Part shown: positions 1 through 64,000 of the stretch, one piece after another | How positions within the stretch are numbered: position 1 is the first letter of the stretch | Layout: every line of letters starts with the position of its first letter | NCBI RefSeq assembly: GCF_988243305.1 | Contig: NZ_OZ547136.1 | Reading direction: 5' to 3' (one strand) | DNA: 64,000 nt | Program-made: the position numbers and the translations under genes | The notes under the pieces: generated by a model | The model's database searches: none | The model's input: the letters and a program-made list of their open reading frames with translations, nothing else | What the model was told of the DNA's origin: nothing

Positions 1-9083: not shown

Positions 9084-9434
9084 ATGACTCAAAACTATGA
9101 ACTGATTGTGAAAGGGATCCGCAATTTTGAGAATAAAGTTACGGTAACTTTAGCGTTACGGGACAAAAAACGCTTTGACGGTGAAATTTTTGACCTGGAC
9201 ATCTCGCTGGACCGTGTTGAAGGTGCCACGCTGGAGTTTTATGAGGCAGCAGCCAGAAGGAGCATCAGACAGGTCTTCCTGGATGTTGCTGCCGGGTTAT
9301 GTGAAGGGGATGAGCAGTCGCCGGAAAAGCGCCCCGTAATTTTAGAGGCGCAGAATGTATGGATAACCTACAAAGGAAAGCTACCGGGAATAATTACTGG
9401 TTCTCTGAAGACTCCTCCGGAATCACAACCTTAA
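9084..9434 (+). CDS. Hypothetical protein between holin and endolysin
   Basis: 116-aa ORF, hydrophilic, no recognised domain. Confidence 0.45.
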   Translation: MTQNYELIVKGIRNFENKVTVTLALRDKKRFDGEIFDLDISLDRVEGATLEFYEAAARRSIRQVFLDVAAGLCEGDEQSPEKRPVILEAQNVWITYKGKLPGIITGSLKTPPESQP

Positions 9435-9497
9435 GTCACTGACCGGAACAGATAAACCTGTCCGTGGGCAGAAACCGATAAATCCTGATAAATATCC

Positions 9498-10031
9498 ATG
9501 AACACCAAAATCAAATACGGCCTGTCGGCTGCCGTTCTGGCGCTGATTGCCGCTGGTGCGCCTGCGCCTGACATTCTCGACCAGTTTCTGGATGAAAAGG
9601 AAGGTAACCACACCACGGCATACCGTGATGGCGCGGGTATCTGGACCATCTGCCGCGGTGCCATCCTGGTGGATGGCAAACCTGTCGTTCCGGGCATGAA
9701 GTTGTCGAAGGAAAAATGCGACCGGGTTAACGCCATTGAGCGTGATAAGGCGCTGGCATGGGTGGAGAAAAACATCAGAGTGCCATTGAGTGAACCCCAG
9801 AAAGCGGGGATCGCGTCATTCTGTCCGTACAACATTGGCCCCGGTAAGTGTTTTCCGTCGACGTTTTATAAACGAATTAATGCAGGTGATCGCAGGGGAG
9901 CGTGTGAGGCGATTCGCTGGTGGATTAAGGACGGTGGCAGAGACTGCCGTATTCGCTCAAATAACTGTTACGGTCAGGTATCCCGTCGTGACCAGGAGAG
10001 CGCGCTGGCGTGCTGGGGAATCGACAGATAA
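9498..10031 (+). CDS. SAR endolysin (lysozyme, glycoside hydrolase family 24 type)
   Basis: N-terminal signal-anchor-release segment (GLSAAVLALIAAGA) followed by a T4-lysozyme-like core (EGNHTTAYRDGAGIWTICRG). Confidence 0.85.
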   Translation: MNTKIKYGLSAAVLALIAAGAPAPDILDQFLDEKEGNHTTAYRDGAGIWTICRGAILVDGKPVVPGMKLSKEKCDRVNAIERDKALAWVEKNIRVPLSEPQKAGIASFCPYNIGPGKCFPSTFYKRINAGDRRGACEAIRWWIKDGGRDCRIRSNNCYGQVSRRDQESALACWGIDR

Positions 10032-10124
10032 GCAGAATATTTTGCTAATAAATGACGTTGGCCAAGGCGGACGGGTAACACGAAATCCTGCGAACTGGCA
10101 AAATGTAAGTGAATAAAAGTAAAA

Positions 10125-10160
10125 ACCCCGTTTGTTGGCAGCAAGCGGGGTTTTGTTTTT
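10125..10160 (+). terminator. Rho-independent terminator downstream of the endolysin
   Basis: CCCCG...CGGGG stem followed by TTTTGTTTTT. Confidence 0.55.
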
Positions 10161-10225
10161 ATGGCAGTAAGCTATGGGAGGCTGCCTTGATTGATTTTAG
10201 CAAACTGATTAGGGAGTTGCGACTC

Positions 10226-10321
10226 ATGATTAGTCAATTACCAAACTGGAAATTTTTGCTGGTCTGGAGCATCCCTTTTTTATGGGTAGTATCCCAGTTA
10301 ATTGTGGCAATTAAGGGGTAG
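10226..10321 (+). CDS. Small hydrophobic peptide 1 (31 aa)
   Basis: MISQLPNWKFLLVWSIPFLWVVSQLIVAIKG, one predicted TM helix. Confidence 0.35.
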   Translation: MISQLPNWKFLLVWSIPFLWVVSQLIVAIKG

Positions 10322-10323
10322 CT

Positions 10324-10455
10324 ATGTCAGACAAACTCATAACGCCGGCAAAGGTCCTGTGTGTGATTGTCGGTATTTCATTTTCACTAATGCTGGTTGC
10401 TCTTTTTCTGTCCCTCGCCTGGGTGATGTTGTCTTCGTCGGGGCTGCTGGGGTGA
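10324..10455 (+). CDS. Small hydrophobic peptide 2 (43 aa)
   Basis: MSDKLITPAKVLCVIVGISFSLMLVALFLSLAWVMLSSSGLLG; starts 2 nt after the peptide 1 stop. Confidence 0.4.
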   Translation: MSDKLITPAKVLCVIVGISFSLMLVALFLSLAWVMLSSSGLLG

Positions 10456-10574
10456 CAGTGACTGATGACATCAGCAGAGCGCTGGCTTTTGCTATTAAGT
10501 GGGTGGCTGTTGGTATTGCTGTGTCTCCGATGCTGTATGGGCTGGCAAAACTGGTCATTGCGCTGAAATCGTGA
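10452..10574 (+). CDS. Small hydrophobic peptide 3 (about 40 aa, putative GTG start)
   Basis: GTGA overlap with the peptide 2 stop; ...AFAIKWVAVGIAVSPMLYGLAKLVIALKS. Confidence 0.3.
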   Translation: MTVTDDISRALAFAIKWVAVGIAVSPMLYGLAKLVIALKS

Positions 10575-10585
10575 ACTTTAAAAAG

Positions 10586-10672
10586 ATGAGTGCTGAACTT
10601 ATTCGGGCAATGGCATTTGCCATTCGTATTGTGGCCATTGCTGTTCTGGTCTGGGCAATCCGTTGGTGGTGA
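10586..10672 (+). CDS. Small hydrophobic peptide 4 (28 aa)
   Basis: [28 protein letters not shown]; shares the AFAI(K/R)xVA motif with peptide 3; stops 1 nt before the Rz start. Confidence 0.35.
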
Positions 10673-10673
10673 T

Positions 10674-11141
10674 ATGAACCGTGTTCTGTGTGTGGTGATT
10701 ATTGTCCTGCTGGTAGCCTGTGGTGTGCTTAGTCTGGGGCTGAATCATTACCGCGATAACGCCATCACCTACAAAGCGCAGCGCGATAAAAAAGTCAGTG
10801 AGCTGAAACTGGCGAACGCGACAATTACTGATATGCAGATACGCCAGCGTGATGTCGCTGAACTTGATGCCAGATACTCGAGGGAATTAGCCGATGCGAG
10901 AGCTGAAAATGAAACTCTGCGTGCTGATGTTGCCGCTGGTCGTAAGCGCCTGCGGATCAACGCCACCTGCTCCGGTACAGTGCGTGAAGCCACCGGCACC
11001 TCCGGCGTGGATAATGCAACCGGCCCCCGACTGGCAGACACCGCTGAACGGGATTATTTCATCCTCAGAGAACGGTTGATGACAATGCAGAAGCAGCTGG
11101 AAGGGGCACAGGACTATATCCGCACTCAGTGCCTGAACTAA
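10674..11141 (+). CDS. Rz i-spanin
   Basis: N-terminal TM anchor followed by a coiled-coil periplasmic domain; directly follows the lysis genes. Confidence 0.8.
10894..11079 (+). CDS. Rz1 o-spanin lipoprotein, embedded in the +1 frame of Rz
   Basis: [20 protein letters not shown] lipobox followed by a proline-rich mature region; wholly inside Rz. Confidence 0.8.
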
Positions 11142-11464
11142 GTTTTGCTGATGCGCCGTATCGTCGCTGTATTCCCTCATTAACAGAGACCGCAGCCCGA
11201 CAGGGAGACTCCTCTGCGCGAGTGTGCGGGGATAATCAAAAACGATACACACCGGGGTTTACCGCGTTAACGGAGCGCGGCGTTGTCCCCTCATAGTCGC
11301 CAGTCCGGTGCGATGGTGGAAGAAACAGGACGATGTGTTACCTCGCAAGCCCTGTTATGTCATGTGTCTGATTTGTGATTTAAGTCGGATAATTGTCGTT
11401 GCCATTAAGCAGAGGATTGATGACCGACAGGGCGGCATTGTTAGAATAAGACTTATTCTTATCT

Positions 11465-11806
11465 GTGCGGGGAATGAAAATGAAAAGAAATCTTCCGTTA
11501 ATTATTTTGTTGTCTTCTCTGGTTATGGGCTGTACGCAACATAAAACAGATATGCCCCGACAGTTGGTTAAGGCATTACCACAATATCCGGCCTATGCAG
11601 CGGCAAATTATATAAAGGGACGGGTTGATGTGAGGTTTGATATTGGTGCTGATGGTACTGTCACCCGAATTGAGTTTATTCGTTCAGAGCCGCACCATCT
11701 GTTTGATGAGCAGGTTGTAAAGGCGATGGCAAAATGGCGATTTGAGAAGGACAGGCCGTGTAAAGGCGTGAAGAAAACGTTTATCTTTAGTCCTTCTGCA
11801 CCCTGA
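11465..11806 (+). CDS. Lipoprotein with TonB C-terminal-like domain (start among ATGs at 11465, 11474 or 11480)
   Basis: Signal peptide with lipobox LVMGC; C-terminal region resembles the TonB_C fold; the domain assignment is by eye only. Confidence 0.45.
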   Translation: MRGMKMKRNLPLIILLSSLVMGCTQHKTDMPRQLVKALPQYPAYAAANYIKGRVDVRFDIGADGTVTRIEFIRSEPHHLFDEQVVKAMAKWRFEKDRPCKGVKKTFIFSPSAP

Positions 11807-11937
11807 TTATTTCATCAGAAATTAATTATCACTCTGTTGTTATTCTGTACATCCCGGCAGGGTAAGTCTTGTTCTGTCGGATATGAAGATGAAATATTGT
11901 TGGAGGACAGTGGGTACCTGCTCCTGTAACCGAACGT

Positions 11938-12138
11938 TCATTTCTCGTTATTTGTCATGCTGGCCGGGCGCAGATGCGTTGCATCTGTTGCCAGCCTTCT
12001 CCTGCAGGCTTCAATAACCCACGCTGAAAAGTTACCGGACCCTTTATGCTCAAGGGCGATGTTGATCTGTTCAATCATGTGATTGGGGAAACGGATATTG
12101 CGGGTTGTGGTTCTGCGGGTACGGTTTTTCGATGACAT
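11938..12138 (-). CDS. Small ribbon-helix-helix (Arc/MetJ-like) protein
   Basis: 66 aa, basic N-terminus then NIRFPNHMIEQINIAL...NFSAWVIEACRRRL; divergent from the HNH gene. Confidence 0.5.
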   Translation of the reverse strand: MSSKNRTRRTTTRNIRFPNHMIEQINIALEHKGSGNFSAWVIEACRRRLATDATHLRPASMTNNEK

Positions 12139-12179
12139 ATTTATTTCCTTTACTGATTGCCATATGACGGGGATTTTAC

Positions 12180-12545
12180 ATGGCTGAGCTTCGTACACTC
12201 CAGAGCAGAATCAAAACACTGAATACCCGACGGGTGAATATTCTGAAGGGTGAACAGCGTCGTGTCAGTGGCAGTGCACGTGTTTCCCTCAAGCGTCATA
12301 TCTGGCTCAGGGACGCCGGGCAGTGCCGTCTCTGTGGTCGTGTGGTTGACCTCTGTGACAGTGAACTCGATCACCGAATTGCACTTCAGTTCGGTGGTGG
12401 TAATGAGGAGACGAATCTCTGGACGCTCTGTACCGAATGCCATCGACAAAAGTCTGCTCGTGAAGCGGCGAGTGATATGCCGGACCCGACGCTGCCGGAG
12501 GTGTCCGGAGGTAGTGGCAGAGAGGACGACATCATCGGACTGTAA
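12180..12545 (+). CDS. HNH endonuclease (terminase-associated)
   Basis: CxxC...DHRIALQFGG...N...CxxCH motif; immediately upstream of the terminase small subunit. Confidence 0.8.
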   Translation: MAELRTLQSRIKTLNTRRVNILKGEQRRVSGSARVSLKRHIWLRDAGQCRLCGRVVDLCDSELDHRIALQFGGGNEETNLWTLCTECHRQKSAREAASDMPDPTLPEVSGGSGREDDIIGL

Positions 12546-12639
12546 CCCGACCCCGGGGGGGTATCATCCGGCGTAAAAAACGATCGCTTTGGACACCGCG
12601 CCCCCTCTCACGCAGAGAAAAAATTCCCGTTTCAGGGCA

Positions 12640-12765
12640 GTTAACATGTTAACTGGCTGCCCGGGCATTTTTGCGGTTTTTATCTTTATTATTCAGTTTG
12701 TTGTGCGGAAAAAATGTTAACAGGCTTTTTCAGCAAATGTTAACCAGGCAGCAGTTAACATTTGC
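12640..12765 (+). repeat. Cluster of five GTTAAC-containing motifs upstream of terS (candidate cos/terminase recognition region)
   Basis: GTTAACATGTTAAC at 12640-12653, ATGTTAAC at 12714-12721 and 12737-12744, GTTAACAT at 12754-12761. Confidence 0.4.
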
Positions 12766-12835
12766 GGCATGAGACGCCGGGAAAAATGGGCTGAACCATA
12801 CCCGGCTGAGTGCGTTCTGGACCCGGGAGGAGGCT

Positions 12836-13399
12836 GTGCTGACAACGCAAAAACGAAAATTTGCGCTGGCGCTCATGTCCGGGAAAAACAAAACAGCGTC
12901 AGCCATTGCCGCCGGTTATTCGGCGAAGACCGCCAGGGTTAAAGGCTCGCAGCTGGCAAAAGATCCTGAGGTGCTTGCGTTTATAGCCCGTAAACAATGC
13001 GAGACGGTGGAGGTGGATGAGGTTCCTGTTTACCGGCAGAAAAAATCAGAGCAGGAGGATAAACCCCGTCGCCGTGAGGCGGCTGCAATACCACAGCCGG
13101 ACGAAAACAATCTGGAGATGCCACCGTCCGCGGTGATGTCTCCTGGTATTGAATATATGGAGGATGGTCTTCCCGATCCGGTGAAAGCCATGGGGCGGAT
13201 CCTGGTGGAAAACCTCTGCATTGATCCGAAACTGGCACTGGATGCGGCCTGGCGTCTGGCGCAGTTCACGCACCATAAAAAAGGGGATACCGGGAAAAAA
13301 TCGGCAAAAGGTGATGCCGCGAAAAAAGCGGCTAACCGTTTTGCGGTGCCACCGCCCCCCCGACTGGTGGTGAATAACGATAATGAGGGCAACGGATGA
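12836..13399 (+). CDS. Terminase small subunit (P27-family-like)
   Basis: N-terminal helix-turn-helix-like region (KRKFALALMSGKNKTASAIAAGYS); sits directly before the large terminase subunit with a 4-nt overlap. Confidence 0.7.
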   Translation: MLTTQKRKFALALMSGKNKTASAIAAGYSAKTARVKGSQLAKDPEVLAFIARKQCETVEVDEVPVYRQKKSEQEDKPRRREAAAIPQPDENNLEMPPSAVMSPGIEYMEDGLPDPVKAMGRILVENLCIDPKLALDAAWRLAQFTHHKKGDTGKKSAKGDAAKKAANRFAVPPPPRLVVNNDNEGNG

Positions 13400-15057
13400 T
13401 ACCTGTATGGAGCACAGCCTGCCCGGACTGGGCAGAGCGCCTGAAAAAGGGGCTGTCGATTATTCCGGATCCGATTTATCCGGACGAGGCCGCACATGCC
13501 CTGGCGATTTTTAAACAACTGCGGATTGTGGATGCACCTGGTAGCCCTACGTTCGGGGAGTCCTGTGCACCGTGGGTGTTTGACCTGGTGGCGGCCCTGT
13601 TTGGCTCCTACGATGCGCAGACCGGTGTACGCCATATCAAGGAAGTTTTTATCCTTATCCCCAAGAAAAACTCGAAGTCCACGCTGGCCGCGGGGATCAT
13701 GATGACTGCACTGTTACTGAACTGGCGGCAGGCGGCGGGTTACACGATTCTGGCCCCGACTGTGGAGGTGGCGGCCAACGCCTTCAACCCTGCCCGGGAT
13801 ATGGTACGACGTGACGATGATCTGGATGACCTCTGCCAGGTACAGACCCATATCCGGACCATCACCCACCGAGTGACGGACACCACCCTGAAGGTGGTGG
13901 CAGCCGATCCGAATACGGTGTCCGGTATCAAGTCCGTGGGTACGCTGATTGATGAGTTGTGGCTGTTTGGCAAGCAGTGCAAGGCGGAGGACATGTTACG
14001 TGAAGCCATAGGCGGCCTTGCCTCCCGCCCGGAAGGGTTTGTGGTGTATACGACCACCCAGTCGAATGAACCGCCCGCCGGGGTGTTCAGACAGAAACTG
14101 CAGTACGCCCGGGATGTGCGCGACGGCAAAATTCATGATCCGCACTTTCTGCCGGTGATATTTGAACACCCTCCTGAAATGGTGGAAAGCGGGGCTAACC
14201 TGCTGATGGAAAACCTCGCCATGGTCAATCCGAATCTCGGCTATTCAGTGGATGAGGCCTTTCTGTACCGGGAGTACCGTAAAGCCCGGGAAGCCGGTGA
14301 AGAGACATTCCGGGGGTTCATGTCAAAACACGCCAATGTGGAAATTGGTCTTGCCCTGCGCTCTGACCGCTGGGCGGGGGCTGATTTCTGGGAAGAGCAG
14401 GGCCGTTGTATCAGCCTGGACGATATCCTGCGTCGTGCTGATGTGGTGACGGTGGGGATTGACGGCGGAGGGCTGGATGATCTGCTGGGGATGTATGTGA
14501 TTGGGCGTGACCGGGAGACCCGCGAATGGCTGGGCTGGGGCCATGCCTGGGCGCATGAAACCGCGGTGGTCCGACGGAAGAGCGAGGCGTCCCGGTTTCA
14601 GGATCTTGTTGCCTGTGGAGATATGACCATTGTCCGGCGTGTCGGGGATGACACGGCGGAAGTGGCGGAATATGTGCGTCGCATTCATGAGGCTGAGTTA
14701 CTGGACCATATCGGTATTGACCCGTCAGGGGTGGGGCAGATTCTGGATTCACTGGCGGAAGCCGGGATCCCCGACGGAATTGTGGTGGGGATAAGCCAGG
14801 GCTGGAAACTGGGCGGGGCCATTAAAACCACCGAGCGCAAACTGGCTGAAGGGGTGCTGGTGCATGGTGACCAGCCCCTGATGGCCTGGTGTGTCGGCAA
14901 TGCCCGGGTGGAGCCTAAAGGTAACGCCATTCTTATCACCAAACAGGCCAGTGGACGGGGAAAAATTGACCCGCTGATGGCGCTGTTCAATGCGGTCTCC
15001 CTGATGTCCCTTAACCCGGAACCGAAAAAGAAAGAATATGCGGTTTTTTTCATATAA
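13396..15057 (+). CDS. Terminase large subunit
   Basis: 553 aa; Walker A-like ILIPKKNSKST; acidic C-terminal nuclease-like half; size and position. Confidence 0.85.
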   Translation: MIPVWSTACPDWAERLKKGLSIIPDPIYPDEAAHALAIFKQLRIVDAPGSPTFGESCAPWVFDLVAALFGSYDAQTGVRHIKEVFILIPKKNSKSTLAAGIMMTALLLNWRQAAGYTILAPTVEVAANAFNPARDMVRRDDDLDDLCQVQTHIRTITHRVTDTTLKVVAADPNTVSGIKSVGTLIDELWLFGKQCKAEDMLREAIGGLASRPEGFVVYTTTQSNEPPAGVFRQKLQYARDVRDGKIHDPHFLPVIFEHPPEMVESGANLLMENLAMVNPNLGYSVDEAFLYREYRKAREAGEETFRGFMSKHANVEIGLALRSDRWAGADFWEEQGRCISLDDILRRADVVTVGIDGGGLDDLLGMYVIGRDRETREWLGWGHAWAHETAVVRRKSEASRFQDLVACGDMTIVRRVGDDTAEVAEYVRRIHEAELLDHIGIDPSGVGQILDSLAEAGIPDGIVVGISQGWKLGGAIKTTERKLAEGVLVHGDQPLMAWCVGNARVEPKGNAILITKQASGRGKIDPLMALFNAVSLMSLNPEPKKKEYAVFFI

Positions 15058-15083
15058 CCCTGTTCACACTGTAACCATCACGA

Positions 15084-15103
15084 ACCGCTCCGGCGGTTTT
15101 TTT
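15084..15103 (+). terminator. Terminator-like hairpin with T-run between terL and the capsid gene
   Basis: ACCGC-TCCG-GCGGT followed by TTTTTTT, then RBS GGAGG. Confidence 0.45.
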
Positions 15104-15120
15104 ATTTTCAGGAGGCTGAT

Positions 15121-17058
15121 GTGACTCTTAAACGGGCCTGTTCCCTGCTGACGGTGAAATCCTTCAGTGAGGATGAACGGGTGATCACCGGGATTGCGTC
15201 AACGCCTTCTCCGGATCGGGATGGTGACATCCTGGAGCCGGAGGGCGCGGAGTTTGGCAGTGCGATCCCGTTTCTCTGGCAGCATGACCATTCCCGCCCG
15301 GTGGGGCAGTGTACGGTGCGCCGGGTCAGCGAAGGGCTGGAAATCACGGCAACACTGGTGAAGCCCGTACCGGATATGCCGTCGCAACTGGCTGCCCGGC
15401 TGGATGAGGTCTGGGCGGCCATTAAGACCGGGCTGGTCAGGGGGCTGTCCGTGGGCTTCCGTCCCCATGAATACACCTTTCTGGACGGAGGCGGACTGCA
15501 TTTTCTGCGCTGGGAACTGATGGAGGTGTCTGCCGTCACCGTGCCCGCGAATGCGGAATGCACCATCCGGACCATTAAATCTTACGACCGCCCGTTTTCT
15601 GCCGCGTCCGGCAACCGGAAACCGGTGGTGAAAATCGCATCTTCTGCCGGCGCTGCGGCACAGTCAACAACCGTTTTTCATAAGGAAAAGACCATAATGA
15701 ATATTGGCGAACAGATTAAAAGTTTTGAAAACAAGCGTGCAGCGCTGGCAGCCTCCCTTGAGGAGGTCATGACCAAAGCCGCAGAGGAAGGGCGCACGCT
15801 GGATGTGGAGGAGGAAGAGCATTACGACAACACCGCAGCGGAAATCCGTCAGGTGGATGCGCACCTGAAGCGCCTGCGTGAACTGGAAGCCGGTAAGGCC
15901 GCCACGGCGCAGCCGGTGAAACAGGCCGGTAACGGGAATGTGGCCGCGGTGGCTTCTGCGCCGGTGATCCGTGTGGAGCAGAAACTGGATAAGGGGATTG
16001 GCTTCGCCCGCTTTGCCAAATCGCTGGCTGCGGCTAAAGGCGTCCGATCTGAAGCCCTGGAAGTGGCCCGTCGTCAGTATCCGGATGACAGTCGTCTGCA
16101 TCATGTCCTGAAATCGGCAGTGGGCGCGGGGACCACCACGGATCCGCAGTGGGCAGGCAGCCTGTCTGAATATCAGGAATACGCACAGGACTTTATTGAT
16201 TACCTGCGTCCGCAGACCATTATCGGGCGATTTGGTCAGGGCGGGATCCCTGCACTTCGTCAGGTGCCATTCAATATCCGTGTGCACGCCCAGGTGTCCG
16301 GCGGTGCTGCCGGCTGGGTGGGTGAGGGTAAGGCAAAACCCCTGACGAAGTTTGATTTTGAATCCATCACCTTCAGTCATGCGAAGGTGTCGGCCATTGC
16401 GGTACTGACGGAAGAATTGATCCGTTTTTCCAGTCCGGCTGCTGATGCACTGGTCCGTAATGCGCTGGCGGAAGCGGTGGTGGCGCGTCTGGATACAGAC
16501 TTTGTGGACCCGAAAAAAGCCGCAGTGGCAGATGTCTCCCCGGCGTCCATCACCCATGATGTGAAGGGCACGGCATCAACCGGTAACCCGGATGCGGATG
16601 CAGAGGCTGCGTTTGGACAGTTTGTGGCAGCAAACCTGCAGCCCACCGGTGCGGTCTGGCTGATGTCCAGCACCAATGCCCTGGCACTGTCCATGCGTAA
16701 AAATGCGCTGGGTCAGAAGGAATACCCGGACATGACCCTGCTGGGTGGCTCCTTCCAGGGGCTGCCGGTGATTGTCTCCCAGTACGTGGGTGACCAGCTG
16801 GTGCTGGTGAATGCCCCGGATATTTATCTGGCGGATGACGGCGGCGTGGCAGTGGATATGTCCCGCGAGGCATCACTGGAAATGCAGTCTGAGCCGACCG
16901 GCGACAGTACCACGCCGTCCCCGGTGGAGCTGGTTTCCATGTTCCAGACAGGCAGCGTGGCCATCCGTGCGGAGCGCTGGATCAACTGGCGTCGTCGCCG
17001 TACTGCGGCGGTGGCGGTGATCACCGGAGTGAACTACGGCAGTGCGTCCGGCGGCTGA
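15121..17058 (+). CDS. Prohead protease (HK97/S78 family) fused to scaffold-like region and major capsid protein
   Basis: N-terminus ITGIASTPSPDRDGDILEPEGAEF...PFLWQHD protease signature, central coiled-coil acidic segment, C-terminal HK97-fold capsid-like region. Confidence 0.75.
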   Translation: MTLKRACSLLTVKSFSEDERVITGIASTPSPDRDGDILEPEGAEFGSAIPFLWQHDHSRPVGQCTVRRVSEGLEITATLVKPVPDMPSQLAARLDEVWAAIKTGLVRGLSVGFRPHEYTFLDGGGLHFLRWELMEVSAVTVPANAECTIRTIKSYDRPFSAASGNRKPVVKIASSAGAAAQSTTVFHKEKTIMNIGEQIKSFENKRAALAASLEEVMTKAAEEGRTLDVEEEEHYDNTAAEIRQVDAHLKRLRELEAGKAATAQPVKQAGNGNVAAVASAPVIRVEQKLDKGIGFARFAKSLAAAKGVRSEALEVARRQYPDDSRLHHVLKSAVGAGTTTDPQWAGSLSEYQEYAQDFIDYLRPQTIIGRFGQGGIPALRQVPFNIRVHAQVSGGAAGWVGEGKAKPLTKFDFESITFSHAKVSAIAVLTEELIRFSSPAADALVRNALAEAVVARLDTDFVDPKKAAVADVSPASITHDVKGTASTGNPDADAEAAFGQFVAANLQPTGAVWLMSSTNALALSMRKNALGQKEYPDMTLLGGSFQGLPVIVSQYVGDQLVLVNAPDIYLADDGGVAVDMSREASLEMQSEPTGDSTTPSPVELVSMFQTGSVAIRAERWINWRRRRTAAVAVITGVNYGSASGG

Positions 17059-17102
17059 GTCTGATAAGGAGGACGGGAGGCGTGCGCCTCCCGTAACAGG
17101 TT

Positions 17103-17324
17103 ATGGCAAAGATCCGATATCTGCAGGGCACGCATGATGCCCGGGCCGGGGATATCCGTGATGTGGCACAGCCGTGTGCGGAGGTGCTGGTTCGCCTGGG
17201 AAAGGCGGAGTACATCACGGTGCGACGTCCGGCAGGTCAGAAAAAGAAACGTGATGCGGAGCATGGCGAATGTGGAACCTTTTACGGCGAACCCGAAAAA
17301 ACCAGAAATCAGGACGTGACGTAA
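17103..17324 (+). CDS. Small hypothetical protein between the capsid and portal genes
   Basis: 73-aa ORF; overlaps the portal start by 55 nt; uncertain. Confidence 0.3.
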   Translation: MAKIRYLQGTHDARAGDIRDVAQPCAEVLVRLGKAEYITVRRPAGQKKKRDAEHGECGTFYGEPEKTRNQDVT

Positions 17325-27129: not shown

Positions 27130-27873
27130 ATGACACAGACTGAATCAGCGATTCTGGCGCATGCCCGGCGGTGTGCGCCTGCGGAGTCGTGCGGCTTCGT
27201 GATAAGCACGCCGGAGGGGGAGTGGTATATCCCTTGTGTGAATATTTCTGCAGAGCCGGAGGCGTATTTTCGTATCGCACCGGAAGACTGGCTGCGGGCA
27301 GAGATGCAGGGGGAGATTGTGGCACTGGTCCACAGTCATCCCGGTGGGCTGCCCTGGCTGAGCGAGGCTGACCGGCGGCTGCAGATAAAAAGCGCACTGC
27401 CCTGGTGGCTGGTCTGCCGGGGTGACATTCACAAATTCCGCTGTGTGCCACATCTGACAGGACGGCGCTTTGAGCACGGGGTGACGGACTGTTACACGCT
27501 GTTCCGGGATGCTTATCATCTGGCGGGGACTGAAATGCCGGATTTTCATCGCGAGGATGACTGGTGGCGCAACGGTCAGAACCTTTACCTGGACAATATG
27601 GCGGTCACCGGCTTTTACCGGGTGCCCCTGTCCTCTGCACAGGCGGGCGATATTCTGCTGTGCTGCTTTGGTGCTTCGGTACCGAACCATGCCGCCATTT
27701 ACTGCGGCAACGGTGAGCTGCTTCACCATCTGCCTGAACAACTGAGTAAACGGGAGAGGTATTCCGAAAAATGGCAACGACGAACGCATTCTGTCTGGCG
27801 TCACCGCCACTGGCACGCATCTGCCTTCACGGGGATTTACAACGATTTGGCCGCCGCCTCAGCCTGTATGTGA
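27130..27873 (+). CDS. Tail assembly protein K (JAB/MPN plus NlpC/P60-like domains)
   Basis: HSHPGG JAMM-like motif and Cys/His peptidase-like C-terminus; start chosen at the ATG with the best context. Confidence 0.75.
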   Translation: MTQTESAILAHARRCAPAESCGFVISTPEGEWYIPCVNISAEPEAYFRIAPEDWLRAEMQGEIVALVHSHPGGLPWLSEADRRLQIKSALPWWLVCRGDIHKFRCVPHLTGRRFEHGVTDCYTLFRDAYHLAGTEMPDFHREDDWWRNGQNLYLDNMAVTGFYRVPLSSAQAGDILLCCFGASVPNHAAIYCGNGELLHHLPEQLSKRERYSEKWQRRTHSVWRHRHWHASAFTGIYNDLAAASACM

Positions 27874-28451
27874 ACACGGCAGCGGAAGCCATCCGGGCGC
27901 TGTCGTTACAGGTGCCGGGCTTTCGCCGTCAGATGAACGAAGGCTGGTACCAGATACGTATTGCCGGTTATGACACGGCACCGGAGGCGGTGTACGCCCG
28001 TCTTCACGAACAGCTGGGTGAGGGAACGGTCATCCATATTGTGCCGCGACTGGCCGGGGCCGGAAAGGGTGGACTGCAGATTGTGCTGGGGGCGGCAGCC
28101 ATCGTGGGCTCTTTCTTCACTGCCGGGGCATCAATGGCGTTATGGGGTTCAGCCCTGGCAGCCGGTGGTTTTTCTGCCACCACGATGCTGTTTTCACTTG
28201 GAGCCAGCATGATTCTGGGCGGTGTGGCCCAGATGCTGGCCCCGAAGGCAAAAACACCGGATTACCGCGCAACGGATAACGGCAGACAGAACACGTACTT
28301 TTCCTCGCTGGATAACATGATTGCCCAGGGGAACCCGATGCCGGTGCCTTACGGGGAAATGCTGGTTGGCTCCCGCCGTATATCCCAGGACATCAGCACC
28401 CGTGATGAAGGCGGGGGCGGAACGGTCGTGGTTATCGGGCGACAGGGATAA
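27771..28451 (+). CDS. Tail assembly protein I
   Basis: 226 aa; glycine/alanine-rich hydrophobic C-terminal half; overlaps the K 3' end as in lambda. Confidence 0.7.
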   Translation: MATTNAFCLASPPLARICLHGDLQRFGRRLSLYVNTAAEAIRALSLQVPGFRRQMNEGWYQIRIAGYDTAPEAVYARLHEQLGEGTVIHIVPRLAGAGKGGLQIVLGAAAIVGSFFTAGASMALWGSALAAGGFSATTMLFSLGASMILGGVAQMLAPKAKTPDYRATDNGRQNTYFSSLDNMIAQGNPMPVPYGEMLVGSRRISQDISTRDEGGGGTVVVIGRQG

Positions 28452-28793
28452 AACATAAAAAAATCCCGCAGTGATCGCGGAGCTGCGGGGACAGACAAAT
28501 GAAGATCAATGTTAAGGAGTTGTTTTTGTTACTCGGGCAAAAAAACACTAACGCAGCGAAATTATAAGCGCCACAGTCAGTGTGTGAAAATGTGAAGATA
28601 TTCAGAATTTTTATGCCATTACCGGTTTTAACCAACAGGATTATCGGTGGGCATGAAAGAAAACCCCGGTATCTGCTGATACCGGGGTTTCTCTTTAGCA
28701 TGGCAGAAATGTGTTTCATGCTTTTCGGACGAAGGATATCCGACTTCTGTACGGAATGGCAAGTGGCGGTTAATTTATTCAGGGGAAGGCTGT

Positions 28794-31700
28794 ATGGGAA
28801 AAGGTGGCGGTAAGGCACACACGCCTCGTGAGGCGAAGGATAATCTCAAATCCACGCAGATGATGAGCGTGATTGATGCGATTGGTGAGGGACCGATAGA
28901 TGGCCCGGTGAAAGGCCTGCAGAGTATTCTGGTGAACAAAACCCCGCTGACGGACACGGACGGTAATCCCGTGATACACGGTGTGACCGCGGTCTGGCGT
29001 GCCGGGGAGCAGGAGCAGACACCACCGGAAGGCTTTGAGTCCTCCGGCTCTGAAACTGTACTGGGTGTCGAAGTGACCAGGGCAAAACCGGTAACACGCA
29101 CCATTACGTCAGCGAACATTGACCGCCTGCGGGTGACCTTCGGGGTGCAGTCACTGGTGGAGACCACGTCAAAGGGTGACCGTAATCCGTCCTCTGTCCG
29201 TCTGCTGATTCAGTTACAGCGTAACGGTAACTGGGTGACAGAAAAGGATGTCACCATTAACGGCAAGACCACCTCACAGTTCCTGGCCTCGGTGATTCTG
29301 GATAATCTGCCTCCCCGCCCCTTTAACATCCGGATGGTCAGGGAGACGGCGGACAGCACCACGGACCAGCTGCAGAACAGAACGCTGTGGTCGTCATACA
29401 CCGAAATCATCGATGTGAAACAGTGCTACCCGAACACGGCCATTGTGGGGATGCAGGTGGATGCGGAGCAGTTTGGTGGTCAGCAGATGACGGTGAACTA
29501 CCATATCCGCGGTCGCATCATCCAGGTGCCGTCAAACTATGACCCGGAAAAACGCACGTACAGTGGTATCTGGGACGGCAGTCTGAAACCGGCATACAGC
29601 AACAATCCGGCCTGGTGTCTGTGGGACATGCTGACTCACCCGCGCTACGGCATGGGAAAACGTCTGGGGGCGGCGGATGTGGACAAGTGGGCGCTGTATG
29701 CCATCGGGCAGTACTGCGACCAGATGGTGCCGGATGGCTTCGGGGGCACCGAGCCGCGGATGACCTTCAATGCGTACCTGGCACAACAGCGTAAGGCGTG
29801 GGATGTTCTCAGTGATTTCTGCTCGGCGATGCGCTGTATGCCGGTATGGAACGGCCAGATGCTGACGTTTGTTCAGGACCGCCTGTCGGATGTGGTGTGG
29901 CCGTACACCAACAGCGATGTGGTGGTGGATGATAACGGCGTGGGGTTCCGCTACAGCTTCAGTGCCCTGAAGGACCGGCACGCGGCGGTGGAGGTGAATT
30001 ACACCGACCCGCAGAACGGCTGGCAGACCTCCACGGAACTGGTGGAAGACCCGGAAGCCATACTGCGCTACGGACGCAACCTGCTGAAGATGGACGCGTT
30101 CGGCTGTACCAGCCGCGGTCAGGCCCACCGTGCCGGACTGTGGGTGATAAAGACCGAACTGCTGGAAACGCAGACGGTGGATTTCACGCTCGGGTCTCAG
30201 GGGCTGCGGCACACACCCGGTGACATTATTGAAATCTGTGATAATGACTATGCCGGGACCCTGACCGGCGGACGTGTCCTGTCCATTGATGCTGCCACCC
30301 GCACCCTGACGCTGGACCGTGAGGTTACCCTGCCGGAGACAGGTACATCGGCGGTGAACCTGATTAACGGCAGCGGTAAGCCGGTGAGTGTGGACATCAC
30401 CGCACACCCCGCGCCGGACCGGATACAGGTCAGTACCCTGCCTGATGGTGTGGAGACATACGGGGTGTGGGGACTCTCCCTGCCGTCACTGCGCCGTCGC
30501 CTGTTCCGCTGTGTCTCCATCCGGGAAAACACGGACGGCACCTTTGCCATCACGGCGGTGCAGCACGTACCGGAAAAAGAAGCCATCGTGGATAACGGTG
30601 CCCGCTTTGAGCCGCAGTCAGGTTCCCTGAACAGCGTCATCCCACCGGCAGTGCAGCACCTGACGGTGGAGGTGAGCGCAGCTGACGGCCGGTATCTGGC
30701 GCAGGCGAAATGGGACACGCCGCGGGTGGTGAAGGGTGTGCGCTTCAGTCTGCGCCTGACCAGTGGTAAGGGAACGGATGCCAGACTGGTGACCACCGCC
30801 ATCACCGCAGACACGGAGCACCGTTTCAGCGGCCTGCCGCTCGGGGAATACACCCTGACGGTGCGGGCGATAAACAGCTATGGCCAGCAGGGTGAACCTG
30901 CCACCACCACCTTCCGGATTGCCGCACCGGCAGCACCGTCGCGGATTGAGCTGACGCCGGGCTATTTTCAGATAACCGCAACGCCACATCTTGCCGTTTA
31001 TGACCCGACGGTACAGTTTGAGTTCTGGTTCTCGGAAAAGCGGATTGCGGATATCAGGCAGGTTGAAACCGCAGCCCGCTATCTTGGCTCGGCGCTGTAC
31101 TGGATAGCTGCCAGTATCAATATCAAACCGGGCCATGATTATTATTTTTATATCCGCAGTGTGAATACTGTTGGCAAATCGGCATTCGTGGAGGCTGTCG
31201 GTCGGGCGAGCGATGATGCGGAAGGTTACCTGGATTTTTTCAAAGGAGAAATCGGGAAAACACATCTGGCCCAGGAGCTGTGGACGCAGATTGATAACGG
31301 TCAGCTTGCGCCGGACCTGGCTGAAATCAGGACGTCCATTACGAATGTCAGCAATGAAATCACGCAGACCGTCAATAAAAAACTGGAAAATCAGAGTGCG
31401 GCAATCCAGCAGATACAGAAAGTTCAGGTTGATACAAATAATAACCTGAACAGCATGTGGGCCGTGAAACTGCAGCAGATGCAGGACGGACGCCTTTATA
31501 TTGCGGGTATCGGTGCCGGTATTGAGAATACGCCAGCAGGAATGCAGAGTCAGGTGCTGCTGGCGGCAGACAGGATTGCGATGATTAATCCTGCGAATGG
31601 CAACACAAAGCCGATGTTTGTTGGTCAGGGCGATCAGATATTTATGAATGAAGTGTTCCTGAAATATCTGACGGCTCCCACCATTACCAGCGGCGGTAAT

Positions 31701-32267
31701 CCTCCGGCATTTTCCCTGACACCGGACGGGCGGCTGACGGCGAAAAATGCCGATATCAGCGGTAACGTGAATGCGAACTCCGGGACGCTCAACAACGTCA
31801 CGATTAACGAGAACTGTCGGGTTCTGGGAAAATTGTCCGCGAACCAGATTGAAGGCGATCTCGTTAAAACAGTGGGCAAAGCTTTCCCCCGGGACTCCCG
31901 TGCACCGGAGCGGTGGCCATCAGGGACCATTACCGTCAGGGTTTATGACGATCAGCCGTTTGACCGGCAGATTGTTATTCCGGCGGTGGCATTCAGCGGC
32001 GCTAAACATGAGAAAGAGCATACTGATATTTACTCCTCATGCCGTCTGATAGTGCGGAAAAACGGTGCTGAAATTTATAACCGTACCGCGCTGGATAATA
32101 CGCTGATTTACAGTGGTGTTATTGATATGCCTGCCGGTCACGGTCACATGACACTGGAGTTTTCGGTGTCAGCATGGCTGGTGAATAACTGGTATCCCAC
32201 AGCAAGTATCAGCGATTTGCTGGTTGTGGTGATGAAGAAAGCCACCGCAGGCATCAGTATCAGCTGA
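28794..32267 (+). CDS. Host specificity / central tail fibre protein J
   Basis: 1157 aa; lambda J-like N-terminal and central regions; divergent C-terminus. Confidence 0.9.
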
Positions 32268-32286
32268 ATTTTATAACCCATATACG

Positions 32287-32311
32287 GGCGCCAGAAATGG
32301 CGCCTTTTTTA
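32287..32311 (+). terminator. Rho-independent terminator after J
   Basis: GGCGCCA-GAAA-TGGCGCC followed by TTTTTT. Confidence 0.65.
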
Positions 32312-32334
32312 TTGCAGAAAAGCGAGAGGTAATT

Positions 32335-32934
32335 ATGCGTAAAGTTTGTGCAGCCATTTTGTCCGCAGCCATCTGTCTGTCCGTATCCGGTGCGCCTGCA
32401 TGGGCGTCTGAACATCAGTCCACACTGAGCGCGGGGTATCTTCATGCCCGTACGAACGCTCCCGGCAGCGATAATCTGAACGGGATTAACGTGAAATACC
32501 GTTATGAGTTTACGGACGCGCTGGGGCTGATTACGTCCTTCAGTTATGCCAATGCTGAGGATGAGCAAAAAACGCACTACAGCGATACCCGCTGGCATGA
32601 AGATTCCGTGCGTAACCGCTGGTTCAGCGTGATGGCGGGGCCGTCTGTACGCGTGAATGAATGGTTCAGCGCGTATGCGATGGTGGGTGTGGCTTACAGC
32701 CGTGTGTCGACTTTCTCCGGGGATTATCTCCGCGTAACTGACAACAAGGGGAAAACGCACGACGTGCTGACCGGAAGTGATGACGGTCGCCACAGCAACA
32801 CGTCTCTGGCGTGGGGGGCTGGCGTGCAGTTTAACCCGACCGAATACGTGACCATTGACCTTGCTTATGAAGGTTCCGGTAGTGGCGACTGGCGAACGGA
32901 TGCATTTATTGTTGGTATCGGATACCGTTTCTGA
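32335..32934 (+). CDS. lom: Lom/Ail-family outer membrane beta-barrel protein
   Basis: Signal peptide, alternating beta-strand pattern, C-terminal AFIVGIGYRF; canonical lambda moron position after J. Confidence 0.85.
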   Translation: MRKVCAAILSAAICLSVSGAPAWASEHQSTLSAGYLHARTNAPGSDNLNGINVKYRYEFTDALGLITSFSYANAEDEQKTHYSDTRWHEDSVRNRWFSVMAGPSVRVNEWFSAYAMVGVAYSRVSTFSGDYLRVTDNKGKTHDVLTGSDDGRHSNTSLAWGAGVQFNPTEYVTIDLAYEGSGSGDWRTDAFIVGIGYRF

Positions 32935-33038
32935 CAACAGACGCCGATTTATCTTCTGTAAATATTGTTATGATACGCAGGTTCATCCACCTTATGGGGT
33001 GAACTGCGTTTGAGGAAACGTAAAGTTACACTGTCCTG

Positions 33039-33071
33039 AAGCCCGTGGCGTCACTGCTGCGGGCTTTTTTT
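33039..33071 (+). terminator. Rho-independent terminator after lom
   Basis: AAGCCCG...CGGGCTT stem followed by TTTTTTT. Confidence 0.6.
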
Positions 33072-33085
33072 ATTGGTGGAAAAGT

Positions 33086-36000
33086 ATGACAGTAAAAATT
33101 TCTGGCGTGCTTAAAGATGGCACAGGAAAACCAGTACAGAACTGCACCATTGTGCTGAAGGCCAGACGAACCAGCAGCACGGTGGTGGTGAACACAGTTG
33201 CCTCAGAAAACCCGGATGAAGCCGGGCGTTATACAATGGACGTCGAGTATGGTCAGTACAGCGTCAGTCTGTTGGTGGAGGGATTCCCGCCGTCACACGC
33301 CGGGACCATCACCGTGTATGAAGACTCACAACCGGGTACGCTGAATGATTTTCTCGGTGCCATGACGGAGGATGATGCCCGTCCGGAGGCACTGCGCCGT
33401 TTTGAAGTGATGGTGGAAGAGGTGGCGCGTAACGCGTCCGCAGTGGCACAGAACACGGCAGCCGCGAAGAAGTCAGCCGGCGATGCCAGCACATCAGCCC
33501 GTGAGGCGGCAACCCATGCGACTGATGCTGCAGGCTCAGCACGTGCAGCCAGCACGTCAGCCGGACAGGCCGCGTCGTCGGCTCAGTCAGCGTCTTCCAG
33601 CGCAGGAACGGCATCAATAAAGGCCACTGAAGCCTCAAAAAGTGCTGCTGCTGCAGAGTCATCAAAAAGCGCGGCAGCTACCAGCGCCAGTGCCGCGAAA
33701 ACGTCAGAAACGAATGCCGCAGCATCACAAAAATCGGCAGCCACTTCTGCATCCACAGCGACCACGAAGGCGTCAGAAGCTGCCACCTCGGCACGGGGTG
33801 CGGCGGCCTCAAAAGAGGCAGCGAAATCTTCAGAAACGAATGCATCCTCGAGCGCCAGCAGCGCAGCTTCCTCGGCAACGGCGACAGCAAATTCTGCGAA
33901 GGCGGCAAAAACGTCCGAGACGAACGCTAAGTCTTCTGAGACGGCAGCGGAACAGAGCGCCTCAGCTGCGGCAGGTTCAAAAACAGCGGCTGCATTATCT
34001 GCCAGTGCCGCGTCAACAAGTGCCGGGCAGGCCTCAGCCAGTGCCACCGCTGCCGGAAAGTCGGCAGAAAGTGCCGCCTCGTCTGCTTCAACAGCCACAA
34101 CGAAGGCTGGCGAAGCCACTGAACAGGCCAGTGCAGCAGCGAGGTCTGCTTCCGCAGCGAAGACATCCGAGACGAACGCGAAAGCGTCGGAAACCAGCGC
34201 AGAATCCTCAAAAACGGCTGCCGCATCGTCCGCTAGTTCGGCGGCGTCATCGGCATCATCGGCGTCAGCTTCAAAAGATGAGGCGACCAGACAGGCGTCA
34301 GCAGCGAAGGGCAGCGCCACGACAGCATCCACGAAGGCGACAGAGGCAACTGGCAGTGCGACGGCGGCAGCACAGAGCAAAAGTACGGCGGAATCCGCGG
34401 CAACGCGCGCCGAGACAGCGGCAAAACGGGCAGAGGATATTGCATCCGCCGTGGCGCTTGAGGATGCAAGTACGACGAAAAAGGGGATAGTACAGCTCAG
34501 CAGTGCAACCAACAGCACATCTGAAACGCTTGCCGCGACACCGAAGGCAGTTAAAGCAGCGAATGACAATGCGAATGGCAGGGTACCATCTAACCGAAAA
34601 GTTAACGGGAAAGCACTGACTGCGGATATAACATTAACACCGAAAGATATTGGCACTTTAAATTCAGTAACGATCTCTTTCTCTGGCGGGGCAGGGTGGT
34701 TCAAACTGGCAACGGTTACCATGCCACAAGCGAGTTCCATCGTTTACATCGCATTGATTGGTGGCGCTGGTTACAACGTCGGCTCCCCACAGCAGGCAGG
34801 CATTTCAGAACTGGTTCTACGAGCAGGCAATGGAAAGCCCAAAGGGATTACCGGAGCTTTGTGGAAGCGTACAGCCGTCGGATTAACGAATTTCGCCTGG
34901 ATCAACACATCCGGCGATACATATGATATTTACGTTGAGATTGGCAATTATGCGACGAGTGTAAATATCCATTGGGATTGTACTACAAATGCGTCAGTTT
35001 CTATTTATACCTCGCCAACATATTCAGCGAGTAAGCCTTCCAGCGTTACCGGTGGTGTTGTTTATACGATGTATAGCTCACATCAGAAACCTACACCATC
35101 AGATATTGGAGCGCTGCCAACGACTGGAGGGACTATTTCAGGTCCGTTGTCTGTTACTGATGGGATCACCGGGGCACTGAAGGGGAACGCCGATACCGCG
35201 ACGAAACTTGCGGCAGTCCCAAAAATTAACGGTGTTAAGTTTGATGGCTCGGCGGATATTAACCTCACGCCGGAAAATATTGGTGCATTTGCCCGACGTT
35301 CGACGGGGGCTTATGCGGATTCGGATGGAGCCGTTCCCTGGAATGCCGAATCAGGCGCTTACAATGTCACCCGCTCTGGCGACAGCTATATTCTGGTTAA
35401 CTTCTATACCGGAGTCGGAAGTTGCCGGACCCTGCAGATGAAGGCGCATTACAGAAATCGTGGTCTGTTCTACCGTTCTTCAAGAGACGGTTATGGTTTT
35501 GAGGAAGACTGGGCAGAAGTTTATACCTCGAAAAATCTTCCACCAGAAAGCTACCCAGTCGGCGCACCAATCCCGTGGCCATCAGATACCGTTCCGTCTG
35601 GTTATGCCCTGATGCAGGGGCAGACTTTTGACAAATCTGCTTACCCGAAACTTGCAGCTGCTTATCCGTCAGGCGTGATCCCTGATATGCGTGGCTGGAC
35701 GATTAAGGGCAAACCTGCCAGTGGTCGAGCCGTATTATCTCAGGAACAGGACGGCATTAAATCGCACACCCACAGCGCCAGTGCATCCAGTACGGATTTG
35801 GGGACGAAAACCACGTCGTCGTTTGATTATGGTACTAAGTCTTCAAATGCCACTGGTGACCATAACCACAGCCGAGGCACTATGGAAATTACCGGTACTC
35901 TCGGTTACTTCAGAAGTGATAGCGGTAATTTCTATACAGCAAGTGGAGCATTTACACTGGGTGGCTCTGCGCCAGCCCATGGATTTACGGGCTCTCAATT

Positions 36001-36214
36001 TACTTATGGTGTTCCTGTAAACTTTAACGCTTCCAGAACCTGGTCTGGTGCCACAAGCACTACAGGTAACCATGCGCACTCTGTTCCAATTGGTGCTCAT
36101 GCGCACTCCGTTGCGATTGGTTCACATGGACACACCATCACCGTTAACGCTGCTGGTAACGCGGAAAACACCGTCAAAAACATCGCATTTAACTATATTG
36201 TGAGGCTTGCATAA
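33086..36214 (+). CDS. stf: Side tail fibre protein (Stf-like)
   Basis: 1042 aa; Ala/Ser-rich repeat region with repeated (K)T/SSETNA motif; C-terminal HxH repeats ([23 protein letters not shown]). Confidence 0.85.
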
Positions 36215-36798
36215 TGGCATTCAGAATGAGTGAACAAGCACGGACCATAAAAATTTATAATCTGCTGGCCGGAACTAATGAATTTATTGGTGAAGGTGAC
36301 GCATATATTCCGCCTCATACAGGTCTGCCAGCAAACAGTACCGATATTGCACCACCAGATATTCCTGCTGGCTTTGTGGCTGTTTTCAACAGTGATGAGT
36401 CATCGTGGCATCTCTTTGAAGACCATCGGGGTAAAACGGTTTATGACGTAGCGTCAGGGGACGAGTTATTTATTTCTGAACTCGGTCCGTTACCGGAAAA
36501 TGTTACCTGGTTATCGCCGGAAGGGGAGTTTCAGAAGTGGAACGGCACAGCCTGGGTGAAGGATACGGAAGCAGAAAAACTGTTCCGGATCCGGGAGGCG
36601 GAAGAAACAAAAAACAACCTGATGCAGGTAGCCAGTGAGCATATTGCGCCGCTTCAGGATGCTGCAGATCTGGAAATTGCAACGGAGGAAGAAACCTCAT
36701 TGCTGGAAGCCTGGAAAAAGTATCGGGTATTGCTGAACCGTGTTGATACATCAACAGCACCTGATATTGAGTGGCCTGCAAATCCTGTCAGGGAGTAA
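36214..36798 (+). CDS. tfa: Tail fibre assembly protein (Tfa)
   Basis: 194 aa; TAATG overlap with stf; Tfa-like sequence. Confidence 0.8.
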
Positions 36799-36852
36799 TC
36801 ATTGGTATTATGCCGCAGCACGTCTTAAGCAAGAACGTGCTGCGGTTGGATG

Positions 36853-37521
36853 CTATTTTTTCCCTGAAGCGGAAAACATTACTACAGTACCTTGAACCTT
36901 GGTTTTAACATTCTCGAAATGCTCTGAGAGTATATGTGTTAAGCCTTCTTCGGAATCTTTTGTGTTTGAAAAGATGCCTTTCTGATTGTAAATGCGCATC
37001 AGTTTTTGACCGAAGCTATTGTGCACAACTCCATCGCCAAGAATTGTGGCTCCGTATAGAGTTCCATCGTCAGTTAAGGCCTGCGCCGCATTGCGTATTA
37101 CACAGCTTTTTGTAGATATATTTCCAGGCAGGCAGTGAAGAAGGTAAAACATGGAAATGGAATCAAATTGACCATGTAACGCCGCGGGATAAGGTTCAAA
37201 AACATCATGGCTAATTTTATGTTTAATTTTTGATTCCCCAGCCCTTGTAGATGCCGCGTTCAGGCTAGCTTCGTTCAAATCCATTAAAGATATCAGACTA
37301 CTCTCAGGTACGTGAGTAAGGTAAAACCCAGTTCCAACACCAATATCCAGATGGTTGTTACCTACATGTTCCAGAAAGTGTGGAAGAAGGTGTTCCTTTG
37401 TAGGACATCCCCATGCAAGCCGATTTGATACTCCCAAAACCCACCAGTCATAAAGCTTTAGGGTAAGTGGTGTGTAAATTTTAGCCCCATCATCTGTGTT
37501 TTTTTTCATTGATTTCACCAT
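36853..37521 (-). CDS. Class I SAM-dependent methyltransferase (moron)
   Basis: Motif I LDIGVGTGFY, acidic post-I residue, motif FDSISMFYLLHCLP; AT-rich, opposite strand to the tail genes. Confidence 0.7.
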   Translation of the reverse strand: MVKSMKKNTDDGAKIYTPLTLKLYDWWVLGVSNRLAWGCPTKEHLLPHFLEHVGNNHLDIGVGTGFYLTHVPESSLISLMDLNEASLNAASTRAGESKIKHKISHDVFEPYPAALHGQFDSISMFYLLHCLPGNISTKSCVIRNAAQALTDDGTLYGATILGDGVVHNSFGQKLMRIYNQKGIFSNTKDSEEGLTHILSEHFENVKTKVQGTVVMFSASGKK

Positions 37522-37577
37522 GTTATAGTTTTATTTGTGAATTAAATCAATTATGGCGATGAATTACAAGGGGTTAA

Positions 37578-37847
37578 ATGCTGCCGCAGCATAGCGATAT
37601 TGAAATAGCCTGGTATGCTTCGATACAGCAGGAGCCGAATGGCTGGAAGACCGTCACCACACAGTTCTACATCCAGGAATTCAGTGAGTATATTGCGCCA
37701 CTGCAGGATGCTGTAGATCTGGAAATCGCAACGGAGGAAGAAAGATCGTTGCTGGAGGCATGGAATAAATATCGGGTATTGTTGAATCGTGTTGATACAT
37801 CAACTGCACCTGATATTGAGTGGCCTGCAAATCCTGTCAGGGAGTAA
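37578..37847 (+). pseudogene. Tfa C-terminal fragment (duplicated 3' end of tfa)
   Basis: Last about 50 codons and 3' UTR (37692-37896) are about 90% identical to tfa 36643-36847; N-terminus unrelated. Confidence 0.6.
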
Positions 37848-38443
37848 TCATTGGGATTATGCCGCAGACACGTCGTATGCAGGAACGTGCTGCGGTTAGT
37901 TTGTGAGCTTTCGATAGTGGTTGTTATTTTTGCCCTTATTTGTTCCGGAGGCCATGGTTCAATGGTCCGTCTGCCCCCTGTGGTGATGTCAGCAAAATCA
38001 GCCACTGCGCGAACCACAATAGCCCGGGAAGATGCTGAAGATCACCAGGTAAAGCTGTCAGCGCAGAAACTGGAAGAACTGCTCGCATCAATGGTTAAGG
38101 ATGAGGTTGATCGCAATGATGGGATTTATTGACGTCAGCGAGAGCAGAAGGAAGAACTGAATAACCTGAATGATTTACGCTCAATCAGAGCGATGATGAT
38201 TGGCAGTAATTAGCGGTCAATTTCGGTTTTTTTGGCTGTGCGCTCCCCGCCCAGCATTGCGCGTCAATTAGCCCCAAAAAAACGAAAAAGTTACAATCAA
38301 GTAAAAAATTCCTTCTGCAAAACTAAAAAAGATTTCAATAAAATCAGACAGTTAAAAACATAAAAAAAAGTACAAAAAAACATCTCAAAGTCTTGTTTTT
38401 TGCTTCAAATACAATTGGTTATTGTGTTTTTTGAAACCTACCA

Positions 38444-38560
38444 GTGTGGTACATGGATATCGATACCACCGCCAATTATAAGCTGGGCGGTGCACAGCAA
38501 CACGATAGCGTACGCCTCGATCCGTGGGTGTTTATGTTCTCAGCAGGATATCGTTTTTAA
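38444..38560 (+). other. ompW: 3'-terminal fragment of ompW at the prophage right junction (attR region)
   Basis: In-frame translation VWYMDIDTTANYKLGGAQQHDSVRLDPWVFMFSAGYRF* matches the OmpW C-terminus as I recall it; an in-frame stop lies at 38432, so the upstream part of the gene is absent here. Confidence 0.7.
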
Positions 38561-38574
38561 TTCCGCACAAAAAC

Positions 38575-38595
38575 GACCCCGTAATATACGGGGTC
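38575..38595. terminator. Bidirectional terminator hairpin between ompW and yciE
   Basis: GACCCCG-TAATATA-CGGGGTC between convergent genes. Confidence 0.6.
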
Positions 38596-38619
38596 AATAA
38601 GGACATGGTATAAAGGGTA

Positions 38620-39126
38620 TTATTTCTTCGCTTCTACGCCATCAGTTTCAGAGCGAATTAAAAATTTCTCAGTTGTTTGCGGAATATGCTGAATCAGCCA
38701 GTCGGCCATTTCTTTTTCCTCATTTAAAATCGCTTCGATGGTTGGAATTGAAGCTGTATCACCGGCATTTTTTGCTGCTGCTAATAGTGAGGTGTAACAG
38801 GCGATTTCAAATTGCTCGAAGACATATCCGCTAATAGAGCCTTTGACTATTTCATCAGAAGGGAATATACCACCGATTGACTGCCCAAGCGCAGCCATTT
38901 TACTCATGGAATCTTTAATGACTGAACGTGAAATGTCATTACGATCAAGAATAGTTTCCAGTTGAACAATCTGGTTTTTGGTTTCACTAAGATGTTGTTC
39001 AATACGAGCGCGTAGTTCAGGATAATTATCTATACGACTAGCCATGGATTCAAGCATAGATTCGGCTTGCTTTTCCATTGCGTGGGCGTCACGTAACCAG
39101 TCATGATAATGTTCAATACGATTCAT
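38620..39126 (-). CDS. yciE: DUF892 ferritin-like stress protein YciE
   Basis: 168 aa; conserved position in the yciE-yciF-yciG-trpA order; which paralogue is which is inferred from length and order. Confidence 0.8.
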   Translation of the reverse strand: MNRIEHYHDWLRDAHAMEKQAESMLESMASRIDNYPELRARIEQHLSETKNQIVQLETILDRNDISRSVIKDSMSKMAALGQSIGGIFPSDEIVKGSISGYVFEQFEIACYTSLLAAAKNAGDTASIPTIEAILNEEKEMADWLIQHIPQTTEKFLIRSETDGVEAKK

Positions 39127-39171
39127 GAAAATGTCCTCTTTATAAAATGACTAAAAGTTAAAGTTCATATT

Positions 39172-39672
39172 TCAGGCTTTATTTTCGGCTTTCTTATTTA
39201 CGTTATTAAGTGCCAGATCAGTCAGTTTGATGTCGGTGGCCTTTTCTTCTTCAAGAGTTTCTTTCAGAAGTTTCGCTGCTTTACGGTAACCTAATTGTTC
39301 AGCCAGCGTCGCTAAGATCCCGTAACTGGCGATCTCATAGTGCTCGACTTTCTGTGCAGCGGCAATCAGTGCGGCATCACGTACTTCGTTTTTCTCGGTA
39401 CTTTCGATGACCTCATTAGCTTCTTCAATGAGACCTTCCATTGCCACACATTTCATGCGCTTAATTTTCAGATTCGATTCAGATTCCACAACTTGATCAA
39501 TACGTTCAATCTGTCCATGTGTTTCCTCGAGGTGCGCATGAAAAGCCTGACTTAATTTTTCGTTTGATGTTGCTCTTGCGAGTTTTGCCAGTGCCCGGGT
39601 TAATTGTTTTTCTGCGCTGTAGGTATCAGAAAGCAGGTGAATAAAGACATCTTCAATGGTCTTCATATTCAT
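39172..39672 (-). CDS. yciF: DUF892 ferritin-like stress protein YciF
   Basis: 166 aa from MNMKTIED; paralogue of the neighbouring gene. Confidence 0.8.
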   Translation of the reverse strand: MNMKTIEDVFIHLLSDTYSAEKQLTRALAKLARATSNEKLSQAFHAHLEETHGQIERIDQVVESESNLKIKRMKCVAMEGLIEEANEVIESTEKNEVRDAALIAAAQKVEHYEIASYGILATLAEQLGYRKAAKLLKETLEEEKATDIKLTDLALNNVNKKAENKA

Positions 39673-39757
39673 ATTTTTCTCCAGTGGAATCACTGCGAGC
39701 CATACGGCCCGCAGATGAAATTATCTTTATCAGCTGATATTAATAATTAACGGTGAA

Positions 39758-39937
39758 TCAGGATTTGCCTGATTTATTACCACCGCTTTGTTGACCGCCT
39801 TTTTTACCCGCTTCAGATGCGCGTTGCGGATCATTTTTAAAATTACCGCCGCTATGCTGACCGCCTTTACGGCCTGCGTCGGATGCCTTCTCACGGTCTT
39901 CGGCGAAATTTCCTGAACCACCACGATGTTCGGCCAT
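39758..39937 (-). CDS. yciG: KGG-repeat stress protein YciG
   Basis: 59 aa with repeated GGxSGG/KGG motifs. Confidence 0.85.
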   Translation of the reverse strand: MAEHRGGSGNFAEDREKASDAGRKGGQHSGGNFKNDPQRASEAGKKGGQQSGGNKSGKS

Positions 39938-40317
39938 GTTATTTCTCCCGTTGCGTTGCATTGTTTGATTAATATGAGTGTTGTGTGTCGACACTCATTA
40001 AAATTAGTCGCTAATGAGAATTAGTCAAATTAAGCGTAACGAGAAGAAAGTGGGAAAATATATTATGAGGAACGTTCTGGATATATTAACAATTGCCTGA
40101 GGAATAAGTGACTTAGAGAAAATTATTTATTTTACTGGTGTTATGTTGCGGGATTAATTTGTTTGATTATATTACTGTTGGGCGGAAAAATAACGTAAGT
40201 TGACGTTCGACAGGGGTAAGCGAAACGGTAAAAAGATAAATATAAAATGAATTTAGGATTTTTCCGGCTTCGTTAAAGAAAGTTAAAATGCCGCCAGCGG
40301 AACTGGCGGCTGTGGGA

Positions 40318-41124
40318 TTAACTGCGCGTCGCCGCTTTCATCGGTTGTACAAAAGCTTTCAGTGCCGCCAGCATTTTCTCTGGCTCATTAATATGTTGCT
40401 CGATGATTTTAACAATGGCCGAACCAGAAATCGCGCCCGCAGCTCCTGCATCAATCGCTGCTTTTACCTGATCCGGGGCGGAAATACCAAAGCCCTGCAA
40501 TGGAGGCGCAGCATTGTACTCTTTCAGCTTCGTGACCAGATGATTGAGGGGTAACGCGGCGCGGTTTTCTGCGCCGGTCACGCCCGCACGTGACAATAAA
40601 TAGGTGTATCCACGACCGTAGGAGGCTATCTGGCGCAGCAAATCATCGTCGGCATTCGGCGGGCAAATAAAGATAGGTGCGACATTATGACGCAACGCGG
40701 CCTGGCGGAAGGGAGCGGACTCTTCCACTGGCACATCGGCAACCAGCACCGAATCGACGCCGACTTTCTCGCACTGGGCATAAAACTCATCAATGCCTTT
40801 GTTAAACACCAGGTTGGCATACATCAAAAGGCCGATGGGAATGGTCGGGTGCTTCTGGCGAATCAGTGCCAGCATCTCAAAGCACTGTGCCGGGGTCACA
40901 CCTGCCGCAAAGGCACGCAGTGTGGCGTTTTGAATCGTCGGGCCATCCGCCAGTGGGTCGGAGAAGGGGATACCTAACTCCAGCGCGTTAGCACCGGCTT
41001 CAATTAGCGTGTCGATAATTTTCAGCGACTGCTCAATGCCCGGATCACCGAGGGTGACGAAAGGAACGAATGCGCCTTCTTTGCGCTCCTTCAACTGGGC
41101 AAACAGAGATTCGTAGCGTTCCAT
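40318..41124 (-). CDS. trpA: Tryptophan synthase alpha subunit
   Basis: 268-aa translation recognised as TrpA ([28 protein letters not shown]...). Confidence 0.98.
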
Positions 41125-42317
41125 CAGATTTCCCCTCGTGCTTTCAAAATATCGTGAACGGTGAAGATGTCTTTATCGCCGCGACCGGAAAGGTTAACCA
41201 CCAGTAGCTGCTCTTTTTCCGGGTTTTCGCGCATCATTTTCAGCGCATGGGCCAGGGCGTGGGAGGATTCCAGCGCCGGGATGATCCCTTCGTGCAGGCA
41301 CAGCGTTTTGAAGGCTTCCAGTGCTTCATCATCGGTAATTGACACGTAATCAGCGCGTCCAGTGCTGTTAAGATACGCGTGTTGTGGGCCGACAGACGGG
41401 AAATCCAGTCCGGCGGAGATGGAGTAAGATTCTTCAATCTGCCCGTCTTCGGTTTGCATCATCGGCGCTTTCATACCGAAATAGATGCCCACGCGACCAT
41501 GTTTTAACGGTGCGCCGTGCTCGCCGGTTTCGATACCGTGACCGCCAGGCTCCACACCAATCAGGCCGACGTTGGTTTCGTTGATGAAATCTGCAAACAT
41601 GCCGATGGCATTCGAACCGCCGCCAACACAGGCGATAACGGCATCCGGCAGGCGACCTTCTCTTTCCAGAATCTGTGCTTTGGTTTCTTCGCCAATCATC
41701 CGCTGAAACTCACGGACAATGGTCGGATAAGGATGTGGGCCAGCTGCGGTGCCCAGCATATAGTGCGCGGTTTCATAACTGCCGGACCAGTCGCGCAGCG
41801 CCTCGTTACAGGCATCTTTCAGCGTCGCGGAACCGCTATGTACCGGGATCACTTCCGCACCCATTAAGCGCATACGAAAAACGTTTGGCGACTGGCGTTC
41901 AACGTCTTTGGCACCCATATAAATACGGCATTTCAGGCCGAGCAGGGCACTGGCAAGGGCCGACGCCACGCCATGCTGACCGGCACCGGTTTCGGCGATG
42001 ATTTCGGTTTTACCCATCCGCTTCGCCAGCAAAGCCTGGCCGAGCACCTGGTTAGTTTTATGCGCGCCGCCGTGCAGCAAATCTTCGCGCTTGAGATACA
42101 GCGTGGTGTTAGTGCCAGCCGTAATGTTCTGGCATTTGGTGAGTGCGGTTGGACGCCCGGCATAGTTTTTCAGCAGGTCGTTGAACTGAGCCTGAAATTC
42201 AGGATCTTTTTGCGCGCTGACAAAAGCTTCTTCCAGCTGGCGCAGAGCAGGCATCAGGATTTGTGGCACGTACATGCCGCCAAACTCACCAAAATACGGG
42301 TTAAGTAATGTTGTCAT
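41124..42317 (-). CDS. trpB: Tryptophan synthase beta subunit
   Basis: 397-aa translation recognised as TrpB ([21 protein letters not shown]..., PLP-binding lysine region). Confidence 0.98.
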
Positions 42318-42328
42318 TGTTCCTTTCC

Positions 42329-43690
42329 TTAATATGCGCGCAGCGTCTGGAAAACCGAGGCCAAAAGACGTGCGTCTTTGATGCCCGGTTGCGACTCTAC
42401 AGCAGAATTAAAATCAAGTCCGGCGCAGCCGGTTTGTGCCGCTTCCACGCAGTTATCTGCGCCTAAGCCCCCCGCCAGCAGAACGTTGCCAAGCGATTGA
42501 CCGTTTAACAGTGACCAGTCGAAACGTTGCCCGCTTCCACCCTGGCCGTTGTCGAAAACATATTTATCAATGTGCTGAAGCTCGCGGGCGGGCAGGGTTT
42601 CACCGACGCTTAATGCTTTCCAGATGGCAACGTTTTCAGGCAGCGCACCACGCAGCGTATCGATATACAGCTGATCTTCATTACCATGCAGTTGCACTGC
42701 TGCCAGCGATAACACCTTAGCTTTGTCCACCACATCGGCAATATCGTGATTGCGGAACACGCCAACATACTGCAACGGTGCCGCAGCCATCACTTCCTGC
42801 GCCTGTTCAACGTTGACGCAACGCGGTGATGTCGCAACAAAAATCAACCCACCGTAAATCGCGCCCGCGTCATAAGCTGCTTTAGCATCTTGCCCACGCG
42901 TCAGGCCACATACTTTATTCTCACCCAGCAACACCCGGCGCACGGCGGCGTTCAAATCGTCATGGGCCATCAACGCCGAACCAATCAGAAAACCGTTAGC
43001 GAAGTGGCTTAACTCGCGCACCTGAGCGTAAGTATTGATGCCGGATTCGCTGATTACCGTCACGTTGTGCCCCAGTTTCGGCGCAAGCTCGCGGGTACGG
43101 TTGAGATCAATCGACAAATCGCGCAGGTCGCGGTTGTTAATGCCAACGACCTTTGCCCCCAATGCAATGGCGCGCTCCAGTTCCTCTTCATTACTGACTT
43201 CGGTCAGCACACCCATCTCCAGACTGTGGGCGACGGCGGCAAGCTGGCGATATTGTTCATCGTCCAGCACCGACAGCATTAATAAGCAGGCATCGGCCTG
43301 GTAATAGCGCGCCAGATAGATCTGGTAAGGGTCGATAATAAAGTCTTTACATAAAATCGGCTGGGGGGCGATTTGGCTGACGATGGGGAGGAAATCAAAG
43401 CTCCCCTGGAAATATTTCTCATCGGTCAGCACCGAAATTGCCGAAGCATAATTTCTGTAAACGGTTGCAATGCGTGCCGGATCAAAATCATCGCGGATCA
43501 CGCCTTTTGACGGTGATGCTTTTTTACACTCCAGAATAAACGCCGTGCGTGCACCCTGTAGCGCATCATAAAAATGTCGCGTGCTCGGCTGAACCTCATT
43601 CTGAAAACTGGCCAGCGGTTGCTGCTGTTTGCGGGCTTCTACCCAAATCGCCTTGTCTGCGACGATTTTCGCTAAAACGGTTTGCATCAT
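42329..43690 (-). CDS. trpC: Bifunctional indole-3-glycerol-phosphate synthase / phosphoribosylanthranilate isomerase
   Basis: 453 aa; operon position and sequence. Confidence 0.97.
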
Positions 43691-45286
43691 TTACCCTCGT
43701 GCCGCCAGTGCGGTGACTCTGTCGTAAGCAGAACCACTGCGCAGTACCTCAAGAACGGTTTGCGCATTGGCTTGCAGATCTTCATGGCCATGCAGGCGCA
43801 TTAACATGGCGACGTTCGCCGCGACGGCTGCTTCATGGGCGGCGTCGCCTTTACCTTGTAACAAGCGTGTTAAAATGTCACGGTTTTCTTCCGGTGTTCC
43901 GCCTGCCAGTTGCTCCTGGTGGTAGGGTGTCAGGCCAAAATCTTCAGCGGTCAATTGATAGCTCTTAATTTCGCCGTCATGCAGTTCGGCAACGATTGTC
44001 GGCGCGTGTAATGAAACTTCATCCATCCCGCCGCTGTGCACCACTGCCGCGCGTTGATACCCCAGCACGCGCAAGGTTTCGGCAATCGGTAGCACCAGTT
44101 CCGGACTATAAACACCAATTAACGCCAGCGGAGGATGCGCCGGGTTAATCAGTGGCCCCAGCACGTTGAACAGGGTGCGGGTTTTCAGTTGCTGGCGAAC
44201 CGGCATCGCGTGGCGAAATCCGGTGTGATATTTCGGCGCAAAGAGGAAACAGACGCCTAACTCATCCAGCGCCTGGCGCGATTTATCGGCGTTCATATCA
44301 AGATTAATACCGAATGCCGCCAGCAGATCCGACGAACCGGATTTACTGGAGACACTACGGTTGCCGTGTTTCGCCACTTTCAGCCCACAGGCCGCGGCGA
44401 CAAACGCACTGGCGGTAGAAATATTGATGCTGTTACTGCCGTCACCGCCAGTACCGACGATATCAGCAAACAGATAATCCGGGCGCGGGAACGGCGCGGC
44501 GTTTTCCAGTAGCGCGGTTGCTGCTCCGGCGATCTCGTTCGGGTGCTCGCCGCGAATTTTCATGCTCACCAGCGCCGCCGCCAGTTGTTCCGGTTTCAGT
44601 TCGCCACGTACCACCGCTGAAAACAGCTGGTGGCTTTCTTGTTGGCTAAGCGTCTGCGCCTGATACAGTTTTTCCAGAATCGGTTGCAGCGTGTTAGTCG
44701 GTTCCAGTTTCTGCTGCGCCCAGGCCAATGTTTGTTCCAGCAGGCGAGCGCCCTGGGTAGTAAGAATGGATTCCGGATGGAACTGGAATCCACAAACGCG
44801 ATCTGCATCGTGACGCACCGCCATCACCATGCCATTAAAATGGGCGTTGATGGTTAAACCGGCCGGAATGTTACTGCCAACCAGCGAGTGATAACGCGCC
44901 ACTGGCAGCGGGTTTGTTAATCCGGCAAACATCGCCTGACCGTCATGTTCAATACTCGACGCTTTACCGTGAAGAATTTCGCCCGCCTGACCGACATACC
45001 CCCCATAAGCTTCGACAATCGCCTGATGACCGAGGCAAATGCCAATAATTGGCAGCTTGCCGCGCAGGCGGGTGAGGAGTTCTGGCATACAACCGGCTTC
45101 GCTTGGCACACCGGGGCCAGGAGAAAGCATCAGCACCGGATTGCTCATTGTCGCCAGGCGTTCAATTAAGGTCTGCGCCGGAATATGGTTGCGGTAAATC
45201 ACCACGTTATGACCATTGCTGCGCAACTGATCTGCCAGGTTGTAAGTAAAAGAGTCGATATTATCGAGCAGCAGAATGTCAGCCAT
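43691..45286 (-). CDS. trpD: Bifunctional anthranilate synthase component II / anthranilate phosphoribosyltransferase
   Basis: 531 aa; glutamine amidotransferase domain followed by phosphoribosyltransferase domain. Confidence 0.97.
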
Positions 45287-46848
45287 CAGAACGTCTCCTG
45301 TGCATGATGCGCGGTGGCAATAGCGCGCAGTACAGCGCGGGCTTTATTACGGGTTTCGTCGGCTTCCGACTGCGGAACAGAATCAAGTACCACGCCAGCA
45401 CCGGCTTGCACGGTGGCGATACCGTTTTCCACCAGCGCCGAGCGGATCACAATGCAGGTGTCGAGATCGCCATGCGCGGTGAAATAACCTACCGCGCCGC
45501 CGTAGCTGCCGCGGCGACGACCTTCCGCCCCGGCAATTAACTGCATGGCGCGCACTTTCGGCGCGCCGCTTAACGTGCCCATATTCATACAGGCGCGGTA
45601 AGCGTGCAGGGCGTCGAGATCGTGGCGCAGCTCACCGACCACGCGGGAGACGAGGTGCATCACATAAGAATAACGGTCAACTTTGGTGAGATCGGCGACA
45701 TAGCGACTGCCGGGGGTGCAAATACGCGCCAGGTCATTACGGGCGAGATCCACCAGCATCAGATGTTCAGAAAGCTCTTTATGATCGGTACGCATTTCCA
45801 GTTCGATGCGGCTGTCGAGGTCTCTGTCCAGTGAACCATCGGCACGACGACCGCGTGGACGTGTTCCGGCAATGGGGTAGATCTCAATCTGGCGGCTGGT
45901 GGCGTCATACTTGAGCGAACTTTCCGGCGACGCGCCAAACAGGGTGAAATCATCATCCTGCATAAAAAACATGTACGGGCTGGGATTACTCTTTTTCAGC
46001 ACGTAATAGGCCGCCAGCGGTGACGGGCAGGGTAGTGAGAAACGGCGAGATGGCACCACCTGGAAAATCTCTCCGGCGCGAATCGCTTTTTGCAACAAAC
46101 GCACTACGCCACCGAACTCTTCATCGCTCTGGTTACATTCACAATGCATATGCGGCACGGAAACCACCGGCAGCGGTGGCGCGGTTTCGGTCAGCTGCTG
46201 GCGAAGATCGTTCAGGCGAGCAGTGAGACGTTGTTTTTCTTCTTCATTCGGAGCAAAAAGACTGGCCTGAATGCGGGTGCTTTTTTTCTGATGGTCAATC
46301 ACCATCAGCGTTTCAGCGAGATAAAAACAGAAATCAGGACAGTTATTTTCCGCTGCCAGTTGTGGTAAATCTTCAAATCCCGCCACAAGGTCATAAGAGA
46401 ACAGGCCGCCGAAGAACATTGCTTCTCGTTCTTCCTTTGGTACATGCAACAGATTCTGTAATAAGCGGAAAGCGTCAAAAACCGAAAGGGAGCATAAGCG
46501 GGCGTCTTCATCCAGCAGTGGACTGACAGGGGGGAAGCGCAGCACACGGCAGTTTGGTGATTGTTCATTTTCCACACCCGCAGGCAGGGCGTTATCCAGT
46601 AGTGCCAGCAGGGCTTCGCCATTGCCGGAAAGTGCCTGAATTGTGACAGTGTCACCTAATGCTGTAATGCGCAGCGCACTGTCTACCAGCAGCAGGCTTT
46701 TTAAATCATCTTTGCTGTCGATATCTGCGGATTCCAGCAGCAGCGTTGCTGGACGATTCCCACACAACTGGTGAAAAAGCGCAGTCGGGTTGTCGCGATA
46801 AGCGCCTTCGCAGGTTAGCAGTTCAAGAGTCGGTTTTTGTGTTTGCAT
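45286..46848 (-). CDS. trpE: Anthranilate synthase component I
   Basis: 520 aa; operon position and sequence. Confidence 0.97.
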
Positions 46849-46869
46849 TGTTATTCTCTAATTTTGTTC

Positions 46870-46896
46870 AAAAAAAAGCCCGCTCATCAGGCGGGC
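46870..46896 (-). terminator. trp attenuator (3:4 terminator hairpin plus U-run)
   Basis: On the minus strand: AGCCCGCCTGATGAGCGGGCTTTTTTTT between trpL and trpE. Confidence 0.95.
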
Positions 46897-46939
46897 TGGG
46901 TATCTGATTGCTTTACGCATGGTGAATACACTGCCCGTT

Positions 46940-46984
46940 TCAGGAAGTGCGCCACCAACCTTTCAGTACGAAAATTGCTTTCAT
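46940..46984 (-). CDS. trpL: trp operon leader peptide
   Basis: Minus-strand ORF encodes [14 protein letters not shown] with tandem Trp codons. Confidence 0.97.
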
Positions 46985-47007
46985 TGTCGATACCCTTTTT
47001 ACGTGAA

Positions 47008-47046
47008 CTTGCGTACTAGTTAACTAGTTCAGTGATTAATTGTCAA
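47008..47046 (-). promoter_or_regulatory. trp promoter with TrpR operator
   Basis: Reverse complement reads TTGACAATTAATCACTGAACTAGTTAACTAGTACGCAAG (-35 TTGACA, operator palindrome ACTAGTTAACTAGT). Confidence 0.9.
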
Positions 47047-47121
47047 CAGCTCATTTCAGAATATTTGCCAGAACCGTTATGATGTCGGCGCAAAAAACAT
47101 TATCCAGAACGGGAGTGCGCC

Positions 47122-48003
47122 TTGAGCGACACGAATTACGCAGTGATTTACGACCTGCACAGCCATACCACAGCTTCCGATGGCTGCCTGACGCCAGAAG
47201 CATTGGTGCACCGTGCAGTCGAGATGCGCGTTGGCACCCTGGCGATCACCGACCATGACACCACAGCTGCAATCTCACCAGCAAGAGAGGAAATTTCACG
47301 TTCGGGACTGGCGCTGAATCTTATTCCCGGCGTGGAAATCTCCACGGTCTGGGAAAATCATGAAATTCATATTGTCGGGCTGAATATTGATATTACTCAT
47401 CCGCTAATGTGTGAGTTCCTCGCGCAGCAGACAGAACGGCGCAATCAGCGGGCGCAGCTGATTGCCGAAAGACTTGAAAAAGCGCAAATACCTGGGGCAC
47501 TGGAAGGCGCGCAACGACTGGCGCAGGGCGGTGCGGTGACGCGCGGTCATTTTGCGCGTTTCCTTGTGGAGTGCGGCAAAGCCAGTTCAATGGCGGATGT
47601 CTTTAAAAAATATCTGGCGCGCGGGAAAACCGGATACGTTCCGCCACAGTGGTGTACAATAGAACAAGCTATTGATGTCATTCATCATTCTGGCGGTAAG
47701 GCGGTGCTAGCTCATCCTGGGCGGTACAATCTTAGTGCTAAATGGCTGAAAAGATTGGTTGCGCATTTTGCCGAACACCACGGCGACGCGATGGAAGTCG
47801 CGCAGTGCCAGCAATCGCCCAATGAACGCACCCAGCTGGCGACACTTGCGCGTCAGCATCATTTATGGGCATCACAAGGATCTGATTTTCATCAGCCATG
47901 CCCGTGGATCGAACTGGGTCGTAAACTCTGGCTGCCTGCAGGCGTTGAAGGCGTCTGGCAGCTATGGGAACAGCCGCAGAACACCACAGAGAGGGAATTA
48001 TGA
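47122..48003 (+). CDS. yciV: PHP-domain 5'-3' exoribonuclease (RNase AM, YciV/TrpH)
   Basis: 293 aa; PHP motif DLHSHTTASDG; conserved position divergent from the trp operon. Confidence 0.9.
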   Translation: MSDTNYAVIYDLHSHTTASDGCLTPEALVHRAVEMRVGTLAITDHDTTAAISPAREEISRSGLALNLIPGVEISTVWENHEIHIVGLNIDITHPLMCEFLAQQTERRNQRAQLIAERLEKAQIPGALEGAQRLAQGGAVTRGHFARFLVECGKASSMADVFKKYLARGKTGYVPPQWCTIEQAIDVIHHSGGKAVLAHPGRYNLSAKWLKRLVAHFAEHHGDAMEVAQCQQSPNERTQLATLARQHHLWASQGSDFHQPCPWIELGRKLWLPAGVEGVWQLWEQPQNTTEREL

Positions 48004-48620
48004 GCCAGTTTTTTTATATTCATCCTGATAACCCGCAGCAACGTCTGATCAACCAGGCGGTGGAGATCGTGCGTAAAGGCGGGGTGATTGTTTATCCAAC
48101 CGATTCCGGCTATGCGCTCGGCTGTAAAATTGAAGATAAAAACGCCATGGAGCGTATTTGTCGTATTCGCCAGCTGCCGGACGGTCACAACTTTACCCTG
48201 ATGTGTCGCGATCTTTCTGAACTCTCGACCTATTCATTTGTCGATAACGTTGCGTTTCGTTTAATGAAAAACAACACGCCGGGCAACTATACCTTCATCC
48301 TGAAGGGGACGAAGGAAGTGCCACGCCGTCTGTTGCAGGAAAAACGCAAAACAATCGGTATGCGTGTGCCTTCTAACCCGATTGCGCAGGCGTTGCTTGA
48401 AGCACTTGGCGAACCGATGCTTTCCACTTCGCTAATGCTGCCAGGCAGCGAATTTACCGAATCCGATCCGGAAGAAATTAAAGACCGTCTGGAAAAACAG
48501 GTAGATCTGATTATTCACGGCGGCTATCTCGGGCAGAAACCAACAACAGTTATTGATCTTACCGATGATACGCCGGTCGTGGTGCGTGAAGGCGTAGGTG
48601 ATGTGAAGCCTTTCTTATAA
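48000..48620 (+). CDS. yciO: YrdC/Sua5-family protein YciO
   Basis: 206 aa from MSQFFYIHPDNPQQ; ATGA overlap with the yciV stop. Confidence 0.9.
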   Translation: MSQFFYIHPDNPQQRLINQAVEIVRKGGVIVYPTDSGYALGCKIEDKNAMERICRIRQLPDGHNFTLMCRDLSELSTYSFVDNVAFRLMKNNTPGNYTFILKGTKEVPRRLLQEKRKTIGMRVPSNPIAQALLEALGEPMLSTSLMLPGSEFTESDPEEIKDRLEKQVDLIIHGGYLGQKPTTVIDLTDDTPVVVREGVGDVKPFL

Positions 48621-48647
48621 CAAATTGCGTTCCACGGATGGAAGACT

Positions 48648-50543
48648 ATGGCAGGGAAGTTTCGCTGCATTTTGCTGTTGATAGCAGGGCTGTTTGTAGC
48701 ATCTCTAAGTTATGCAGAAAACAAGGAGATCCCTTCTTATGAAGAAGGGATCTCGCTCTTTGATGTTGAAGCCACTCTGCAACCGGATGGGGTGCTCGAC
48801 ATCAAAGAAAATATTCATTTTCAGGCGCGAAATCAGCAGATTAAGCACGGATTTTATCGTGATTTACCACGACTCTGGATGCAGCCTGATGGGGACGCTG
48901 CACTGCTGAACTATCATATTGTTGGCGTCACCCGTGATGGTATTCCTGAACCCTGGCATCTTGACTGGCATATCGGGTTAATGAGTATTGTCGTGGGCGA
49001 TAAACAACGTTTCTTGCCTCAAGGCGACTATCATTATCAAATTCATTATCAGGTTAAAAATGCTTTCCTGCGTGAGGGAGATTCAGATCTGTTAATCTGG
49101 AACGTGACTGGTAACCACTGGCCGTTTGAAATCTATAAGACCCGATTTTCACTCAAGTTCCCTGATATCGCGGGTAATCCATTTAGCGAAATCGATCTCT
49201 TTACTGGAGAAGAGGGCGACACATATCGAAATGGCCGCATCCTTGAGGACGGAAGAATTGAATCCCGCGATCCGTTTTATCGTGAAGACTTCACGGTCCT
49301 CTACCGCTGGCCTCACGCTTTACTTGGTAATGACCCGGCACCACAAACGACGAATATTTTCAGCCATCTTCTTTTACCCTCCACGTCATCGTTGTTAATT
49401 TGGTTTCCGTGTCTATTCCTGGTTTGTGGATGGTTATATCTCTGGAAGCGCAGGCCGCAATTTACGCCAGTAGATGTGATTGAAACCGATGTCATTCCGC
49501 CAGATTACACGCCCGGCATGTTACGTCTCGATGCGAAGCTGGTTTACGACGATAAAGGTTTTTGTGCCGATATTGTAAATCTGATTGTGAAAGGCAAAAT
49601 TCATATGGAAGATCAGTATGACAAGAACCAGCAAATCCTGATTCGTGTTAATGAAGGCGCGACCAGAAATAATGCGGTATTACTGCCCGCAGAGAAGTTA
49701 TTACTGGAAGCGTTATTTCGTAAAGGCGATAAGGTCGTTCTTACGGGGAGACGCAACAGAGTCTTACGCAGTGCATTTTTACGGATGCAGAAATTTTATC
49801 TGCCGCGTAAAAAGTCTTCGTTTTACCGACCTGATGCGTTTTTGCAATGGGGGGGAATGGCGATATTAGCGGTCATTCTCTACGGTAACCTGAGTCCCGT
49901 AGGCTGGGCAGGAATGAGTCTGGTGGGCGATATGTTTATTATGATCTGCTGGTTTCTTCCTTTTTTATTTTGTTCCCTTGAGCTTTTGTTTGCCCGCGAT
50001 GATGACAAGCCTTGCGTTAATCGTGTAATCATCACTTTGTTTTTACCGCTGATTTGTTCAGGCGTGGCCTTTTACTCTCTCTATATCAATGTCGGAGATG
50101 TATTCTTTTACTGGTATATGCCAGCGGGTTATTTTAGCGCTGTTTTCCTGACCGGTTATCTCACTGGCATAGGGTATATTTTTCTGCCAAAGTTTACCCA
50201 AATTGGGCAGCAACGTTATGCCCACGGTGAAGCTATCGTTAACTATCTTGCGCGTAAAGAGGCGGCAACACACAGTGGGCGGCGGCGGAAAGGGGAAACA
50301 CGGAAACTGGATTACGCATTGTTAGGTTGGGCGGTCTCGGCAAACCTTGGAAAAGAATGGGCAGCACGTATCACGCCGTCACTCACAGCGGCTGTTCACG
50401 CCCCGGAAATTGCCCGTAGTGGCGTTTTGTTTTCATTACAGATGCACCTGAGCCTGGGGGCCAATACCAGTTTGTTGGGGCGAAGTTATTCCGGTGGTGG
50501 TGCTGGCGGCGGGGCGGGTGGCGGAGGCGGTGGTGGCTGGTAA
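48648..50543 (+). CDS. yciQ: DUF2207 inner membrane protein YciQ
   Basis: 631 aa; signal sequence, multiple TM segments, glycine-rich C-terminus. Confidence 0.85.
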   Translation: MAGKFRCILLLIAGLFVASLSYAENKEIPSYEEGISLFDVEATLQPDGVLDIKENIHFQARNQQIKHGFYRDLPRLWMQPDGDAALLNYHIVGVTRDGIPEPWHLDWHIGLMSIVVGDKQRFLPQGDYHYQIHYQVKNAFLREGDSDLLIWNVTGNHWPFEIYKTRFSLKFPDIAGNPFSEIDLFTGEEGDTYRNGRILEDGRIESRDPFYREDFTVLYRWPHALLGNDPAPQTTNIFSHLLLPSTSSLLIWFPCLFLVCGWLYLWKRRPQFTPVDVIETDVIPPDYTPGMLRLDAKLVYDDKGFCADIVNLIVKGKIHMEDQYDKNQQILIRVNEGATRNNAVLLPAEKLLLEALFRKGDKVVLTGRRNRVLRSAFLRMQKFYLPRKKSSFYRPDAFLQWGGMAILAVILYGNLSPVGWAGMSLVGDMFIMICWFLPFLFCSLELLFARDDDKPCVNRVIITLFLPLICSGVAFYSLYINVGDVFFYWYMPAGYFSAVFLTGYLTGIGYIFLPKFTQIGQQRYAHGEAIVNYLARKEAATHSGRRRKGETRKLDYALLGWAVSANLGKEWAARITPSLTAAVHAPEIARSGVLFSLQMHLSLGANTSLLGRSYSGGGAGGGAGGGGGGGW

Positions 50544-50753
50544 TTAAGCTGATGTTAATCGAAACAAGCTTTAACCATAAAGATAGTGTAGTATGTTGCG
50601 CCTCAAAGCCAGGCCGATAAACGTCGAGTCGTTTACTTAAGGCCTGAAGAGTTCAAACAGACTTTACTATCAGTGAGTCAGATGTAAGTTCTGACTCATT
50701 GTTGCACAAAAGCATATCAGACGCCTGGGAAGGCGACACCAAAAGGAAGCTCT

Positions 50754-51629
50754 ATGAGCGAAAAGCTACAGAAAGTGCTGGCGCGTGCCGGCCACGGTTC
50801 TCGCCGTGAAATCGAATCTATTATTGAAGCCGGTCGTGTGAGTGTTGATGGCAAAATTGCTAAACTCGGCGATCGTGTTGAAATTACCCCTGGATTGAAA
50901 ATCCGTATCGATGGTCACCTGATTTCGATACGTGAGTCCGCTGAACAAATTTGTCGCGTTCTGGCCTATTACAAACCGGAAGGTGAGTTGTGTACCCGTA
51001 ACGATCCGGAAGGACGGCCAACGGTATTTGACCGTCTGCCAAAACTGCGTGGCGCACGCTGGATTGCCGTGGGTCGCCTGGACGTTAATACCTGTGGTCT
51101 GCTGCTGTTCACCACCGATGGTGAACTGGCAAACCGTTTAATGCACCCAAGCCGTGAAGTTGAACGTGAATATGCCGTGCGTGTATTTGGTCAGGTTGAC
51201 GACGCGAAACTGCGTGATTTGAGTCGTGGCGTGCAGTTGGAAGATGGTCCGGCAGCCTTTAAAACCATCAAGTTCAGCGGCGGCGAAGGGATCAACCAGT
51301 GGTACAACGTAACTCTGACCGAAGGCCGTAACCGTGAAGTTCGTCGTCTTTGGGAAGCGGTTGGTGTGCAGGTAAGCCGCCTGATCCGTGTTCGTTACGG
51401 TGATATCCCACTGCCAAAAGGTCTGCCACGCGGTGGCTGGACGGAGCTGGACCTCGCTCAGACTAACTATCTGCGTGAACTGGTGGAACTGCCACCAGAA
51501 ACCAGCTCTAAAGTCGCTGTAGAAAAAGACCGTCGTCGCATGAAGGCGAATCAGATTCGTCGAGCGGTGAAACGTCATAGCCAGGTGAGCGGTGGTCGCC
51601 GTTCTGGCGGACGTAATAATAACGGTTAA
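50754..51629 (+). CDS. rluB: 23S rRNA pseudouridine synthase B
   Basis: 291 aa; S4 domain then RsuA-type pseudouridine synthase core; Arg/Gly-rich C-terminus. Confidence 0.92.
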
Positions 51630-51649
51630 TTTAAGTTAAGTATAAAATA

Positions 51650-51672
51650 AAGGCCCTGCGGGGCCTTTTCTT
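51650..51672 (+). terminator. Rho-independent terminator after rluB
   Basis: AAAGGCCC-TGCG-GGGCCTTTT followed by T-rich tract. Confidence 0.7.
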
Positions 51673-51798
51673 CATTTGAAGTATGATAAATAGTCGCAGT
51701 ATTTTAATTTAATTTCATACTTGCTTATGAATATTACCAGGAAATAGCCACATTACTATTTAATTATCTGAGATAAACTCAACGTCAAGAGGTGGGTT

Positions 51799-52800
51799 AT
51801 GATTAGATATAGTGGAATATTTCTATCGCTGTTAATGCTTTCAGGTTGTGCAACTGAAGCATTGAAAAACGAACAAGCTGAAACTGTTATTACTGCGGGT
51901 AACAAAGCAGTAGCGGCGAATGCAAGTTTCTTTAAACAATACTATGCTTCTCGTGAAAACTTCCTTGTTAATTTTTATGCGACTAATCCGGATTGTGCAT
52001 TGCGACCTGATTATACCATTGATATAGGCGGTGATGGGAATGGCGGAAAATTATGCCAGCGTTCAGGGCCAAATACAAAACAAGTACAATTAGTCCCTTT
52101 CGAGAAAGAAAAATTACTGGCTTCAATGGAAGTCATTAATAGCATGAGCGCTTATGTGGAACTTCTGACAAAGGATATGGCAACTACGGAAAGTCAGCAA
52201 GTGGCATTACTTAAACAGGCTCTGGATCACGCAAACAACGCACAAACACTACTTGGTGTTTCACATAGCAAAGATTTAGCTCAATCTGCAGCAGCGGTTA
52301 AAGATTTGGTAAATTATTTCAATGAGTTATATATAATTAAAGTCAATTCTGGAAAAATAGGCAAAACGGCAGATGAAAACTGGGTAAGACTTATAAAGAA
52401 CATGGCGGTTTTGCGCAATGATATTTATACAAAAAGCAATAAGATTGAAAATTATACCTTTGCGAATGTGCATGATAATATGTTTTATTATAATACGGCA
52501 TCTAAAAACTCTAAGAATACAGAGTTTAACACTCTGAAAAACAGGAAGGAGTTTCTAAGTTCAGTAATCAATGTGAATGAAACCAGACTACAGGCATCGG
52601 CACCTGCCATGCCTGCGATTGAGGCTTTAAATGCCTTTATAGATAAGGGTGATTATCTAAAAAGCTTATACGTTAATAAAACACGCACGGCAGCTGAACA
52701 AAAAAGATTAAATGAAATATTACGCGCACAGGTCATTAGTGGGTTAAAGGCGTCTGAGGGGCTGGCAAAATTACTTATTGCCAGCGGAATAATGTTATAG
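51799..52800 (+). CDS. Hypothetical lipoprotein (333 aa), AT-rich accessory gene
   Basis: Signal peptide with lipobox LSGC; Asn/Lys-rich; about 35% GC by eye; no recognisable domain. Confidence 0.6.
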   Translation: MIRYSGIFLSLLMLSGCATEALKNEQAETVITAGNKAVAANASFFKQYYASRENFLVNFYATNPDCALRPDYTIDIGGDGNGGKLCQRSGPNTKQVQLVPFEKEKLLASMEVINSMSAYVELLTKDMATTESQQVALLKQALDHANNAQTLLGVSHSKDLAQSAAAVKDLVNYFNELYIIKVNSGKIGKTADENWVRLIKNMAVLRNDIYTKSNKIENYTFANVHDNMFYYNTASKNSKNTEFNTLKNRKEFLSSVINVNETRLQASAPAMPAIEALNAFIDKGDYLKSLYVNKTRTAAEQKRLNEILRAQVISGLKASEGLAKLLIASGIML

Positions 52801-52810
52801 GAGGCTTTTT

Positions 52811-53119
52811 ATGAACGATGTGCAAAACCGTAGAATACTGGCATTACTTGATATGCTGTATAATACTTTGGGTAATAAAACCACATGTAATGTTTGTCAT
52901 AAATATTTTATCCATATCCTCACAGTTATGAACAACCTGACGATTAACTATGGTACTGAAACTTCGCCAGAGTTAGCCGGGATAAATTATGACGATGCTA
53001 ATGCGTTAATTACTGAACTGATATTATTTATTGAAGATGTTGACGCTGAGAATCATGAAGCATATCCGGGACATTTGAATGAGATTACACGTATTCTGAA
53101 TTTCGCTATTGCCGCTTGA
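52811..53119 (+). CDS. Hypothetical small protein (102 aa), co-transcribed with the upstream lipoprotein gene
   Basis: Strong RBS AGGAGG 7 nt upstream; 10-nt spacing from the upstream stop; acidic C-terminal half. Confidence 0.55.
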   Translation: MNDVQNRRILALLDMLYNTLGNKTTCNVCHKYFIHILTVMNNLTINYGTETSPELAGINYDDANALITELILFIEDVDAENHEAYPGHLNEITRILNFAIAA

Positions 53120-53134
53120 ATATAATCATGATTA

Positions 53135-53168
53135 AAGCACCTCAAGAGGCTTCTTTTGAGGTGCTTTC
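53135..53168. terminator. Bidirectional terminator hairpin between the islet and btuR
   Basis: AGCACCTCAAGAGGCTTCTTTTGAGGTGCT inverted repeat. Confidence 0.65.
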
Positions 53169-53170
53169 AC

Positions 53171-53761
53171 TTAGTAGTCAATCCCTATCTGCGCTTTTAC
53201 ACCGGCATCAAACGCATGTTTCACGGGGCGTAATTCACTTACCGTATCCGCCAGTTCAAGTATATCCCGATGACAACCACGACCCGTAATAATGACGGTT
53301 TGCTGATGTGGACGTTCATTTAACGCCTTCACCACTTCTTCCAGTGGCAAATAATCATACGCCACCATATAAGTCAGCTCATCGAGCAAAACCATATCCA
53401 GTGAAGGATCGGCCAGCATTCGTTTGGCATGTTGCCAGACTTCACGGCAGGCCGCGGTATCAGATTCGCGATTTTGTGTATCCCAGGTAAAGCCCGTTGC
53501 CATCACCTGAAACTCAACGCCATGTGGCTCCAGTAGATTGCGCTCGCCATTAGGCCAGGTGCCTTTAATAAACTGCACGATACCCACTTTTTTGCCATGG
53601 CCTACTGCACGAGTTGCCGTACCAAATGCCGCGGTGGTTTTGCCTTTTCCATTGCCGGTAAAAACGATGATAATACCGCGTTCATCCTGGGCCTGGGCCA
53701 CACGAGCATCGACTTTTTCTTTCACTCGCTGCTGACGCTGTTGGTAGCGTTCATCACTCAT
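53171..53761 (-). CDS. btuR: Cob(I)alamin adenosyltransferase
   Basis: 196 aa; P-loop GNGKGKTT. Confidence 0.92.
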   Translation of the reverse strand: MSDERYQQRQQRVKEKVDARVAQAQDERGIIIVFTGNGKGKTTAAFGTATRAVGHGKKVGIVQFIKGTWPNGERNLLEPHGVEFQVMATGFTWDTQNRESDTAACREVWQHAKRMLADPSLDMVLLDELTYMVAYDYLPLEEVVKALNERPHQQTVIITGRGCHRDILELADTVSELRPVKHAFDAGVKAQIGIDY

Positions 53762-54516
53762 TGGGAAATTCCTGGTTTACGGCCCGGTTGGGCGTCAAAG
53801 GTCATGCCGGTTTTACGGCGGCTGTCATCGCCCATCAGCCAGAGGTAGAGCGGCATGATATCAGCGGGTGTTTTAAGTTTCTGTGGATCTTCGGTCGGGA
53901 ATGCACTGGCCCGCATTGCGGTGCGCGTACCGCCTGGGTTAATACAGTTGACGCGCAGACGCTGCTGATATTCATCAGCCAGTACCTGCATCATCCCTTC
54001 GGTGGCAAATTTCGACGCTGCATATGCGCCCCAGTTTGCACGCCCCTGACGTCCAACGCTTGATGAAGTAAAGACCAGAGAACCGGCGTCCGATTTGAGT
54101 AATAAAGGAAGCAGTGCCTGGGTGAGCATAAAGGTAGCATTAACGTTGACCTGCATGACGTCCTGCCAGACCTGCGGATTTTGTTCGCTCATTGGGCAAA
54201 CATCGCCGAGCAATCCGGCATTATGCAAAACACCATCCAGACGTGGATAATTAACGGCAATGCGCTGTGCCAGTTGTTGGCAATCTTCGGACGTGCAGGT
54301 CAGCAAATCGAGAATAAACCACTGTGGCTGACGTCCAGTTTCTTCGTTTATGTGGCTGGCTACCTGACGTAATTTTTCTTCATTACGGCCCAACAGAATC
54401 ACTGTCGCACCATAGCGTGCATACGTCATCGCGGCTTCACGGCCAATACCATCGCTGGCTCCCGTCACCAGGATAATGCGATCATTGAGTAAATCTTGTT
54501 TTGGCTGGTAATGCAT
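53758..54516 (-). CDS. yciK: SDR-family oxidoreductase YciK
   Basis: 252 aa; TGASDGIG Rossmann motif and YxxxK active site. Confidence 0.9.
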   Translation of the reverse strand: MHYQPKQDLLNDRIILVTGASDGIGREAAMTYARYGATVILLGRNEEKLRQVASHINEETGRQPQWFILDLLTCTSEDCQQLAQRIAVNYPRLDGVLHNAGLLGDVCPMSEQNPQVWQDVMQVNVNATFMLTQALLPLLLKSDAGSLVFTSSSVGRQGRANWGAYAASKFATEGMMQVLADEYQQRLRVNCINPGGTRTAMRASAFPTEDPQKLKTPADIMPLYLWLMGDDSRRKTGMTFDAQPGRKPGISQ

Positions 54517-54735
54517 GGCTACTCCTCAACGACGTTGTCTGTCGCGCTGCCAGTGTACTTTATGACTTTGGGGCTTTATGCCTGAAACAGAAGGGCATTT
54601 CAATCAGCCTGGGGCGATAACACCGCAAAATGGATACTTTGTCATACTTTCGCTGCAATAACATCTCTGCGAGACGGCTTAACATGCCTGTTGTAAACTG
54701 TGAGCCAAAGCGTTGTTTAACCAAGGTGGGGACTC

Positions 54736-55785
54736 GTGGAATTGTTGTCTGAATATGGTTTGTTTTTGGCGAAAATCGTTACCGTTGTGCTAGCGATTGC
54801 GGCGATTGCCGCCATTATTGTCAATGTTGCTCAACGTAATAAACGCCAGCGTGGCGAGTTACGGGTCAACAATATCAGCGAACAGTATAAGGAGATGAAA
54901 GAAGAACTGGCTGCGGCGCTGATGGACACTCATCAGCAAAAACAGTGGCACAAAACGCAGAAGAAAAAGCACAAACAAGAAGCGAAAGCAGCAAAAGCGA
55001 AAGCCAAACTGGGCGAGGTGGCAACTGACAGTAAACCTCGCGTCTGGGTGCTGGATTTTAAAGGCAGCATGGACGCCCATGAAGTGAACTCGCTACGTGA
55101 AGAGATAACGGCGGTACTCGCAGCATTTAAACCGCAGGATCAGGTTGTGCTACGTCTGGAAAGCCCAGGTGGCATGGTGCATGGTTACGGGCTGGCGGCT
55201 TCGCAGCTGCAGCGTCTGCGTGATAAAAACATTCCTTTAACTGTTACGGTAGACAAAGTTGCTGCCAGTGGCGGTTACATGATGGCCTGTGTGGCAGACA
55301 AAATTGTTTCCGCACCATTTGCTATTGTGGGTTCCATTGGGGTGGTGGCGCAAATGCCCAACTTTAACCGCTTCCTGAAAAGTAAAGATATTGATATCGA
55401 ACTGCACACCGCCGGGCAGTATAAGCGCACGCTGACGTTACTGGGGGAAAATACCGAAGAAGGGCGGGAGAAATTCCGCGAAGAGCTGAACGAAACGCAT
55501 CAGTTATTTAAAGATTTTGTGAAGCGTATGCGTCCGTCTCTGGATATTGATCAGGTGGCAACGGGTGAACACTGGTACGGACAACAGGCGGTAGAGAAAG
55601 GCCTGGTTGATGAAATCAACACCAGTGATGAAGTTATTCTTAGCCTGATGGAAGGCCGTGAAGTGGTCAGTGTACGCTATATGCAGCGTAAACGACTCAT
55701 TGACCGATTCACCGGCAGCGCGGCAGAGAGCGCCGATCGATTGTTGCTACGCTGGTGGCAGCGGGGTCAAAAGCCATTGATGTAA
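54736..55785 (+). CDS. sohB: Inner membrane S49-family peptidase SohB
   Basis: 349 aa; N-terminal TM segment and ClpP/SppA-like serine peptidase core. Confidence 0.9.
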   Translation: MELLSEYGLFLAKIVTVVLAIAAIAAIIVNVAQRNKRQRGELRVNNISEQYKEMKEELAAALMDTHQQKQWHKTQKKKHKQEAKAAKAKAKLGEVATDSKPRVWVLDFKGSMDAHEVNSLREEITAVLAAFKPQDQVVLRLESPGGMVHGYGLAASQLQRLRDKNIPLTVTVDKVAASGGYMMACVADKIVSAPFAIVGSIGVVAQMPNFNRFLKSKDIDIELHTAGQYKRTLTLLGENTEEGREKFREELNETHQLFKDFVKRMRPSLDIDQVATGEHWYGQQAVEKGLVDEINTSDEVILSLMEGREVVSVRYMQRKRLIDRFTGSAAESADRLLLRWWQRGQKPLM

Positions 55786-55820
55786 AAGACAAACGCGAGG
55801 GTAAGACCTCGCGTTTTGCT

Positions 55821-56072
55821 TTAATCAACCAGGTGATATTTTTCTGAAAGCACATGGGCCAGGTGTTTGAACATATTAAACACCGCGGTGCTTTTGGCTG
55901 TTGGCAATCCTTGTTCATCTAAAAAGTAGTCGCCGGTAAATACCAGCACGCCATTACGCTGCGTGACGCCGGTGGCTTCAATCCCTGCGAGCGTATCCTC
56001 ATGCTCACGAATGATTTTGTTGGCCTCTTTCAACAGCGTCTCGCGGTCGATGGGTTGTGTCTCTTTGTTCAT
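55821..56072 (-). CDS. yciN: Small protein YciN
   Basis: 83 aa; conserved position upstream of topA. Confidence 0.85.
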
Positions 56073-56451
56073 TATTTACTCCTTAAACAAGGACATTAGT
56101 CTACGCCAGGCATGGGTTGCAGACAAATATACCACGCTGGTGGCAAGAGCGCCTTACTGGCAACTTTGGATTTTGCATGCTAATAAAGTTGCGTATCGGA
56201 TTTTATCAGGTACAGTGTGACGCTTTCGTCAATCTGGCAATAGATTTGCTTGACATTCGACCAAAATTCCGTCGTGCTATAGCGCCTGTAGGCCAAGACC
56301 TGTTAACTCAGTCACCTGAATTTTCGTGAACAGAGTCACGACAAGGGGTTGATATCCGCAGAGAGCGAGTCCATATCGGTAACTCGTTGCCAGTGGAAGG
56401 TTTATCAACGTGCGACGCATTCCTGGAAGAATCAAATTAGGTAAGGTGAAT

Positions 56452-59049
56452 ATGGGTAAAGCTCTTGTCATCGTTGAGTCCCCGGCAAAAGCCAAAACGA
56501 TCAACAAGTATCTGGGTAGTGACTACGTGGTGAAATCCAGCGTCGGTCACATCCGCGATTTGCCGACCAGTGGCTCAGCTGCCAAAAAGAGTGCCGACTC
56601 TACCTCCACCAAGACGGCTAAAAAGCCTAAAAAGGATGAACGTGGCGCTCTCGTCAACCGTATGGGGGTTGACCCGTGGCACAATTGGGAGGCGCACTAT
56701 GAAGTGTTGCCTGGTAAAGAGAAGGTCGTCTCTGAACTGAAACAACTGGCTGAAAAAGCCGACCACATCTATCTCGCAACCGACCTTGACCGCGAAGGGG
56801 AAGCCATTGCATGGCACCTGCGGGAAGTGATTGGTGGTGATGATGCGCGCTATAGCCGAGTGGTGTTTAACGAAATTACTAAAAACGCGATCCGCCAGGC
56901 ATTTAACAAACCAGGTGAGCTGAATATTGATCGTGTTAATGCCCAGCAGGCGCGTCGCTTTATGGACCGCGTGGTGGGGTATATGGTTTCGCCGCTGCTG
57001 TGGAAAAAGATCGCTCGTGGTCTGTCTGCAGGTCGTGTTCAGTCGGTGGCGGTTCGACTGGTGGTCGAGCGTGAGCGTGAAATTAAAGCGTTCGTACCGG
57101 AAGAGTTCTGGGAAGTCGATGCCAGCACAACCACGCCATCTGGTGATGCGTTGGCGTTGCAGGTGACTCATCAGAACGACAAACCGTTCCGCCCGGTCAA
57201 CAAAGAACAAACTCAGGCTGCGGTAAGTCTGCTGGAAAAAGCGCGCTACAGCGTGCTGGAACGTGAAGACAAACCGACAACCAGTAAACCTGGCGCTCCT
57301 TTTATTACCTCTACGCTGCAACAAGCTGCCAGCACCCGTCTTGGATTTGGCGTGAAAAAAACCATGATGATGGCGCAGCGTTTGTATGAAGCAGGCTATA
57401 TCACTTACATGCGTACCGACTCCACTAACCTGAGTCAGGACGCGGTAAATATGGTTCGCGGTTATATCAGCGATAATTTTGGTAAGAAATATCTGCCGGA
57501 AAGTCCGAATCAGTACGCCAGCAAAGAAAACTCACAGGAAGCGCACGAAGCGATTCGTCCTTCTGACGTCAATGTGATGGCGGAATCGCTGAAGGATATG
57601 GAAGCAGATGCGCAGAAACTGTACCAGTTAATCTGGCGTCAGTTCGTTGCCTGCCAGATGACCCCAGCGAAATATGACTCCACGACGCTGACCGTTGGTG
57701 CGGGCGATTTCCGCCTGAAAGCACGCGGTCGTATTTTGCGCTTTGATGGCTGGACAAAAGTGATGCCTGCACTGCGTAAAGGCGATGAAGATCGTATCTT
57801 ACCGGCAGTCGATAAAGGCGATGCTCTGACGCTCGTTGAACTGACACCAGCCCAGCACTTTACTAAGCCGCCAGCCCGTTTCAGTGAAGCATCGCTGGTT
57901 AAAGAACTGGAAAAACGTGGTATCGGTCGTCCGTCGACCTATGCGTCGATCATTTCGACCATTCAGGATCGTGGCTATGTGCGAGTAGAAAATCGTCGTT
58001 TCTATGCGGAAAAAATGGGCGAAATCGTCACCGATCGCCTGGAAGAGAATTTCTGCGAGTTAATGAACTACGATTTCACCGCGCAGATGGAAAACAGCCT
58101 CGACCAGGTGGCAAATCACGAAGCAGAGTGGAAAGCTGTACTGGATCACTTCTTCTCGGATTTCACCCAGCAGTTAGATAAAGCTGAAAAAGATCCGGAA
58201 GAGGGTGGTATGCGCCCGAACCAGATGGTTCTGACCAGCATTGACTGCCCGACTTGTGGTCGCAAAATGGGGATTCGCACAGCGAGCACCGGGGTATTCC
58301 TTGGCTGTTCTGGTTATGCGCTGCCGCCAAAAGAGCGTTGCAAAACCACCATTAACCTGGTGCCGGAAAACGAAGTGCTGAACGTGCTGGAAGGCGAAGA
58401 TGCTGAAACCAACGCGCTGCGCGCAAAACGTCGTTGCCCGAAATGCGGCACGGCGATGGACAGCTATCTCATCGATCCGAAACGTAAGTTGCATGTCTGT
58501 GGTAATAACCCAACCTGCGACGGTTACGAGATCGAAGAGGGCGAATTCCGCATTAAAGGTTATGACGGCCCGATCGTTGAGTGTGAAAAATGTGGCTCTG
58601 AAATGCACCTGAAAATGGGGCGTTTCGGTAAATACATGGCCTGCACCAACGAAGAGTGTAAAAACACACGTAAGATTTTACGTAACGGCGAAGTGGCACC
58701 ACCGAAAGAAGATCCGGTGCCATTACCTGAGCTGCCGTGCGAAAAATCAGATGCTTATTTCGTGCTGCGTGACGGCGCTGCGGGTGTTTTCCTGGCTGCC
58801 AACACTTTCCCGAAATCGCGTGAAACGCGTGCGCCGCTGGTGGAAGAGCTGTATCGCTTCCGCGACCGTCTGCCGGAAAAACTGCGTTATCTGGCCGATG
58901 CGCCACAGCAGGATCCGGAAGGTAATAAGACCATGGTTCGCTTTAGCCGTAAAACCAAACAGCAATATGTCTCTTCGGAAAAAGACGGAAAGGCGACTGG
59001 CTGGTCAGCATTTTATGTTGATGGCAAATGGGTTGAAGGGAAAAAATAA
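56452..59049 (+). CDS. topA: DNA topoisomerase I
   Basis: 865 aa from [22 protein letters not shown]; Toprim domain and C-terminal zinc ribbons. Confidence 0.98.
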
Positions 59050-59234
59050 CCTTTAATTCTGTCAGGTTTTTATAAACAAAGGGTCGCGAAAGCGGCCCTT
59101 TTTTATTGCATATTATTTTTTCTTCACACCTATACACTAAGGCTATAAATGATATAGTGGTTATAGTTAGCACCTTTTTTATTATTAAATCGTATTAGTC
59201 ACCCGCCAGGTGTGACGAAAAAACGATGTTCTGA

Positions 59235-60233
<999 letters not shown>

Positions 60234-60551
60234 TTTCTTGCGTTATTTTCGGCACCTTTTATGTAGCGAAGGTGCCGGAATATATTCTCTTTTGTTGCTT
60301 ATTTGTATACCGTGCACAATATTTTTATCCCTCATATTTATAGGGTAAATTACCTGTAAAGTAGTGTCTAATTACCCGCCTCGCAAACTCGAGTTTTCAA
60401 ATATCTATTTCAGGTCAAAAGATTGAATTATTCACTGGAGACGATTCGTAAATTCGCTGGATTTTTGACTAAAGTTTCTTTAGGATTTGTCTCATCGTAT
60501 GATTAATTACACCAATCGTTCAACGTCTTGCTGATAAGTGATGGCGATTAT

Positions 60552-60692
60552 ATGAGGTTAGCAATGCCTTCTGGAAATCAGGAACCCCGCCGCGATCCTG
60601 AATTAAAACGTAAAGCCTGGCTGGCGGTTTTTCTTGGTTCTGCACTTTTCTGGGTGGTTGTCGCACTGCTGATTTGGAAAGTGTGGGGATAA
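60552..60692 (+). CDS. ymiA: Small membrane protein YmiA
   Basis: 46 aa, single TM segment; conserved position. Confidence 0.6.
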   Translation: MRLAMPSGNQEPRRDPELKRKAWLAVFLGSALFWVVVALLIWKVWG

Positions 60693-60694
60693 CT

Positions 60695-60862
60695 ATGGTC
60701 GGTCAGGAGCAACTGGAGTCGTCACCATTATGCCAGCATAGTGACAATGAAACAGAAACGAAACGGGAATGTTCCGTCGTTATTCCAGACGACTGGCAAC
60801 TAACATCGCAGCAGCAAGCCTTTATAGAACTGTTTGCTGAAGATGATCAGCCGAAACAATAA
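60695..60862 (+). CDS. yciX: Small protein YciX
   Basis: 55 aa, acidic; start 3 nt after the ymiA stop. Confidence 0.6.
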   Translation: MVGQEQLESSPLCQHSDNETETKRECSVVIPDDWQLTSQQQAFIELFAEDDQPKQ

Positions 60863-61234
60863 TTATCATCATTCTTATTACCCATTTTTAATGAATTACA
60901 GGGCTTTTAATACACCGCAGCAATAACAGGTTGAGTTATCTCAACACAAAGTAATAACCGTTAAAGGTGTAGCCTATGATCAACACAAATATGAAATATT
61001 GGTCCTGGATGGGTGCATTTTCTCTGTCGATGCTCTTCTGGGCCGAACTCCTCTGGATCATTACTCACTGATCCCTGACCCCGCTGCGGCGGGGTTTTCA
61101 TTTGCTTTGCCACAAGGTTTCTCCTCTTTTATCAATTTGGGTTGTTATCAAATCGTTACGCGATGTTTGTGTTATCTTTAATATTCACCCTGAAGAGAAT
61201 CAGGGCTTCGCAACCCTGTCATTAAGGAGGAGCT

Positions 61235-63910
61235 ATGTCGTCAACCCTACGAGAAGCCAGTAAGGACACGTTGCAGGCCAAAGATAAAACTTACCACTAC
61301 TACAGCCTGCCGCTTGCTGCCAAATCACTGGGCGATATCACCCGTTTGCCTAAGTCACTCAAAGTTTTGCTCGAAAACCTGCTGCGCTGGCAGGATGGTA
61401 ACTCGGTTACCGAAGAGGATATCTACGCGCTGGCGGGATGGCTGAAAAATGCCCATGCTGACCGTGAAATTGCCTACCGCCCGGCAAGGGTGCTGATGCA
61501 GGACTTTACCGGCGTACCTGCCGTTGTTGATCTGGCGGCAATGCGCGAAGCGGTTAAACGCCTCGGCGGCGATACTGCAAAGGTTAACCCGCTCTCACCG
61601 GTCGACCTGGTTATTGACCACTCGGTGACCGTCGATCGTTTTGGTGATGATGAGGCATTTGAAGAAAACGTGCGTCTGGAAATGGAGCGCAACCACGAAC
61701 GTTATGTGTTCCTGAAATGGGGAAAGCAGGCGTTCAGTCGTTTTAGCGTCGTGCCGCCAGGCACAGGCATTTGCCATCAGGTTAACCTCGAATATCTCGG
61801 CAAAGCAGTGTGGAGCGAATTGCAGGACGGTGAATGGATTGCTTATCCGGATACACTCGTTGGTACTGACTCGCACACCACCATGATCAACGGCCTTGGC
61901 GTGCTGGGGTGGGGCGTTGGTGGCATCGAAGCCGAAGCCGCAATGTTAGGCCAGCCGGTTTCCATGCTTATCCCGGACGTAGTAGGCTTTAAACTTACCG
62001 GAAAATTACGTGAAGGTATTACCGCCACAGACCTGGTTCTCACCGTTACCCAAATGCTGCGCAAACATGGCGTGGTGGGGAAATTCGTCGAATTTTATGG
62101 TGATGGGCTGGATTCACTACCGTTGGCGGATCGCGCCACCATTGCCAATATGTCGCCAGAATATGGTGCCACCTGTGGCTTCTTCCCAATCGATGCTGTC
62201 ACCCTCGATTACATGCGTTTAAGCGGGCGCAGTGAAGATCAGGTCGAGTTGGTCGAAAAATACGCCAAAGCGCAGGGCATGTGGCGTAACCCGGGCGATG
62301 AACCGATTTTTACCAGTACGTTAGAACTGGATATGAATGACGTTGAAGCGAGCCTGGCAGGGCCAAAACGCCCACAGGATCGCGTTGCACTGCCCGATGT
62401 ACCAAAAGCATTTGCCGCCAGTAACGAACTGGAAGTAAATGCCACGCATAAAGATCGCCAGCCGGTCGATTATGTTATGAACGGACATCAGTATCAGTTA
62501 CCTGATGGCGCTGTGGTCATTGCAGCGATAACGTCGTGCACCAATACCTCTAACCCAAGTGTGCTGATGGCCGCAGGCTTGCTGGCGAAAAAAGCCGTAA
62601 CTCTGGGCCTCAAGCGGCAACCGTGGGTCAAAGCGTCGCTGGCACCAGGCTCGAAAGTTGTTTCTGACTATCTGGCAAAAGCGAAATTGACACCGTATCT
62701 CGACGAACTGGGGTTTAACCTTGTGGGATATGGTTGTACCACCTGTATTGGTAACTCTGGGCCGCTGCCCGATCCTATCGAAACGGCAATCAAAAAAGGC
62801 GATTTAACCGTCGGTGCGGTGCTGTCCGGCAACCGTAACTTTGAAGGCCGTATCCATCCGCTGGTTAAAACTAACTGGCTGGCCTCGCCGCCGCTGGTGG
62901 TTGCCTATGCGCTGGCGGGAAATATGAATATTAACCTCGCTTCTGAGCCTATTGGTCACGATCGTAAAGGCGACCCGGTATATCTGAAAGATATCTGGCC
63001 CTCGGCACAAGAAATTGCCCGTGCGGTAGAACAAGTCTCCACAGAAATGTTCCGCAAAGAGTACGCAGAAGTTTTTGAAGGTACAGCAGAGTGGAAGGAA
63101 ATTAACGTCACACGATCCGATACCTACGGTTGGCAGGAGGATTCAACCTATATTCGCTTATCGCCTTTCTTTGATGAAATGCAGGCAACACCAGCACCTG
63201 TGGAAGATATTCACGGTGCGCGGATCCTCGCAATGCTGGGGGATTCAGTCACCACTGACCATATCTCTCCGGCGGGCAGTATTAAGCCTGACAGCCCAGC
63301 GGGTCGATATCTACAAGGCCGGGGTGTTGAGCGAAAAGACTTTAACTCCTACGGTTCGCGGCGTGGTAACCATGAAGTGATGATGCGCGGCACCTTCGCC
63401 AATATTCGCATCCGTAATGAAATGGTGCCTGGCGTTGAAGGGGGGATGACGCGGCATTTACCTGACAGCGACGTAGTCTCTATTTATGATGCTGCGATGC
63501 GCTATAAGCAGGAGCAAACGCCGCTGGCGGTGATTGCCGGGAAAGAGTATGGATCAGGCTCCAGCCGTGACTGGGCGGCAAAAGGTCCGCGTCTACTTGG
63601 CATTCGTGTGGTGATTGCCGAATCGTTTGAACGAATTCACCGCTCGAATTTAATTGGCATGGGCATCCTGCCGCTGGAATTTCCGCAAGGCGTAACGCGT
63701 AAAACGTTAGGGCTAACCGGGGAAGAGAAGATTGATATTGGCGATCTGCAAAACCTACAACCCGGCGCGACGGTTCCGGTGACGTTTACGTGCGCGGATG
63801 GTAGCCAGGAAGTCGTACCCTGCCGTTGTCGTATCGACACCGCGACGGAGTTGACCTACTACCAGAACGACGGCATTTTGCATTATGTCATTCGTAATAT
63901 GTTGAAGTAA
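61235..63910 (+). CDS. acnA: Aconitate hydratase A
   Basis: 891 aa; aconitase Fe-S cluster cysteines and C-terminal swivel domain. Confidence 0.98.

Positions 63911-64000: not shown

Follow-up and report, generated by a model that had tools for sequence, protein, structure and literature searches.

Four short open reading frames (ORFs), here called P1-P4, lie on the same strand between the lysozyme gene R and the spanin genes Rz/Rz1 of a phage lysis cassette, raising the question of whether they are genes and, if so, what they contribute at this site. Lambdoid lysis cassettes are regarded as fully parsed into holin, endolysin, and spanins, yet conserved membrane micro-protein genes sit inside them. 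The locus studied here lies in a window of 64,000 nt (the whole stretch of DNA that was analysed; assembly GCF_988243305.1, contig NZ_OZ547136.1), in which the R-Rz spacer measures 642 nt. The original prediction held that four same-strand short ORFs follow a terminator-like hairpin and encode one hydrophobic helix each. The sequence, the ORF list, and hydropathy bear this out, with a maximum Kyte-Doolittle value over a 17-residue window of 1.9-2.8 in each of P1-P4, comparable to the transmembrane segments of Rz and the holin.

Architecture of the lysis cassette

The features of the cassette, by position in the window, are the following:

8864-9079, + strand: class II (S21/pinholin-type) holin, 71 aa, MYQM dual-start-like N-terminus; PHROG phrog_9876/phrog_20; PGAP label on an identical copy, 'class II holin family protein'
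9084-9434, + strand: YdfR/DUF1327-family gene, flanked by holin and lysozyme; phrog_406; PGAP 'YdfR family protein'
9498-10031, + strand: R21-like lysozyme (R), Ala/Gly-rich N-terminal segment; phrog_7 endolysin
10032-10121, + strand: conserved non-coding stretch, immediately 3′ of the R stop
10122-10154, + strand: intrinsic terminator hairpin, 15-bp stem and T run (terminator scan; fold -21.1 kcal/mol)
10187-10321, + strand: P1, probably 44 aa, amphipathic basic N-terminus, one transmembrane helix; phrog_6632
10324-10455, + strand: P2, 43 aa, one transmembrane helix, N-in by charge; phrog_4906
10452-10574, + strand: P3, 40 aa from GTG 10452 or 38 aa from GTG 10458; phrog_1115/3246/4493
10586-10672, + strand: P4, 28 aa from ATG 10586, or 33 aa from GTG 10571 (GTGA overlap with the P3 stop)
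10674-11141, + strand: Rz (i-spanin), 155 aa; phrog_13 Rz-like spanin, 7e-76; PGAP 'lysis protein'
10894-11079, + strand: Rz1 (o-spanin lipoprotein), nested in Rz in the +1 frame, lipobox LVVSAC, proline-rich mature part

The holin-ydfR-lysozyme gene order matches essQ-ydfR-rrrQ of the K-12 prophage Qin, and the nested Rz1 is annotated likewise in Sakai (ECs_1216) and K-12 (rzoQ). The lysozyme appears to be a SAR-type endolysin; by sequence, its relatives of solved structure include phage 21 lysozyme (3HDE/3HDF) and RrrD (4ZPU). The non-coding stretch 3′ of R is common to all spacer classes in an alignment of four different architectures, and is found in Stx phages too, which match query positions 1-236. 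A hairpin at the position equivalent to 10122-10154 is kept in most of the 22 spacer length classes seen at the R-Rz junction, built from two unrelated stem sequences with compensatory changes. The run of A residues 5′ of the hairpin means that it could terminate either strand.

The predicted tight chaining of the ORFs into Rz is confirmed in the sequence, with a 2-nt gap between P1 and P2, a GTGA overlap between the P2 stop (TGA 10453-10455) and GTG 10452 of P3, and a 1-nt gap between P4 and Rz; 11 nt lie between P3 and P4. We interpret the spacer as a recombinant array of four single-pass inner-membrane peptide genes from three families, in which P1 and P2 would form a conserved bicistronic pair, and P3 and P4 would be truncated paralogues of the third family. 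The peptides would insert into the inner membrane N-in.

Coding evidence for the four ORFs

P1 and P2 are very probably real, translated genes. P1 was originally taken to run from ATG 10226 to TAG 10321 (31 aa) but most likely starts at TTG 10187, yielding a product of 44 aa. This codon is preceded by the strongest SD of the cassette (GGGAGG, dG -10.2), and P1 homologues from other genera preserve the residues DFSKLIRELRLM N-terminal to the internal Met, with ATG at the homologous start codon in one of them. P1 matched phrog_6632 (E 1.3e-12) when searched as a 70-aa ORF from GTG 10109; this longer frame was rejected as the gene, as it would cross the terminator and is without an SD (dG -1.5). 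Measured against L227, a divergent comparison locus with 67-80% nucleotide identity, P1 has a pN/pS of 0.23 (pS 0.52), while its other frames give 1.1-2.4 and the other forward frames across P1 and P2 give 0.67-2.5.

P2 has a strong SD of its own (AAGGGG, dG -8.4), matches phrog_4906 (E 4.5e-21), and is the most widespread of the four, usually being the ORF that adjoins Rz. Related loci were located with a degenerate DNA pattern. Of 5426 complete E. coli genomes, 1701 carry P2, as do 276 phage records. Its frame is uninterrupted in 33/33 distinct nucleotide variants, with a pN/pS of 0.545 among the variants and of 0.43 in the comparison with L227, for which the yardsticks are 0.51 in the Rz transmembrane segment, 0.415 in the whole of Rz, and 0.11 in R. 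The idea that P2 is a partial duplicate of the N-terminal helix of Rz, with which it has VLCV in common, was rejected (hhalign E 0.16, probability 0.4%, 7 columns), and a single family of P2 and P3 was not supported (hhalign E 0.011, probability 4%). A 90-aa ORF at 10302-10574, which extends the P3 frame across P2, was also discarded (pN/pS 1.06-1.09 in its P2-region part). A 51-aa call by PGAP partly draws on this ORF.

A direct homologue of P2 is XECs191/ECs_1966/ECs_5707 of E. coli O157:H7 Sakai, ~65-70% identical and located at the same site immediately before Rz; unlike the window P2, it is preceded by ant instead of P1 and carries an N-terminal extension of 5-6 residues. XECs191 gave a RIBOseq signal in LB (RPKM 12.6, RCV 0.43, coverage 0.55) (Hücker et al. 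2017, PMC5597208), and was listed as a translated novel intergenic gene for a predicted one-helix inner-membrane protein, with no functional study (PMC5597208). The cultures were uninduced, and the signal is weak. Among the papers found, none names WP_001280935, WP_032140280, WP_042004856, WP_001043230, ECs_5707, or YP_009502601; small R-Rz ORFs go unmentioned in two Stx-phage comparative-genomics papers, and an Enterobacteriaceae microproteome preprint contains no lysis-related text.

Alignments identify P3 as an N-terminally truncated copy of a 48/60-aa family of the form MKNGLELKAP...AFAIKW...ALKS, and P4 as an N-terminally truncated copy belonging to the RWW-ending branch of the same family, the full-length members of which span 42-60 aa. 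Judged by sequence, the AFAI(K/R)xVA likeness, from which a duplication had been proposed, is true paralogy, with P3 and P4 falling into a common PHROG family (P3 at 6.4e-25 in the phrog_1115/3246/4493 group; P4 at 3.8e-6 in phrog_4493) and blastp relating P4 both to a full-length RWW-type member (2e-10) and to P3 (1e-4). The start signals of the window copies are weak, with a moderate SD for P3 (dG -5 to -6) and none at the ATG of P4 (dG +0.3); the original prediction had missed both this and the truncation. Translation of P3 and P4 would rely on termination-reinitiation coupling. The final codons of P4, UGGUGGUGA, form an SD-like site that lies 1 nt 5′ of the Rz ATG.

Across variants, P3 has a pN/pS of 0.15, with 14/24 variable sites at third positions and values above 1 in other frames. 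Variation among P4 variants is too sparse for a selection test, and P4 as a gene is weakly supported. The chances that P3 and P4 function in their truncated form appear evenly balanced. Within P3, a 33-aa ORF in the +1 frame (10465-10566) is open in all variants but suffers radical changes (pN/pS 1.1 and 3.1 in the non-P3 forward frames) and was rejected. An antisense 73-aa ORF at 10337-10558 yields a mirror-frame signal only (0.61 and 0.23 vs 0.545 and 0.15 in the sense frames), and cannot be conserved because the order of P2 and P3 varies between classes.

P1, P2, and P3 are under protein-level purifying selection, and frame conservation in related phages, to which the original prediction had tied its case, is likewise seen. 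Conservation extends to start codon and SD. Thousands of prophages contain these ORFs, with substitution patterns specific to the frame, which is far beyond chance; E. coli NCCP15648 and PCN033 are examples of strains with this type of prophage. The R-Rz micro-protein genes are real and come from three families, whose PHROG entries are annotated as unknown function.

Transcription and distribution of the array

The position of the array relative to its only strong terminator bears on when the peptides are made. The P1 start lies just ~32 nt past the hairpin, a promoter scan of 10032-10673 found no sigma-70-like promoter on the + strand, and no strong terminator was found downstream of P1-P4, with P4 running straight into Rz. 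The array would be transcribed only upon read-through of the terminator by Q-modified polymerase, so that the peptides would appear late, alongside holin, endolysin, and spanins. This arrangement bears on the improbable alternative that the array consists of lysogen-expressed conversion genes (classical morons), such as inner-membrane superinfection-exclusion peptides that block DNA entry. Small inner-membrane exclusion proteins do occur in lambdoid phages, for example HK97 gp15. Like the lambdoid morons bor, lom, and HK97 gp15, which are often small envelope proteins, P1-P4 are extra genes of atypical composition placed between neighbours that are adjacent in related prophages, and the P2-homologue RIBOseq signal was obtained without induction. 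A classical moron, however, brings its own promoter along with a terminator downstream and is active in the lysogen, while P1-P4 have a strong terminator directly upstream and are chained into the next late gene; the weak RIBOseq signal is also compatible with spontaneous induction. In addition, with no terminator downstream, any lysogenic transcript would express Rz/Rz1 too. Both the terminator upstream and the missing promoter speak against exclusion, one of the functions first suggested, in a lysogen-expressed form.

A second suggested function, that of type I toxin-like proteins, is very improbable; in this reading the peptides, as toxins or in abortive infection, would depolarise the membrane and be held in check by antisense RNA. 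In size (28-44 aa) and in their single hydrophobic helix, P1-P4 do resemble Hok, Ldr, TisB, Ibs, and ZorO, and the WW ending of P4 rather recalls the C-terminus of Ldr; furthermore, a promoter-like site on the minus strand (10330-10301) faces the two-way hairpin. However, the site is no better than chance (2 sites found vs 2.8 expected), its -10 box is lost in the alternative P1 allele, and the peptides have no sequence match to the toxins. No Rfam family matched within 8000-12500, even at E up to 1. This reading is the least compatible of those proposed because the genes, chained in an operon without a long 5′ leader, lack a promoter of their own, are accompanied by no known antisense RNA family, and do not stand alone as a locus.

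The original prediction regarded an interrupted R-Rz junction as unusual, which it is not: P2 or P3 occupies it in about one in three complete E. coli genomes, and in Stx phages the junction holds ant plus P2, with P2 immediately before Rz in most of them. Between classes, modules of the P1-P4 type shuffle, duplicate, truncate, and sometimes frameshift or decay, and decayed copies of P3/P4 exist. Nearly every class has its final small ORF ending 1-7 nt (1, 2, or 7) before Rz. In K-12 Qin and DLP12, R overlaps Rz with no insert, and since Qin has the same holin-ydfR-lysozyme set, lysis does not require the peptides.

The spacing before Rz lends some weight to an unlikely reading in which P3 and P4, and possibly all four ORFs, mainly keep the mRNA open and bring ribosomes to Rz now that cargo has disrupted the original R-Rz overlap, the window peptides being relics. 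In uninterrupted cassettes R and Rz overlap, and where the junction is interrupted an ORF still ends next to Rz. The window P3 and P4 also lack the N-terminal MKNGLE..AP part of their family, and the occurrence of decayed copies fits as well. The four-ORF class taken alone shows 6 variable sites in spacer plus Rz vs 60 in R (10 distinct sequences); being nearly invariant, it is young and has not yet been probed by selection. Against a pure spacer stand the strong protein-level constraint on P3 across classes and that on P1 and P2 across genera. Moreover, short N-termini of the MSAEL/MNAEL type recur in several lineages, which suggests that the short form is in use, and a spacer would have no need of a conserved hydrophobic helix.

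The main rival is a possible, though rather doubtful, reading of the peptides as mobile passengers of late operons whose function would lie outside lysis, for instance in anti-defence, in exclusion, or in some other activity at the membrane. Here the unit would combine a terminator with a small transmembrane ORF and an inbuilt SD that serves the next gene, and would settle at permissive junctions, with R-Rz as the commonest landing site. The P3/P4 family is what gives this reading its force. It occurs at at least 5 kinds of junction: before Rz in E. coli and Salmonella prophages and in an abundant Salmonella remnant, before a lysozyme gene (L235), ahead of a baseplate gene, downstream of tail-fibre genes, and downstream of a capsid gene. 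Its presence in tail and head operons means that the P3/P4 family is not lysis-specific. Each of its genes begins 20-60 nt past a GC-rich hairpin and ends 0-11 nt ahead of the next gene, the RWW-stop end lying 1-2 nt upstream of unrelated genes, and in one case (L224) the gene sits between two copies of a terminator-containing repeat. The R-Rz junction also hosts other cargo (ant and a 231-aa ORF), and the GC content of the spacer ORFs (0.40-0.48) is below that of R and Rz (0.52-0.58). On the other hand, roughly half of the P3-family contexts sampled adjoin lysis genes, although these make up a small part of a phage genome, and P1 and P2 were found only after endolysins, an unrelated cassette included. 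Purifying selection tells us that the peptides matter, though it does not indicate their purpose.

A possible role in lysis and its meaning

The reading that we tentatively prefer, on the strength of sequence and position, is that P1-P4 may be late, dispensable inner-membrane peptides that modulate lysis. They could tune a membrane step through helix-helix contacts, whether the triggering of the holin, the freeing of the membrane-tethered SAR lysozyme, or the work of the spanins. Speaking for a link to lysis is the fact that P1 or P2 lies just 3′ of an endolysin in every context fetched (IMG/VR loci and phage records), even in cassettes with unrelated holins and endolysins; the types are R21-like lysozyme with class II holin, lysozyme with Phage_holin_2_1, and Peptidase_M15_4 with Phage_holin_8/3_7. 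The endolysins beside the peptides are of SAR type in the window and the Salmonella loci, and the non-SAR Peptidase_M15_4 is also followed by P1-P2. The places of P3-family genes before Rz, and before a lysozyme gene in L235, likewise speak for the link. A late lysis-linked role, also among the functions first proposed, fits P1/P2 best and is weakened for P3/P4 by their tail- and head-operon relatives.

The closest parallels are found among known modulators of lysis. LysA of bacteriophage P2 is a membrane protein whose gene lies between the endolysin gene and the Rz-equivalent gene, and it affects lysis timing. The position of its gene resembles that of P1-P4, and LysA and the antiholins (lambda S107, S21-71, T4 RI, and LydB of bacteriophage P1) are, like P1-P4, membrane proteins encoded within a lysis cassette; they are dispensable, made late, and thought to tune timing by membrane contacts, as P1-P4 would be. 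In contrast, P1-P4 have no sequence kinship to them, LysA has four transmembrane helices vs one, and S107 and S21-71 arise from alternative starts of the holin gene. Another parallel is the phage Mu 'releasin' gp25, a small membrane protein from a lysis cluster with a SAR endolysin, proposed to act on a membrane-embedded helix (PMC9239132). Unlike P1-P4, gp25, at 99 aa, includes a long coiled part that is soluble, and its gene follows the spanin genes. Its similarity to P1-P4 is negligible (DUF2730; blastp best E 0.087 over 12 residues), and Mu gp19, gp20, and gp24 show none either.

As for holins proper, P1-P4 share with them small size, at least one transmembrane helix, and a place beside the endolysin. 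No holin, antiholin, or releasin profile or sequence matched them in PHROG, NCBIfam, or blastp searches, in which the true holin at 8864-9079 did match; NCBIfam gave zero matches for any of the four. Nor did a profile match place them with the cognate holin or a known antiholin family. The charged C-terminal tail of holins is absent as well, the peptides ending in AIKG, SSSGLLG, ALKS, and IRWW, none of which has more than one charged residue.

A bolder and unlikely reading would join mobility to lysis. Here the array would represent a new kind of mobile micro-gene, composed of a hairpin, a single-helix ORF, and C-terminal codons that double as the ribosome-binding site of the next gene, which would colonise late-operon junctions with downstream expression unharmed, and P2 would set lysis timing. 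Should the peptides prove unrelated to lysis, the unit of terminator, ORF, and coupling would still show how small genes spread through late operons without harm to their neighbours. Testing is easy, as the genes are short and the lysis-curve phenotype is clean.

The carriers of these genes include most Stx-converting phages. Shiga toxin has no secretion signal and exits the cell at phage-mediated lysis; modulators of lysis timing in Stx phages would therefore bear on toxin release. If the mobile micro-gene reading is true, P2 in these phages would, by setting lysis timing, determine both when and how much Shiga toxin is released.

The R-Rz spacer and its four small ORFs

The lambdoid late lysis cluster of the window, delimited from sequence, ORF list, annotation and profile matches, carries four small ORFs, P1-P4, between the lysozyme gene R and the spanin gene Rz.

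Lysis cluster of the window (coordinates, strand, feature)
8864-11141, +, lambdoid late lysis cluster
8864-9079, +, class II (S21-type) holin
9084-9434, +, YdfR/DUF1327 gene
9498-10031, +, R21-like lysozyme (R), N-terminus rich in Ala/Gly
10187 (or 10226)-10321, +, P1
10324-10455, +, P2
10452-10574, +, P3
10586-10672, +, P4
10674-11141, +, Rz
10894-11079, +, Rz1, embedded in Rz

The spacer is 642 nt long. R and Rz overlap with no insert in DLP12 and also in K-12 Qin, whose holin-ydfR-lysozyme set is the same. As the original prediction described, a terminator-like hairpin follows the endolysin (10122-10154; 15 pairs and a T run, folding energy -21.1 kcal/mol), and the ORFs are chained by a 2-nt P1-P2 gap, a GTGA overlap of P2 with P3, and a single nucleotide separating P4 from Rz. 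Each peptide has a single hydrophobic helix, its hydrophobic window comparable to those of the Rz and holin helices. The accompanying view that an interrupted R-Rz junction is unusual was wrong, as 2077 of 5426 complete E. coli genomes match the spacer, 586 along its entire length. Of the 5426 genomes, P2 alone occurs in 1701, with up to 11 copies per genome, P3 in 1853, and P3 together with P4 in 611. PGAP lists P2, P3 (as 51 aa) and P4 as hypothetical proteins, and at times a 70-aa ORF containing P1; each of the four has a match among PHROG families of unknown function.

P1 very probably starts at TTG 10187, giving a 44-aa peptide, LIDFSKLIRELRLMISQLPNWKF...AIKG. This codon lies 5 nt behind GGGAGG, the best Shine-Dalgarno (SD) site of the cassette (dG -10.2), and its homologue in a divergent locus is ATG; the DFSKLIRELRLM part is kept in Salmonella, Providencia and Cronobacter homologues. 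At locus L228 (2501-2716), a P1-type N-terminus (IDFSKLIREIRVM...) is fused to a different helix with an IRWW end 1 nt before Rz, and therefore the families swap N- and C-terminal parts.

Several neighbouring features were also observed. The holin N-terminus MYQMEK (8864-8875) resembles a dual-start motif such as that of S21 (MKSMDK); because the longer form would add no positive charge, it may not work as an S21-71-type antiholin. R starts at an ATG (9498) 63 nt past ydfR without an SD match (dG +0.6), unlike ydfR, which, like P1 and P2, has a strong SD site. A 134-aa antisense ORF (9431-9835, minus strand) crosses the ydfR/R junction; a shorter, 90-aa form is a hypothetical protein in PGAP, and in one phage record it bears the name 'DUF1823 containing protein'. 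Downstream of Rz, at the bor position of lambda and Stx phages, lies a gene for a lipoprotein-like product with a TonB C-terminal domain (11465-11806; NCBIfam tonB_Cterm), whose top PHROG match, phrog_1267, carries the label 'Rz-like spanin', apparently in error. Upstream of the holin, tRNA-Met(CAT) and tRNA-Arg(TCT) genes and a SASA-family, NanS-p-like esterase (5100-5352, 6845-8713) form a Stx phage layout; no stx genes were noticed in that interval.

Modular spacers and coding constraint

Spacers from 180 IMG/VR loci that contain R as well as Rz fall into 22 length classes assembled from common parts.

Main spacer classes
426 nt: P1, P2
478-492 nt: full-length P3, P2
642 nt: P1, P2, P3, P4 (window type, 100 loci)
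702 nt: P1, P2, P3, P2'
703 nt: P3, P2, P3, P4
about 990 nt: ant, P2
1133-1416 nt: 231-aa ORF, P1, P2 (in some, P3, P4)

The small ORF nearest to Rz stops 1, 2 or 7 nt short of the Rz start codon in nearly all classes. Decayed copies occur: the 604 and 1174 classes have a frameshifted P3 and a cut P4, the 478 class a frameshifted P2, and P1 is interrupted by a stop codon in two loci. Most classes have a strong hairpin 80-105 nt past the R stop, its stem being one of two unrelated sequences, each with compensatory changes. About 90 nt right after the R stop, ending in the terminator, are common to all classes including Stx phages (10032-10160 in the window); this stretch could yield a stable 3'-UTR RNA or act as a linker at which modules are exchanged by recombination. 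Breakpoints seem to lie within it; variable sites in the same loci number 60 in R against 6 in spacer plus Rz.

Since the four-ORF class is nearly invariant, selection tests inside it are uninformative, and variation in P4 is too low for any. Across classes, P3 has a pN/pS of 0.15 (1.1 and 3.1 in the other two forward frames), third positions accounting for 14 of its 24 variable sites. P2, whose frame is open in all 33 distinct variants, has one of 0.545 (0.74 and 1.09 in its other frames). Controls gave 0.51 for the Rz transmembrane segment (same loci), 0.415 for whole Rz and 0.11 for R. A cleaner test comes from the divergent locus L227, which has a different lysis cassette, with a Peptidase_M15_4 endolysin, holin_8/holin_3_7 and no Rz, and which carries terminator, P1 and P2 in this order, with the same 2-nt junction. 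Compared with the window, pN/pS is 0.23 for P1 (pS 0.52) and 0.43 for P2 (pS 0.58), against 0.67-2.5 in other forward frames. In antisense, the frames show nothing beyond the mirror effect that is to be expected. Behind P1-P2 of L227 lies a 37-aa ORF, MKRKHWTYRMPRTAAKWALVAILVPFLLTITCQLFC (2776-2889), with a signal-peptide or lipobox-like sequence and no recognisable spanin after it, which may be a truncated spanin or a further micro-protein.

A P2 homologue immediately precedes Rz in 276 phage records, most of them from Stx-converting phages, in the order R, terminator, ant, P2 (48-50 aa, often unannotated), Rz. Sakai has ECs_5707 in Sp5 and ECs_1966 in Sp10; the latter homologue, XECs191, whose identity and gene context we confirmed, is among 465 intergenic ORFs with RIBOseq signal and is predicted to lie in the inner membrane and to have one helix (Hücker et al., 2017; PMC5597208). 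In LB, its RNA RPKM was 30.0, RIBOseq RPKM 12.6, RCV 0.43 and coverage 0.55, a weak signal from uninduced cultures (PMC5597208).

The P3/P4 family

The suggested P3/P4 duplication is right, because blastp links P4 to P3 (1e-4) and both P4 (2e-10) and full-length P3 (1e-14) to the same full-length RWW member. Tandem copies recur, as in the 64-aa and 55-aa pair of L217. The family is narrow, since just 24 clusters emerged when 1.84 billion representative proteins were searched with a profile. Full-length members begin M(R)KYKRILLRLT-MKNGLE(L/V)(D/K)AP...A(V/L)AFAI(K/R), continue into the helix and end in ...YGLAKLIIALKS or ...IRWW. Both window copies are N-terminally truncated: P3 is an ALKS-type copy joined behind P2 at VTDD, and P4 an RWW-type copy beginning at MSAEL, 11 nt after P3, or with a second GTGA overlap if it starts at GTG 10571.

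Genomic contexts of P3/P4-family genes
Directly before Rz: E. coli; Salmonella prophages L213-L216; very abundant Salmonella remnant L231
Directly before lysozyme: L235
Before a baseplate gene: L220
Behind tail-fibre genes at the prophage end, with a copy of a terminator-containing repeat on either side: L224
Behind a capsid gene: L234
Behind a SASA esterase: L217

The main rival to a lysis function is that these genes are mobile late-operon passengers, for which the R-Rz junction is merely a preferred landing site. The contexts outside lysis genes favour it, as does the fact that hairpin and coupling end travel with the gene: in the four loci read at sequence level (window, L213, L220, L224) the gene lies 20-60 nt downstream of a GC-rich hairpin. 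RWW-stop codons sit 1-2 nt upstream of the next ATG irrespective of the gene. Each of the L224 repeats (2390-2470 and 2735-2815, about 75 nt each) combines a short hairpin and a T run with another hairpin, a GC-rich terminator. A hairpin almost identical to AAAACCCCGGCTG..CAGTCGGGGTTTT of L224 lies upstream of P1 in L227.

Expression and function

Because a promoter scan found no + strand promoter in the spacer and the hairpin lies just 32 nt from the P1 start, the array would be transcribed solely by Q-modified polymerase ignoring the terminator, late and alongside the other lysis genes. Lysogen-expressed exclusion and a type I toxin both fit this anatomy poorly. SD sites are strong for P1 (-10.2) and P2 (-8.4), moderate for P3 and absent at the P4 ATG, so translation of P3 and P4 would require coupling. 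Rz takes its SD-like element (dG -6.2) from the P4 end, UGGUGGUGA, and it is plausible that the truncated P3 and P4 are mere translated spacers delivering ribosomes to Rz.

P1-P4 gave no match to holin or antiholin profiles or to an Rfam family, no similarity to Mu releasin and no relation to the Rz helix. The best-supported reading of the sequences is that they would be dispensable, late-made single-pass inner-membrane peptides modulating the membrane step of lysis. Its main argument is association with lysis genes: in the contexts found, P1 and P2 occur only behind endolysins, in three unrelated cassette types, and P3-family genes frequently adjoin Rz or lysozyme. P1-P4 are a real, widespread set of micro-protein genes, already databased as hypothetical proteins and with one member already flagged by ribosome profiling. 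They belong to a known class, that of small accessory membrane proteins encoded in phage late operons, and are not a new kind of system; they are genetically easy to test and bear on Stx phage lysis.

Follow-up and report, generated by a model that had tools for sequence, protein, structure and literature searches.

The region at positions 12555–12761 of the DNA analysed here is probably a cos site, in which five GTTAAC-containing sites would form a cosB-like recognition array for the small terminase; judging from the comparison of sequences, we give this reading a probability of about 0.7. The window, i.e., the whole 64,000-nucleotide stretch that was analysed (contig NZ_OZ547136.1), is a lambdoid E. 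coli prophage belonging to the BP-4795/2851/Stx1a family. A cos carrying recognition repeats for the small terminase is a well-known kind of element, and the advance is incremental for this reason. The present cos site appears to be undescribed for a very common family of Stx-phage prophages. A packaging signal predicts which prophages and defective remnants remain packageable and which satellites ride on these prophages, and it provides a defined substrate with which to investigate how small terminases of the SF6 type can act site-specifically together with an HK97-type TerL and an HNH cutter.

Prophage and packaging genes

The cos region is 100% identical to that of strains such as NCCP15648 and 94–97% identical to that of the Stx phages BP-4795, 2851 and YYZ-2008, of the WGPS phages and of many Stx1a and Stx2c phages. 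The intergenic region was found in 1286 of 5426 complete E. coli genomes, with up to seven copies per genome, and many Stx1a, Stx2a and Stx2c prophages are among the carriers of the cos region.

The packaging and head genes follow the order HNH, Terminase_2 TerS, HK97-type TerL, protease-capsid fusion and then portal (Table 1). The HNH gene ends 290 bp before terS and adjoins the cos directly upstream. The preliminary description of this DNA had placed the repeats between an HNH endonuclease and terS, with which the Pfam assignments (PF01844 and PF03592) agree. TerS matched PF03592 above the curated cut-off (E = 1.3e-8, residues 2–57), and the closest solved chains were SF6 small-terminase DNA-binding domains (4zc3, 2cmp and 3zqp), these being weak matches (E = 0.2–0.8); no similarity of TerS to HK97 gp1 was found (best E = 0.30). 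TerL gave a full-length BLASTP alignment with HK97 gp2 (23% identity over 489 aa, E = 2e-11). Because TerL aligns with HK97 gp2 while TerS resembles SF6 and not gp1, the packaging module is a hybrid, with an HK97-type cutter and its HNH partner on one side and an SF6/SPP1-type reader on the other.

Further downstream, one 645-aa ORF (nt 15121–17058; Peptidase_S78 and Phage_capsid) encodes prohead protease and major capsid protein as a fusion, which in the window occurs together with an HK97-type terminase and an 861-aa portal ORF. A protease-capsid fusion has been reported for Gifsy-2-type heads (PMC12315714).

Table 1. Position of the packaging genes and of the elements of the predicted cos site in the window.
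Feature	Position	Strand	Basis and remarks
HNH endonuclease gene	12180–12545	+	Pfam HNH PF01844, E = 3.7e-8; annotated as HNH in BP-4795, 2851 and WGPS2
Run of 7 G	12555–12561	+	28 nt upstream of the cos core; spacing kept in classes 1–3, satellite, Bcep176 and HK97
cos core, TGGACACCGCGCCCCCTCTCACGC	12590–12613	+	Invariant in the 76 unique variants from the pattern search
A-tract, AGAGAAAAAATTCCCG	12614–12629	+	Just right of the predicted nick; conserved in all classes, satellite and Bcep176
Palindrome CAGTTAACATGTTAACTG (sites 1 and 2)	12638–12655	.	Homologue of the relatives' terS ribosome-binding/start-codon region; invariant in 123 copies
T/A-rich spacer	12663–12713	.	T5 tracts 9 bp apart; differs between phage and satellite
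Site 3, ATGTTAAC	12714–12721	+	Octamer search; kept in satellite and in 123 copies
Site 4, ATGTTAAC	12737–12744	+	Left arm of GCAAATGTTAAC-N9-GTTAACATTTGC; kept in satellite and in 123 copies
Site 5, ATGTTAAC on the minus strand	12754–12761	-	Last position of phage-satellite homology
terS	12836–13399	+	GTG start; Shine-Dalgarno GGGAGGAGG at 12825–12833; Terminase_2, N-terminal helix-turn-helix
terL, HK97 type	13396–15057	+	PF03354 and PF20441

Five GTTAAC sites upstream of terS

Five of the 20 GTTAAC copies of the window, at 12640, 12648, 12716, 12739 and 12754, are grouped between the HNH gene and terS, and all five are embedded in ATGTTAAC/GTTAACAT octamers, accounting for five of the six such octamers of the window (1.58 expected). 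Site 1 occupies 12640–12647 on the minus strand and site 2 occupies 12646–12653 on the plus strand, the remaining three being listed in Table 1. The motif search thus confirmed what had been noted at the outset, namely five octamers in both orientations within 125 bp, the actual span being 122 bp (12640–12761). The doubled palindrome reported at the same time, GTTAACATGTTAAC, is also present and is indeed longer than described, as sites 1 and 2 together extend to a perfect palindrome of 18 bp. Sites 4 and 5 are arranged as GCAAATGTTAAC-N9-GTTAACATTTGC, and the extended site follows approximately the consensus AAATGTTAAC[T/A/C]G.

Such a cluster exceeds by a wide margin what chance would give: when the window was shuffled 300 times with dinucleotides preserved, the maximum number of GTTAAC per 125 bp was three, seen once, and in 5000 shuffles of the HNH–terS intergenic region alone the count never exceeded two. 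The spacer between the palindrome and site 3 is possibly bendable DNA. No IHF consensus was detected, no match to WATCAANNNNTTR with one mismatch or fewer being present in 12540–12840.

Core and predicted cohesive ends

Upstream of the repeats, the run of G keeps its distance from the core while the sequence of the 28 nt lying in between is not conserved; our guess is that it acts as a cosQ-like element or as a contact for HNH or TerL. In the PPompW prophage (LC567822.1; locus L001, 2546–4004), ISEc20 (IS110 family) ends inside this run, at about window position 12558, and upstream of it tRNA genes and Q are found, not lysis genes and HNH. This prophage has lost the HNH gene and part of the cos, and the same arrangement was seen in at least seven PPompW records.

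Cohesive ends of 10 nt are commonly deposited as a terminal repeat at both ends of a record. The record of Burkholderia phage Bcep176, read in the direction of terS, begins and ends with the same 10 nt, CGCACGTTCC, and its junction can be aligned without gaps to the window over the core, the A-tract and the dyad, with a score that none of 2000 shuffles reached. Because the terminal repeat of Bcep176 aligns at 12597–12606, the cut was placed there, predicting a 10-nt 3′ cohesive end, CGCGCCCCCT. The deposited Burkholderia phage records start at three different, nearby positions, and we therefore rate the nick as probable to within a few bases, and not as established. The centre of the dyad is 40 bp from the predicted nick in the window vs 43 bp in Bcep176.

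The ends of HK97 are known experimentally to be 10-nt 3′ overhangs (PMC9410871). The HK97 record ends with ATGAC/CGCCGCCAAA and restarts with GTTTGAATTT (the slash marks the nick), and both its left junction, GAC/CGC, and its upstream G-run are in the register of the window. The DNA similarity between HK97 and the window is however not significant alone, as 216 of 2000 shuffles scored as well, and it was rejected as an independent proof of the nick. A weak but independent support comes from the IMG/VR contig 2681813226_000009 (L169, 10.7 kb), which begins with TCTCACGCAGAG, corresponding to window position 12606, 1 nt from the predicted top-strand nick; this start may be due to a genuine end of the DNA in the culture that was sequenced, or to a break or artefact of the assembly. 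When contig ends were used as a stand-in for virion ends, none fell on the left side of the nick. No deposited phage record begins or ends at this cos, all 94 matching records carrying it internally, and the phi330 record was opened inside terS. A literature search retrieved no published mapped virion ends for this phage family: the Sakai prophage paper treats the lambda-type cos only, and the phi330 and Stx-phage papers give no termini.

A candidate cos and terminase-binding region had been proposed for the whole interval 12590–12830. The predicted cut indeed falls inside this interval, where it would adjoin the repeats instead of lying within them.

Conservation of the repeats among relatives

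Relatives were collected from IMG/VR by a pattern search with the conserved block left of the repeats, TGGACACCGCNCCCCCTCTCA, which gave 123 matches and 76 unique variants that can be sorted into three groups, called classes 1–3 here. The E. coli type (class 1) has five octamers, its terS beginning 246 nt after the core. In class 2, which includes Salmonella phage FSL SP-016, the HNH–terS gap is short and GT[A/T]AAC[A/G]TGTTAAC contains the terS start codon, which is located 56 nt from the core start, with a GGAGGG Shine-Dalgarno sequence directly before it; a further GT[A/C/T]AAC copy is located about 20 nt left of the core. This left copy reads GTAAACAT, GTCAACG or GTTAACC (e.g., locus L004, 2540–2550), so that in this class the sites flank the cut. 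At the corresponding position the window (12572–12580) has GTAAAAAAC, which looks like a decayed copy. Class 3 (low-GC; loci L013 and L036) has a different TerS N-terminus (MALTEK...), and the GTTAA-containing AAAGTTAAAG replaces GTTAAC, in two or three copies between core and terS (two in L013 and L036, where the stretch considered runs from the core to about +330) and in two more inside terS. The occurrence of an altered repeat together with an altered TerS N-terminus, within this single lineage, points to TerS as the putative reader.

In the window palindrome the ATG comes 56 nt behind the start of the core, just as in class 2, and for this reason the palindrome is the homologue of the ribosome-binding and start region of the relatives' terS; in the window it has lost the Shine-Dalgarno sequence, and terS starts 190 bp further on. 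A 43-aa ORF listed at 12589–12720 (24 codons from ATG 12646) encodes a hydrophobic peptide. As a gene it was discarded, being not conserved and interrupted in the satellite by a stop after four codons, and it is best read as a stranded former terS start.

The constraint on the motif is also visible in coding sequence. Codons 2 and 3 are fixed in the 52 unique class-2 terS genes: TTA, which makes up 1.6% of the remaining Leu codons, stands at codon 2 in 52 of 52, and ACA, which makes up 21% of the remaining Thr codons, stands at codon 3 in 52 of 52, with the neighbouring codons varying synonymously. The terS of the window, no longer next to the dyad, has CTG as its second codon. A preference for A/U-rich codons just behind the initiation codon may be responsible for some of this constancy of TTA. 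In the Burkholderia phages of the Bcep176 group, whose TerS is 36–38% identical to that of the window, a GTTAA dyad, TGTTAAtggctTTAACA, surrounds the terS ATG, and TTAAC within the Leu-Thr codons has an inverted TGTTAA partner. The GC-rich Burkholderia phages have the same TTA in terS though their terL uses no TTA.

Relatives with an approximately 70% identical TerS have the dyad and one upstream copy only, and five sites are therefore not required by this TerS family. As regards motif conservation in relatives, which had been suggested as a check, the dyad is common to relatives with a similar TerS, and the three extra copies are confined to the E. coli lineage and the satellite. Within these the array is stable, as all five octamers are kept in each of 123 fetched class-1 and satellite copies (34 unique sequences), with spacing shifts of at most 2 nt.

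A probable satellite, without terminase, carrying the array

In E. coli CH427 (NZ_CM166357.1, 639961–649400) a 9.5-kb PICI-like island is located between yljB (yljB/cspD) and clpS. It encodes an integrase, AlpA, an Icd-like protein, a RepA/AAA_25 helicase, a protease-capsid fusion and a 93-aa protein, and no HNH, terS or terL was found in it. The island ends with the G-run, the core, the A-tract and all five octamers (cos copy at 2460–2680 of locus L003), after which clpS follows, and its cos type is present in 49 of the 5426 complete E. coli genomes (CH427 and 48 others). The island is probably a satellite of this prophage family. A capsid gene related to that of the helper, as Ccm in SaPIbov5, was considered and rejected, the capsid of the island having no BLASTP similarity to that of the window.

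BLAST against more than 1000 phage copies showed that homology between island and phage begins at the core and stops right after site 5. From the A-tract to site 5, satellite and window are identical at 38 of 38 motif positions vs 64 of 97 other positions (Fisher p = 3e-6), suggesting that an element that must borrow its helper's terminase has kept exactly the repeat bases, under selection.

Proposed mechanism and alternative explanations

Retention in the satellite, the fixed codons 2–3 of class 2 and the constant 56-nt offset support a role of the repeats at the DNA level, as a selected cis-acting packaging signal. The preliminary reading of a packaging signal thus stands, on the basis of satellite, copy and codon conservation, as far as cis action is concerned; the small terminase, which was part of the same proposal, is the putative binder. 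In the model we favour, the HK97-type TerL, helped by the adjacent HNH protein, would make staggered nicks in the conserved core and leave the predicted 10-nt 3′ end at 12597–12606. The five AAATGTTAAC sites would serve as the cosB-like recognition array, consisting of the dyad, the A/T-rich spacer and three more sites in mixed orientation, and the N-terminal helix-turn-helix domains of a ring-shaped Terminase_2 TerS would each contact one GTTAA-containing site. By these contacts the DNA may be bent or wrapped and TerL positioned on the core, which could serve both initiation and, at the next cos, arrest and cutting. A point against this model is the title of reference 12 in PMC11331095, which reports little sequence specificity in DNA binding by the SF6-type helix-turn-helix.

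Conservation shows constraint and does not name a protein, and the sites might be genuine cis-acting cos elements bound by the HNH protein, by TerL or by a host DNA-bending accessory factor instead of TerS. From class to class, the genes for HNH and TerL show as much conservation as that for TerS, and the equally conserved A-tract at 12614–12629 could be the true TerS site, considering that in HK97 this site is much nearer the nick, at +15 to +29 (PMC11331095). The HK97 geometry need not apply, however, to a TerS whose family differs from gp1, and we consider this explanation unlikely, as the only sequence-reading helix-turn-helix of the module is in TerS and class 3 combines a deviating N-terminus of TerS with a repeat of its own. 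IHF is the accessory factor acting at I1 of lambda; a host bending protein of this sort is disfavoured by the lack of an IHF consensus in 12540–12840. A second possibility is that the sites are mainly an operator, with TerS or another regulator binding the dyad over the terS start and with the extra E. coli copies as operator repeats. Such a role is plausible for class 2, where the dyad overlaps the region from the Shine-Dalgarno sequence to the ATG of terS and where autoregulation could coexist with a role in packaging. Also in favour of an operator, one weak promoter-like match, made up of the motifs, was seen on the minus strand. For the array as a whole we judge it quite improbable: the window dyad, though 190 bp from the terS start and devoid of a Shine-Dalgarno sequence, does not vary and has kept its distance from the core, and in the satellite all five sites are retained although neither terS nor another gene comes after them before clpS.

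The octamer corresponds to the first three codons of the relatives' terS (ATG TTA ACA, Met-Leu-Thr), and site 3 matches AAACATGTTAACAGG of class-2 terS (1 in 500 shuffles), so that the repeats might be neutral leftovers of duplicated terS 5′-end fragments. Duplication of the terS 5′ end may or may not be how the extra sites arose, but that they are without function we regard as very improbable: the similarity to the terS 5′ end stops at the motif and a few flanking bases, the motif is fully conserved in a satellite devoid of terS vs 66% for the spacers, and none of the five octamers has been lost in 123 copies. Least credible of all is that the region acts as RNA, for instance as a structured leader or a terminator in the late transcript. 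Although the palindromes could form hairpins, Rfam gave no match at E ≤ 1, the fold z-score was −1.35 with 20 of 200 shuffles folding as well, no terminator-like site was found in the region and the sites occur in both orientations. Across the relatives no compensatory base changes keeping a helix were seen, the motif positions never varying.

Within the preferred reading, that of a terminase recognition array, a wider scenario may be put forward tentatively, though we would not bet on all of its parts holding together. The terS start codon would lie inside the TerS dyad in a broad range of HNH-type cos phages, from Burkholderia to enterics; the E. coli Stx-phage lineage would have uncoupled the two, terS having moved by 190 bp, and enlarged the array to five sites, which the terminase-less satellite would then have copied. 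If this is true, genome recognition and terS expression are physically coupled in the wider group, and the system is a hybrid, with an HK97-type cutter and an SF6-type reader, whose rules of signal recognition can be read from natural variation.

Comparison with known systems

In lambda, cosB consists of the gpNu1 sites R3, R2 and R1 with I1, in the order R3-I1-R2-R1, next to cosN, and the ends are 12-nt 5′ overhangs. The window resembles this arrangement in having several copies of an asymmetric site, in both orientations, between the nick and the terS start, with a possibly bendable spacer; the five sites (12640–12761) lie between the predicted nick at 12606/7 and the terS start at 12836. 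In both cases the presumed reader is the N-terminal helix-turn-helix of the small terminase, and the site can be copied by satellites. Unlike lambda, the TerS of the window belongs to Terminase_2 (PF03592) and not to Nu1, the TerL is of the HK97 type with an HNH partner, no IHF site was found between the repeats, the ends are predicted to be 10-nt 3′ overhangs, and the five sites include a perfect dyad.

The HK97 cos is served by the HNH protein gp74, TerL gp2 and TerS gp1, with the TerS site 15–29 bp right of the nick (PMC11331095, PMC9410871) and with an essential A/T tract right of the nick (PMC11331095). It shares with the window the order HNH-cos-terS-terL, a homologous TerL, the upstream G-run, GAC/CGC at the left nick in the same register, and the A/T tract right of the nick. 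In contrast, the TerS of the window is unrelated to gp1; in HK97 a single site of 15 bp is recognised by an "arginine clamp" and GTTAAC repeats are absent; and the DNA similarity is weak outside the G-run.

SPP1 has a pacL/pacR layout, with short repeated boxes on both sides of the cut. The G1P of SPP1/SF6 belongs to the same Pfam family as the TerS of the window and has the N-terminal helix-turn-helix, and the class-2 relatives, with a copy left of the core and the dyad right of it, are reminiscent of that layout. SPP1 and SF6 package by headful from pac. The window, in contrast, has a cos-type TerL and HNH, and its core has a homologue in a phage whose record has termini of the cohesive-end type, which argues against headful packaging here.

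Bcep176 and its relatives (Stanholtvirus) have a TerS that is 36–38% identical, and an HNH gene at the other genome end, and their cos core, A-tract and GTTAA dyad TGTTAAtggctTTAACA around the terS ATG are homologous to those of the window. They differ in having a single dyad that overlaps the start codon and in lacking the 190-bp extension with three extra sites.

Satellites that carry the cos of their helper are known from SaPIbov5 (PMC5052747) and EcCICFT073 (PMC6092414). The CH427 island is like them in having int, AlpA, a replicase, a capsid gene and a cos copy, and no terminase. EcCICFT073 uses a lambda-type cosN with a cosB of its own (PMC6092414), whereas in the CH427 island core and complete repeat array alike are copies from an HNH-type phage.

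The window thus lacks some defining features of both the lambda and the HK97 types, its TerS being neither Nu1 nor gp1 and an IHF site being absent. Its closest counterpart in function is the lambda cosB, and in gene module the HK97 cos.

Follow-up and report, generated by a model that had tools for sequence, protein, structure and literature searches.

Which role do terminator-like hairpins play when they lie inside a phage operon that is controlled by antitermination? The question is raised by a lambda/HK97-like lambdoid prophage in the ompW/trp locus of an E. coli chromosome, contained in a window of 64 kb (the whole stretch of DNA that was analysed). The genes from terminase to tail fibre are all encoded on the + strand, downstream of a gene for a Q-type late antiterminator (2605..3426, + strand; Pfam PF03589 Antiterm, E = 2e-49), and the presence of this gene upstream defines the late operon as Q-dependent. 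Candidate tR' hairpins were located 3' of the Q gene by a strict terminator scan (3509-3530 and 3837-3860). The structural block measures 24 kb (23,963 nt), of which 866 nt (3.6%) are intergenic. The original prediction held that hairpins precede the capsid, major tail and tape-measure genes and follow J and lom, and that they are either partial terminators that set transcript stoichiometry or processing and stability elements.

All five hairpin-plus-T-run elements were confirmed at the claimed positions, on the + (sense) strand and in non-coding gaps between genes, 7-103 nt past a stop codon. HP1 (15082-15103) reads GAACCGC-TCCG-GCGGTTT followed by more T residues (7 bp, loop TCCG, dG -10.3). 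It lies 25 nt past the terL stop in the 63-nt gap between terL and the protease-capsid gene, and on its 3' side follows ATTTTC-AGGAGG-CTGAT-GTG, which belongs to a protease-scaffold-capsid fusion gene. HP2 (21350-21370; CCCGC-CGCGT-GCGGG plus T6, 5 bp all GC, dG -7.5) occupies the 64-nt gap between the tail-terminator gene and the major tail gene V, ahead of ATTATC-AGGAGG-CAGA-ATG of the latter. HP3 (22804-22826; (GA)GAACCGC-TGAG-GCGGTT(TT) plus T-run, 7-9 bp, dG -8.4 to -10.3) is found in the 47-nt gap between T and the tape-measure gene, whose ribosome-binding site and start come next. The after-J hairpin (32286-32311; GGGCGCC-AGAAA-TGGCGCCT plus T6, 8 bp, dG -15.1) is situated in the J/lom gap, and the after-lom hairpin (33038-33074; 12-bp stem plus T8, dG -20.0) in the gap between lom and the tail-fibre gene. 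On the sense strand alone, all five elements combine a GC-rich stem of at least 5 bp and a short loop (4-6 nt) with T6-T8 directly 3' of the stem, the anatomy of an intrinsic terminator. The U-tract abuts a strong Shine-Dalgarno (SD) sequence, and a role as translational enhancer or standby site would fit this arrangement equally well. HP1 and HP2 have an identical 22-nt U-tract/SD string in common; more specifically, the tail and SD of HP1 are near-identical to those of HP2, and its stem is near-identical to that of HP3. On the 5' side of HP2, a weak hairpin followed by a T-rich run (21309..21336, + strand) overlaps the tail-terminator stop codon and is possibly a tandem weak terminator; a compensatory variant (GATCAC/GTGATC) was found in one relative, and the WGPS2 type has lost this hairpin.

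Short stems beside T-rich intergenic sequence could arise by chance. A loose consensus scan did not reveal an overall enrichment (21 sites versus 16.5 +/- 3.9 in shuffles), and the energies of the HP1 and HP2 gaps are ordinary: the z-scores of whole-gap folding were unremarkable for HP1 (-1.1) and HP2 (+0.2), for which this procedure is a poor detector. Under strict criteria, however, where a compact stem and an adjacent T-run are required, the + strand of the block yielded 8 matches, whereas 20 dinucleotide shuffles gave 1.8 on average (range 0-4). Of the 8, six are intergenic, i.e. fall within 866 of 23,963 nt (binomial P = 5.9e-8). The - strand yielded 9 matches, 8 of them within genes. Moreover, every one of the seven gaps of at least 40 nt in the block contains a stable hairpin, and the positions of the elements are conserved across distant phages. 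We consider an origin by chance hardly credible; it is effectively refuted by location and conservation.

The conservation was evaluated by comparison with HK97, lambda, a Klebsiella phage, 569R6 and about 200 metagenomic loci. The same junctions bear hairpins in relatives, where the loops and some of the stem pairs differ while pairing and T-run are kept; hairpin and T-run were found at matching junctions in HK97, Klebsiella phage ST13-OXA48phi12.2 and phage 569R6. The stem variants preserve pairing (ACCGC/GCGGT, ACCTGC/GCAGGT, ACCCGC/GCGGGT, ACCTCGC/GCGGGGT), and the T-run is perfect and stem-adjacent, T6-T9 being invariant at HP1, HP2 and HP3. The HP1 stem is retained in 7 variants from close relatives (loop TCCG or TGCG), and the HP2 stem, with variable loops, in at least 10 variants and three non-homologous upstream contexts. 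For HP3, alignment by MAFFT followed by RNAalifold counted a single covarying pair, a number that understates the variation because the alignment is not structure-aware and misplaces stem indels. The variants were therefore folded separately, and all 10 stem/loop variants fold (dG -9 to -15) with pair-preserving changes. Among close relatives the proportion of variable columns is 13% in the hairpin (HP2), 8% in the U-tract/SD and 57% in the spacer. The unit of hairpin, U-tract and SD stays with its downstream gene despite differing upstream neighbours in a sampling that was anchored on the downstream genes; in the upstream-anchored sampling every locus had the same downstream gene, and the co-segregation is thus seen in one direction. 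When more distant versions of the capsid-fusion head module were looked for, only EHEC-type phages (at least 95% identity) and one Burkholderia phage (39%) were found; in the latter, terL overlaps the protease gene and an equivalent of HP1 is absent.

Elements of this kind are already known. The GenBank record of HK97 marks 'putative terminator' features in the late operon (NC_002167; Juhala et al. 2000, J Mol Biol 299:27), and the present case adds comparative support rather than a new kind of element. The HK97 elements between tail terminator and major tail genes (6692-6719) and before the tape-measure gene (8398-8422) are syntenic with HP2 and HP3, respectively, and a sense-strand hairpin with T-run is found before J (15107-15129). 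The flanking ribosome-binding and start sequences are homologous (e.g. CAGGAG-CAG-ATGTCTGC), whereas the stem and loop sequences are different. HK97 further differs in having an extra element after the major tail gene, and in lacking the terL/capsid element because its gene order differs.

In lambda, the late operon of which is Q-dependent too, a hairpin with T-run precedes the major capsid gene E directly (D/E, 6098-6117), analogous to HP1, and another such element follows E (E/FI, 7163-7180). Sense-strand hairpins with T-run are also present before J (I/J, 15466-15479) and to either side of lom (J/lom, 18920-18935; lom/orf-401, 19612-19633). The sequences of these hairpins are unrelated to those of the prophage. 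They may correspond to the t'J sites that Luk and Szybalski described in 1983. No hairpin was found at the U/V and T/H junctions of lambda, which implies that a lambdoid phage can do without these elements.

The list of gap hairpins in the original prediction was correct for these five and incomplete, as it overlooked two others. The first is a GC hairpin without T-run after the capsid gene (17073..17094, + strand; 9 bp, dG -17.8, gap z -3.1), located behind an SD-like AAGGAGG (17066-17072) and ahead of the next gene, which has its ATG at 17103. A hairpin follows the major capsid gene in 11 of the 11 phages examined, including lambda and a Burkholderia phage, and is marked as a putative terminator at the equivalent position in HK97 (5192-5213); the sequences are unrelated and mostly without a T-run. 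As a GC hairpin at a conserved position behind a cistron it has the features of a 3' stabiliser, and the absence of a U-tract favours an element of the mRNA (3' stabiliser and/or a structure that bridges SD and start codon) over a terminator. Considering that the post-capsid hairpin has no T-run in most lineages, there seems to be specific selection for the T-run at the sites that have it. The second overlooked hairpin has a perfect 13-bp stem (28661..28690, z -4.8) in the 342-nt I/J gap. It is T-rich on both sides and terminator-like in both directions, with an interrupted T-run (TTTCTCTTT). The same gap contains a unit on the - strand (28457..28588) that combines a promoter-like TTCACA-16-TATAAT (28588..28561) with a terminator (28481..28465 plus T7), by its sequence a candidate for an antisense RNA of ~95 nt outside the sense-strand set. 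A hairpin with T5 inside gene M (26282..26306, + strand) is most likely background, because it falls in coding sequence and the M genes of lambda and HK97 contain no equivalent.

Two small RNAs were considered and rejected. The isrK family (Rfam RF01394, a Gifsy-1 Hfq-binding sRNA) scored 27.1 bits at 22759-22826, below the gathering threshold of 50, in a scan of 14900-33200 that returned zero matches at gathering level; the match derives from the stem and U-run of HP3, and its middle helix contains non-standard pairs. For the prophage sRNA HnrS (EcOnc10-12; bioRxiv 10.1101/2025.11.27.690950), whose terminator one of the hairpins or the I/J antisense unit might have been, there was no BLAST match in the window. 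The positions listed in the supplement of Tree 2014 put it close to terS and the DUF3950 gene in Sakai Sp12, from where 200 nt were used in BLAST, and no EcOnc entries map to the I/J gap of Sakai Sp12. Sakai Term-seq data are publicly available (PMC7547250).

The idea of processing or stability elements fits best with the post-capsid GC hairpin. Extended to the complete set, it would imply that, once read through, the hairpins are exonuclease barriers or processing boundaries in the long late transcript, that the U-tract by the SD is a ribosome standby site or S1-binding enhancer, and that selection has acted on differential stability and translation rather than on termination. The stability of segments differs through hairpins in papBA, puf and malEFG. 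In line with such a role, the capsid gene is bracketed by HP1 and the GC hairpin and the genes V-G-T by HP2 and HP3, a post-capsid hairpin, mostly without a T-run, is present in all 11 phages, HP1 and HP2 share their 22-nt U-tract/SD string, and the complete unit keeps its downstream gene when upstream neighbours change. Yet a stability hairpin needs no perfect run of T6-T9, and this run is invariant at HP1, HP2 and HP3. Moreover, if a 3'-protective hairpin is located 5' of a capsid or tail gene, it is the low-copy genes upstream that would be stabilised and not the abundant ones. We regard a role on the level of the mRNA as possible, if on the doubtful side.

The other half of the original prediction, that the elements are partial terminators that attenuate the late operon during lytic growth and thereby set transcript stoichiometry, can be compared with well-known cases. 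In T7, the stoichiometry-setting terminator T-phi is placed downstream of abundant genes. The same holds for TJ, TF and TG of phiX174, which block 20-40% of transcription (bioRxiv 10.1101/2020.03.05.979765). Weak terminators have been described in the phages LUZ7 and T7 (bioRxiv 10.1101/2022.03.18.484859), and partial termination is one of the possibilities listed for the P22-like phage L, where a predicted intrinsic terminator lies within a late operon that likewise has a single promoter and depends on antitermination, although there the virion module is that of a P22-like podovirus and the one element ends the procapsid module (PMC8022706). The prophage elements resemble T-phi and TJ/TF/TG/TH in having intrinsic-terminator anatomy and lying inside a structural gene cluster, the weak stems of HP1 and HP2 are compatible with partial termination, and low-copy genes (tape measure, tail tip) follow HP3 and the I/J hairpin. 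However, the phiX174 and T7 terminators are placed after abundant genes and act on unmodified polymerase, whereas the present operon has a processive antiterminator and only HP3 and the I/J hairpin have a comparable position. HP1 and HP2 are located directly 5' of the genes of the two highest-copy proteins, the protease-capsid fusion and the major tail protein, so that attenuation would oppose the required stoichiometry. In addition, Q-loaded RNA polymerase is termination-deficient and should largely ignore such sites in a Q-dependent operon. The late mRNA levels of lambda are uniform, and the discoordinate yields of its late proteins were reportedly attributed to post-transcriptional control by Ray and Pearson in 1975. 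Thus, the intrinsic-terminator anatomy and the location in a late operon downstream of Q (PF03589) stand, but the proposed setting of stoichiometry fits poorly with the position of HP1 and HP2 and is unlikely.

Another functional context is provided by the morons, genes with their own promoter and terminator that are expressed from a repressed prophage (PMC3594210), such as HK97 gp15 and lambda lom. Like these, the classical moron lom is flanked here by terminator-like elements, the after-J and the after-lom hairpin, the latter of which forms its 3' boundary. The T/tape-measure and I/J junctions are cargo slots in relatives. At the former, at least 5 different lipoprotein or membrane cargo genes, as well as HK97 gp15, precede the same terminator, which therefore constitutes the 3' end of the slot; the cargo ORFs of relatives encode 62-137 aa, whereas the 47-nt gap here contains no ORF and the junction no extra gene. 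HP1, HP2 and, in this prophage, HP3 thus differ from moron terminators in having no cargo gene, and among the relatives sampled cargo was never found in the terL/capsid and tail-terminator/V gaps. No + strand sigma-70-like site was detected near HP1-3 or lom by a consensus scan, a procedure that misses many promoters. The scan of the block returned a single + strand site of this type, at 27491, which weakens the case that insulation is needed.

On this basis the elements might be by-products of evolution, i.e. scars or boundaries of moron insertion and recombination that are harmless under Q antitermination and without a present function for the phage. The T/H slot is empty here with its terminator kept, two of the elements are missing from lambda, and the chimera-like HP1, with the stem of HP3 and the tail and SD of HP2, suggests exchange between cassettes. 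Against this, stems, T-runs and SDs are far better conserved than the adjoining spacer, pairing is kept through two-sided changes across lineages, and the tail-terminator/V junction is free of cargo in about 190 loci, in all of which the hairpin is present. By-products are therefore, in our opinion, very unlikely.

The explanation that we prefer, at about an even chance, is that HP1, HP2, HP3 and the after-J and after-lom hairpins are true terminators of RNA polymerase without Q, that in the lysogen they insulate both the structural genes and the cargo slots, and that Q-loaded polymerase reads through them. We infer termination of unmodified polymerase, read-through and a benefit of insulation from what was observed: the anatomy of the elements, their strand and location, their enrichment, the conservation of position and structure, and the Q gene upstream. 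Dependence on Q for read-through is naturally expected for elements in a late operon downstream of the Q gene, and Q-loaded RNA polymerase precludes the formation of terminator hairpins (PMC9388147; bioRxiv 10.1101/651190). Polymerase that was not loaded at pR' could originate from spurious intragenic initiation, from read-through or from cargo (moron) promoters that are active in the lysogen. In that polymerase the hairpin would form on the U-tract and the transcript would be released, by which the genes for capsid, tail tube and tape measure/tail tip, all strongly translated, would stay silent in the prophage and each cargo slot would be insulated from the sequence downstream. Upon induction, Q-loaded polymerase would have no hairpin in its exit channel and would read through all elements, producing one long late transcript. 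The unit of hairpin, U-tract and SD would act as a cassette that is tied to the downstream gene. Nevertheless, considering their short stems (dG -10.3 and -7.5) and shuffle-like gap folds, HP1 and HP2 may terminate weakly. More tentatively, and with rather more doubt, the units can be viewed as portable dual-purpose cassettes that move by mosaic recombination: 'Q locks' for unmodified polymerase before the best-translated genes and, in the Q-driven transcript, an insulator, standby site or stabiliser that boosts these same genes. If so, the likeness of HP1 to the HP3 stem and to the HP2 tail and SD would be due to halves of cassettes having been exchanged inside a single genome.

Phage late operons that are controlled by antitermination commonly contain internal terminators. 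If these are insulators, they would explain how costly, self-assembling structural genes can remain silent in prophages alongside embedded cargo that is expressed, and also why the same junctions serve repeatedly as cargo slots. This is relevant to the annotation of prophage transcription units, and to the prophages of EHEC and EPEC, in which these regions contain virulence cargo.

Terminator-like hairpins had been predicted before the capsid, major tail and tape measure genes and after J and lom, and all five were found where reported. They lie in an E. coli chromosome segment with a lambdoid prophage of the ompW-integrating type; among phages it matches vB_EcoS-783R2 best (99%), then PPompW and Stx-converting phages (92-95%). 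All five elements are sense-strand stem-loops, compact and GC-rich, with T6-T8 directly 3'. HP1, in the gap between terL and the capsid gene (15082-15103, + strand), has the structure GAACCGC-TCCG-GCGGTTT followed by further T residues (hairpin dG -10.3). HP2, between the tail terminator and major tail genes (21350-21370, +), consists of CCCGC-CGCGT-GCGGG and T6 (dG -7.5), and HP3, between T and the tape measure gene (22804-22826, +), of AACCGC-TGAG-GCGGTT and a T-run (dG -8.4 to -10.3). The hairpin after J (32286-32311, +) has an 8-bp stem and T6 (dG -15.1) and the one after lom (33038-33074, +) a 12-bp stem and T8 (dG -20.0). The free energies, proposed as a check by the original prediction, range from -7.5 to -20.0, and energy alone does not set HP1 and HP2 apart: the gap-fold z-scores of these two are -1.1 and +0.2, whereas those of the other three elements range from -2.4 to -3.6. 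What sets these two apart is architecture and location.

A permissive consensus scan gave no overall enrichment (21 sites versus 16.5 +/- 3.9). Under strict criteria the + strand of 12836-36798 holds eight matches, while 20 dinucleotide shuffles gave 1.8 on average and 4 at most. Of these eight, six fall within the 866 intergenic nt (3.6%; binomial P = 5.9e-8), and on the - strand eight of nine strict matches are intragenic. All seven gaps of at least 40 nt in the structural block contain a stable hairpin, the genes otherwise abutting or overlapping. The five-element observation is correct and non-random. The hairpin within gene M (26282-26306) and a weak one at 31950 in J are consistent with background.

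The gene map, based on annotation transferred from two records and on Pfam, has all genes from Q through the tail fibre on the + strand: the Q antiterminator (PF03589; 2605-3426), terS (12836-13399), terL (13396-15057), a protease-scaffold-capsid fusion (15121-17058), a small ORF (17103-17324), portal (17357-19855), four head-tail genes (to 21322), major tail (21387-22103), G and T (to 22797), tape measure (22845-26087), M, L, K and I (to 28451), J (28794-32267), lom (32335-32934) and tail fibre (33086-36214). The portal ORF encodes 832 aa, of which the Pfam portal domain spans residues 25-353 only; no family was assigned to the C-terminal ~450 aa, and Stx2a_WGPS2 has two annotated 'portal' genes in the matching region. 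The late operon also contains tRNA-Met and tRNA-Arg (5100-5352) and, from Q to terS, further sense-strand terminator-like hairpins at 3509-3530, 3837-3860, 6208-6235, 8797-8829 and 10122-10160. The first, a candidate tR', lies ~80 nt past the Q stop, and the 3' end of an Rfam STnc100 match (6049-6238) falls on the third. Gathering-level Rfam matches were obtained for the sok antitoxin RNA (396-571), IS009 (36557-36755, within the tail-fibre assembly gene) and STnc180 (60903-61105), and a Trp leader lies at 46870-46963 on the - strand.

The stem and first T-run of HP1 (15082-15119 with its SD) are identical to those of HP3 (22805-22827; GAACCGC-N4-GCGGTTTTTTTA, a 23-nt pattern with two matches in 64 kb and none in shuffles), and its T-run and SD are common to HP2 (21365-21386; TTTTTTATTwTCAGGAGGCwGA, a 22-nt pattern). 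Both patterns are absent elsewhere in the window. HP1 looks chimeric, with the stem of HP3 and the T-run/SD of HP2, and this sharing suggests either cassette exchange or convergence on one optimum. HP3 was also considered as isrK, the Hfq-binding sRNA of Gifsy-1, and rejected: the match at 22759-22826 covers the full model length at 27.1 bits, below the gathering score of 50, and is carried by the terminator.

The GenBank record of HK97 already contains 'regulatory: terminator, putative' features within the late operon, namely between portal and protease (3309-3335), after the capsid gene (5192-5213), between tail terminator and major tail (6692-6719), after the major tail gene (7443-7462), before the tape measure (8398-8422), before I (13799-13824) and before J (15107-15129). 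The second, third, fifth and last of these junctions are occupied in the window too, and around HP2 the homology to HK97 is visible (e.g. ...CAGGAG-CAG-ATGTCTGC). In a strict scan, Klebsiella phage ST13-OXA48phi12.2 and phage 569R6 have a hairpin and T-run before the major tail and tape measure genes, the latter phage also after the capsid gene. In lambda, matches were found between D and E (directly upstream of capsid gene E), E and FI, I and J, J and lom, and lom and orf-401, and none between U and V or T and H.

Two scans, one for the pattern in viral contigs and one anchored on proteins, added about 200 loci. The core stem CCCGC/GCGGG is constant at the major-tail junction, with loops that vary (CGCGT, CTGATG, TTAATG, TTCG, CGAA, TCCG, GCT), and the upstream gene occurs in at least three contexts, one without detectable homology. 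At the tape-measure junction pairing is kept among different stems (ACCGC/GCGGT, ACCTGC/GCAGGT, ACCCGC/GCGGGT, ACCTCGC/GCGGGGT), the loops also vary, and all 10 variants fold (dG -9 to -15) with T6-T9 adjoining the stem. Among 134 close relatives, variable alignment columns amount to 57% in the spacer from stop codon to hairpin, 13% in the hairpin and 8% in the U-tract/SD. Together with the hairpin that follows the major capsid gene in other phages (see below), these patterns indicate selection on the structures and, at the five reported sites, on the T-run as well. The conservation also disfavours the idea that the elements are a pure by-product of cargo insertion, which we consider very improbable.

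Cargo is a recurrent feature of the junction between T and the tape measure gene. In relatives the space from T to the terminator holds lipoproteins of 137, 121, 130 and 78 aa or a 94-aa secreted or membrane protein, making at least five unrelated small lipoprotein/membrane genes in addition to HK97 gp15 (loci L061, L127/L144, L193, L146, L083 at 13503-13787 and L086 at 8203-8391, compared with 22798-22844 of the window). Gp15, the founding 'moron', is located between the tail chaperone and tape-measure genes and is expressed from the prophage (PMC3594210). The constant part across relatives is the terminator plus the tape-measure RBS; the window retains the terminator beside an empty slot. 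No cargo was seen between tail terminator and major tail in the ~190 loci examined, where the gap is always 58-68 nt and contains a hairpin.

Q-type antiterminators load at the late promoter to yield a termination-deficient RNA polymerase, on whose RNA exit channel Q forms a nozzle that precludes terminator hairpins (PMC9388147; bioRxiv 10.1101/651190). The proposed link between the elements and read-through by Q is therefore reasonable, and a complete intrinsic terminator within the operon should spare polymerase that set out from pR' with Q and act on the rest alone. This favours a role as insulators, our preferred reading, although we hold it with only even confidence: in the lysogen the elements would stop spurious or cargo-promoter transcription, which would then not reach the strongly translated genes of the capsid, tail tube and tail tip, and after induction they would be read through. 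A paper on phage L gives insulation and partial termination as alternatives (PMC8022706). Partial terminators that set transcript stoichiometry, as originally suggested, have precedents in TJ, TF and TG of phiX174, which block 20-40% of transcription, and in the weak terminators reported in LUZ7. These precedents, however, concern unmodified polymerase and terminators downstream of abundant genes, whereas HP1 and HP2 lie ahead of the capsid fusion and major tail genes. Attenuation there would work in the wrong direction, and we regard this explanation as improbable.

A more serious rival, if still a tentative one, is a role at the mRNA level, by stabilisation of segments or as a structural insulator or standby site for the adjacent strong SD. 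This is the better reading for a 9-bp GC hairpin that lacks a T-run, just past the capsid gene (17073-17094; dG -17.8, gap z -3.1), which was missing from the original prediction, as was a hairpin between I and J. All 11 phages inspected, lambda and a Burkholderia phage among them, have a hairpin after the major capsid gene, with unrelated sequences and mostly without a T-run. In the window it is preceded by an SD-like AAGGAGG and followed by the ATG of the next small gene (17066-17105). These two signals are 30 nt apart, and folding would bring them to ~8 nt, a split-SD arrangement shared by HK97 and HK97-like variants and absent from lambda and the Burkholderia phage.

The hairpin in the 342-nt gap between I and J (28452-28793) has 13 bp, is terminator-like in both directions (28661-28690) and has a z-score of -4.8. 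The - strand of this gap encodes a candidate antisense small RNA of ~95 nt (28457-28588), with a promoter-like TTCACA-16-TATAAT (28588..28561) and a terminator (28481..28465 plus T7). It has no Rfam match and is absent among the Hfq-bound EcOnc RNAs listed for Sakai Sp12. Of 5,426 complete E. coli genomes, 1,611 contain the gap sequence, in every case without annotation; compared with a 91%-identical lineage, promoter and terminator are identical and the ~70-nt body is highly divergent. In the related Stx2 phage Stx2a_WGPS2 (locus L002) an IS66-family element (18699-21034 of that locus) lies within the gap, consistent with a permissive insertion site. Between lom and the tail fibre gene, an extended -10-like TGTTATGAT (32966-32974) lies 5' of the terminator; with a strong 5' hairpin (~32975-33008) and the terminator it gives an sRNA-like or leader-like layout of ~95 nt (32966-33074). 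This layout was read by eye, and a consensus scan called no promoter.

The insulating, mRNA-level, attenuating and by-product roles are not mutually exclusive. On sequence grounds, the elements are best described as putative intrinsic terminators, of a kind that is already known, having long been annotated in HK97 and being visible in lambda.

Follow-up and report, generated by a model that had tools for sequence, protein, structure and literature searches.

In HK97 the prohead protease is a separate protein that reaches the interior of the procapsid by non-covalent targeting. Phage lambda (C/Nu3) and the herpesviruses (UL26/UL26.5) make a long product with an N-terminal protease together with a shorter in-frame product, begun at an internal start, that shares its C-terminal assembly domain. 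The same nested protease/scaffold strategy has been described for OsHV-1 (PMC11565193), and in small actinobacteriophages (clusters AN, EE, and others) and thaumarchaeal proviruses the protease, scaffold, and capsid functions lie in one ORF (PMC7302621, PMC5513430, PMC6563490). Closer to the DNA analyzed here are Pseudomonas phage PAJU2, whose ORF003 ("prohead protease fused capsid protein") belongs to the same family (48% identity), and the Stx phages 2851, YYZ-2008, 1717, and WGPS6, in which the fusion gene is 95-100% identical. All of these phages have the same order as the present locus: terminase, fusion gene, small gene(s), portal, gene X, adaptor.

The locus lies in a stretch of 64,000 nucleotides, referred to below as the window; it makes up the packaging and head module of a Pankowvirus/Stx-phage-type lambdoid prophage of E. 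coli (Table 1). As with HK97 gp4/gp5, it encodes an S78 protease with a His/Ser pair, an N-terminal delta domain as scaffold, and an HK97 capsid fold, with no scaffold gene, and its portal, terminase, and connector families are likewise HK97-type. In contrast to HK97, where the order is terminase, portal, protease, capsid, the capsid gene here comes before the portal gene, and the protease and the delta-capsid protein are linked covalently. The likeness to lambda C/Nu3 and UL26/UL26.5 would consist in few protease copies among many assembly subunits, by means of a putative internal start, although the shared C-terminal part here would be the capsid protein with its delta domain rather than a separate scaffold. 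The actinobacteriophage and thaumarchaeal fusions similarly combine the functions in one ORF but belong to unrelated sequence families. The NCBIfam model NF045541 ("prohead protease/major capsid protein fusion protein"), built for one such family, describes a different fusion, since the window's protein scores 54 bits against a cut-off of 525 and matches over aa 48-287 only. The window differs from PAJU2, and from about 60% of E. coli copies, in that portal and gene X are fused instead of separate; we see otherwise no essential difference.

Table 1. Features of the packaging and head module, with positions in the window
Feature	Position	Strand	Basis
HNH endonuclease gene, opens the packaging/head module	12180..12545	+	Pfam HNH, E=3.7e-8
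Terminase small subunit (TerS)	12836..13399	+	Pfam Terminase_2, PHROG 641
Terminase large subunit (TerL), directly upstream of the fusion ORF	13396..15057	+	Pfam TerL_ATPase and TerL_nuclease; PHROG 9
Terminator-like hairpin followed by T-run, between TerL and fusion gene	15082..15099	+	Consensus scan
Protease-linker-delta-capsid ORF, 645 aa, GTG start	15121..17058	+	Same call in RefSeq; Pfam, PHROG, AF2, Foldseek
S78 (HK97 gp4-type) prohead protease domain, aa 17-153	15169..15579	+	PF04586, TIGR01543; AF2 pLDDT above 90
Disordered linker, aa 155-190	15583..15690	+	AF2 pLDDT below 50; columns highly variable and gappy among homologues
Putative internal ribosome-binding site (AAGGA 15682-15686, 10-nt spacer, ATG 15697-15699 = M193)	15682..15699	+	Sequence; homologue comparison
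Delta (scaffold) domain, helical hairpin, aa 193-262	15697..15906	+	AF2 helices 195-222 and 229-262, pLDDT about 96
HK97-fold capsid shell domain, about aa 340-645	16138..17055	+	Foldseek against PDB
AGGAGG 17067-17072, 9-bp GC-rich hairpin 17073-17094, 8-nt spacer, small-ORF ATG 17103	17067..17105	+	Sequence, folding
Conserved small gene, 73 aa, WP_001063099.1	17103..17324	+	PHROG 829, RefSeq CDS
Portal protein proper, aa 1-454	17270..18631	+	Pfam Phage_portal, TIGR01537, PDB alignments; separate 454-aa gene in G5 alleles
G6 homopolymer; sixth G joins portal to next gene	18615..18620	+	Alignment with phages Stx2_EH2201, JLK-2012, 2851
Gene X, aa 455-861: coiled-coil N-terminus, 54-aa tandem repeats, C-terminal beta domain with CBM5/12-like module	18632..19855	+	
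162-bp (54-aa) tandem repeat, 3.3 copies, 95% identical, in gene X	18857..19389	+	Tandem Repeats Finder
Head-tail adaptor (gp6-like)	19852..20178	+	Pfam Phage_connect_1, PHROG 40

A search for the same DNA recovered it from 1255 of 5426 complete E. coli genomes and from 95 phage records, in which the fusion gene carries the annotation "major head protein/prohead protease". The fusion and the gene order are thus already known, having long been annotated publicly in a very common E. coli prophage family of the Shiga-toxin type, and as first reported the finding matters little because it restates the public annotation of a head module that is among the commonest in E. coli prophages. A virion mass-spectrometry paper that includes phi330 (Pankowvirus) shows peptide maps for podoviruses only.

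The earlier note on this DNA had called the head-gene order unusual. The order does differ from that of HK97 and lambda, with TerL, protease-capsid, small gene, and portal in place of the canonical terminase, portal, protease, and capsid, and the placement of a protease-capsid ORF between the large terminase and portal genes is borne out by the ORFs, Pfam, and RefSeq. However, it is standard within its own lineage. We collected related loci by a profile search of species-representative genomes, which replaced a single-protein locus search that had returned near-identical E. coli prophages only. The synteny comparison that the note had proposed gave the order TerL, protease/capsid, portal in 83 of 83 related loci as well as in the window, with protease and capsid fused in 45 and separate in 38, about half of the relatives. 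These loci span alpha-, beta-, and gammaproteobacteria and other phyla, and the order recurs in isolated Pseudomonas phages; this invariance identifies it as a lineage trait and not a local rearrangement. The parent lineage is large and HK97-type, with the fixed order HNH, TerS, TerL, protease(+)capsid, small gene, portal, fibre-like gene X, adaptor; among the 84 loci surveyed there are 70 HNH-matching ORFs, and most loci have an HNH gene 5' of the terminase. Inspection of ORFs, Pfam, PHROG, and RefSeq annotation revealed no separate scaffold gene between TerS and the adaptor, after which the remaining module genes follow in canonical order.

We considered whether this order reflects adaptation rather than descent, the capsid gene being placed before the portal with a hairpin on either side (15082-15099 and 17073-17094) so that mRNA processing or partial termination sets a high capsid-to-portal ratio. 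A stable hairpin immediately 3' of the capsid stop codon is indeed a general feature: folding energies of -15 kcal/mol or lower occur in the first 90 nt in 87% of loci, compared with 42% of coding controls (p=1.6e-23). Some relatives have a T-run behind the hairpin, and terminator-like hairpins also precede the fusion gene and the major tail gene. In the window, however, the downstream hairpin has no U-run and is not called by the consensus scan, and we rejected it as a canonical intrinsic terminator. Moreover, the lambdoid late operon is under Q antitermination, which overrides terminators (a Q gene is annotated upstream), and phages with the canonical order attain the same stoichiometry. We consider it rather unlikely that the order itself is adaptive, and the hairpin probably serves to reduce the expression of the low-copy genes behind it, the small gene and the portal, or to uncouple it. 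The hairpin had been noted earlier at 17076-17093; it is real, but its full stem is slightly wider (9 bp, z=-3.3), and the same arrangement of AGGAGG, hairpin, and ATG was found in three Pantoea/Erwinia relatives. The small overlapping ORF reported beside it is also genuine, with both a RefSeq entry and a PHROG match; its 3' end overlaps the portal start by 55 nt, and 48 of 79 loci have a member of its family between capsid and portal.

The 645-aa ORF begins at a GTG preceded by AGGAGG at 15110-15115 and matches PHROG 617 over its full length (aa 1-639 aligned to positions 7-626 of the 626-position profile, E=1e-261), a family with 1197 cluster representatives at E<=1e-30 that are mostly 630-680 aa long. 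Pfam assigns Peptidase_S78 to aa 48-152 (E=2.4e-8) and Phage_capsid (PF05065) to aa 386-635 (E=4e-14); for the protease domain PF04586 scores above its cut-off, whereas TIGR01543 reaches 46.5 bits, below its cut-off of 59. In an alignment of 125 homologues His-55 and Ser-110 are invariant columns, and we take these to be the catalytic residues from knowledge of the family. The AlphaFold2 model of the protein has a mean pLDDT of 86. In the region assigned to the delta domain, the alignment to the TIGR01554 HK97 capsid model begins at aa 204, and the profile aligns with the first 70 residues of 9gyi_B, the head protein of EcCI2. The C-terminal half does have a capsid fold, whose absence the note had named as a refutation; the fold begins at about aa 340, with the Bxb1, D3, HK97, T5, and GTA capsid proteins as top Foldseek matches (E down to 3.5e-15). 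Taken together, Pfam, PHROG, AF2, and Foldseek confirm the domain composition proposed earlier, namely protease, coiled-coil scaffold-like segment, and capsid. Profile position 347 aligns with residue 3 of the R4C capsid protein as deposited (8gta), which would place the mature capsid N-terminus roughly near aa 335-345.

The single ORF and its domains are therefore real. The note took the ORF to yield one product, whereas comparison with homologues suggests that a capsid gene with a ribosome-binding site of its own is nested inside it as well. In the unfused homologues the capsid gene starts exactly at the position of Met-193, and all 45 fused genes have, as a sequence signature, a start codon at this position (43 ATG, 2 GTG) with a Shine-Dalgarno (SD) site inside the protease-bearing ORF. 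The median SD affinity before this codon in the fused genes is -5.9 kcal/mol, as at the true capsid starts of the unfused relatives (-5.85) and unlike other in-frame ATGs (-2.7, n=616; p=3e-16). The affinity profile dips sharply at one place, 3-6 nt before the ATG, and is flat on either side, the spacing between SD and ATG is 5-10 nt in 40 of the 45, and the GGA/GGAGG core is kept while the encoded residues differ (KE, KG, EEG, KKG), which suggests selection on the SD at the nucleotide level. In the window alone the SD of Met-193 (-6.2 kcal/mol, 10-nt spacing) is not distinctive, as other in-frame ATGs range from -1.5 to -8.1 and several are at least as strong, so that the weight lies with the comparative evidence. 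From this we infer that Met-193 is the start of a nested 453-aa delta-capsid product.

On this basis we propose that ribosomes starting at GTG 15121 would make the 645-aa protease-linker-delta-capsid polyprotein and that ribosomes starting at the conserved internal SD/ATG (M193, 15697) would make the 453-aa delta-capsid protein, probably in excess. Both products would co-assemble through their delta and capsid domains, and a minority of subunits would in this way carry the protease, covalently attached, into the procapsid. The protease (His-55/Ser-110) would then cut itself off together with the linker and the delta domain, so that about 300 aa remain as the mature capsid protein. We consider this account likely as a whole, that is, an HK97-type lineage module whose fused gene acts as a nested gene, including the readings given here for the spacer and the portal fusion.

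The alternative for the fused gene is that the 645-aa protein is its sole product, each capsid subunit carrying a protease that is removed by autoproteolysis, and that the internal SD/ATG is left over from a time when the capsid gene stood alone. The ORF has no interruption, and a strong SD precedes its own start (AGGAGG, -10.3 kcal/mol). The idea that a weak GTG start serves generally to keep the fusion product rare was ruled out by the 75 ATG codons among 83 protease starts, and with the strong SD this means that the sequence gives no sign that the long product is the minor one. The protease-scaffold-capsid fusions of small actinophages have been described as single fusion proteins (PMC7302621, PMC5513430), and by a rough estimate the about 415 protease domains brought in would fit inside a T=7 procapsid. 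Initiation at an internal ribosome-binding site can also be suppressed by translation from upstream. Furthermore, a neighbour-joining tree requires at least 16 switches between the fused and unfused states, which suggests that the two are nearly equivalent in function; the sequences are akin, and such frequent switching could in principle refresh a relic SD/ATG without selection on it in fused genes. However, an unselected relic would be expected to decay like the adjoining linker, whereas SD and ATG persist in deep fused clades with fully diverged linkers (such as the Enterobacterales, at 57-71% identity, and a large clade of alphaproteobacteria), and the signal is sharply placed and as strong as at genuine capsid starts. 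We judge it unlikely that the polyprotein is the sole product and favor the nested gene.

The portal ORF, whose size the earlier note had overlooked, extends from 17270 to 19855 (+) and encodes 861 aa, about twice the normal length. Its first part is a typical portal protein, with Phage_portal at aa 54-382 (E=6e-81), a TIGR01537 score of 349 bits against a cut-off of 112, and alignment of the HK97-type portals 9lbn and 8cez (PDB) to aa 43-420. In place of the usual single-domain portal of about 400-480 aa, the ORF continues through aa 455-861, which in those relatives that have gene X is the product of a separate gene. Alleles with G5 in place of G6 have separate portal and X genes that overlap by ATGA, and one additional G in this run is what joins the two into the 861-aa ORF. 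Both alleles are common, with 41 G6 and 57 G5 among IMG/VR contigs, and gene X keeps its own ATG (M455) and SD within the fusion. We also considered programmed frameshifting at the G6 run as a way back to a portal of normal size and found it unsupported: UUC AGG GGG GAU is no known -1 heptamer, and a +1 slip on GGG_G would put a common Asp codon in the A site. Gene X is fibre-like; a fold search with its C-terminal domain gave no confident whole-domain match, its hits being limited to local ones to CBM5/12 and weak ones to tail fibres.

Many E. coli prophages are defective and the portal ORF is truly an indel-generated fusion, but the very improbable reading of the locus as a defect of a single prophage (local rearrangement, pseudogene fusion, or assembly error) is already refuted for the protease-capsid gene and the gene order by 100%-identical copies with the same order and fusion in many genomes, by their presence in sequenced Stx phages (2851, YYZ-2008, WGPS6) and in 83 distant relatives, and by the intact catalytic residues.

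For the lineage as a whole we lean, with somewhat less assurance, towards the view that fused protease-capsid genes are nested genes, in which the internal ribosome-binding site makes the bulk delta-capsid protein and read-through from the protease start supplies a minority of tethered subunits. The frequent changes between two genes and one ORF would on this view be close to neutral, and the same principle of a retained start would apply to the portal/fibre fusion toggled by G5/G6. A nested gene offers a testable answer to the question of how a covalently fused maturation protease is dosed and, if confirmed, would extend the nested-gene strategy of lambda and the herpesviruses to the capsid protein itself. 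Annotation pipelines miss the probable second product in many fused capsid genes and label the portal-plus-fibre-like fusion merely "portal protein". Because the module is present in many Shiga-toxin phages, understanding its assembly bears on particle production by those phages.

The 645-residue product of the reading frame that directly follows the large terminase gene (TerL) carries a Peptidase_S78 domain at residues 48-152 and a Phage_capsid domain at residues 386-635 (Pfam), and PHROG 617 ("major head protein") covers it end to end. An AlphaFold2 model built from 125 homologues (mean pLDDT of 86) contains a compact protease, a disordered linker, a two-helix hairpin and an HK97-type fold, and its top PDB matches by Foldseek are the capsids of Bxb1, D3, HK97, T5 and the Rhodobacter gene transfer agent. 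The earlier note had read a protease, a coiled-coil scaffold-like segment and a capsid domain in this single frame, ahead of the portal gene; because a capsid fold is present in the C-terminal half, the observation stands, and the domain reading is correct. The portal gene does follow, as an 861-residue frame with Phage_portal at residues 54-382 (Pfam) that PHROG 2271 covers end to end. His-55 and Ser-110 of the fusion protein are invariant among the 125 homologues and lie in the S78 domain at what we take to be the positions of the catalytic His and Ser of the family.

Features of the head module and its surroundings (nucleotide positions in the window; aa, residues of the 645-aa protein)
Feature	Position	Strand	Remark
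HNH endonuclease gene	12180-12545		precedes terminase genes
TerL gene	13396-15057		directly upstream of 645-aa ORF
Terminator-like hairpin with T-run	15082-15099		immediately upstream of fusion gene
AGGAGG	15110-15115	+	5' of GTG start of 645-aa ORF
645-aa ORF (fusion gene)	15121-17058	+	GTG start
Compact protease domain	aa 17-153		AlphaFold2 model
Disordered linker	aa 155-190		AlphaFold2 model
Two-helix hairpin	aa 195-262		AlphaFold2 model
HK97-type fold	from ~aa 340		AlphaFold2 model
SAGAA (aa 175-179)	15643-15657		at linker motif site
Internal SD, AAGGA	15682-15686	+	precedes ATG of M193
ATG of M193	15697-15699
AGGAGG, hairpin, small-ORF ATG	17067-17105		AGGAGG immediately 5' of hairpin; ATG 8 nt after hairpin
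Hairpin after capsid stop	17073-17094		9-bp stem; z=-3.3 vs shuffles
73-aa ORF (small ORF)	17103-17324		downstream of 645-aa ORF
861-aa ORF (portal-X)	17270-19855		downstream of 645-aa ORF
G6 run	18615-18620		G5 in JLK-2012, Stx2_EH2201
ATG of gene X (M455)	18632-18634		retained; strong G-rich SD, -10.2 kcal/mol
162-bp (54-aa) tandem repeat	18857-19389		3.3 copies, 95% identity; variable middle of X
Terminator-like hairpin with T-run	21350-21364		immediately upstream of major tail gene

At a threshold of E<=1e-30, an exhaustive profile-free search with the fusion protein yielded 1197 cluster representatives; the majority measure 630-680 aa, and some of ~460 aa begin exactly at query residue 193-194. 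We fetched 80 loci from species-representative genomes (34-71% identity; Pantoea, Erwinia, Morganella, Proteus, Pseudomonas, Comamonas, Brucella, Microvirga, Paracoccus, Sphingomonas, Burkholderia/Caballeronia, Moraxella and several uncultured phyla) and three metagenomic loci, and read gene order by searching every stop-to-stop ORF with iterated HMMs. Wherever the genes are present a single order is found, TerL followed by protease and capsid and then portal; HNH usually precedes this set and a gp6-like adaptor follows it. The order in the window had been described correctly but is not unusual, being shared by the sampled relatives and normal for the lineage. Protease and capsid occupy one ORF in 45 loci, the window counted, and two genes in 38, where they overlap by ATGA in 11 and otherwise lie 2-170 nt apart, with two exceptions (one 29-nt overlap and one 623-nt spacer). 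A neighbour-joining tree built on the delta-capsid portion requires at least 16 switches between the fused and unfused states, so that, judged from this tree, fusion has come and gone often while the gene order stayed fixed. An HNH gene lies ahead of the terminase genes in the window and at most of the 84 loci (70 ORFs match HNH), which fits the HNH-terminase partnership known in HK97-like cos phages.

The 8.1-kb module matched 95 phage records at 90-99.8% identity, those of Stx1- and Stx2-converting phages and of 2851 (genus Pankowvirus), YYZ-2008, 1717 and JLK-2012, in which the fusion gene is labelled "major head protein/prohead protease", "capsid and scaffold" or "prohead protease". Of 5426 complete E. 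coli genomes, 1255 carry the module; the median among these is five copies, and many copies are 100% identical. One identical copy is annotated in RefSeq with a Q antiterminator, lysis genes, HNH, TerS, TerL, the fusion gene, portal, connectors and a lambda-like tail, the surroundings of a typical lambdoid prophage. Pseudomonas phage PAJU2 has a homologue (48% identity) labelled "prohead protease fused capsid protein" in the terminase-portal interval, the position matching that in the window, and protease-scaffold-capsid fusions are known in small actinophages and archaeal proviruses (PMC7302621, PMC5513430, PMC6563490). Given these annotations and published fusions, the fusion and order as first reported are already known, in a module that is well annotated and extremely common. 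One such fusion family has an NCBIfam model, but the protein is not a member: its score is 54 bits, where the cut-off is 525.

M193, an internal methionine of the fusion gene, is found where the disordered linker ends, immediately ahead of the delta helices, at the position of the first residue of the unfused capsid proteins. In the 45 fused genes the corresponding codon is ATG in 43 and GTG in two, two to four codons ahead of a conserved I-x-E-Q-I motif. The median predicted upstream anti-SD duplex energy at this internal start (-5.9 kcal/mol, n=45) is close to that of the genuine capsid starts of unfused relatives (-5.85 kcal/mol, n=38), as against -2.7 kcal/mol for other in-frame ATGs of the fused genes (n=616; Mann-Whitney p ~3e-16 for sequences that are not independent) and -2.9 kcal/mol for random codons (n=450). 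The sliding profile dips sharply once (mean of -6.5 to -6.9, in segments that end 3-6 nt ahead of the ATG) and stays between +0.7 and -2.7 over the remaining linker and the coding sequence beyond; in 40 of the 45 genes the SD is 5-10 nt from the ATG. The residues encoded at the internal SD vary (KE, KG, EEG, KKG, PKEG) while the GGA/GGAGG core is retained, which points to selection on the nucleotides.

On this comparative evidence, the fused ORF would be a nested gene with two products, a long protein with the protease tethered and a 453-aa delta-capsid protein initiated at M193. The start of the long product is mostly ATG across the lineage, giving no sign that this product is the rarer. In the window alone, the SD of M193 is not exceptional. 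That the 645-aa polyprotein is the only product made seems to us the less likely alternative, though one of appreciable probability. The two-product arrangement would follow the logic of nested genes seen in lambda (C/Nu3) and herpesviruses (UL26/UL26.5). PMC11565193 describes the herpesvirus pattern.

When aligned to the profile, the deposited R4C siphophage capsid protein (8gta) has its residue 3 at position 347 and the EcCI2 head protein has its first 70 residues at positions 198-266, from which we roughly estimate a delta domain at residues ~193-330 and a mature capsid N terminus near residues 335-345. Most homologues keep a P-G-(A/V)-S-G motif in the variable linker, ~10-15 residues before the internal Met, where the window has SAGAA; the motif might signal cleavage or targeting.

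The portal frame is itself a fusion in the window. In relatives with gene X, a fibre-like gene after portal, the portal is ~420-540 aa and X is separate, its ATG usually overlapping the portal stop by 1, 4 or 8 nt; E. coli phages JLK-2012 and Stx2_EH2201 have a portal of 454 aa and an X of 407 aa. One extra G in the window and in phage 2851 (G6 versus G5) puts X in the portal frame, and the 861-aa "portal" is these two genes joined by that nucleotide. In IMG/VR, G6 is found in 41 contigs and G5 in 57, and ~60% of E. coli copies are two genes with an ATGA overlap; both run lengths occur in each of four flanking haplotypes, which suggests either that the run slips recurrently or that the homopolymer was misread in sequencing. 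X looks like a fibre protein, with an N-terminal coiled coil, a variable middle (the 54-aa repeat in the window, collagen triple-helix repeats in other lineages) and, at the C terminus, a conserved beta domain (AF2 pLDDT of 90) that weakly resembles phage tail fibres and includes a local module of the CBM5/12 chitin-binding type. The alignments to some related phage records break into two pieces and come out ~162 bp shorter, suggesting that repeat copy number varies among related phages. In other portals the C terminus faces the capsid interior.

The hairpin reported between the fusion gene and portal is real, and no U-run follows it. A stable GC-rich hairpin within 90 nt downstream of the capsid stop is a conserved positional feature of the lineage, with a median best 40-nt fold of -22.6 kcal/mol versus -14.4 for coding controls and folds of -15 kcal/mol or below in 87% of loci versus 42% of controls (p=1.6e-23); it would act in attenuation or mRNA stabilisation, favouring capsid over portal. 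The small ORF likewise proved genuine, belonging to a family found in the capsid-portal interval of 48 of 79 loci, with a conserved N-terminal domain of ~40 aa (IATKxxxYxxRxLxxGDxFEAxxRDARxLxAIxKA), a charged tail that ends in KRxYKRRDMKAE in many non-enterobacterial members, and DUF7210 as its only, weak, match. No SD lies directly upstream of its ATG in the window (+0.5 kcal/mol). The AGGAGG 5' of the hairpin and the ATG 8 nt beyond it may form a hairpin-bridged split SD; three Pantoea/Erwinia relatives share this layout, there as TAAGGAG, hairpin, ~10 nt and ATG. The two terminator-like hairpins with T-runs precede the genes for the most abundant virion proteins and may serve to process or stabilise the mRNA of a late transcript under Q antitermination. 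Several unfused relatives (for example, L085 at 2990-3060) have a GC-rich hairpin in the protease-capsid spacer, sometimes with a T-run, so that hairpins there bracket the capsid gene on both sides.

Two features of this module are worth following up: the conserved internal start of the fused capsid gene and the G-tract-dependent fusion of portal and fibre.

Follow-up and report, generated by a model that had tools for sequence, protein, structure and literature searches.

The gap between tail genes I and J

The window analysed here is a 64,000-nucleotide stretch of contig NZ_OZ547136.1 (assembly GCF_988243305.1) that contains a prophage. Tail gene I of this prophage ends with a TAA stop codon at 28449-28451 and gene J starts at 28794, which leaves an I-J gap of 342 bp (28452-28793). 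The RefSeq annotation of a chromosome with a 100% identical gap agrees with these boundaries. The I-J gap of phage lambda (NC_001416) is 60 bp long (15445-15504), I occupying 14773-15444 and J beginning at 15505. In the window J is an intact ORF of 1157 amino acids (28794-32267, plus strand); in NZ_CP032789, whose I-J gap matches at 100% over 361 compared bp, the annotation makes gpJ a 3473-bp pseudogene with a frameshift. None of the ORFs in the gap is kept among the variants described below, the start codons and frames of the candidates differing from one variant to another, and this bears out the earlier note, which had seen no convincing protein-coding ORF here.

The left part of the gap carries, on the minus strand, a gene that we call pasB after the published small RNA that it matches. 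A consensus scan found a sigma-70 promoter at 28561-28588, made up of a -35 element TTCACA (28588-28583) and a -10 element TATAAT (28566-28561) that together match at 11 of 12 positions and are separated by a 16-bp spacer. The transcription start was placed about 7 nt downstream of the end of the -10 element, at G 28554, and the predicted primary transcript would run from there to the end of a U-run at 28457, a length of about 98 nt. A stem-loop at 28465-28489 (hairpin 1) was detected both by a terminator scan and as an inverted repeat. Its 7-bp arms (28465-28471 and 28483-28489) are followed on the minus strand by seven U residues at 28463-28457, which read as A7 (28457-28463) on the plus strand. 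The scan called hairpin 1 a minus-strand intrinsic terminator, with a stem of 6-7 bp and the U7 tract, as had been supposed when the hairpin and its A-run were first noticed and taken for the terminator of a leftward transcript. The 3′ end of pasB lies five bases from the gene I stop codon. When folded, the RNA forms the 3′ terminator hairpin and leaves its centre mostly open; as a whole the fold is ordinary compared with shuffled sequences (z = -1.02).

Directly upstream of the pasB -35 element is a conserved box, ATGTGAAGAnnTTCAGAAnTTTTAT (28590-28614), which occurs once in the window. It contains a CRP-like dyad, TGTGA-N6-TCAGA (28591-28606), which differs from the CRP core at one position. 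Taken alone, this dyad is not rarer than expected by chance. Its centre lies 44.5 bp upstream of the predicted pasB start, near the usual class II position but not at it. It may be that CRP controls pasB, and such control would be compatible with the published finding that PasB is more abundant under a non-activating growth condition.

The right part of the gap is dominated by a perfect 13-bp palindrome at 28661-28690 (hairpin 2), which was found on both strands as an inverted repeat and by folding. Its arms, 28661-28673 and 28678-28690, are 100% complementary and enclose a 4-nt loop, and they contain the 12-bp stem at 28662-28689 that the earlier note had described. The palindrome is flanked by an A-rich run on the left (28652-28660) and a T-rich run on the right (28688-28697). 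One copy of the 28-nt palindrome is present in the window, against 0.00 expected from shuffled sequences. The fold of the plus strand from 28600 to 28700 has a free energy of -42.6 kcal/mol (z = -5.75), and that of the minus strand around hairpin 2 has z = -6.96. The minimum free energy and centroid structures of 28600-28700 also contain a stem-loop on the plus strand to the left of hairpin 2 (AUGCCAUUACCGG...UCGGUGGGCAU, 28610-28657); to its right, the remainder of the module and the J leader occupy 28698-28793 on the same strand. Hairpin 2 has a GC-rich stem of 13 bp, and its U-tracts (UUUCUCUUU and UUUUCUUUC) are interrupted and can partly pair with the A-tract. Because of this interruption the terminator scan did not call hairpin 2.

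Promoter-like sites were more frequent than expected, with three found in 600 bp against 0.5 expected in the consensus scan. One is a weak minus-strand site to the right of hairpin 2, TTGCCA (28762-28757) and TATCCT (28738-28733) with an 18-bp spacer, which matches at 9 of 12 positions. On the plus strand, the scan called no promoter that would make the stretch from the box to the hairpin an sRNA, and none conserved across the classes of gap was seen by eye. A search of Rfam 15 gave no match in the gap at gathering thresholds. The best match in the gap at E ≤ 1 was a Streptococcus sRNA, a generic terminator-like match of 27 bits where 48 are required.

Comparison of gap variants showed that the left and right parts reassort independently of each other, and the conserved box is the exact joint between them. 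We therefore had to give up the idea, put forward at first sight of the locus, that the gap is a single structured insert. Very probably it consists of two juxtaposed modules: the published pasB gene (approximately 28452-28614, minus strand) and a module carrying a terminator-like hairpin ahead of J (approximately 28606-28793, 188 bp).

Identity with PasB and relation to EcOnc22-24

PasB (pathogenicity-associated sRNA B) is one of five prophage sRNAs found by RIL-seq in enteropathogenic E. coli E2348/69, where it is encoded by prophage PP6 (Pearl Mizrahi et al. 2021, Sci Adv; PMC8550237). Its published position is 1466343 to 1466261 on the minus strand of NC_011601.1, a length of 83 nt (Table S6, PMC8550237). 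When the locus was fetched it proved to be the I-J gap of PP6. Aligned to it, the published ends of PasB fall at 28539 and 28457 in the window, and 82 of the 83 bases are identical. The Northern probe used for PasB, AATCCCGCAGTGATCGCGGAGCT (Table S6, PMC8550237), matches the plus strand exactly at 28459-28481, within the terminator region formed by hairpin 1. The published 5′ end, which is based on coverage, lies 15 nt from the promoter-derived start at 28554; overall the RNA would be about 85-98 nt long. The sole mismatch is at 28513 in the window, position 27 of PasB, and changes C to A in the RNA. This is the position at which PasB and PasB-2 are told apart (Zhu, Shabalina and Storz 2026, bioRxiv 10.64898/2026.05.13.724894), and the window copy therefore appears to be the single-base variant PasB-2. 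From this near-identity we conclude that the predicted sRNA gene in the I-J gap encodes PasB, an already published sRNA.

The window and E2348/69 copies have in common the I-J locus, the strand opposite the late operon, the promoter and terminator, and the probe sequence. They differ in the right-hand module, which is short in E2348/69, giving a gap of 240 bp, and long in the window (342 bp). In the window pasB runs against the tail genes, in the gap that separates tail assembly gene I from J, and is convergent with I. In E2348/69, PasB was confirmed by Northern blot and its stability was Hfq-dependent, with log2 fold changes of -6.8 and -2.4 in an hfq deletion strain; its level was greater under the non-activating growth condition (PMC8550237). 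The same RIL-seq study reported 37 partner RNAs from the core and accessory genome, found no common target motif for PasB and assigned it no function (PMC8550237). Thus the suggestion that the gap might encode a small RNA proved correct, the RNA being PasB. The 12-bp hairpin, which had been presented as the centrepiece of the region, is not part of this RNA: hairpin 2 lies outside PasB.

PasB has also been described as sitting inside a phage structural operon with IS009 in its flanks, IS009 being the commonest structured-RNA match there (Zhu et al. 2026, bioRxiv 10.64898/2026.05.13.724894). The window contains an Rfam IS009 match of 224.5 bits at 36557-36755 (plus strand), about 8 kb downstream of pasB and after the tail fibre gene. 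Further Rfam matches on the plus strand at 396-571, 5100-5349 and 6049-6238, in the early-late region, are to sok antitoxin RNA, two tRNAs and STnc100, a reported relative of PasD. Besides PasB, then, the prophage has several small-RNA genes. Matches to the Trp operon leader and STnc180 (46870-46963, minus strand, and 60903-61105, plus strand) belong to the host chromosome to the right of the prophage. This location, and the fact that the best phage matches are 'PPompW' prophages, suggests that the prophage is integrated at ompW next to trp.

Diverged homologues of PasB occur among the published Hfq-bound RNAs of E. coli O157 Sakai. EcOnc22, EcOnc23 and EcOnc24 are Hfq-CRAC sRNA candidates from the Sakai prophages Sp15, Sp14 and Sp11 respectively; on Northern blots they are about 85 nt long, and they are destabilised in an hfq deletion strain (Tree et al. 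2014, Mol Cell, Table S2; PMC4104026). The coordinates in Table S2 refer to an older version of the Sakai sequence and were converted to the current record, NC_002695.2, by means of three landmarks. The offset was +140 for AgvB1 at 1.94 Mb and about +138 for AsxR at 1.27 Mb, and the offsets of the identical HnrS copies EcOnc10/11 add up to 275, or about +137 at 2.23 Mb. The pair EcOnc21/EcOnc42 seemed at first to conflict with these values, but agrees with them if the offset is 0 at 1.18 Mb and rises to about +137 at 2.92 Mb. Overall, the offset of Table S2 is 0 at 1.18 Mb and +135 to +140 from 1.27 to 2.92 Mb, and coordinates used uncorrected misplace the EcOnc RNAs on the current record by about 140 nt. 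Taken at face value in version 2 numbering, the EcOnc22-24 peaks would be 22-24 nt away from the start of J, and the Hfq peak fell on the plus-strand hairpin upstream of the promoter. This placement was rejected, since the version offset explains it.

In the current record EcOnc22, EcOnc23 and EcOnc24 all map to I-J gaps and are antisense to the late operon; after conversion, nt 16-81 of the PasB-homologous RNA are covered by the EcOnc22 Hfq peak. The sRNA of the EcOnc22-24 type is approximately 71% identical to that of the window, a homologue and a different variant. It shares with the window pasB the I-J gap, the antisense strand, the box, the position of the promoter and the terminator, and differs in having a weak -35 element (TTCCGG); the box is thus present in the Sp15, Sp14 and Sp11 gaps, where the -35 is poor. 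EHEC homologues have been given for PasA and PasD, and none for PasB (PMC8550237). Judged by the alignment together with the coordinate conversion, PasB and EcOnc22-24 are one predicted family that occupies the I-J slot. In Sakai Sp12 (NC_002695.2 2217392-2217732) the entire long-class gap of the window is found in near-identical form, PasB-2 included. The reported Hfq-CRAC peaks include none for this copy, though the diverged Sp11, Sp14 and Sp15 copies are present among them.

Other 'moron' sRNAs from prophages of EHEC and EPEC resemble PasB in kind. AgvB/AsxR, HnrS, PasA/C/D and DicF are likewise short Hfq-binding prophage RNAs with their own promoter and an intrinsic terminator, sit between phage late genes, are often multicopy and are expressed in the lysogen. 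In contrast to PasB, they lie in the Q, lysis or moron region and not in the tail operon, and they have no sequence similarity to it. Defined targets set AgvB and AsxR (anti-sRNAs at the PR′ moron site) and HnrS (which represses hha) apart from PasB, which has none. An anti-sRNA of the AgvB/AsxR type was rejected as an identification of the gap RNA because those RNAs are found at the PR′ moron site and have no sequence in common with the gap; HnrS was rejected because it corresponds to EcOnc10-12, from the lysis region.

Distribution and variation of the two modules

The 164-bp left module was found in 1812 of 5426 complete E. coli genomes, at 5543 places and up to 11 times per genome, the identities ranging between 100% and about 70%. 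Among the 30 matches listed, 29 had no annotation beneath them and the remaining one carried that of the adjacent tail assembly gene. Phage records containing the left module are mainly of Stx-converting and PPompW-type phages. Had no transcript and no conservation been found, the small-RNA interpretation would have fallen; as it is, the cassette is present in a third of E. coli genomes, and transcripts of its published relatives have been seen on Northern blots by two laboratories.

A sample of IMG/VR, consisting of 80 loci gathered through protein I and 120 through the conserved box, yielded 50 distinct sRNA sequences. The I-J position of the cassette was constant across the variants collected. 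The box was present in 22 of 22 gap variants gathered through protein I, that is, in a set that had not been selected for the box. All 37 of the aligned sRNA representatives fold with a 3′ terminator hairpin followed by six or seven U residues. Across these 37 variants 94.6% of the terminator stem cells are paired, compared with 30-61% in slid controls, and a G-C to A-U double change occurs once at each of two stem pairs. RNAalifold gave no consensus structure for the 37 variants, the divergent terminators being misaligned. The 5′ third of pasB varies among them in both sequence and fold. The most conserved columns are those of the centre, which is unpaired in most folds (ACUCC..., UUAAUCUUC), together with a 5′ GCGUUA. 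Short motifs in the centre stay unchanged between variants whose sRNA bodies are 60-70% identical. The conserved open centre (...ACUCCUUA...UUAAUCUUC...) is a likely candidate for the region that pairs in trans. The published view is of a low-diversity sRNA with about 1,150 near-identical copies.

Three IMG/VR loci (L150, L196 and L123) are very diverged relatives, 43-49% identical over the sRNA. They have another upstream gene and another terminator stem (CUCCCG...CGGGAG), and retain the box, the CUCCUUAAGG motif and the short-class J leader, an indication that the cassette passes from one tail module to another.

On the J side of the box, gaps are of two unrelated classes, short and long, which combine freely with different PasB types. 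In short-class gaps the distance between the box and the start of J is about 105-128 nt, and the plus strand carries a terminator of the form CAGGCAYCC-N4-GGRTGCCTG-TTGTTTT, in which one stem pair varies between C-G, U-A and U-G. Long-class gaps, including that of the window, have instead the hairpin equivalent to 28610-28657, the flanked 13-bp palindrome and a further stretch of about 100 nt. Of the 5426 genomes, 1445 contain the long module, in 1-4 copies each that are at least 95% identical and always lie in the I-J gap. The idea that this module travels with one J allele was rejected, as the N-termini of J are approximately 95% identical in both classes and PasB types combine with both. 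One viral genome, L025 (IMGVR_UViG_2671180417_000014), has a 47-bp deletion between AGAAA direct repeats, equivalent to 28653-28699. This deletion removes exactly the palindrome and its flanks, and the hairpin is therefore dispensable for maintenance of the prophage sequence in at least one genome.

A stem-loop is also found at the equivalent place in lambda, where the late strand reads CCGCC-tgcg-GGCGG and then TTTTGTCATTT, immediately ahead of the ribosome-binding site of J. The lambda and short-class stem-loops resemble hairpin 2 in lying ahead of the J ribosome-binding site and in combining a GC-rich stem with a T-rich run behind it on the late strand. They have no sequence similarity to it, and their stems are of 5 and 9 bp respectively, compared with 13 bp. 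Unlike either, hairpin 2 is terminator-like on the opposite strand too, is preceded by a second hairpin and is followed by a leader of about 100 nt. We know of no published function for the pre-J stem-loop of the window, of the short class or of lambda. All the I-J junctions compared, in the short class and in lambda, have such a stem-loop ahead of J, and from the shared position and form we infer that hairpin 2 is probably the counterpart, in this prophage, of a terminator-like hairpin on the late strand whose place before J is conserved.

Proposed function of PasB and of the hairpin before J

A promoter of its own, of the sigma-70 type, and a terminator at hairpin 1 and its U7 tract make pasB in effect an RNA 'moron', one that the lysogen would express without need of late transcription. 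In a lysogen, host RNA polymerase would transcribe pasB from its promoter, against a silent late operon, and Hfq would bind and stabilise the RNA. PasB would then pair with host and accessory mRNAs through its open centre, the seed being the one that conservation suggests. Its expression, its dependence on Hfq and the 37 partner RNAs ligated to it on Hfq together lead us to regard it as a presumptive trans base-pairing regulator. During lytic growth, polymerase modified by Q would read through both terminators and produce an mRNA fully complementary to PasB, so that an effect in cis on the I-J mRNA, or titration of PasB, would be unavoidable in principle. Hairpin 2 would most likely serve as an intrinsic terminator or an RNA-end hairpin, halting before J any polymerase that lacks modification by Q; read from the opposite strand, the same hairpin would protect the pasB promoter against transcription leaving J.

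The complementarity to the late mRNA raises the question of whether PasB might work mainly in cis, pairing with the I-J mRNA in lytic growth to create a substrate for RNase III, or acting by transcriptional interference, so that J is uncoupled or lowered and the host partners are secondary. PasB is antisense to the late operon with perfect complementarity over about 85-98 nt, and the I-J position is fixed across all variants. The duplex is also by far the strongest of the window scan, at -51 kcal/mol compared with about -25 for the next matches and for shuffles; among candidate sites for the PasB centre in the window, none beat the shuffled controls except this cis-antisense site. Against such a role, PasB is abundant and Hfq-bound in uninduced cultures, where it forms chimeras with 37 other RNAs, and lambda works without it. 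The divergence of the body to 60-70% identity around fixed central motifs is moreover the pattern of a trans seed, because in cis any sequence would stay complementary. We consider a mainly cis role somewhat unlikely. The right-hand module could itself specify a second minus-strand sRNA, in tandem with pasB, running from about 28726 to about 28652 from the promoter-like site at 28762-28733 and using hairpin 2 as its terminator. That site includes the -11A and -7T, the predicted RNA would consist of a hairpin at its 5′ end, a linker rich in A (AAAGAGAAA), the stem of 13 bp and UUUUCUUUC as its tail, with the z-score of -6.96 given above, and the module is kept at 95% identity or more in the 1445 genomes. 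Such a promoter-like match is nevertheless expected about 0.5 times by chance in 600 bp, the z-score is due to the palindrome alone, and the module offers no sequence variation on which the structure could be tested. The identical gap of Sakai Sp12 has no listed Hfq-CRAC peak, and at the equivalent position the short class and lambda have a hairpin on the plus strand only. A second sRNA is thus quite unlikely, and the terminator-like role before J is preferred for hairpin 2.

That the gap is a remnant of a REP-like or mobile element, as had first been proposed, or a functionless trace of a miniature element or of an insertion, would be in keeping with the perfect palindrome, the extra DNA relative to lambda and the loss in L025 of 47 bp, palindrome included, between AGAAA repeats. 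A search for the palindrome elsewhere, which had been recommended, found it at no other site in 5426 genomes and once in the window; like the 188-bp module, it occurs only between I and J, in 1-4 copies per genome. The gap contains neither terminal inverted repeats nor a transposase, and its left half is a complete gene whose expression has been published for PasB. An origin as such a remnant is therefore very improbable. Nor does a small protein account well for the gap, whether it is a plus-strand ORF, MKINVKELFLLLGQKNTNAAKL (28499-28567), with PasB as a type I antitoxin, or an ORF of 66-77 amino acids across the palindrome that is annotated in one phage record. A 'hypothetical protein' is annotated here in phages ASU11 and PhiR12_1, and a start reading MKINV recurs in several variants. 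In the commonest variant, however, the start codon is ACG; the ORF varies from 12 to 39 amino acids with differing frames and ends, the peptide is not hydrophobic, and the gap variants hold no conserved small ORF under the antisense RNA such as a type I toxin-antitoxin pair would have. The longer ORF crosses the 13-bp palindrome and is broken by 1-nt indels in seven contigs. Either protein would be scarcely credible as the product of this region, and PasB acting in trans remains the reading that we prefer.

The element is thus real and widespread but had already been found, PasB in 2021 and its EHEC homologues in 2014. It is unannotated in the RefSeq genomes and phage records inspected and is absent from Rfam, so that those who read the sequence alone will rediscover it repeatedly; herein lies the value of an annotation. 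Our comparison goes beyond the published papers in three respects. PasB and EcOnc22-24 form one family in one I-J slot; its diversity goes far beyond what near-identity BLAST had indicated, with a conserved central motif that is a candidate for the seed; and the pasB promoter bears an invariant CRP-like box. A more comprehensive model can be drawn, in which at least five PasB sequence types (60-70% identity, EcOnc22-24 included), all with the UUAAUCUUC / CUCC core, one terminator and an invariant CRP-like box, are held under common, possibly catabolite, control by a box that is also the joint of the modules, and the long module specifies a second sRNA or a terminator that sets J; taken in its entirety we rate this as rather unlikely.

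Follow-up and report, generated by a model that had tools for sequence, protein, structure and literature searches.

The gene at positions 32335–32934 of the window (the whole 64,000-nucleotide stretch of contig NZ_OZ547136.1 analysed here, to which all coordinates refer) is very probably an intact and ordinary lom cassette of the class encoding 199-amino acid proteins, carried as a late-operon gene by a PPompW-type prophage and with a product that modifies the cell surface. Lambdoid prophages are well known for carrying it as an accessory gene, its identical sequence is already in RefSeq, and it has little discovery value. The first-pass annotation had described it as a moron that is likely expressed in the lysogen and may contribute to adhesion or serum resistance. 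The first label is unbacked by the sequence, in which we find a terminator but no promoter within a Q-dependent late operon, and the second is taken over from relatives whose surface loops differ. Recent findings for lambda Lom raise the possibility that the family works for the phage, by masking receptors, and this possible role makes the common 199-amino acid class a reasonable and cheap target for adsorption assays; the reading of Lom as a late receptor mask would, if true, be of only moderate importance, since it extends a result already emerging for lambda Lom.

The lom gene and its prophage

The window is a segment of an Escherichia coli chromosome containing a lambdoid prophage, which has head genes like those of HK97 and is inserted next to yciE and trp. 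A fragment of ompW at the prophage junction identifies it as of the PPompW type, and in a genome that is 99.3% identical an N-terminally truncated OmpW pseudogene is annotated just before yciE; the location of this pseudogene beside yciE indicates that the prophage is integrated in ompW. The equivalent OmpW remnant in the window lies at approximately 38435–38560 (coordinates inferred from the offset), beside yciE (38620–39126, minus strand).

The lom open reading frame is intact, starts with ATG on the plus strand, and encodes 199 amino acids, exactly where the first-pass annotation had placed it. It consists of the signal peptide codons (32335–32406), a mature 175-residue barrel (32407–32931) and a stop codon (32932–32934), and is preceded by a Shine-Dalgarno sequence, GAGAGG, at 32324–32329, 5 nt before the ATG. 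A 225-residue open reading frame on the opposite strand (32260–32937) was dismissed as a shadow of the lom frame. Immediately upstream is J (28794–32267, plus strand), coding for the 1157-residue tail-tip attachment (host specificity) protein and recognized by its open reading frame and its Pfam GpJ domains, which include a C-terminal receptor-binding domain at residues 1027–1157; it matches PDB chain 8iyk_J with an E-value of 0. Downstream lies stf (33086–36214, plus strand), coding for a 1042-residue side tail fibre with Pfam phage_tail_N (residues 1–134) and Collar domains, with PDB matches to 9e7m_Ta at the N-terminus and to the T4 gp37 tip 2xgf at the C-terminus. The final gene of the late operon is tfa (36214–36798, plus strand), which encodes a 194-residue tail fibre assembly protein with a Pfam Caudo_TAP match. 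Every gene from the antiterminator to tfa (Q ... J-lom-stf-tfa) shares the plus strand, and lom has the same-strand position between J and stf that characterizes a lambda-type lom locus; the J-lom-stf order proposed in the first-pass annotation is borne out by the domain matches of both neighbours, and the gene is the positional orthologue of lambda lom.

Three RefSeq E. coli genomes contain the 901 nucleotides around lom at 100% identity, and the identical DNA is annotated in RefSeq as coding for an 'Ail/Lom family outer membrane beta-barrel protein' (WP_032234602.1). When used as a query, the same 901 nucleotides match 4787 of 5426 complete E. coli genomes, at a median of two places per genome and a maximum of 14, and at least 80% of the query is covered in 2397 complete genomes; at the protein level, clusters with thousands of members share 82–93% identity. 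It is an ordinary, very common and already known gene, and the 199-amino acid class to which it belongs dominates the lambdoid prophages of E. coli, occurring in Stx phages, PPompW prophages, mEp460, Ayreon and cdtI.

Lom is a member of the Ail/Lom family

The Pfam model PF06316 (Ail_Lom; gathering score 23 bits) matches Lom end to end (positions 1–199 of 199, 416 bits, E = 2.9e-125), and PHROG 108, 'Lom outer membrane protein', matches with an E-value of 3e-108, so that the family membership claimed in the first-pass annotation stands. By a rule-based reading the protein starts with a Sec signal peptide, MRKVCAAILSAAICLSVSGAPAWA followed by SEHQ (...APAWA/SEHQ), with a signal peptidase I site; there are two basic residues, a hydrophobic core (mean Kyte-Doolittle value 2.0), alanines at positions -3 and -1, and the cleavage motif AWA/S, and a search of the signal peptide for a lipobox found none. 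At the other end the sequence ...FIVGIGYRF constitutes an aromatic outer membrane protein beta-signal, with F199 invariant among 18 homologues. An AlphaFold2 model built from an 18-sequence alignment (mean pLDDT 77.4) predicts eight long antiparallel strands, the sixth with a short break, and its best matches in the PDB are Ail of Yersinia (3qrc) and OmpX of E. coli (1qj9), with E-values of about 1e-13 and a target-normalised TM-score of 0.83. Absence of a signal peptide and disruption of the barrel topology had both been named beforehand as grounds for abandoning the assignment; the signal peptide is present and the predicted eight-stranded barrel is intact. The closest solved chain by sequence is lambda Lom (PDB 9wso_C, E = 4e-47), and the alignments to lambda Lom and Ail that had been proposed as a check give identities of 41% and approximately 32%, respectively. 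All of the defining features for which we tested are found, and judged by its sequence and its model Lom is a full-length member of the Ail/Lom family.

It is safe to take from this membership that Lom is exported, cleaved, and inserted with the help of BAM as an eight-stranded barrel. As established lambda biology suggests, the precursor would be exported by Sec and cleaved after Ala24, and BAM would insert the product into the outer membrane of the cell that is carrying or replicating the phage.

Family membership is also the starting point for the proposal of serum resistance, in which the barrel would act in the manner of Ail, Rck and PagC, binding complement regulators and shielding the lysogen from complement. 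Lom does share its Pfam family and its fold with Ail, and its best NCBIfam match is the 'resistance to complement killing' (Rck) model, but the match falls far below the cut-off of that equivalog (NF011777; 110.7 bits against 258). The OmpX equivalog (NF006917) is likewise missed, at 100.8 bits against a cut-off of 176. The identity of about 32% extends to OmpX as well as Ail and the loops are unrelated; furthermore, we found no report of a Lom-mediated effect, and in lambda the trait is attributed to Bor (PMC3594210). We thus find no support for this part of the first-pass annotation, and consider a role in serum resistance to be very unlikely.

Structure of the lom cassette

Terminator scanning and folding locate a terminator immediately after J (32286–32313, plus strand), composed of an 8-bp hairpin, GGGCGCCA-GAAA-UGGCGCCU, followed by TTTTTATT; the hairpin (32286–32305) with its T-run has a folding energy of -15.7 kcal/mol and a z-score of -2.8. 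Among 11 variants of this hairpin base pairing is kept in 98.9% of cells, compensatory double changes occur at two of its eight pairs (G-C to A-U and C-G to U-A), and the loop is inverted in one variant, a pattern which indicates that the hairpin is under selection. The second terminator, that of the lom cassette, is at 33038–33074 on the plus strand, 11 nt before the start of stf, and has a GC-rich hairpin of 12–13 bp followed by TTTTTTTATT; it is the more stable of the two, with a value of -23.2 kcal/mol and a z-score of -4.6 for the hairpin (33038–33067) plus T-run. The two plus-strand terminators said to bracket lom are therefore both present, each a hairpin with a T-run, and both mEp460 and Ayreon have an annotated terminator at the position that corresponds to the second of them. 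An Rfam search of 31500–33600 gave no match at E <= 1, that is, no known small RNA or cis-element in the lom flanks.

Comparison with phage 21, which is without lom, shows how these elements are arranged. In phage 21 the identical hairpin, GGGCGCCAGAAATGGCGCC, comes after the J stop codon, with TTTTTTATT behind it, and stf follows at once with its ribosome binding site and start (...TGTGGAGTGAATATG). The window is identical to phage 21 through TTTTTTATT, and then diverges to GCAGAAAAGCGAGAGGTAATT-ATG (lom), continuing through the lom hairpin to TTTTTTTATT-GGTGGAAAAGTATG (stf). In three phages that have lom, namely lambda, mEp460 and Ayreon, the T-run of the lom terminator precedes the stf ribosome binding site, GTGGGGTGAATATG, in the way that the J terminator precedes it in phage 21. 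Because the J terminator and stf are contiguous in phage 21, we conclude that lom is an inserted cassette, made up of a ribosome binding site, an open reading frame, a 3' untranslated region and its own terminator, and placed just behind the T-run of the J terminator. The terminator at 32286–32313 belongs to J and lies outside the cassette.

The 5' edge of the inserted cassette is a 21-nt leader, GCAGAAAAGCGAGAGGTAATT (32314–32334, plus strand), which contains the Shine-Dalgarno sequence and is invariant in 70 related viral-contig loci, in mEp460 and in Ayreon; its conservation seems stronger than the Shine-Dalgarno sequence alone would need. We also note that the T-run and leader taken together, TTTTTTATTGCAGAAAAGCGAGAGGTAATT (32306–32334), are invariant in all 70 of these loci and in both phages, and that the adjacent signal peptide codons and the 3' end of J vary. 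At the other end of the gene, folding of 32936–33085 reveals a 13-bp hairpin in the lom 3' untranslated region (32975–33009, plus strand) that is followed only by TTTG. Close relatives have one or other of two unrelated spacers between lom and stf, and the window has the 151-nt one (32935–33085), which contains the 32975–33009 hairpin; this type is present in about a third of the 70 related loci, and the rest carry the unrelated, shorter spacer. A mosaic junction is seen near the 3' end of lom, where many phage matches stop at positions 695–725 of the query (32894–32924 of the window).

The end of the prophage is rearranged, with a duplicated tfa 3' end and gene fragments, and one could suppose that lom is likewise a decaying passenger without current function. 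However, the full-length open reading frame, the complete coverage of the HMM, the intact signal peptide, the beta-signal and the Shine-Dalgarno sequence all argue against decay, as do the invariant leader and the finding that the frame is intact in 76 of 80 related loci, and we regard the idea as barely credible.

Expression of lom

Under the Juhala/Hendrix definition of a moron, as summarised in PMC3594210, lom is extra DNA between two genes that are adjacent in a related phage (phage 21), and it has its own terminator (the hairpin at 33038–33067 with its T-run). What it lacks is a promoter of its own within the inserted element, there being only 21 nt from the T-run of the J terminator to the lom ATG, and a deviant base composition, its GC content of 0.548 being close to those of J (0.566) and stf (0.540); the corresponding GC3 values are 0.595 for lom, 0.668 for J and 0.486 for stf. 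A standard scan of 31800–32335 found no sigma-70-like site on the plus strand, and a relaxed hexamer scan of 31900–32400 gave only weak matches of 7–8 out of 12, none of them credibly placed. Scanning upstream of lambda lom similarly found no promoter-like site on the plus strand, and the -10-like TATTAT beside the lambda terminator is TATTGC in the window. Consensus scans of this kind can miss weak or non-sigma-70 promoters. A promoter-like site on the minus strand (32937–32908) was dismissed, as two sites were found where 1.4 are expected by chance. The designation as a moron thus stands in regard to the extra DNA and the terminator, but not in regard to the promoter or the base composition, and by its sequence lom is a distal late-operon gene rather than a self-contained moron.

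By analogy with the established biology of the lambda late operon, Q-modified RNA polymerase would read through the J terminator, and most Lom would be made late in lytic growth together with the products of the tail-fibre genes stf and tfa; expression in the lysogen would need an unmapped weak promoter or leakage through the terminator. Ribosome profiling by Liu et al. in 2013 is said to be the source for a late rise in lambda lom expression. Passages in PMC12366544 and PMC9836094 cite this rise as a strong one, late in infection.

Reports on lysogens bear on the rival view that lom is an autonomous moron or lysogenic-conversion gene, expressed from its own promoter in the repressed prophage and benefiting the bacterium by promoting adhesion to epithelia. 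Lambda lom has been listed among the few genes expressed in the lysogen (PMC7067206) and its product described as that of a moron improving the interaction with epithelial cells (PMC3594210), and phi24B lom is expressed at similar levels in lysogens and induced cells (PMC3342100, PMC4651098); these reports for lambda and phi24B suggest that a promoter missed by consensus scans may exist, and the status of lom as extra DNA relative to phage 21, with a terminator of its own, is also in keeping with such a view. Against this, there is no promoter-like site, the upstream terminator is separated from the ATG by 21 nt, the GC content is not deviant, and one array study did not detect lambda lom in lysogens and noted that little is known about its promoter (PMC2147009). 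The adhesive benefit comes from a single report for lambda in K-12, on a protein with different surface loops; a passage in PMC3594210 cites it as adhesion of lambda lom+ K-12 to buccal cells. The corresponding claim for the present protein would be carried over from lambda Lom, with which it has 41% identity overall and 14–21% in loops L1–L3. Expression of lom in a repressed lysogen is possible, although nothing in the sequence supports it; the autonomous gene as a whole is conceivable but doubtful, and we would put adhesion to host epithelium, as a second or alternative effect of Lom, no higher than a fairly doubtful possibility.

A role for Lom as an accessory to lysis, working at the outer membrane in concert with the holin/lysis cassette during lytic growth, appears highly improbable, as its basis is only a correlation, phage 21 is without lom, and lom is dispensable in lambda, where it lies in or beside the non-essential b region. 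The correlation in question is that lom, which is strongly expressed in the lytic cycle, is often transferred together with a holin gene between lambdoid phages (PMC9836094).

Receptor masking as a possible function

The barrel would modify the cell surface, and what this modification achieves is the least certain step of the proposed sequence of events. For lambda Lom there are functional data: when expressed it provides strong defence against lambda-vir and none against T7, the other phage shown for lambda Lom, and the 2025 functional screen in which this was observed proposed either superinfection exclusion or the avoidance of non-productive late adsorption (PMC12366544). A search with the defence-protein HMMs of PADLOC-DB 2.0, a library that predates the 2025 report on Lom and OMPTell, found no family matching the present Lom at E <= 0.01.

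The PDB sequence file shows that entry 9wso holds chains of lambda Lom together with chains of the maltoporin LamB, which is the lambda receptor. PDB searches with J and Stf did not list 9wso and the search with LamB did, and a literature search for '9WSO' found no paper. We note in addition that in the 2026 PDB sequence set the LamB chains of 9wso are identical to those of the J-LamB complex 8xcj. Contact between Lom and LamB is inferred here from their co-deposition, not observed. For lambda Lom, the data as a whole speak more for receptor masking in the service of the phage than for the other proposed roles.

Loop L4, EGSGSGDWRTD, is invariant from lambda Lom to the present Lom, which suggests a conserved partner at the surface. 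Masking of a phage receptor would be the most likely function of the present protein too, a choice that we make tentatively, and it would keep the phage's own kin from adsorbing to cells that are already infected or lysogenic, in line with the recent data for lambda Lom. A fuller version can be framed for the 199-amino acid class as a whole, as a late-expressed, phage-serving receptor mask and not primarily a virulence factor of lysogenic conversion; the protein would dock on a porin by way of L4 or the barrel wall, with variable loops L1 and L2 tuning which receptor is hidden, and would so prevent the wasteful adsorption of progeny or superinfection, much as lambda Lom seems to act with respect to LamB. 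In this full form we think the proposal rather unlikely to be correct.

A comparison of Lom with the J tips bears on whether any such mask is matched to the receptor of its own phage. The present J tip (the C-terminal 293 residues, 31386–32264) scores 394 bits to PDB 9wca/9wcb, 'A8 gpJ 713', against 324 bits to lambda J, and diverges from both A8 gpJ and lambda J in approximately its last 90 residues; because the tip is unlike that of lambda, the receptor of this prophage is not predictable from that of lambda. In mEp460 and Ayreon, Lom proteins that are 88–89% identical are found behind J tips with only 45% identity. That nearly the same Lom goes with such different tips speaks against a mask specific to the receptor of the phage's own J, and would fit either a common target or a role unrelated to receptors. 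Among 70 close relatives the identities of Lom and of the J tip are shuffled with respect to each other, and lambda-type lom is found only in near-clonal relatives of lambda, which are uninformative for co-variation of Lom and J tip. Matched pairs of Lom and J tip received no support from co-variation, in a comparison for which linkage and a shallow sample are both confounding factors. How far the functional data, all of which concern lambda Lom, apply here is uncertain, as the 41% identity and the different J tip weigh against direct transfer.

Other features of the prophage

The spacer between the tail assembly gene I and J (28452–28793) is 342 nt long, compared with approximately 60 nt in lambda, and is 99.7% conserved and unannotated in PPompW prophages. 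On its minus strand there is a near-consensus sigma-70 promoter, TTCACA-16-TATAAT, matching at 11 of 12 positions (28588 to 28561), with an intrinsic terminator (28481–28465 plus T-run) approximately 80 nt downstream; together these would yield an RNA of about 90–100 nt antisense to the late operon. The plus strand of the spacer has a hairpin with a T-rich tail at approximately 28662–28698. The spacer has no Rfam match at gathering score and a folding z-score of only -1.1.

Downstream of stf there is a 197-nt direct repeat with 90% identity between its copies (36622–36818 and 37671–37867), which correspond to the 3' end of tfa and to a truncated second tfa copy; the latter is an open reading frame at 37578–37847 matching positions 75–130 of Caudo_TAP. 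The repeat brackets a gene for a class I SAM-dependent methyltransferase (36853–37521, minus strand), which looks like cargo inserted by recombination at the tfa 3' end. The prophage also carries two tRNA genes, identified by ARAGORN as tRNA-Met(CAT) at 5100–5172 and tRNA-Arg(TCT) at 5276–5352; they are in the late regulatory region, downstream of the gene for a phage DNA methyltransferase. The CAT tRNA is called tRNA-Ile by RefSeq in a related genome, reflecting the usual ambiguity over lysidine-modified Ile2 in Met/Ile calls.

Comparison with known systems

Lambda Lom (206 amino acids; PDB 9wso chain C) shares with the present Lom its family, the J-terminator-lom-terminator-stf synteny, and the plan of a signal peptide and barrel, and loop L4 and the C-terminal strands are identical in the two proteins. 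Most of the membrane strands are well conserved, and the differences that reduce the overall identity to 41% include an L1 loop that is 8 residues shorter in the present Lom; by loop the identities are 14% for L1, 21% for L2, 19% for L3 and 100% for L4. With this distribution of differences the properties of lambda Lom, namely adhesion, exclusion of lambda-vir and co-deposition with LamB, cannot be transferred safely to the present protein.

Ail of Yersinia, OmpX of E. coli, and Rck and PagC of Salmonella have the Pfam Ail_Lom/OMP_b-brl assignment and the eight-stranded barrel in common with Lom. Ail and OmpX differ from it in their loops, with Lom having longer L2 and L3 hairpins, and the genes of all four are chromosomal or plasmid-borne, whereas lom is phage-borne and lies inside a tail-gene operon.

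A functional analogy may exist with T5 Llp, with Cor of phi80, N15 and the mEp phages, and with OMPTell-1 and OMPTell-2, as envelope proteins that block adsorption or receptor use. Llp and Cor are lipoproteins; they are phage-encoded, as is Lom, and neither has a sequence relation to it. Cor is covered as a phage exclusion protein in PMC3594210, and the OMPTell proteins are eight-stranded, OmpX/OmpA-like barrels that block adsorption, lambda Lom having acted likewise against lambda-vir (PMC12366544).

The closest correspondence is with the other members of the 199-amino acid class (WP_032234602.1; PPompW prophages, VT1-Sakai, PhiR40_1, mEp460, Ayreon and cdtI), in which the protein is identical or 88–99% identical. 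They have the same J-terminator-lom-terminator-stf layout and the same invariant 21-nt leader, and the sole difference is in which of the lom-stf spacers follows.

Follow-up and report, generated by a model that had tools for sequence, protein, structure and literature searches.

The closest described counterpart of the locus analysed here is the tfaD-ybcY-tfaX segment (b0561-b0563) of the DLP12 prophage of E. coli K-12, in which ybcY is a pseudogene on the minus strand and tfaX an ORF of 61 codons, followed by appY-ompT. Tail-fibre and tfa modules are exchanged horizontally among lambda, P2, Mu and related phages, and the concept of the moron, exemplified by lom and bor of lambdoid phages, is said to stem from Juhala, Hendrix and colleagues.

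In the 64,000-nucleotide stretch of contig NZ_OZ547136.1 that we analysed (the window), the same genes stand in the same order and orientation as in DLP12, with 96.6% nucleotide identity over 1465 nt, the same hairpin and the same N-terminus of tfaX. The locus differs from K-12 in that the methyltransferase gene is intact, that tfaX, whose homology with the K-12 gene ends at window position 37824, reaches the native tfa stop codon and terminator, and that the module forms the terminal part of an ompW-integrated prophage that keeps its full set of tail genes. It is an ordinary moron cassette, of an arrangement already annotated in K-12 DLP12, and a feature that looks odd in the raw sequence is thus explained as a standard prophage module. 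We consider it likely that the locus represents the intact ybcY-tfaX moron module of lambdoid (DLP12-type) prophages, with the origin and spread proposed below.

Like lom and bor, the methyltransferase gene is an extra gene in the non-essential part of the genome that follows the tail-fibre genes, and a promoter-like site, a flanking hairpin and a lower G+C content than in its neighbours accompany it; the position next to tfa is taken by ea47 in lambda. Unlike lom and bor, it lies between two copies of a conserved coding segment of phages, which provide homology for exchange and loss, and its product is predicted to be an enzyme of the cytoplasm and not a protein of the envelope. Compared with known tail-fibre and tfa exchange, the exchanged block here encloses a non-fibre passenger that has diverged far less than its fibre-related surroundings. 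The gene is present between conserved phage genes and absent from close relatives, as in two genomes carrying the same ompW prophage. With the Pfam matches given below, this agrees with the original prediction of a class I SAM-dependent methyltransferase moron at the end of the tail-fibre module.

Architecture and spread of the module

Table 1 Features of the ybcY-tfaX module and the adjoining prophage end (window coordinates).
Feature	Position	Strand	Description or basis
tfa, intact, 194 aa, lambda Tfa type	36214-36798	+	tail fibre assembly chaperone
Left repeat	36622-36847	+	tfa codons 137-194 (last 58), stop codon, 49 nt of 3' flank with hairpin
Left-type hairpin, 11-bp stem CCGCAGCACGT/ACGTGCTGCGG	36813-36845		between the convergent tfa and methyltransferase genes
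Class I SAM-dependent methyltransferase, intact	36853-37521	-	222-codon ORF; Pfam, phrog_2132
Putative methyltransferase promoter region	37522-37577	-	consensus scan
tfaX-like ORF, 89 codons	37578-37847	+	about 28 unrelated N-terminal codons and the C-terminal Caudo_TAP part of a second tfa allele
Right repeat	37671-37897	+	tfa-derived tfaX coding part, stop codon, lambda-type hairpin (37862-37895)
DUF4376/tail-fibre-like pseudogene remnant	37944-38213	+	PGAP annotation at three matching loci
AT-rich prophage end (attR region) and 3' ompW fragment	38220-38562	+	G+C 0.32-0.34

The methyltransferase ORF lies, as had been proposed, on the opposite strand between direct repeats of the tfa 3' end, and it is undisrupted. 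A homology search placed its product in the ybcY/phrog_2132 family (E 4.2e-157, profile positions 1-218 of 218 against residues 5-222), with Pfam matches to Methyltransf_12, 23, 25 and 11. The ORF shares 99.4% nucleotide identity with the K-12 ybcY pseudogene, and a 90%-identity cluster of 6589 member sequences is represented by an identical 222-aa protein. Most homologues have 218 aa; the true start is likely the second ATG, at 37509, which would yield a protein of that length and is preceded by a GGTGA Shine-Dalgarno sequence. The region had been described as AT-rich, and its G+C content is indeed lower than that of the flanks (0.39-0.45 versus 0.47-0.53), though only moderately.

Upstream of the gene, hexamers resembling those of sigma-70 promoters occur as TTAACC-16-CATAAT (37577-37550) and TTGATT-17-TATAAC (37550-37522), in a region where the number of promoter-like sites is not above that in shuffled sequence. 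For the spacer between ybcY and tfaX in K-12, genomic SELEX data (PMC3946193) list TTGATT-17-TATAAC as a promoter, together with a site for H-NS. This promoter sequence is conserved here, the K-12 data referring to the pseudogene locus. The gene is convergent to tfa, and only a strong hairpin separates the two. In the lysogen, we propose, expression of the methyltransferase would not depend on the late operon and would probably be modulated by H-NS. Literature searches on ybcY and tfaX returned incidental mentions only (the SELEX promoter, H-NS binding, the lack of a phenotype in an Hha toxicity screen, and use as a neighbouring marker for ompT).

Among 5426 complete E. coli genomes, 3835 (about 70%) carry the methyltransferase DNA, at 4880 places, all with at least 95% identity. 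Active lambdoid phages with the module are PhiR26_1, 2G7b and ev243; in both 2G7b and ev243, the fibre genes are different, yet a 170-nt left tfa remnant is retained. It also occurs in a P2-like prophage, in the order P2-type fibre, tfa, methyltransferase, 89-aa tfaX and DinI, where the block homologous to 36089-37919 (stf 3' end, tfa, methyltransferase and tfaX) shows about 93% identity. Across nine contexts, including lambda-like, Nesevirus-type and P2-like prophages as well as decayed remnants, the methyltransferase is 98.9-100% identical, compared with 83-99% for the tfa-derived flanks. Between the window and the P2-like copy, dS is 0.021 in the methyltransferase, 0.395 in tfa and 0.405 in tfaX, and mismatch density is about 1.3% in 36790-37540, against about 10% to the left and 20% to the right. 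The methyltransferase core is therefore nearly clonal and both flanks are mosaic. Cassette variants, sampled across the matches (at most 60 rows), all end within the repeats, on the left at 36627-36826 and on the right at 37607-37897. The gene remains intact even in heavily decayed prophage remnants beside ompT.

tfaX and the flanking repeats

The intact tfa upstream of the module matches phrog_105 ('tail fiber assembly', E 7.6e-100), carries the same annotation in the matching genomes, and encodes a 194-aa protein with both PF28596 (Caudo_TAP_N) and PF02413 (Caudo_TAP). tfaX lacks this full chaperone architecture: Tfa profiles match it at residues 29-88 or so only, PF02413 alone is recorded, and PGAP annotates it as 'tail fiber assembly protein, incomplete, missing N-terminus'. 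The roles of the Tfa domains, including the N-terminal fibre-binding domain, have been described (PMC9608196).

A functional tfaX, whose short Tfa-like product, reduced to the conserved C-terminal trimerisation domain, would serve as a mini-chaperone or modulate Tfa and Stf assembly while forming a functional pair with the methyltransferase, is the alternative that survives best, and we still judge it unlikely. In its favour, the 89-codon ORF is intact in two lineages, here and in one separated by 17% protein divergence (dS about 0.4, omega 0.21), its start codon is preceded by AGGGG 4 nt upstream as a plausible ribosome-binding site, and it matches a PHROGs family of 88 aa (phrog_2341, E 4e-61). 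The low omega could, nevertheless, have been imported through gene conversion from functional tfa genes, and the unique N-terminal 31 codons yield an omega of 0.57 on 7 changes. Widespread variants with a shortened or frameshifted C-terminal domain are numerous. The first 61 residues are common to K-12 and the window, and the C-terminus varies among forms: the K-12 product stops at 61 aa, PhiR26_1 and ev243 carry a 101-aa divergent tail, 2G7b is frameshifted, and other forms measure 82 or 55 aa. Among 12 longer or variant matches examined, no full-length tfa carries the tfaX N-terminal 28 residues; the longer forms among them are read-throughs or fusions. The methyltransferase and the 5' part of tfaX are always linked, but this is explained by overlap with the methyltransferase promoter, and a remnant in E2348/69 keeps the methyltransferase while tfaX is lost beyond 37607. 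On the sequence evidence, tfaX is most likely a gene remnant, and we suggest that it is decaying and kept mainly since its 5' part overlaps the promoter region of the methyltransferase.

Self-comparison of 8 kb around the locus recovered the direct repeat as the longest pair reported, both copies on the plus strand. It consists of a 197-nt segment (36622-36818 versus 37671-37867, 90% identical) and, past a 1-nt indel, a 29-nt segment (36819-36847 versus 37869-37897, 90%), together 203 identical positions out of 226. The resulting 89.8% matches the roughly 90% predicted earlier, and the proposed coordinates (36643-36847 and 37692-37896) were accurate apart from about 20 nt of further homology on the left, where the similarity fades at around 36637/37686. 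What is repeated is the coding sequence for the helical C-terminal domain of Tfa chaperones, conserved and common to many phages, and substitutions between the copies are mainly synonymous (dS 0.33, omega 0.2).

A stable hairpin lies just before the end of each copy, with folding energies of -30.6 kcal/mol on the left (36813-45) and -24.1 kcal/mol on the right (37862-95). The left hairpin folds on both strands (plus strand, z -5.9; minus strand, -23.9 kcal/mol, z -4.8) and has no U-tract on the methyltransferase strand. By alignment, the 3' end of lambda tfa has the right-type hairpin. The left type is contiguous with the methyltransferase 3' end in every context examined, and in EDL933 it still stands beside the methyltransferase stop, though no tfa coding sequence adjoins. 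Because the copies are about 10% diverged, with a dS of 0.33 and different hairpin types, they are best read as two diverged alleles of tfa and not as a fresh duplication.

This bears directly on the view that the methyltransferase was inserted into the tfa 3' end of this very prophage, the repeats being a duplication from that event. The repeats do border the gene precisely, only 5 nt separating its stop codon from the end of the left copy, and an empty version of the same prophage exists. We retrieved it with a synthetic empty-site query, recognising empty sites from span and piece count. The best 30 matches, which were those inspected, included two genomes in which the same ompW prophage is free of the insert and tfa is immediately followed by the DUF4376 remnant. 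Each has a single hybrid repeat, composed of left-type coding sequence and a right-type hairpin, as expected of a crossover between pre-existing repeats, which indicates that homologous recombination operates within them. An identical tripartite module is moreover found in K-12 DLP12, other lambdoid phages and P2-like prophages, and local insertion is for these reasons very unlikely. The reading of the repeats as an insertion or recombination footprint consequently holds for recombination, for which they serve as substrates, and fails for a local insertion; the further claim that they mark acquisition of the gene by this prophage is not supported, given the divergence of the two alleles and the presence of the module in DLP12, lambdoid and P2-like prophages. 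Judging from these sequences, the insert can be absent as the result of a crossover inside the repeats; with two genomes at hand, the event at the empty site may be a deletion or the ancestral state before insertion.

The copies in K-12, lambdoid and P2-like prophages and the divergence of the repeats instead identify the duplication as an old joint inherited with the module. In our reconstruction, it would have arisen once, long ago, by an out-of-register (illegitimate) crossover between a phage with the methyltransferase just downstream of tfa and a partner phage whose break lay inside tfa. Both flanks, being derived from tfa, would thereafter have provided portable homology through which RecA-type recombination, drawing on the numerous tfa alleles present in E. 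coli, moves the cassette between phage backgrounds and occasionally deletes it. The locus would thus offer a clear example of how a passenger gene lying between stretches of conserved phage coding DNA is exchanged and lost through homologous recombination in lambdoid and P2-like prophages.

A further, very unlikely alternative holds that the repeats are conserved as two genes for the Rfam sRNA IS009 (RF02111) and not as remnants of tfa. The model scores 224.5 bits at 36557-36755 against a gathering score of 117, and 112.5 bits, just under that score, at 37601-37804. It aligns to the tfa coding sequence on the sense strand, and since the two coincide, the match falls short of demonstrating an sRNA; the mainly synonymous substitutions between the copies are those expected under protein-coding constraint.

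Fold and probable substrate class of the methyltransferase

The AF2 model of the methyltransferase (pLDDT 90.5) shows the characteristics of class I enzymes, with a Rossmann-like alpha/beta fold, a GxGxG SAM-binding motif and an acidic residue ending beta-2. Fold searches returned a flat list of small-molecule and lipid methyltransferases at 11-21% identity, with no specific assignment, among them a bacterial phosphatidylethanolamine (PE) N-methyltransferase (8ys9), a juvenile-hormone acid methyltransferase (JHAMT, 7ec0), MM_2633 (3dtn) and Coq5/UbiG. A sequence search of solved structures yielded weak JHAMT and UbiG matches only (E about 1e-3 to 1e-6). NCBIfam gave generic sub-threshold matches only, with no model near its cut-off, and PADLOC gave no match. 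Membership in the phospholipid N-methyltransferases PmtA, RquA and CpaM was considered and ruled out by scores of 15.7, 16.9 and 18 bits, far under the respective cut-offs of 390, 175 and 180. Set against known small-molecule and lipid methyltransferases, the family has an invariant N-terminal Y-D-W-W helix and a YNxKGIFSN motif, both family-specific and without an assigned role. No conserved neighbour was found around 9 homologues at 56-90% identity, and distant homologues stand alone, so that guilt by association fails as a guide to function.

In sequence and model, the enzyme resembles small-molecule and lipid methyltransferases, not DNA methyltransferases, and it would methylate a small, probably lipophilic, metabolite rather than DNA. 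A more specific proposal, to which we attach little credence, is that the methyl acceptor of YbcY-type enzymes is lipophilic and membrane-associated, for instance the head group of a phospholipid or a compound like a quinone or isoprenoid, and that these enzymes have spread on homology arms formed by tfa 3' ends. If true, YbcY would be a widespread lysogenic-conversion function altering the envelope, and conserved tfa 3' ends would be portable homology arms on which a cassette hops between unrelated phage families. As a prophage methyltransferase, YbcY is highly conserved and very prevalent.

Phages often carry DNA methyltransferases, and a separately annotated one is present in a related prophage of CFSAN061761. 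A nucleic-acid methyltransferase providing anti-restriction or epigenetic protection of phage DNA is nonetheless extremely doubtful here: the 222-aa sequence contains none of the (D/N/S)PP(Y/F/W), PCQ and ENV motifs of DNA methyltransferases, and no such enzyme is among the best structural neighbours.

The ompW end of the prophage

A duplicated tfa beside a tail-fibre gene is typical of the invertible segments of Mu, P1 and e14, but a Gin/Cin/Pin-type cassette, with the second tfa piece as the alternative chaperone of a host-range switch, can be dismissed because the copies are direct and an invertase is absent (no serine-recombinase motif in six-frame translations of the 64-kb window), the 8 kb examined holding no inverted repeat longer than 24 nt at 75% complementarity and an alternative fibre C-terminus being absent as well. 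In the region of the DUF4376 remnant, an ORF at 37851-38132 matches phrog_7703 and phrog_1141.

The integration site of the prophage is ompW, and yciE-yciF-yciG-trpA lie downstream of the prophage. The prophage-borne yciGFE-katN of EDL933 was considered as a recent capture from the adjacent yciEFG and rejected, their DNA being only 74% identical. At the position equivalent to the ompW fragment, PGAP annotates 'OmpW family, missing N-terminus', and ORFs of yciE/F/G and trpA/B are present.

An intact ybcY module at the end of a lambdoid prophage

In the window, a lambdoid prophage has J, lom, stf and tfa in that order along its right arm; it is inserted in ompW, of which a 3′ fragment (the last ~40 codons) follows an AT-rich stretch of the arm (within 38220-38562; G+C 0.32-0.34). 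Beyond this fragment lie yciE, yciF, yciG, trpA and trpB, all on the minus strand. This order places the cassette, an opposite-strand methyltransferase gene and a tfaX-like ORF with tfa-derived flanks, past the tail-fibre genes and before attR, in non-essential DNA that is the usual site of accessory genes. The same prophage end is carried by genomes of the O104:H4 outbreak lineage. A DUF4376/tail-fibre-like pseudogene remnant between tfaX and attR matches phrog_7703 and phrog_1141; downstream of tfa there are therefore pieces of two or more additional fibre-related genes.

Features of the prophage arm and its cassette
Feature	Coordinates	Strand	Remark
Head-morphogenesis gene segment	18796-19401		
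J	28794-32267		
lom	32335-32934		
stf	33086-36214		
Short direct repeats in stf	33461-34347		
tfa	36214-36798		
IS009 match, left	36557-36755	+	224.5 bits
Left repeat	36622-36847		tfa 3′ end
Methyltransferase ORF	36853-37521	-	intact
Predicted promoter	37550-37522	-	TTGATT-17-TATAAC
tfaX-like ORF	37578-37847		89 aa
IS009 match, right	37601-37804	+	112.5 bits
Right repeat	37671-37897		tfaX
DUF4376 remnant	37944-38213		ORF 37851-38132
ompW 3′ fragment	~38437-38562		

The original prediction placed the methyltransferase gene between 205-bp direct repeats of the tfa 3′ end, and this description was confirmed. A repeat search aligned 36622-36818 with 37671-37867 (197 nt, 90%), and after a 1-nt indel the repeat resumes (36819-36847 against 37869-37897), giving 203 identical positions out of 226. 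Homology fades leftward at ~36637/37686 and ends sharply just past a hairpin on the right, so that the repeat holds the last 58 codons of tfa and 49 nt of its 3′ flank; the predicted hairpins are stable in both copies (-30.6 kcal/mol on the left and -24.1 on the right). An invertible tail-fibre cassette is contradicted by the direct orientation of the copies and by a motif search of the whole window, which found no invertase motif. Both copies also attract the Rfam model RF02111 'IS009', one above and one just under its gathering score of 117. The alignment follows tfa coding sequence in the sense direction, so what the family captures may be conservation of tfa or tfaX and not a real sRNA.

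The feature is real and correctly described, yet ordinary: most E. coli carry this module, which the annotation of the K-12 reference genome already includes, and the window has it in intact form. The cryptic prophage DLP12 of K-12 carries tfaD, ybcY and tfaX in the same order (96.6% identity over 1465 nt); its ybcY is an opposite-strand pseudogene, whereas the copy in the window is intact. The methyltransferase DNA was found in 3835 of 5426 complete E. coli genomes, at 4880 places, every one at least 95% identical, and the 2.25-kb region was matched at ≥80% coverage in 364 complete E. coli genomes. There, PGAP annotates a tail fiber assembly protein, a class I SAM-dependent methyltransferase, a partial tail fiber assembly protein with its N-terminus missing, a DUF4376 pseudogene and the ompW fragment. 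Only 15 of 50,697 phage records contain the methyltransferase; each belongs to an E. coli phage and encodes a protein at least 95% identical. The PhiR26_1 record names the enzyme YbcY.

Two minor features of the window concern other genes. Several families of short direct repeats in stf are spaced by multiples of 21 nt; at the protein level they correspond to heptad-like repeats, rich in Ala, Ser and Thr, within the N-terminal half of the side tail fibre. In a BLAST comparison of the window with a related prophage, matches in the head-morphogenesis segment lay 162 nt off the diagonal, suggesting a 162-nt tandem repeat inside that gene; in CFSAN061761 the annotation calls its counterpart a portal protein with a frameshift.

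A nearly clonal core between diverged repeats

What the analysis adds is evidence that the repeats are old, diverged tfa alleles, serving as recombination substrates through which a nearly clonal passenger gene is gained, exchanged or lost. A P2-like prophage near smpB, with a P2-type fibre, a 194-aa tfa, the opposite-strand methyltransferase, an 89-aa tfaX and DinI, is colinear with window positions 36089-37919. Between the two copies dS is 0.021 for the methyltransferase, 0.395 for tfa (omega 0.12) and 0.405 for tfaX (omega 0.21, rising to 0.57 over 31 tfaX-specific codons). Mismatches per 50 nt number 0-1 over most of 36890-37540, ~4-9 in tfa and ~10 in the right repeat. Across nine contexts, including K-12, EDL933, the E2348/69 remnant and a remnant adjoining potB, identity is 98.9-100% in the methyltransferase ORF, 86-99% in the left repeat and 83-100% in the right.

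The edges of the cassette vary as well. Phages 2G7b and ev243, which have different tail-fibre genes and no full tfa, keep a 170-nt left tfa remnant (from the equivalent of 36678) and end on the right at 37802. In a sample across the matches (up to 60), left ends fell at 36627, 36667, 36678, 36682, 36701, 36779, 36807, 36813 and 36826, and right ends at 37607, 37802, 37824 or 37897, or homology continued uninterrupted; the sampled ends were all assigned to the two repeats. Judged from these comparisons, the unique methyltransferase core is young and nearly clonal, and recombination takes place in the tfa-derived flanks. In EDL933 (L025, 2337-4550), this cassette is separated from tfa, within a prophage, by a cluster of katN and yciE-like, yciF-like and yciG-like genes. 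Recent capture of the chromosomal yciEFG beside the window prophage is ruled out by a DNA identity of only 74%, and the cluster is therefore a diverged paralogous set.

Empty site and proposed origin of the duplication

A synthetic query, tfa fused to the sequence past the right repeat, was used to search for the empty site. Among the best 30 matches, two genomes (strains 190693 and EFF60), a minimum number for empty sites, have the same ompW prophage with the DUF4376 remnant immediately after tfa. Their single repeat joins a left-type coding sequence to a right-type hairpin. A crossover within 36754-36805, ~50 nt over which the copies do not differ, would be expected to give this product. The filled form in the remaining 28 favours, without proving, a rare deletion.

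At its 3′ end, lambda tfa has a hairpin of the right type together with the bases that follow it. In every context examined the left-type hairpin directly abuts the 3′ end of the methyltransferase gene; this holds even for EDL933, in which it has no tfa coding sequence next to it. The simplest reconstruction would be one old illegitimate crossover between a phage with tfa, left-type hairpin and methyltransferase and a phage broken inside its own tfa at about codon 136, yielding an intact tfa and a partial second copy. The repeats as a recombination footprint, as first proposed, agree with this reconstruction; acquisition of the gene locally by this prophage does not.

The methyltransferase and tfaX

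The methyltransferase ORF matches Pfam Methyltransf_12/23/25/11, its region has a G+C of 0.39-0.45 against 0.47-0.53 in the surroundings, and its AF2 model is confident (pLDDT 90.5). Homologues are mostly 218 aa and the PHROG profile aligns to residues 5-222, so the true start is probably the second ATG (37509, minus strand), preceded by a GGTGA Shine-Dalgarno sequence; the annotated ATG at 37521, immediately adjoining the -10-like TATAAC, would be four codons too early. A consensus scan found a sigma-70-like site upstream of the gene, and the SELEX promoter reported with H-NS binding for the K-12 ybcY/tfaX spacer (PMC3946193) is conserved in the window.

NCBIfam matches all fell well under their cut-offs, and PADLOC returned no match at the locus. 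Around nine homologues of 56-90% identity in Salmonella, Enterobacter, Yersinia, Erwinia, Aeromonas, Citrobacter and E. coli islands no shared neighbour gene was found, all being stand-alone genes. Among the invariant residues of the family are motif I, D77, the Y-D-W-W of an N-terminal helix and YNxKGIFSN. We infer a lysogen-expressed small-molecule methyltransferase, its substrate perhaps lipophilic. In EPEC E2348/69 (L026, 3140-6025), a heavily decayed DLP12-type remnant consists of just an integrase fragment, a tfa fragment, the intact 218-aa methyltransferase and ompT, which suggests that the host keeps the gene once the phage has decayed.

Tfa proteins bind the fibre through a variable N-terminal domain and trimerise through a conserved C-terminal helical domain (PMC9608196, summarising work on Mu Tfa); TfaX has the C-terminal domain only. 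Tfa profiles align, through their C-terminal part, to residues ~29-88, the first ~28 had no Tfa family match in the profile search, and the whole ORF belongs to phrog_2341, a family of unknown function. In K-12 the protein agrees with the window ORF over 61 residues from its start and then stops, the PhiR26_1 and ev243 forms acquire an unrelated tail after 'VDTS' (101 aa), and that of 2G7b is frameshifted; variants in the protein database span 48-142 aa, with 82, 61 and 55 aa common. We read tfaX as a probable remnant, with the caveat that lineage P0142 keeps the 89-codon form intact at 83% protein identity to that of the window.

Follow-up and report, generated by a model that had tools for sequence, protein, structure and literature searches.

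The window, by which we mean the whole 64,000-nucleotide stretch of DNA that was analysed, opens within a lambdoid prophage and passes at position 38442 into chromosomal DNA of the ompW-yciE region. The prophage portion encodes, in addition to hok/sok, DUF968, RusA and Q functions, tRNAs, lysis genes and terminase, an HK97-type head, a lambda-like tail, J, Lom, a tail fibre, a tail-fibre-assembly protein (tfa) and a cargo methyltransferase. By analogy with related prophages, the early region, int/xis and attL would lie to the left of the window. The features at and around the right end are as follows.

1–38441, plus strand: window portion of a lambdoid prophage, colinear with the ompW prophage of strain 600029 (97–99%)
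36214–36798: full tfa gene, in the cargo region beside attR
36853–37521, on the strand opposite to tfa: class I SAM-dependent methyltransferase, cargo region
37578–37847: second, truncated tfa copy, almost identical in its C-terminal part, cargo region
~37944–38213: DUF4376 pseudogene with an internal stop, cargo region
38140–38311, plus strand: lineage-specific phage DNA made up of a spacer and the end of a pseudogene of DUF4376/tail-fibre-assembly type, as RefSeq annotates the near-identical 20AR0300 locus
38312–38441, plus strand: conserved, A-tract-rich P arm of attP, ~130 bp, common to O157:H7, ETEC, O145 and P-EibA prophages
38315–38323, plus strand: CTGCAAAAC, candidate arm-type site for Int, unchanged across the six junctions aligned
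38342–38354, plus strand: AATCAGACAGTTA, IHF-like site with one mismatch to WATCAANNNNTTR
38432–38434, plus strand: TGA that stops the ompW frame in the phage DNA directly left of the junction
38442–38469, plus strand: 28-bp core (O) CAGTGTGGTACATGGATATCGATACCAC, identical in attB, attP, attL and attR, ompW codons 174–183
38442–38562, plus strand: 121-bp imperfect att duplication of PPompW, here in its native (B′) version
38444–38560, plus strand: orphaned native ompW 3′ fragment, codons 175–212 and TAA
38574–38596, no strand assigned: G+C-rich hairpin CGACCCCGTAATATACGGGGTCA between the convergent ompW and yciE, on the chromosomal B′ side
38620–39126, minus strand: yciE, the nearest chromosomal gene on the right of the prophage that is intact

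Several elements of the prophage portion are worth recording in their own right. The sok antitoxin of the hok/sok module is found at 396–571, tRNA-Met(cat) and tRNA-Arg(tct) lie at 5100–5352 downstream of a DNA methyltransferase gene, and the sRNA STnc100 (6049–6238) is located upstream of an IraM-like gene (6264–6599, minus strand). The portal-region ORF at 17270–19855 is one uninterrupted 861-aa frame, and the corresponding gene carries a frameshift annotation in both strain 600029 and LC567822.1; it contains an internal direct repeat with an offset of ~162 bp (18796–19227 versus 18958–19389, 91% identity against the relative by local BLAST). The tail-fibre protein (33086–36214) has 1,042 aa, with Ala/Ser/Thr-rich low-complexity repeats over residues ~110–470, and positions 34567–35561 form the main late-region divergence from strain 600029 (78% or unaligned), consistent with exchange of a host-range module. 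Next to it, the segment 36214–38213 looks like a moron inserted through duplication of the tfa end. Rfam IS009 (RF02111) scored 224 bits at 36557–36755, inside the tfa coding sequence, and this ‘RNA family’ may be merely the conserved 3′ part of tfa. No RNA family of Rfam matched within 38140–38600.

We compared window positions 38100–38700 by megablast with 5,426 complete E. coli genomes, 5,079 of which were matched. For genomes with an intact ompW among the matches listed, the match begins only at query base 343, which is window position 38442, and positions 38442–38700 match the ompW-yciE region of thousands of E. coli genomes in which it is uninterrupted (E 4e-130). A pairwise alignment with ATCC 8739, the kind of check that the earlier note had proposed for finding the exact breakpoint and the core repeat, displayed random-level similarity left of 38442 and 100% identity from there to the aligned end on the yciE side; it places the breakpoint at 38442. 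The right boundary of the prophage in the window is 38441/38442. Hundreds of genomes, and several phage lineages that have diverged from one another, have this breakpoint at exactly the same base. The A-rich segment immediately to the left (38240–38441), which had been described from the letters as A-tract-rich and phage-like, is unrelated to ompW and 99% identical to the P arm of the phage 204576 attP. Translation in the ompW frame across the junction reads ...CVF*NLPVWYMDIDTT...AGYRF* (asterisks are stops), confirming that the frame is broken upstream of the remnant by the TGA at 38432–38434.

To the right of the boundary, native ompW keeps 38 complete codons (V175–F212, 38444–38557) and its TAA at 38558–38560, while of the Ser174 codon just the final two bases are left at the junction. 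The remnant is without promoter or start context, and in relatives it carries the RefSeq label of an incomplete ‘OmpW family outer membrane protein’ pseudogene; the attR structure explains the truncated ‘OmpW family’ pseudogene that annotation pipelines call beside yciE. The earlier note had placed about 36 ompW codons with a terminator here. The position of the fragment was correct and the hairpin exists, but the count is 38, and the hairpin is shared by ompW and yciE: since the T-run of the hairpin at 38574–38596 lies on the minus strand, that is, the yciE side, it is best described as a terminator common to both genes. Beyond yciE the gene order is the usual one of this E. coli region (ompW-yciEFG-trp): yciF and yciG are followed by trpA-trpE and the trp leader. 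Beside yciG, strain 600029 carries an IS1 that is not present there in the window. The minus-strand trp operon leader and the sRNA STnc180 were matched at 46870–46963 and 60903–61105, as expected for chromosomal DNA.

Since the window contains the core only once and has neither the 5′ part of ompW nor an integrase, and since no window-identical genome was found among the 5,426 complete E. coli genomes (best matches 97–99%), relatives were used as stand-ins: strain 600029 (NZ_CM128582.1), strain 20AR0300 and Escherichia phage 204576 (CP025907.1). We conducted a four-way comparison in which the window supplied attR, strain 600029 attL, ATCC 8739 attB and phage 204576 attP. From its left flank to the end of the core, the phage attP agrees with attR, and beyond the core it agrees with attL; in attB, the left side is that of attL and the right side that of attR, as present in the window. 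The 28-bp core is bounded by mismatches at both ends in this comparison, and on these alignments the point of strand exchange must lie somewhere inside it. When attP was rebuilt from the P arm of the window and the P′ arm of strain 600029, it was found as a contiguous sequence in CP025907.1 (99.3% over 426 bp). This attP sits internal to the record, flanked on one side by the tail-end region of the window and on the other by the same integrase (99.5% amino-acid identity). The corresponding empty attB, with an intact ompW, is present in ATCC 8739, K-12, BL21 and roughly 3,400 other genomes. The window is thus attP-like on the left and attB-like on the right, base for base, in agreement with the original proposal of a prophage attR inside the 3′ end of ompW. 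Taken together, these results make it almost certain that positions 38312–38562 are the attR (P-O-B′) of a lambda-like temperate phage integrated site-specifically in the 3′ part of ompW.

Alignment of six ompW-site junctions revealed similarity only from ~38312 rightwards, with several invariant blocks inside; positions 38140–38311 are not conserved among the ompW-integrating phages in this alignment. The P arm has a single copy of the motif CTGCAAAAC, located at −127 in the window and at −128 in the phage 204576 attP, and the P′ arm of phage 204576 has three copies in tandem, at +125, +136 and +149 from the start of the core; no others were found near these P and P′ arm copies. The 64-kb window has just two exact copies of a 10-mer, TCTGCAAAAC, that is present three times in the attL of strain 600029. 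We tentatively read CTGCAAAAC as the arm-type Int site. The distance from the core to the P′ repeats (~+125) exceeds that in lambda, a point that weighs against our reading. The IHF consensus is WATCAANNNNTTR, and the O157, O145 and P-EibA versions of the IHF-like site read AATCAATCAGTTA, a perfect match to it; positions 38342–38354 are a candidate IHF site, judged by motif. Right behind the stop of the surrogate ompW, the P′ arm carries three tandem CTCTGCAAAAC repeats, both in the attL of strain 600029 (local positions 7030–7090 of that locus) and in the attP of phage 204576 (3310–3345). Behind these repeats, between the restored ompW and the convergent int, lies a T-run hairpin, CTGGTCATCAAATGACCAGTTTTTT, which would terminate the restored ompW. 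The integrase beside the attL of the relatives has Pfam Arm-DNA-bind_1 and Phage_integrase domains, the latter being the tyrosine-recombinase catalytic domain, and can be aligned with lambda Int over its whole length (PDB 5j0n, E 8.5e-56), and the P arm of the window would suit an enzyme of this kind; NCBIfam offered no useful family for the integrase or the excisionase.

The prophage of strain 600029 is colinear with window positions 376–39980 at 97–99% identity. Its left end has the order yciC, full-length 639-bp ompW, integrase, excisionase, exonuclease, and at its right end it agrees with the window. Both ends recur in strain 20AR0300, with the 639-bp ompW, the integrase and the excisionase at attL, around a prophage that has different head genes. 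In strain 600029, attL lies ~13 kb left of the point corresponding to window position 1. By analogy, the attL of the window prophage would also be located ~13 kb to the left and have the structure seen in the relatives. The earlier suggestion that attL and the integrase are outside the window agrees with this position and with the window itself, in which no second core, ompW 5′ part or integrase was found.

The attL of the relatives also bore out the suspicion that the phage supplies a replacement 3′ end. It contains a full-length ompW encoding a 212-aa OmpW, WP_000737224.1 (the native protein is WP_000737226.1), and the last 29 codons of this gene, 184–212, are phage-derived; they contain TAKYKSGVTTVKDSVRLDPWVFMFSAGYRF. 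Over the published 121-bp att the attL copy and the native sequence are identical at 95 of 121 positions. Seventeen codons differ between the phage and native 3′ ends, with 7 amino-acid changes and 10 synonymous differences. All seven changes fall in residues 185–194 (N185K, L188S, G190V, A191T, Q192T, Q193V and H194K), and the synonymous differences are found on both sides of this stretch as well as within it. This pattern shows that selection has kept the phage copy able to encode a functional C-terminus of the barrel.

OmpW is an eight-stranded barrel with both termini periplasmic, and residues 185–194 are probably the tip of its last beta-hairpin, extracellular loop 4. A single-sequence AlphaFold2 model of the attL variant (mean pLDDT 28) was unusable for placing the substituted residues, and so this assignment is derived from the eight-stranded topology alone. 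We consider it doubtful that the phage-supplied end is more than a neutral patch and that, in about a quarter of E. coli strains, lysogeny exchanges an OmpW surface loop. If it did, the swap could alter recognition by OmpW-dependent phages, colicins or antibodies, and would amount to lysogenic conversion through replacement of a gene end. The clustering of the amino-acid changes in the phage-supplied C-terminus is the only point here that may deserve a small follow-up.

In the mechanism that we propose, a lambda-Int-type tyrosine recombinase with an arm-binding domain would exchange strands inside the 28-bp core common to attP and the chromosome. Because the phage attP carries, to the right of the core, a diverged copy of the last 29 ompW codons, integration would rebuild a full-length ompW at attL and cut off the final 38 native codons, which would stay at attR, preceded by phage DNA with an in-frame stop.

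Three other readings were weighed against site-specific integration. An ompW that is simply contiguous upstream of 38440, with no insertion at all, which the earlier note had named as the refuting case, can be dismissed: nothing resembling ompW lies left of 38442, where the ATCC 8739 alignment has no similarity, the frame is stopped at 38432 and the 5′ part of the gene is absent from the window. The window on its own, with just a truncated gene beside foreign DNA and degraded tfa/DUF4376 pseudogenes immediately to the left, might also suggest the remnant of a non-specific event, such as a deletion, an IS-mediated rearrangement or an illegitimate insertion of phage DNA. This we regard as extremely improbable, because the breakpoint is the same to the base in hundreds of genomes and several divergent phage lineages, and the att has already been published (PMC8112680). 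The four-way att comparison refutes it as well, in that the junction recombines on paper into the attP of a real phage record.

The third reading accepts a genuine attR and places the irregularity at the left end: recombination or inversion with another lambdoid prophage (for example that at ydfJ), a tandem or nested prophage, or a deletion of int and attL that would have locked in a cryptic element. In its favour, inversions between ompW and ydfJ prophages and prophage-in-prophage structures at ompW have been reported by Nakamura et al. (PMC8112680), the ompW-site prophages are mosaic (the head genes of 20AR0300 and 600029 differ while att and int are the same), and the left 13 kb are outside the window. 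We nevertheless consider it unlikely, given that the 38 kb inside the window are colinear with the single complete prophage of strain 600029 and that the 21-bp attB-in-PP_1 site, which marks nested prophages, and a second integrase are both absent from the window. The attR of a conventionally integrated ompW prophage remains our preferred reading.

To estimate how often the site is split, a 188-bp probe across the empty ompW site was searched against the 5,426 complete E. coli genomes. The places matched exceed the records by 1,289, and in 489 records the best place has 80–90% identity, which corresponds to attL read through into the diverged part. From these two numbers, the results indicate that the ompW site is split in about a quarter of the complete E. 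coli genomes. The site is among the most heavily used lambdoid integration sites of E. coli, and in STEC/EPEC it is a hub for effector-carrying and Stx-carrying nested prophages.

The junction is already known as a common, published lambdoid integration site. The PPompW site was described by Nakamura et al. (2021, PLoS Pathog 17:e1009073, PMC8112680; GenBank LC567818–LC567841), who defined the 121-bp attL/R by PCR and sequencing of attP on excised circles and reported PPompW for 44% of 767 complete genomes, a sample with a bias to STEC/EPEC. Window positions 38442–38562 are identical to the LC567822.1 repeat_region 43883–44003 at 119 of 121 bases. The window prophage resembles PPompW in its site, its 121-bp att (119/121), its conserved P arm and, in close relatives, an IntE/XisE-type module, as well as in its lambda-like prophage order with a tail-fibre/cargo end at attR. 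The cargo by attR is different: the window has a methyltransferase between full and truncated tfa copies, whereas the PPompW of O145:H28 carries the T3SS effectors espO, nleG and espM. A further difference is that the window has no copy of the 21-bp attB-in-PP_1 site. P-EibA of ECOR-9 (AF151091.1) is, judged from its sequence, also integrated at ompW, as its right end likewise consists of the conserved blocks of the P arm, the core and the 3′ end of native ompW; its P arm is only ~78% identical and its cargo is eibA/eaaA. It had been considered as a second attP and was rejected as such, the alignment revealing another attR with native ompW sequence.

Similar to lambda, the relatives encode an Int with an arm-binding domain, and the attP is long and A/T-rich, with candidate arm motifs repeated on both arms and a putative IHF-like site; the P-O-B′ architecture and the position of the late/tail end of the prophage at attR are also shared. 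Unlike in lambda, the target is part of a coding sequence and not intergenic, the identical core has 28 bp compared with 15 bp in lambda, the core and the P′ repeats are separated by ~93 bp of surrogate coding sequence, and the candidate arm motif CTGCAAAAC is unrelated to that of lambda. Phages that bring a surrogate gene 3′ end include e14 and phage 21, both in icd, and many integrators at tRNA genes. As in these phages, attP copies the 3′ end of the target, so that attL regains an entire gene and attR keeps a pseudo-3′ end. Unlike in them, the target is ompW, and the surrogate end alters seven amino acids that cluster in OmpW residues 185–194.
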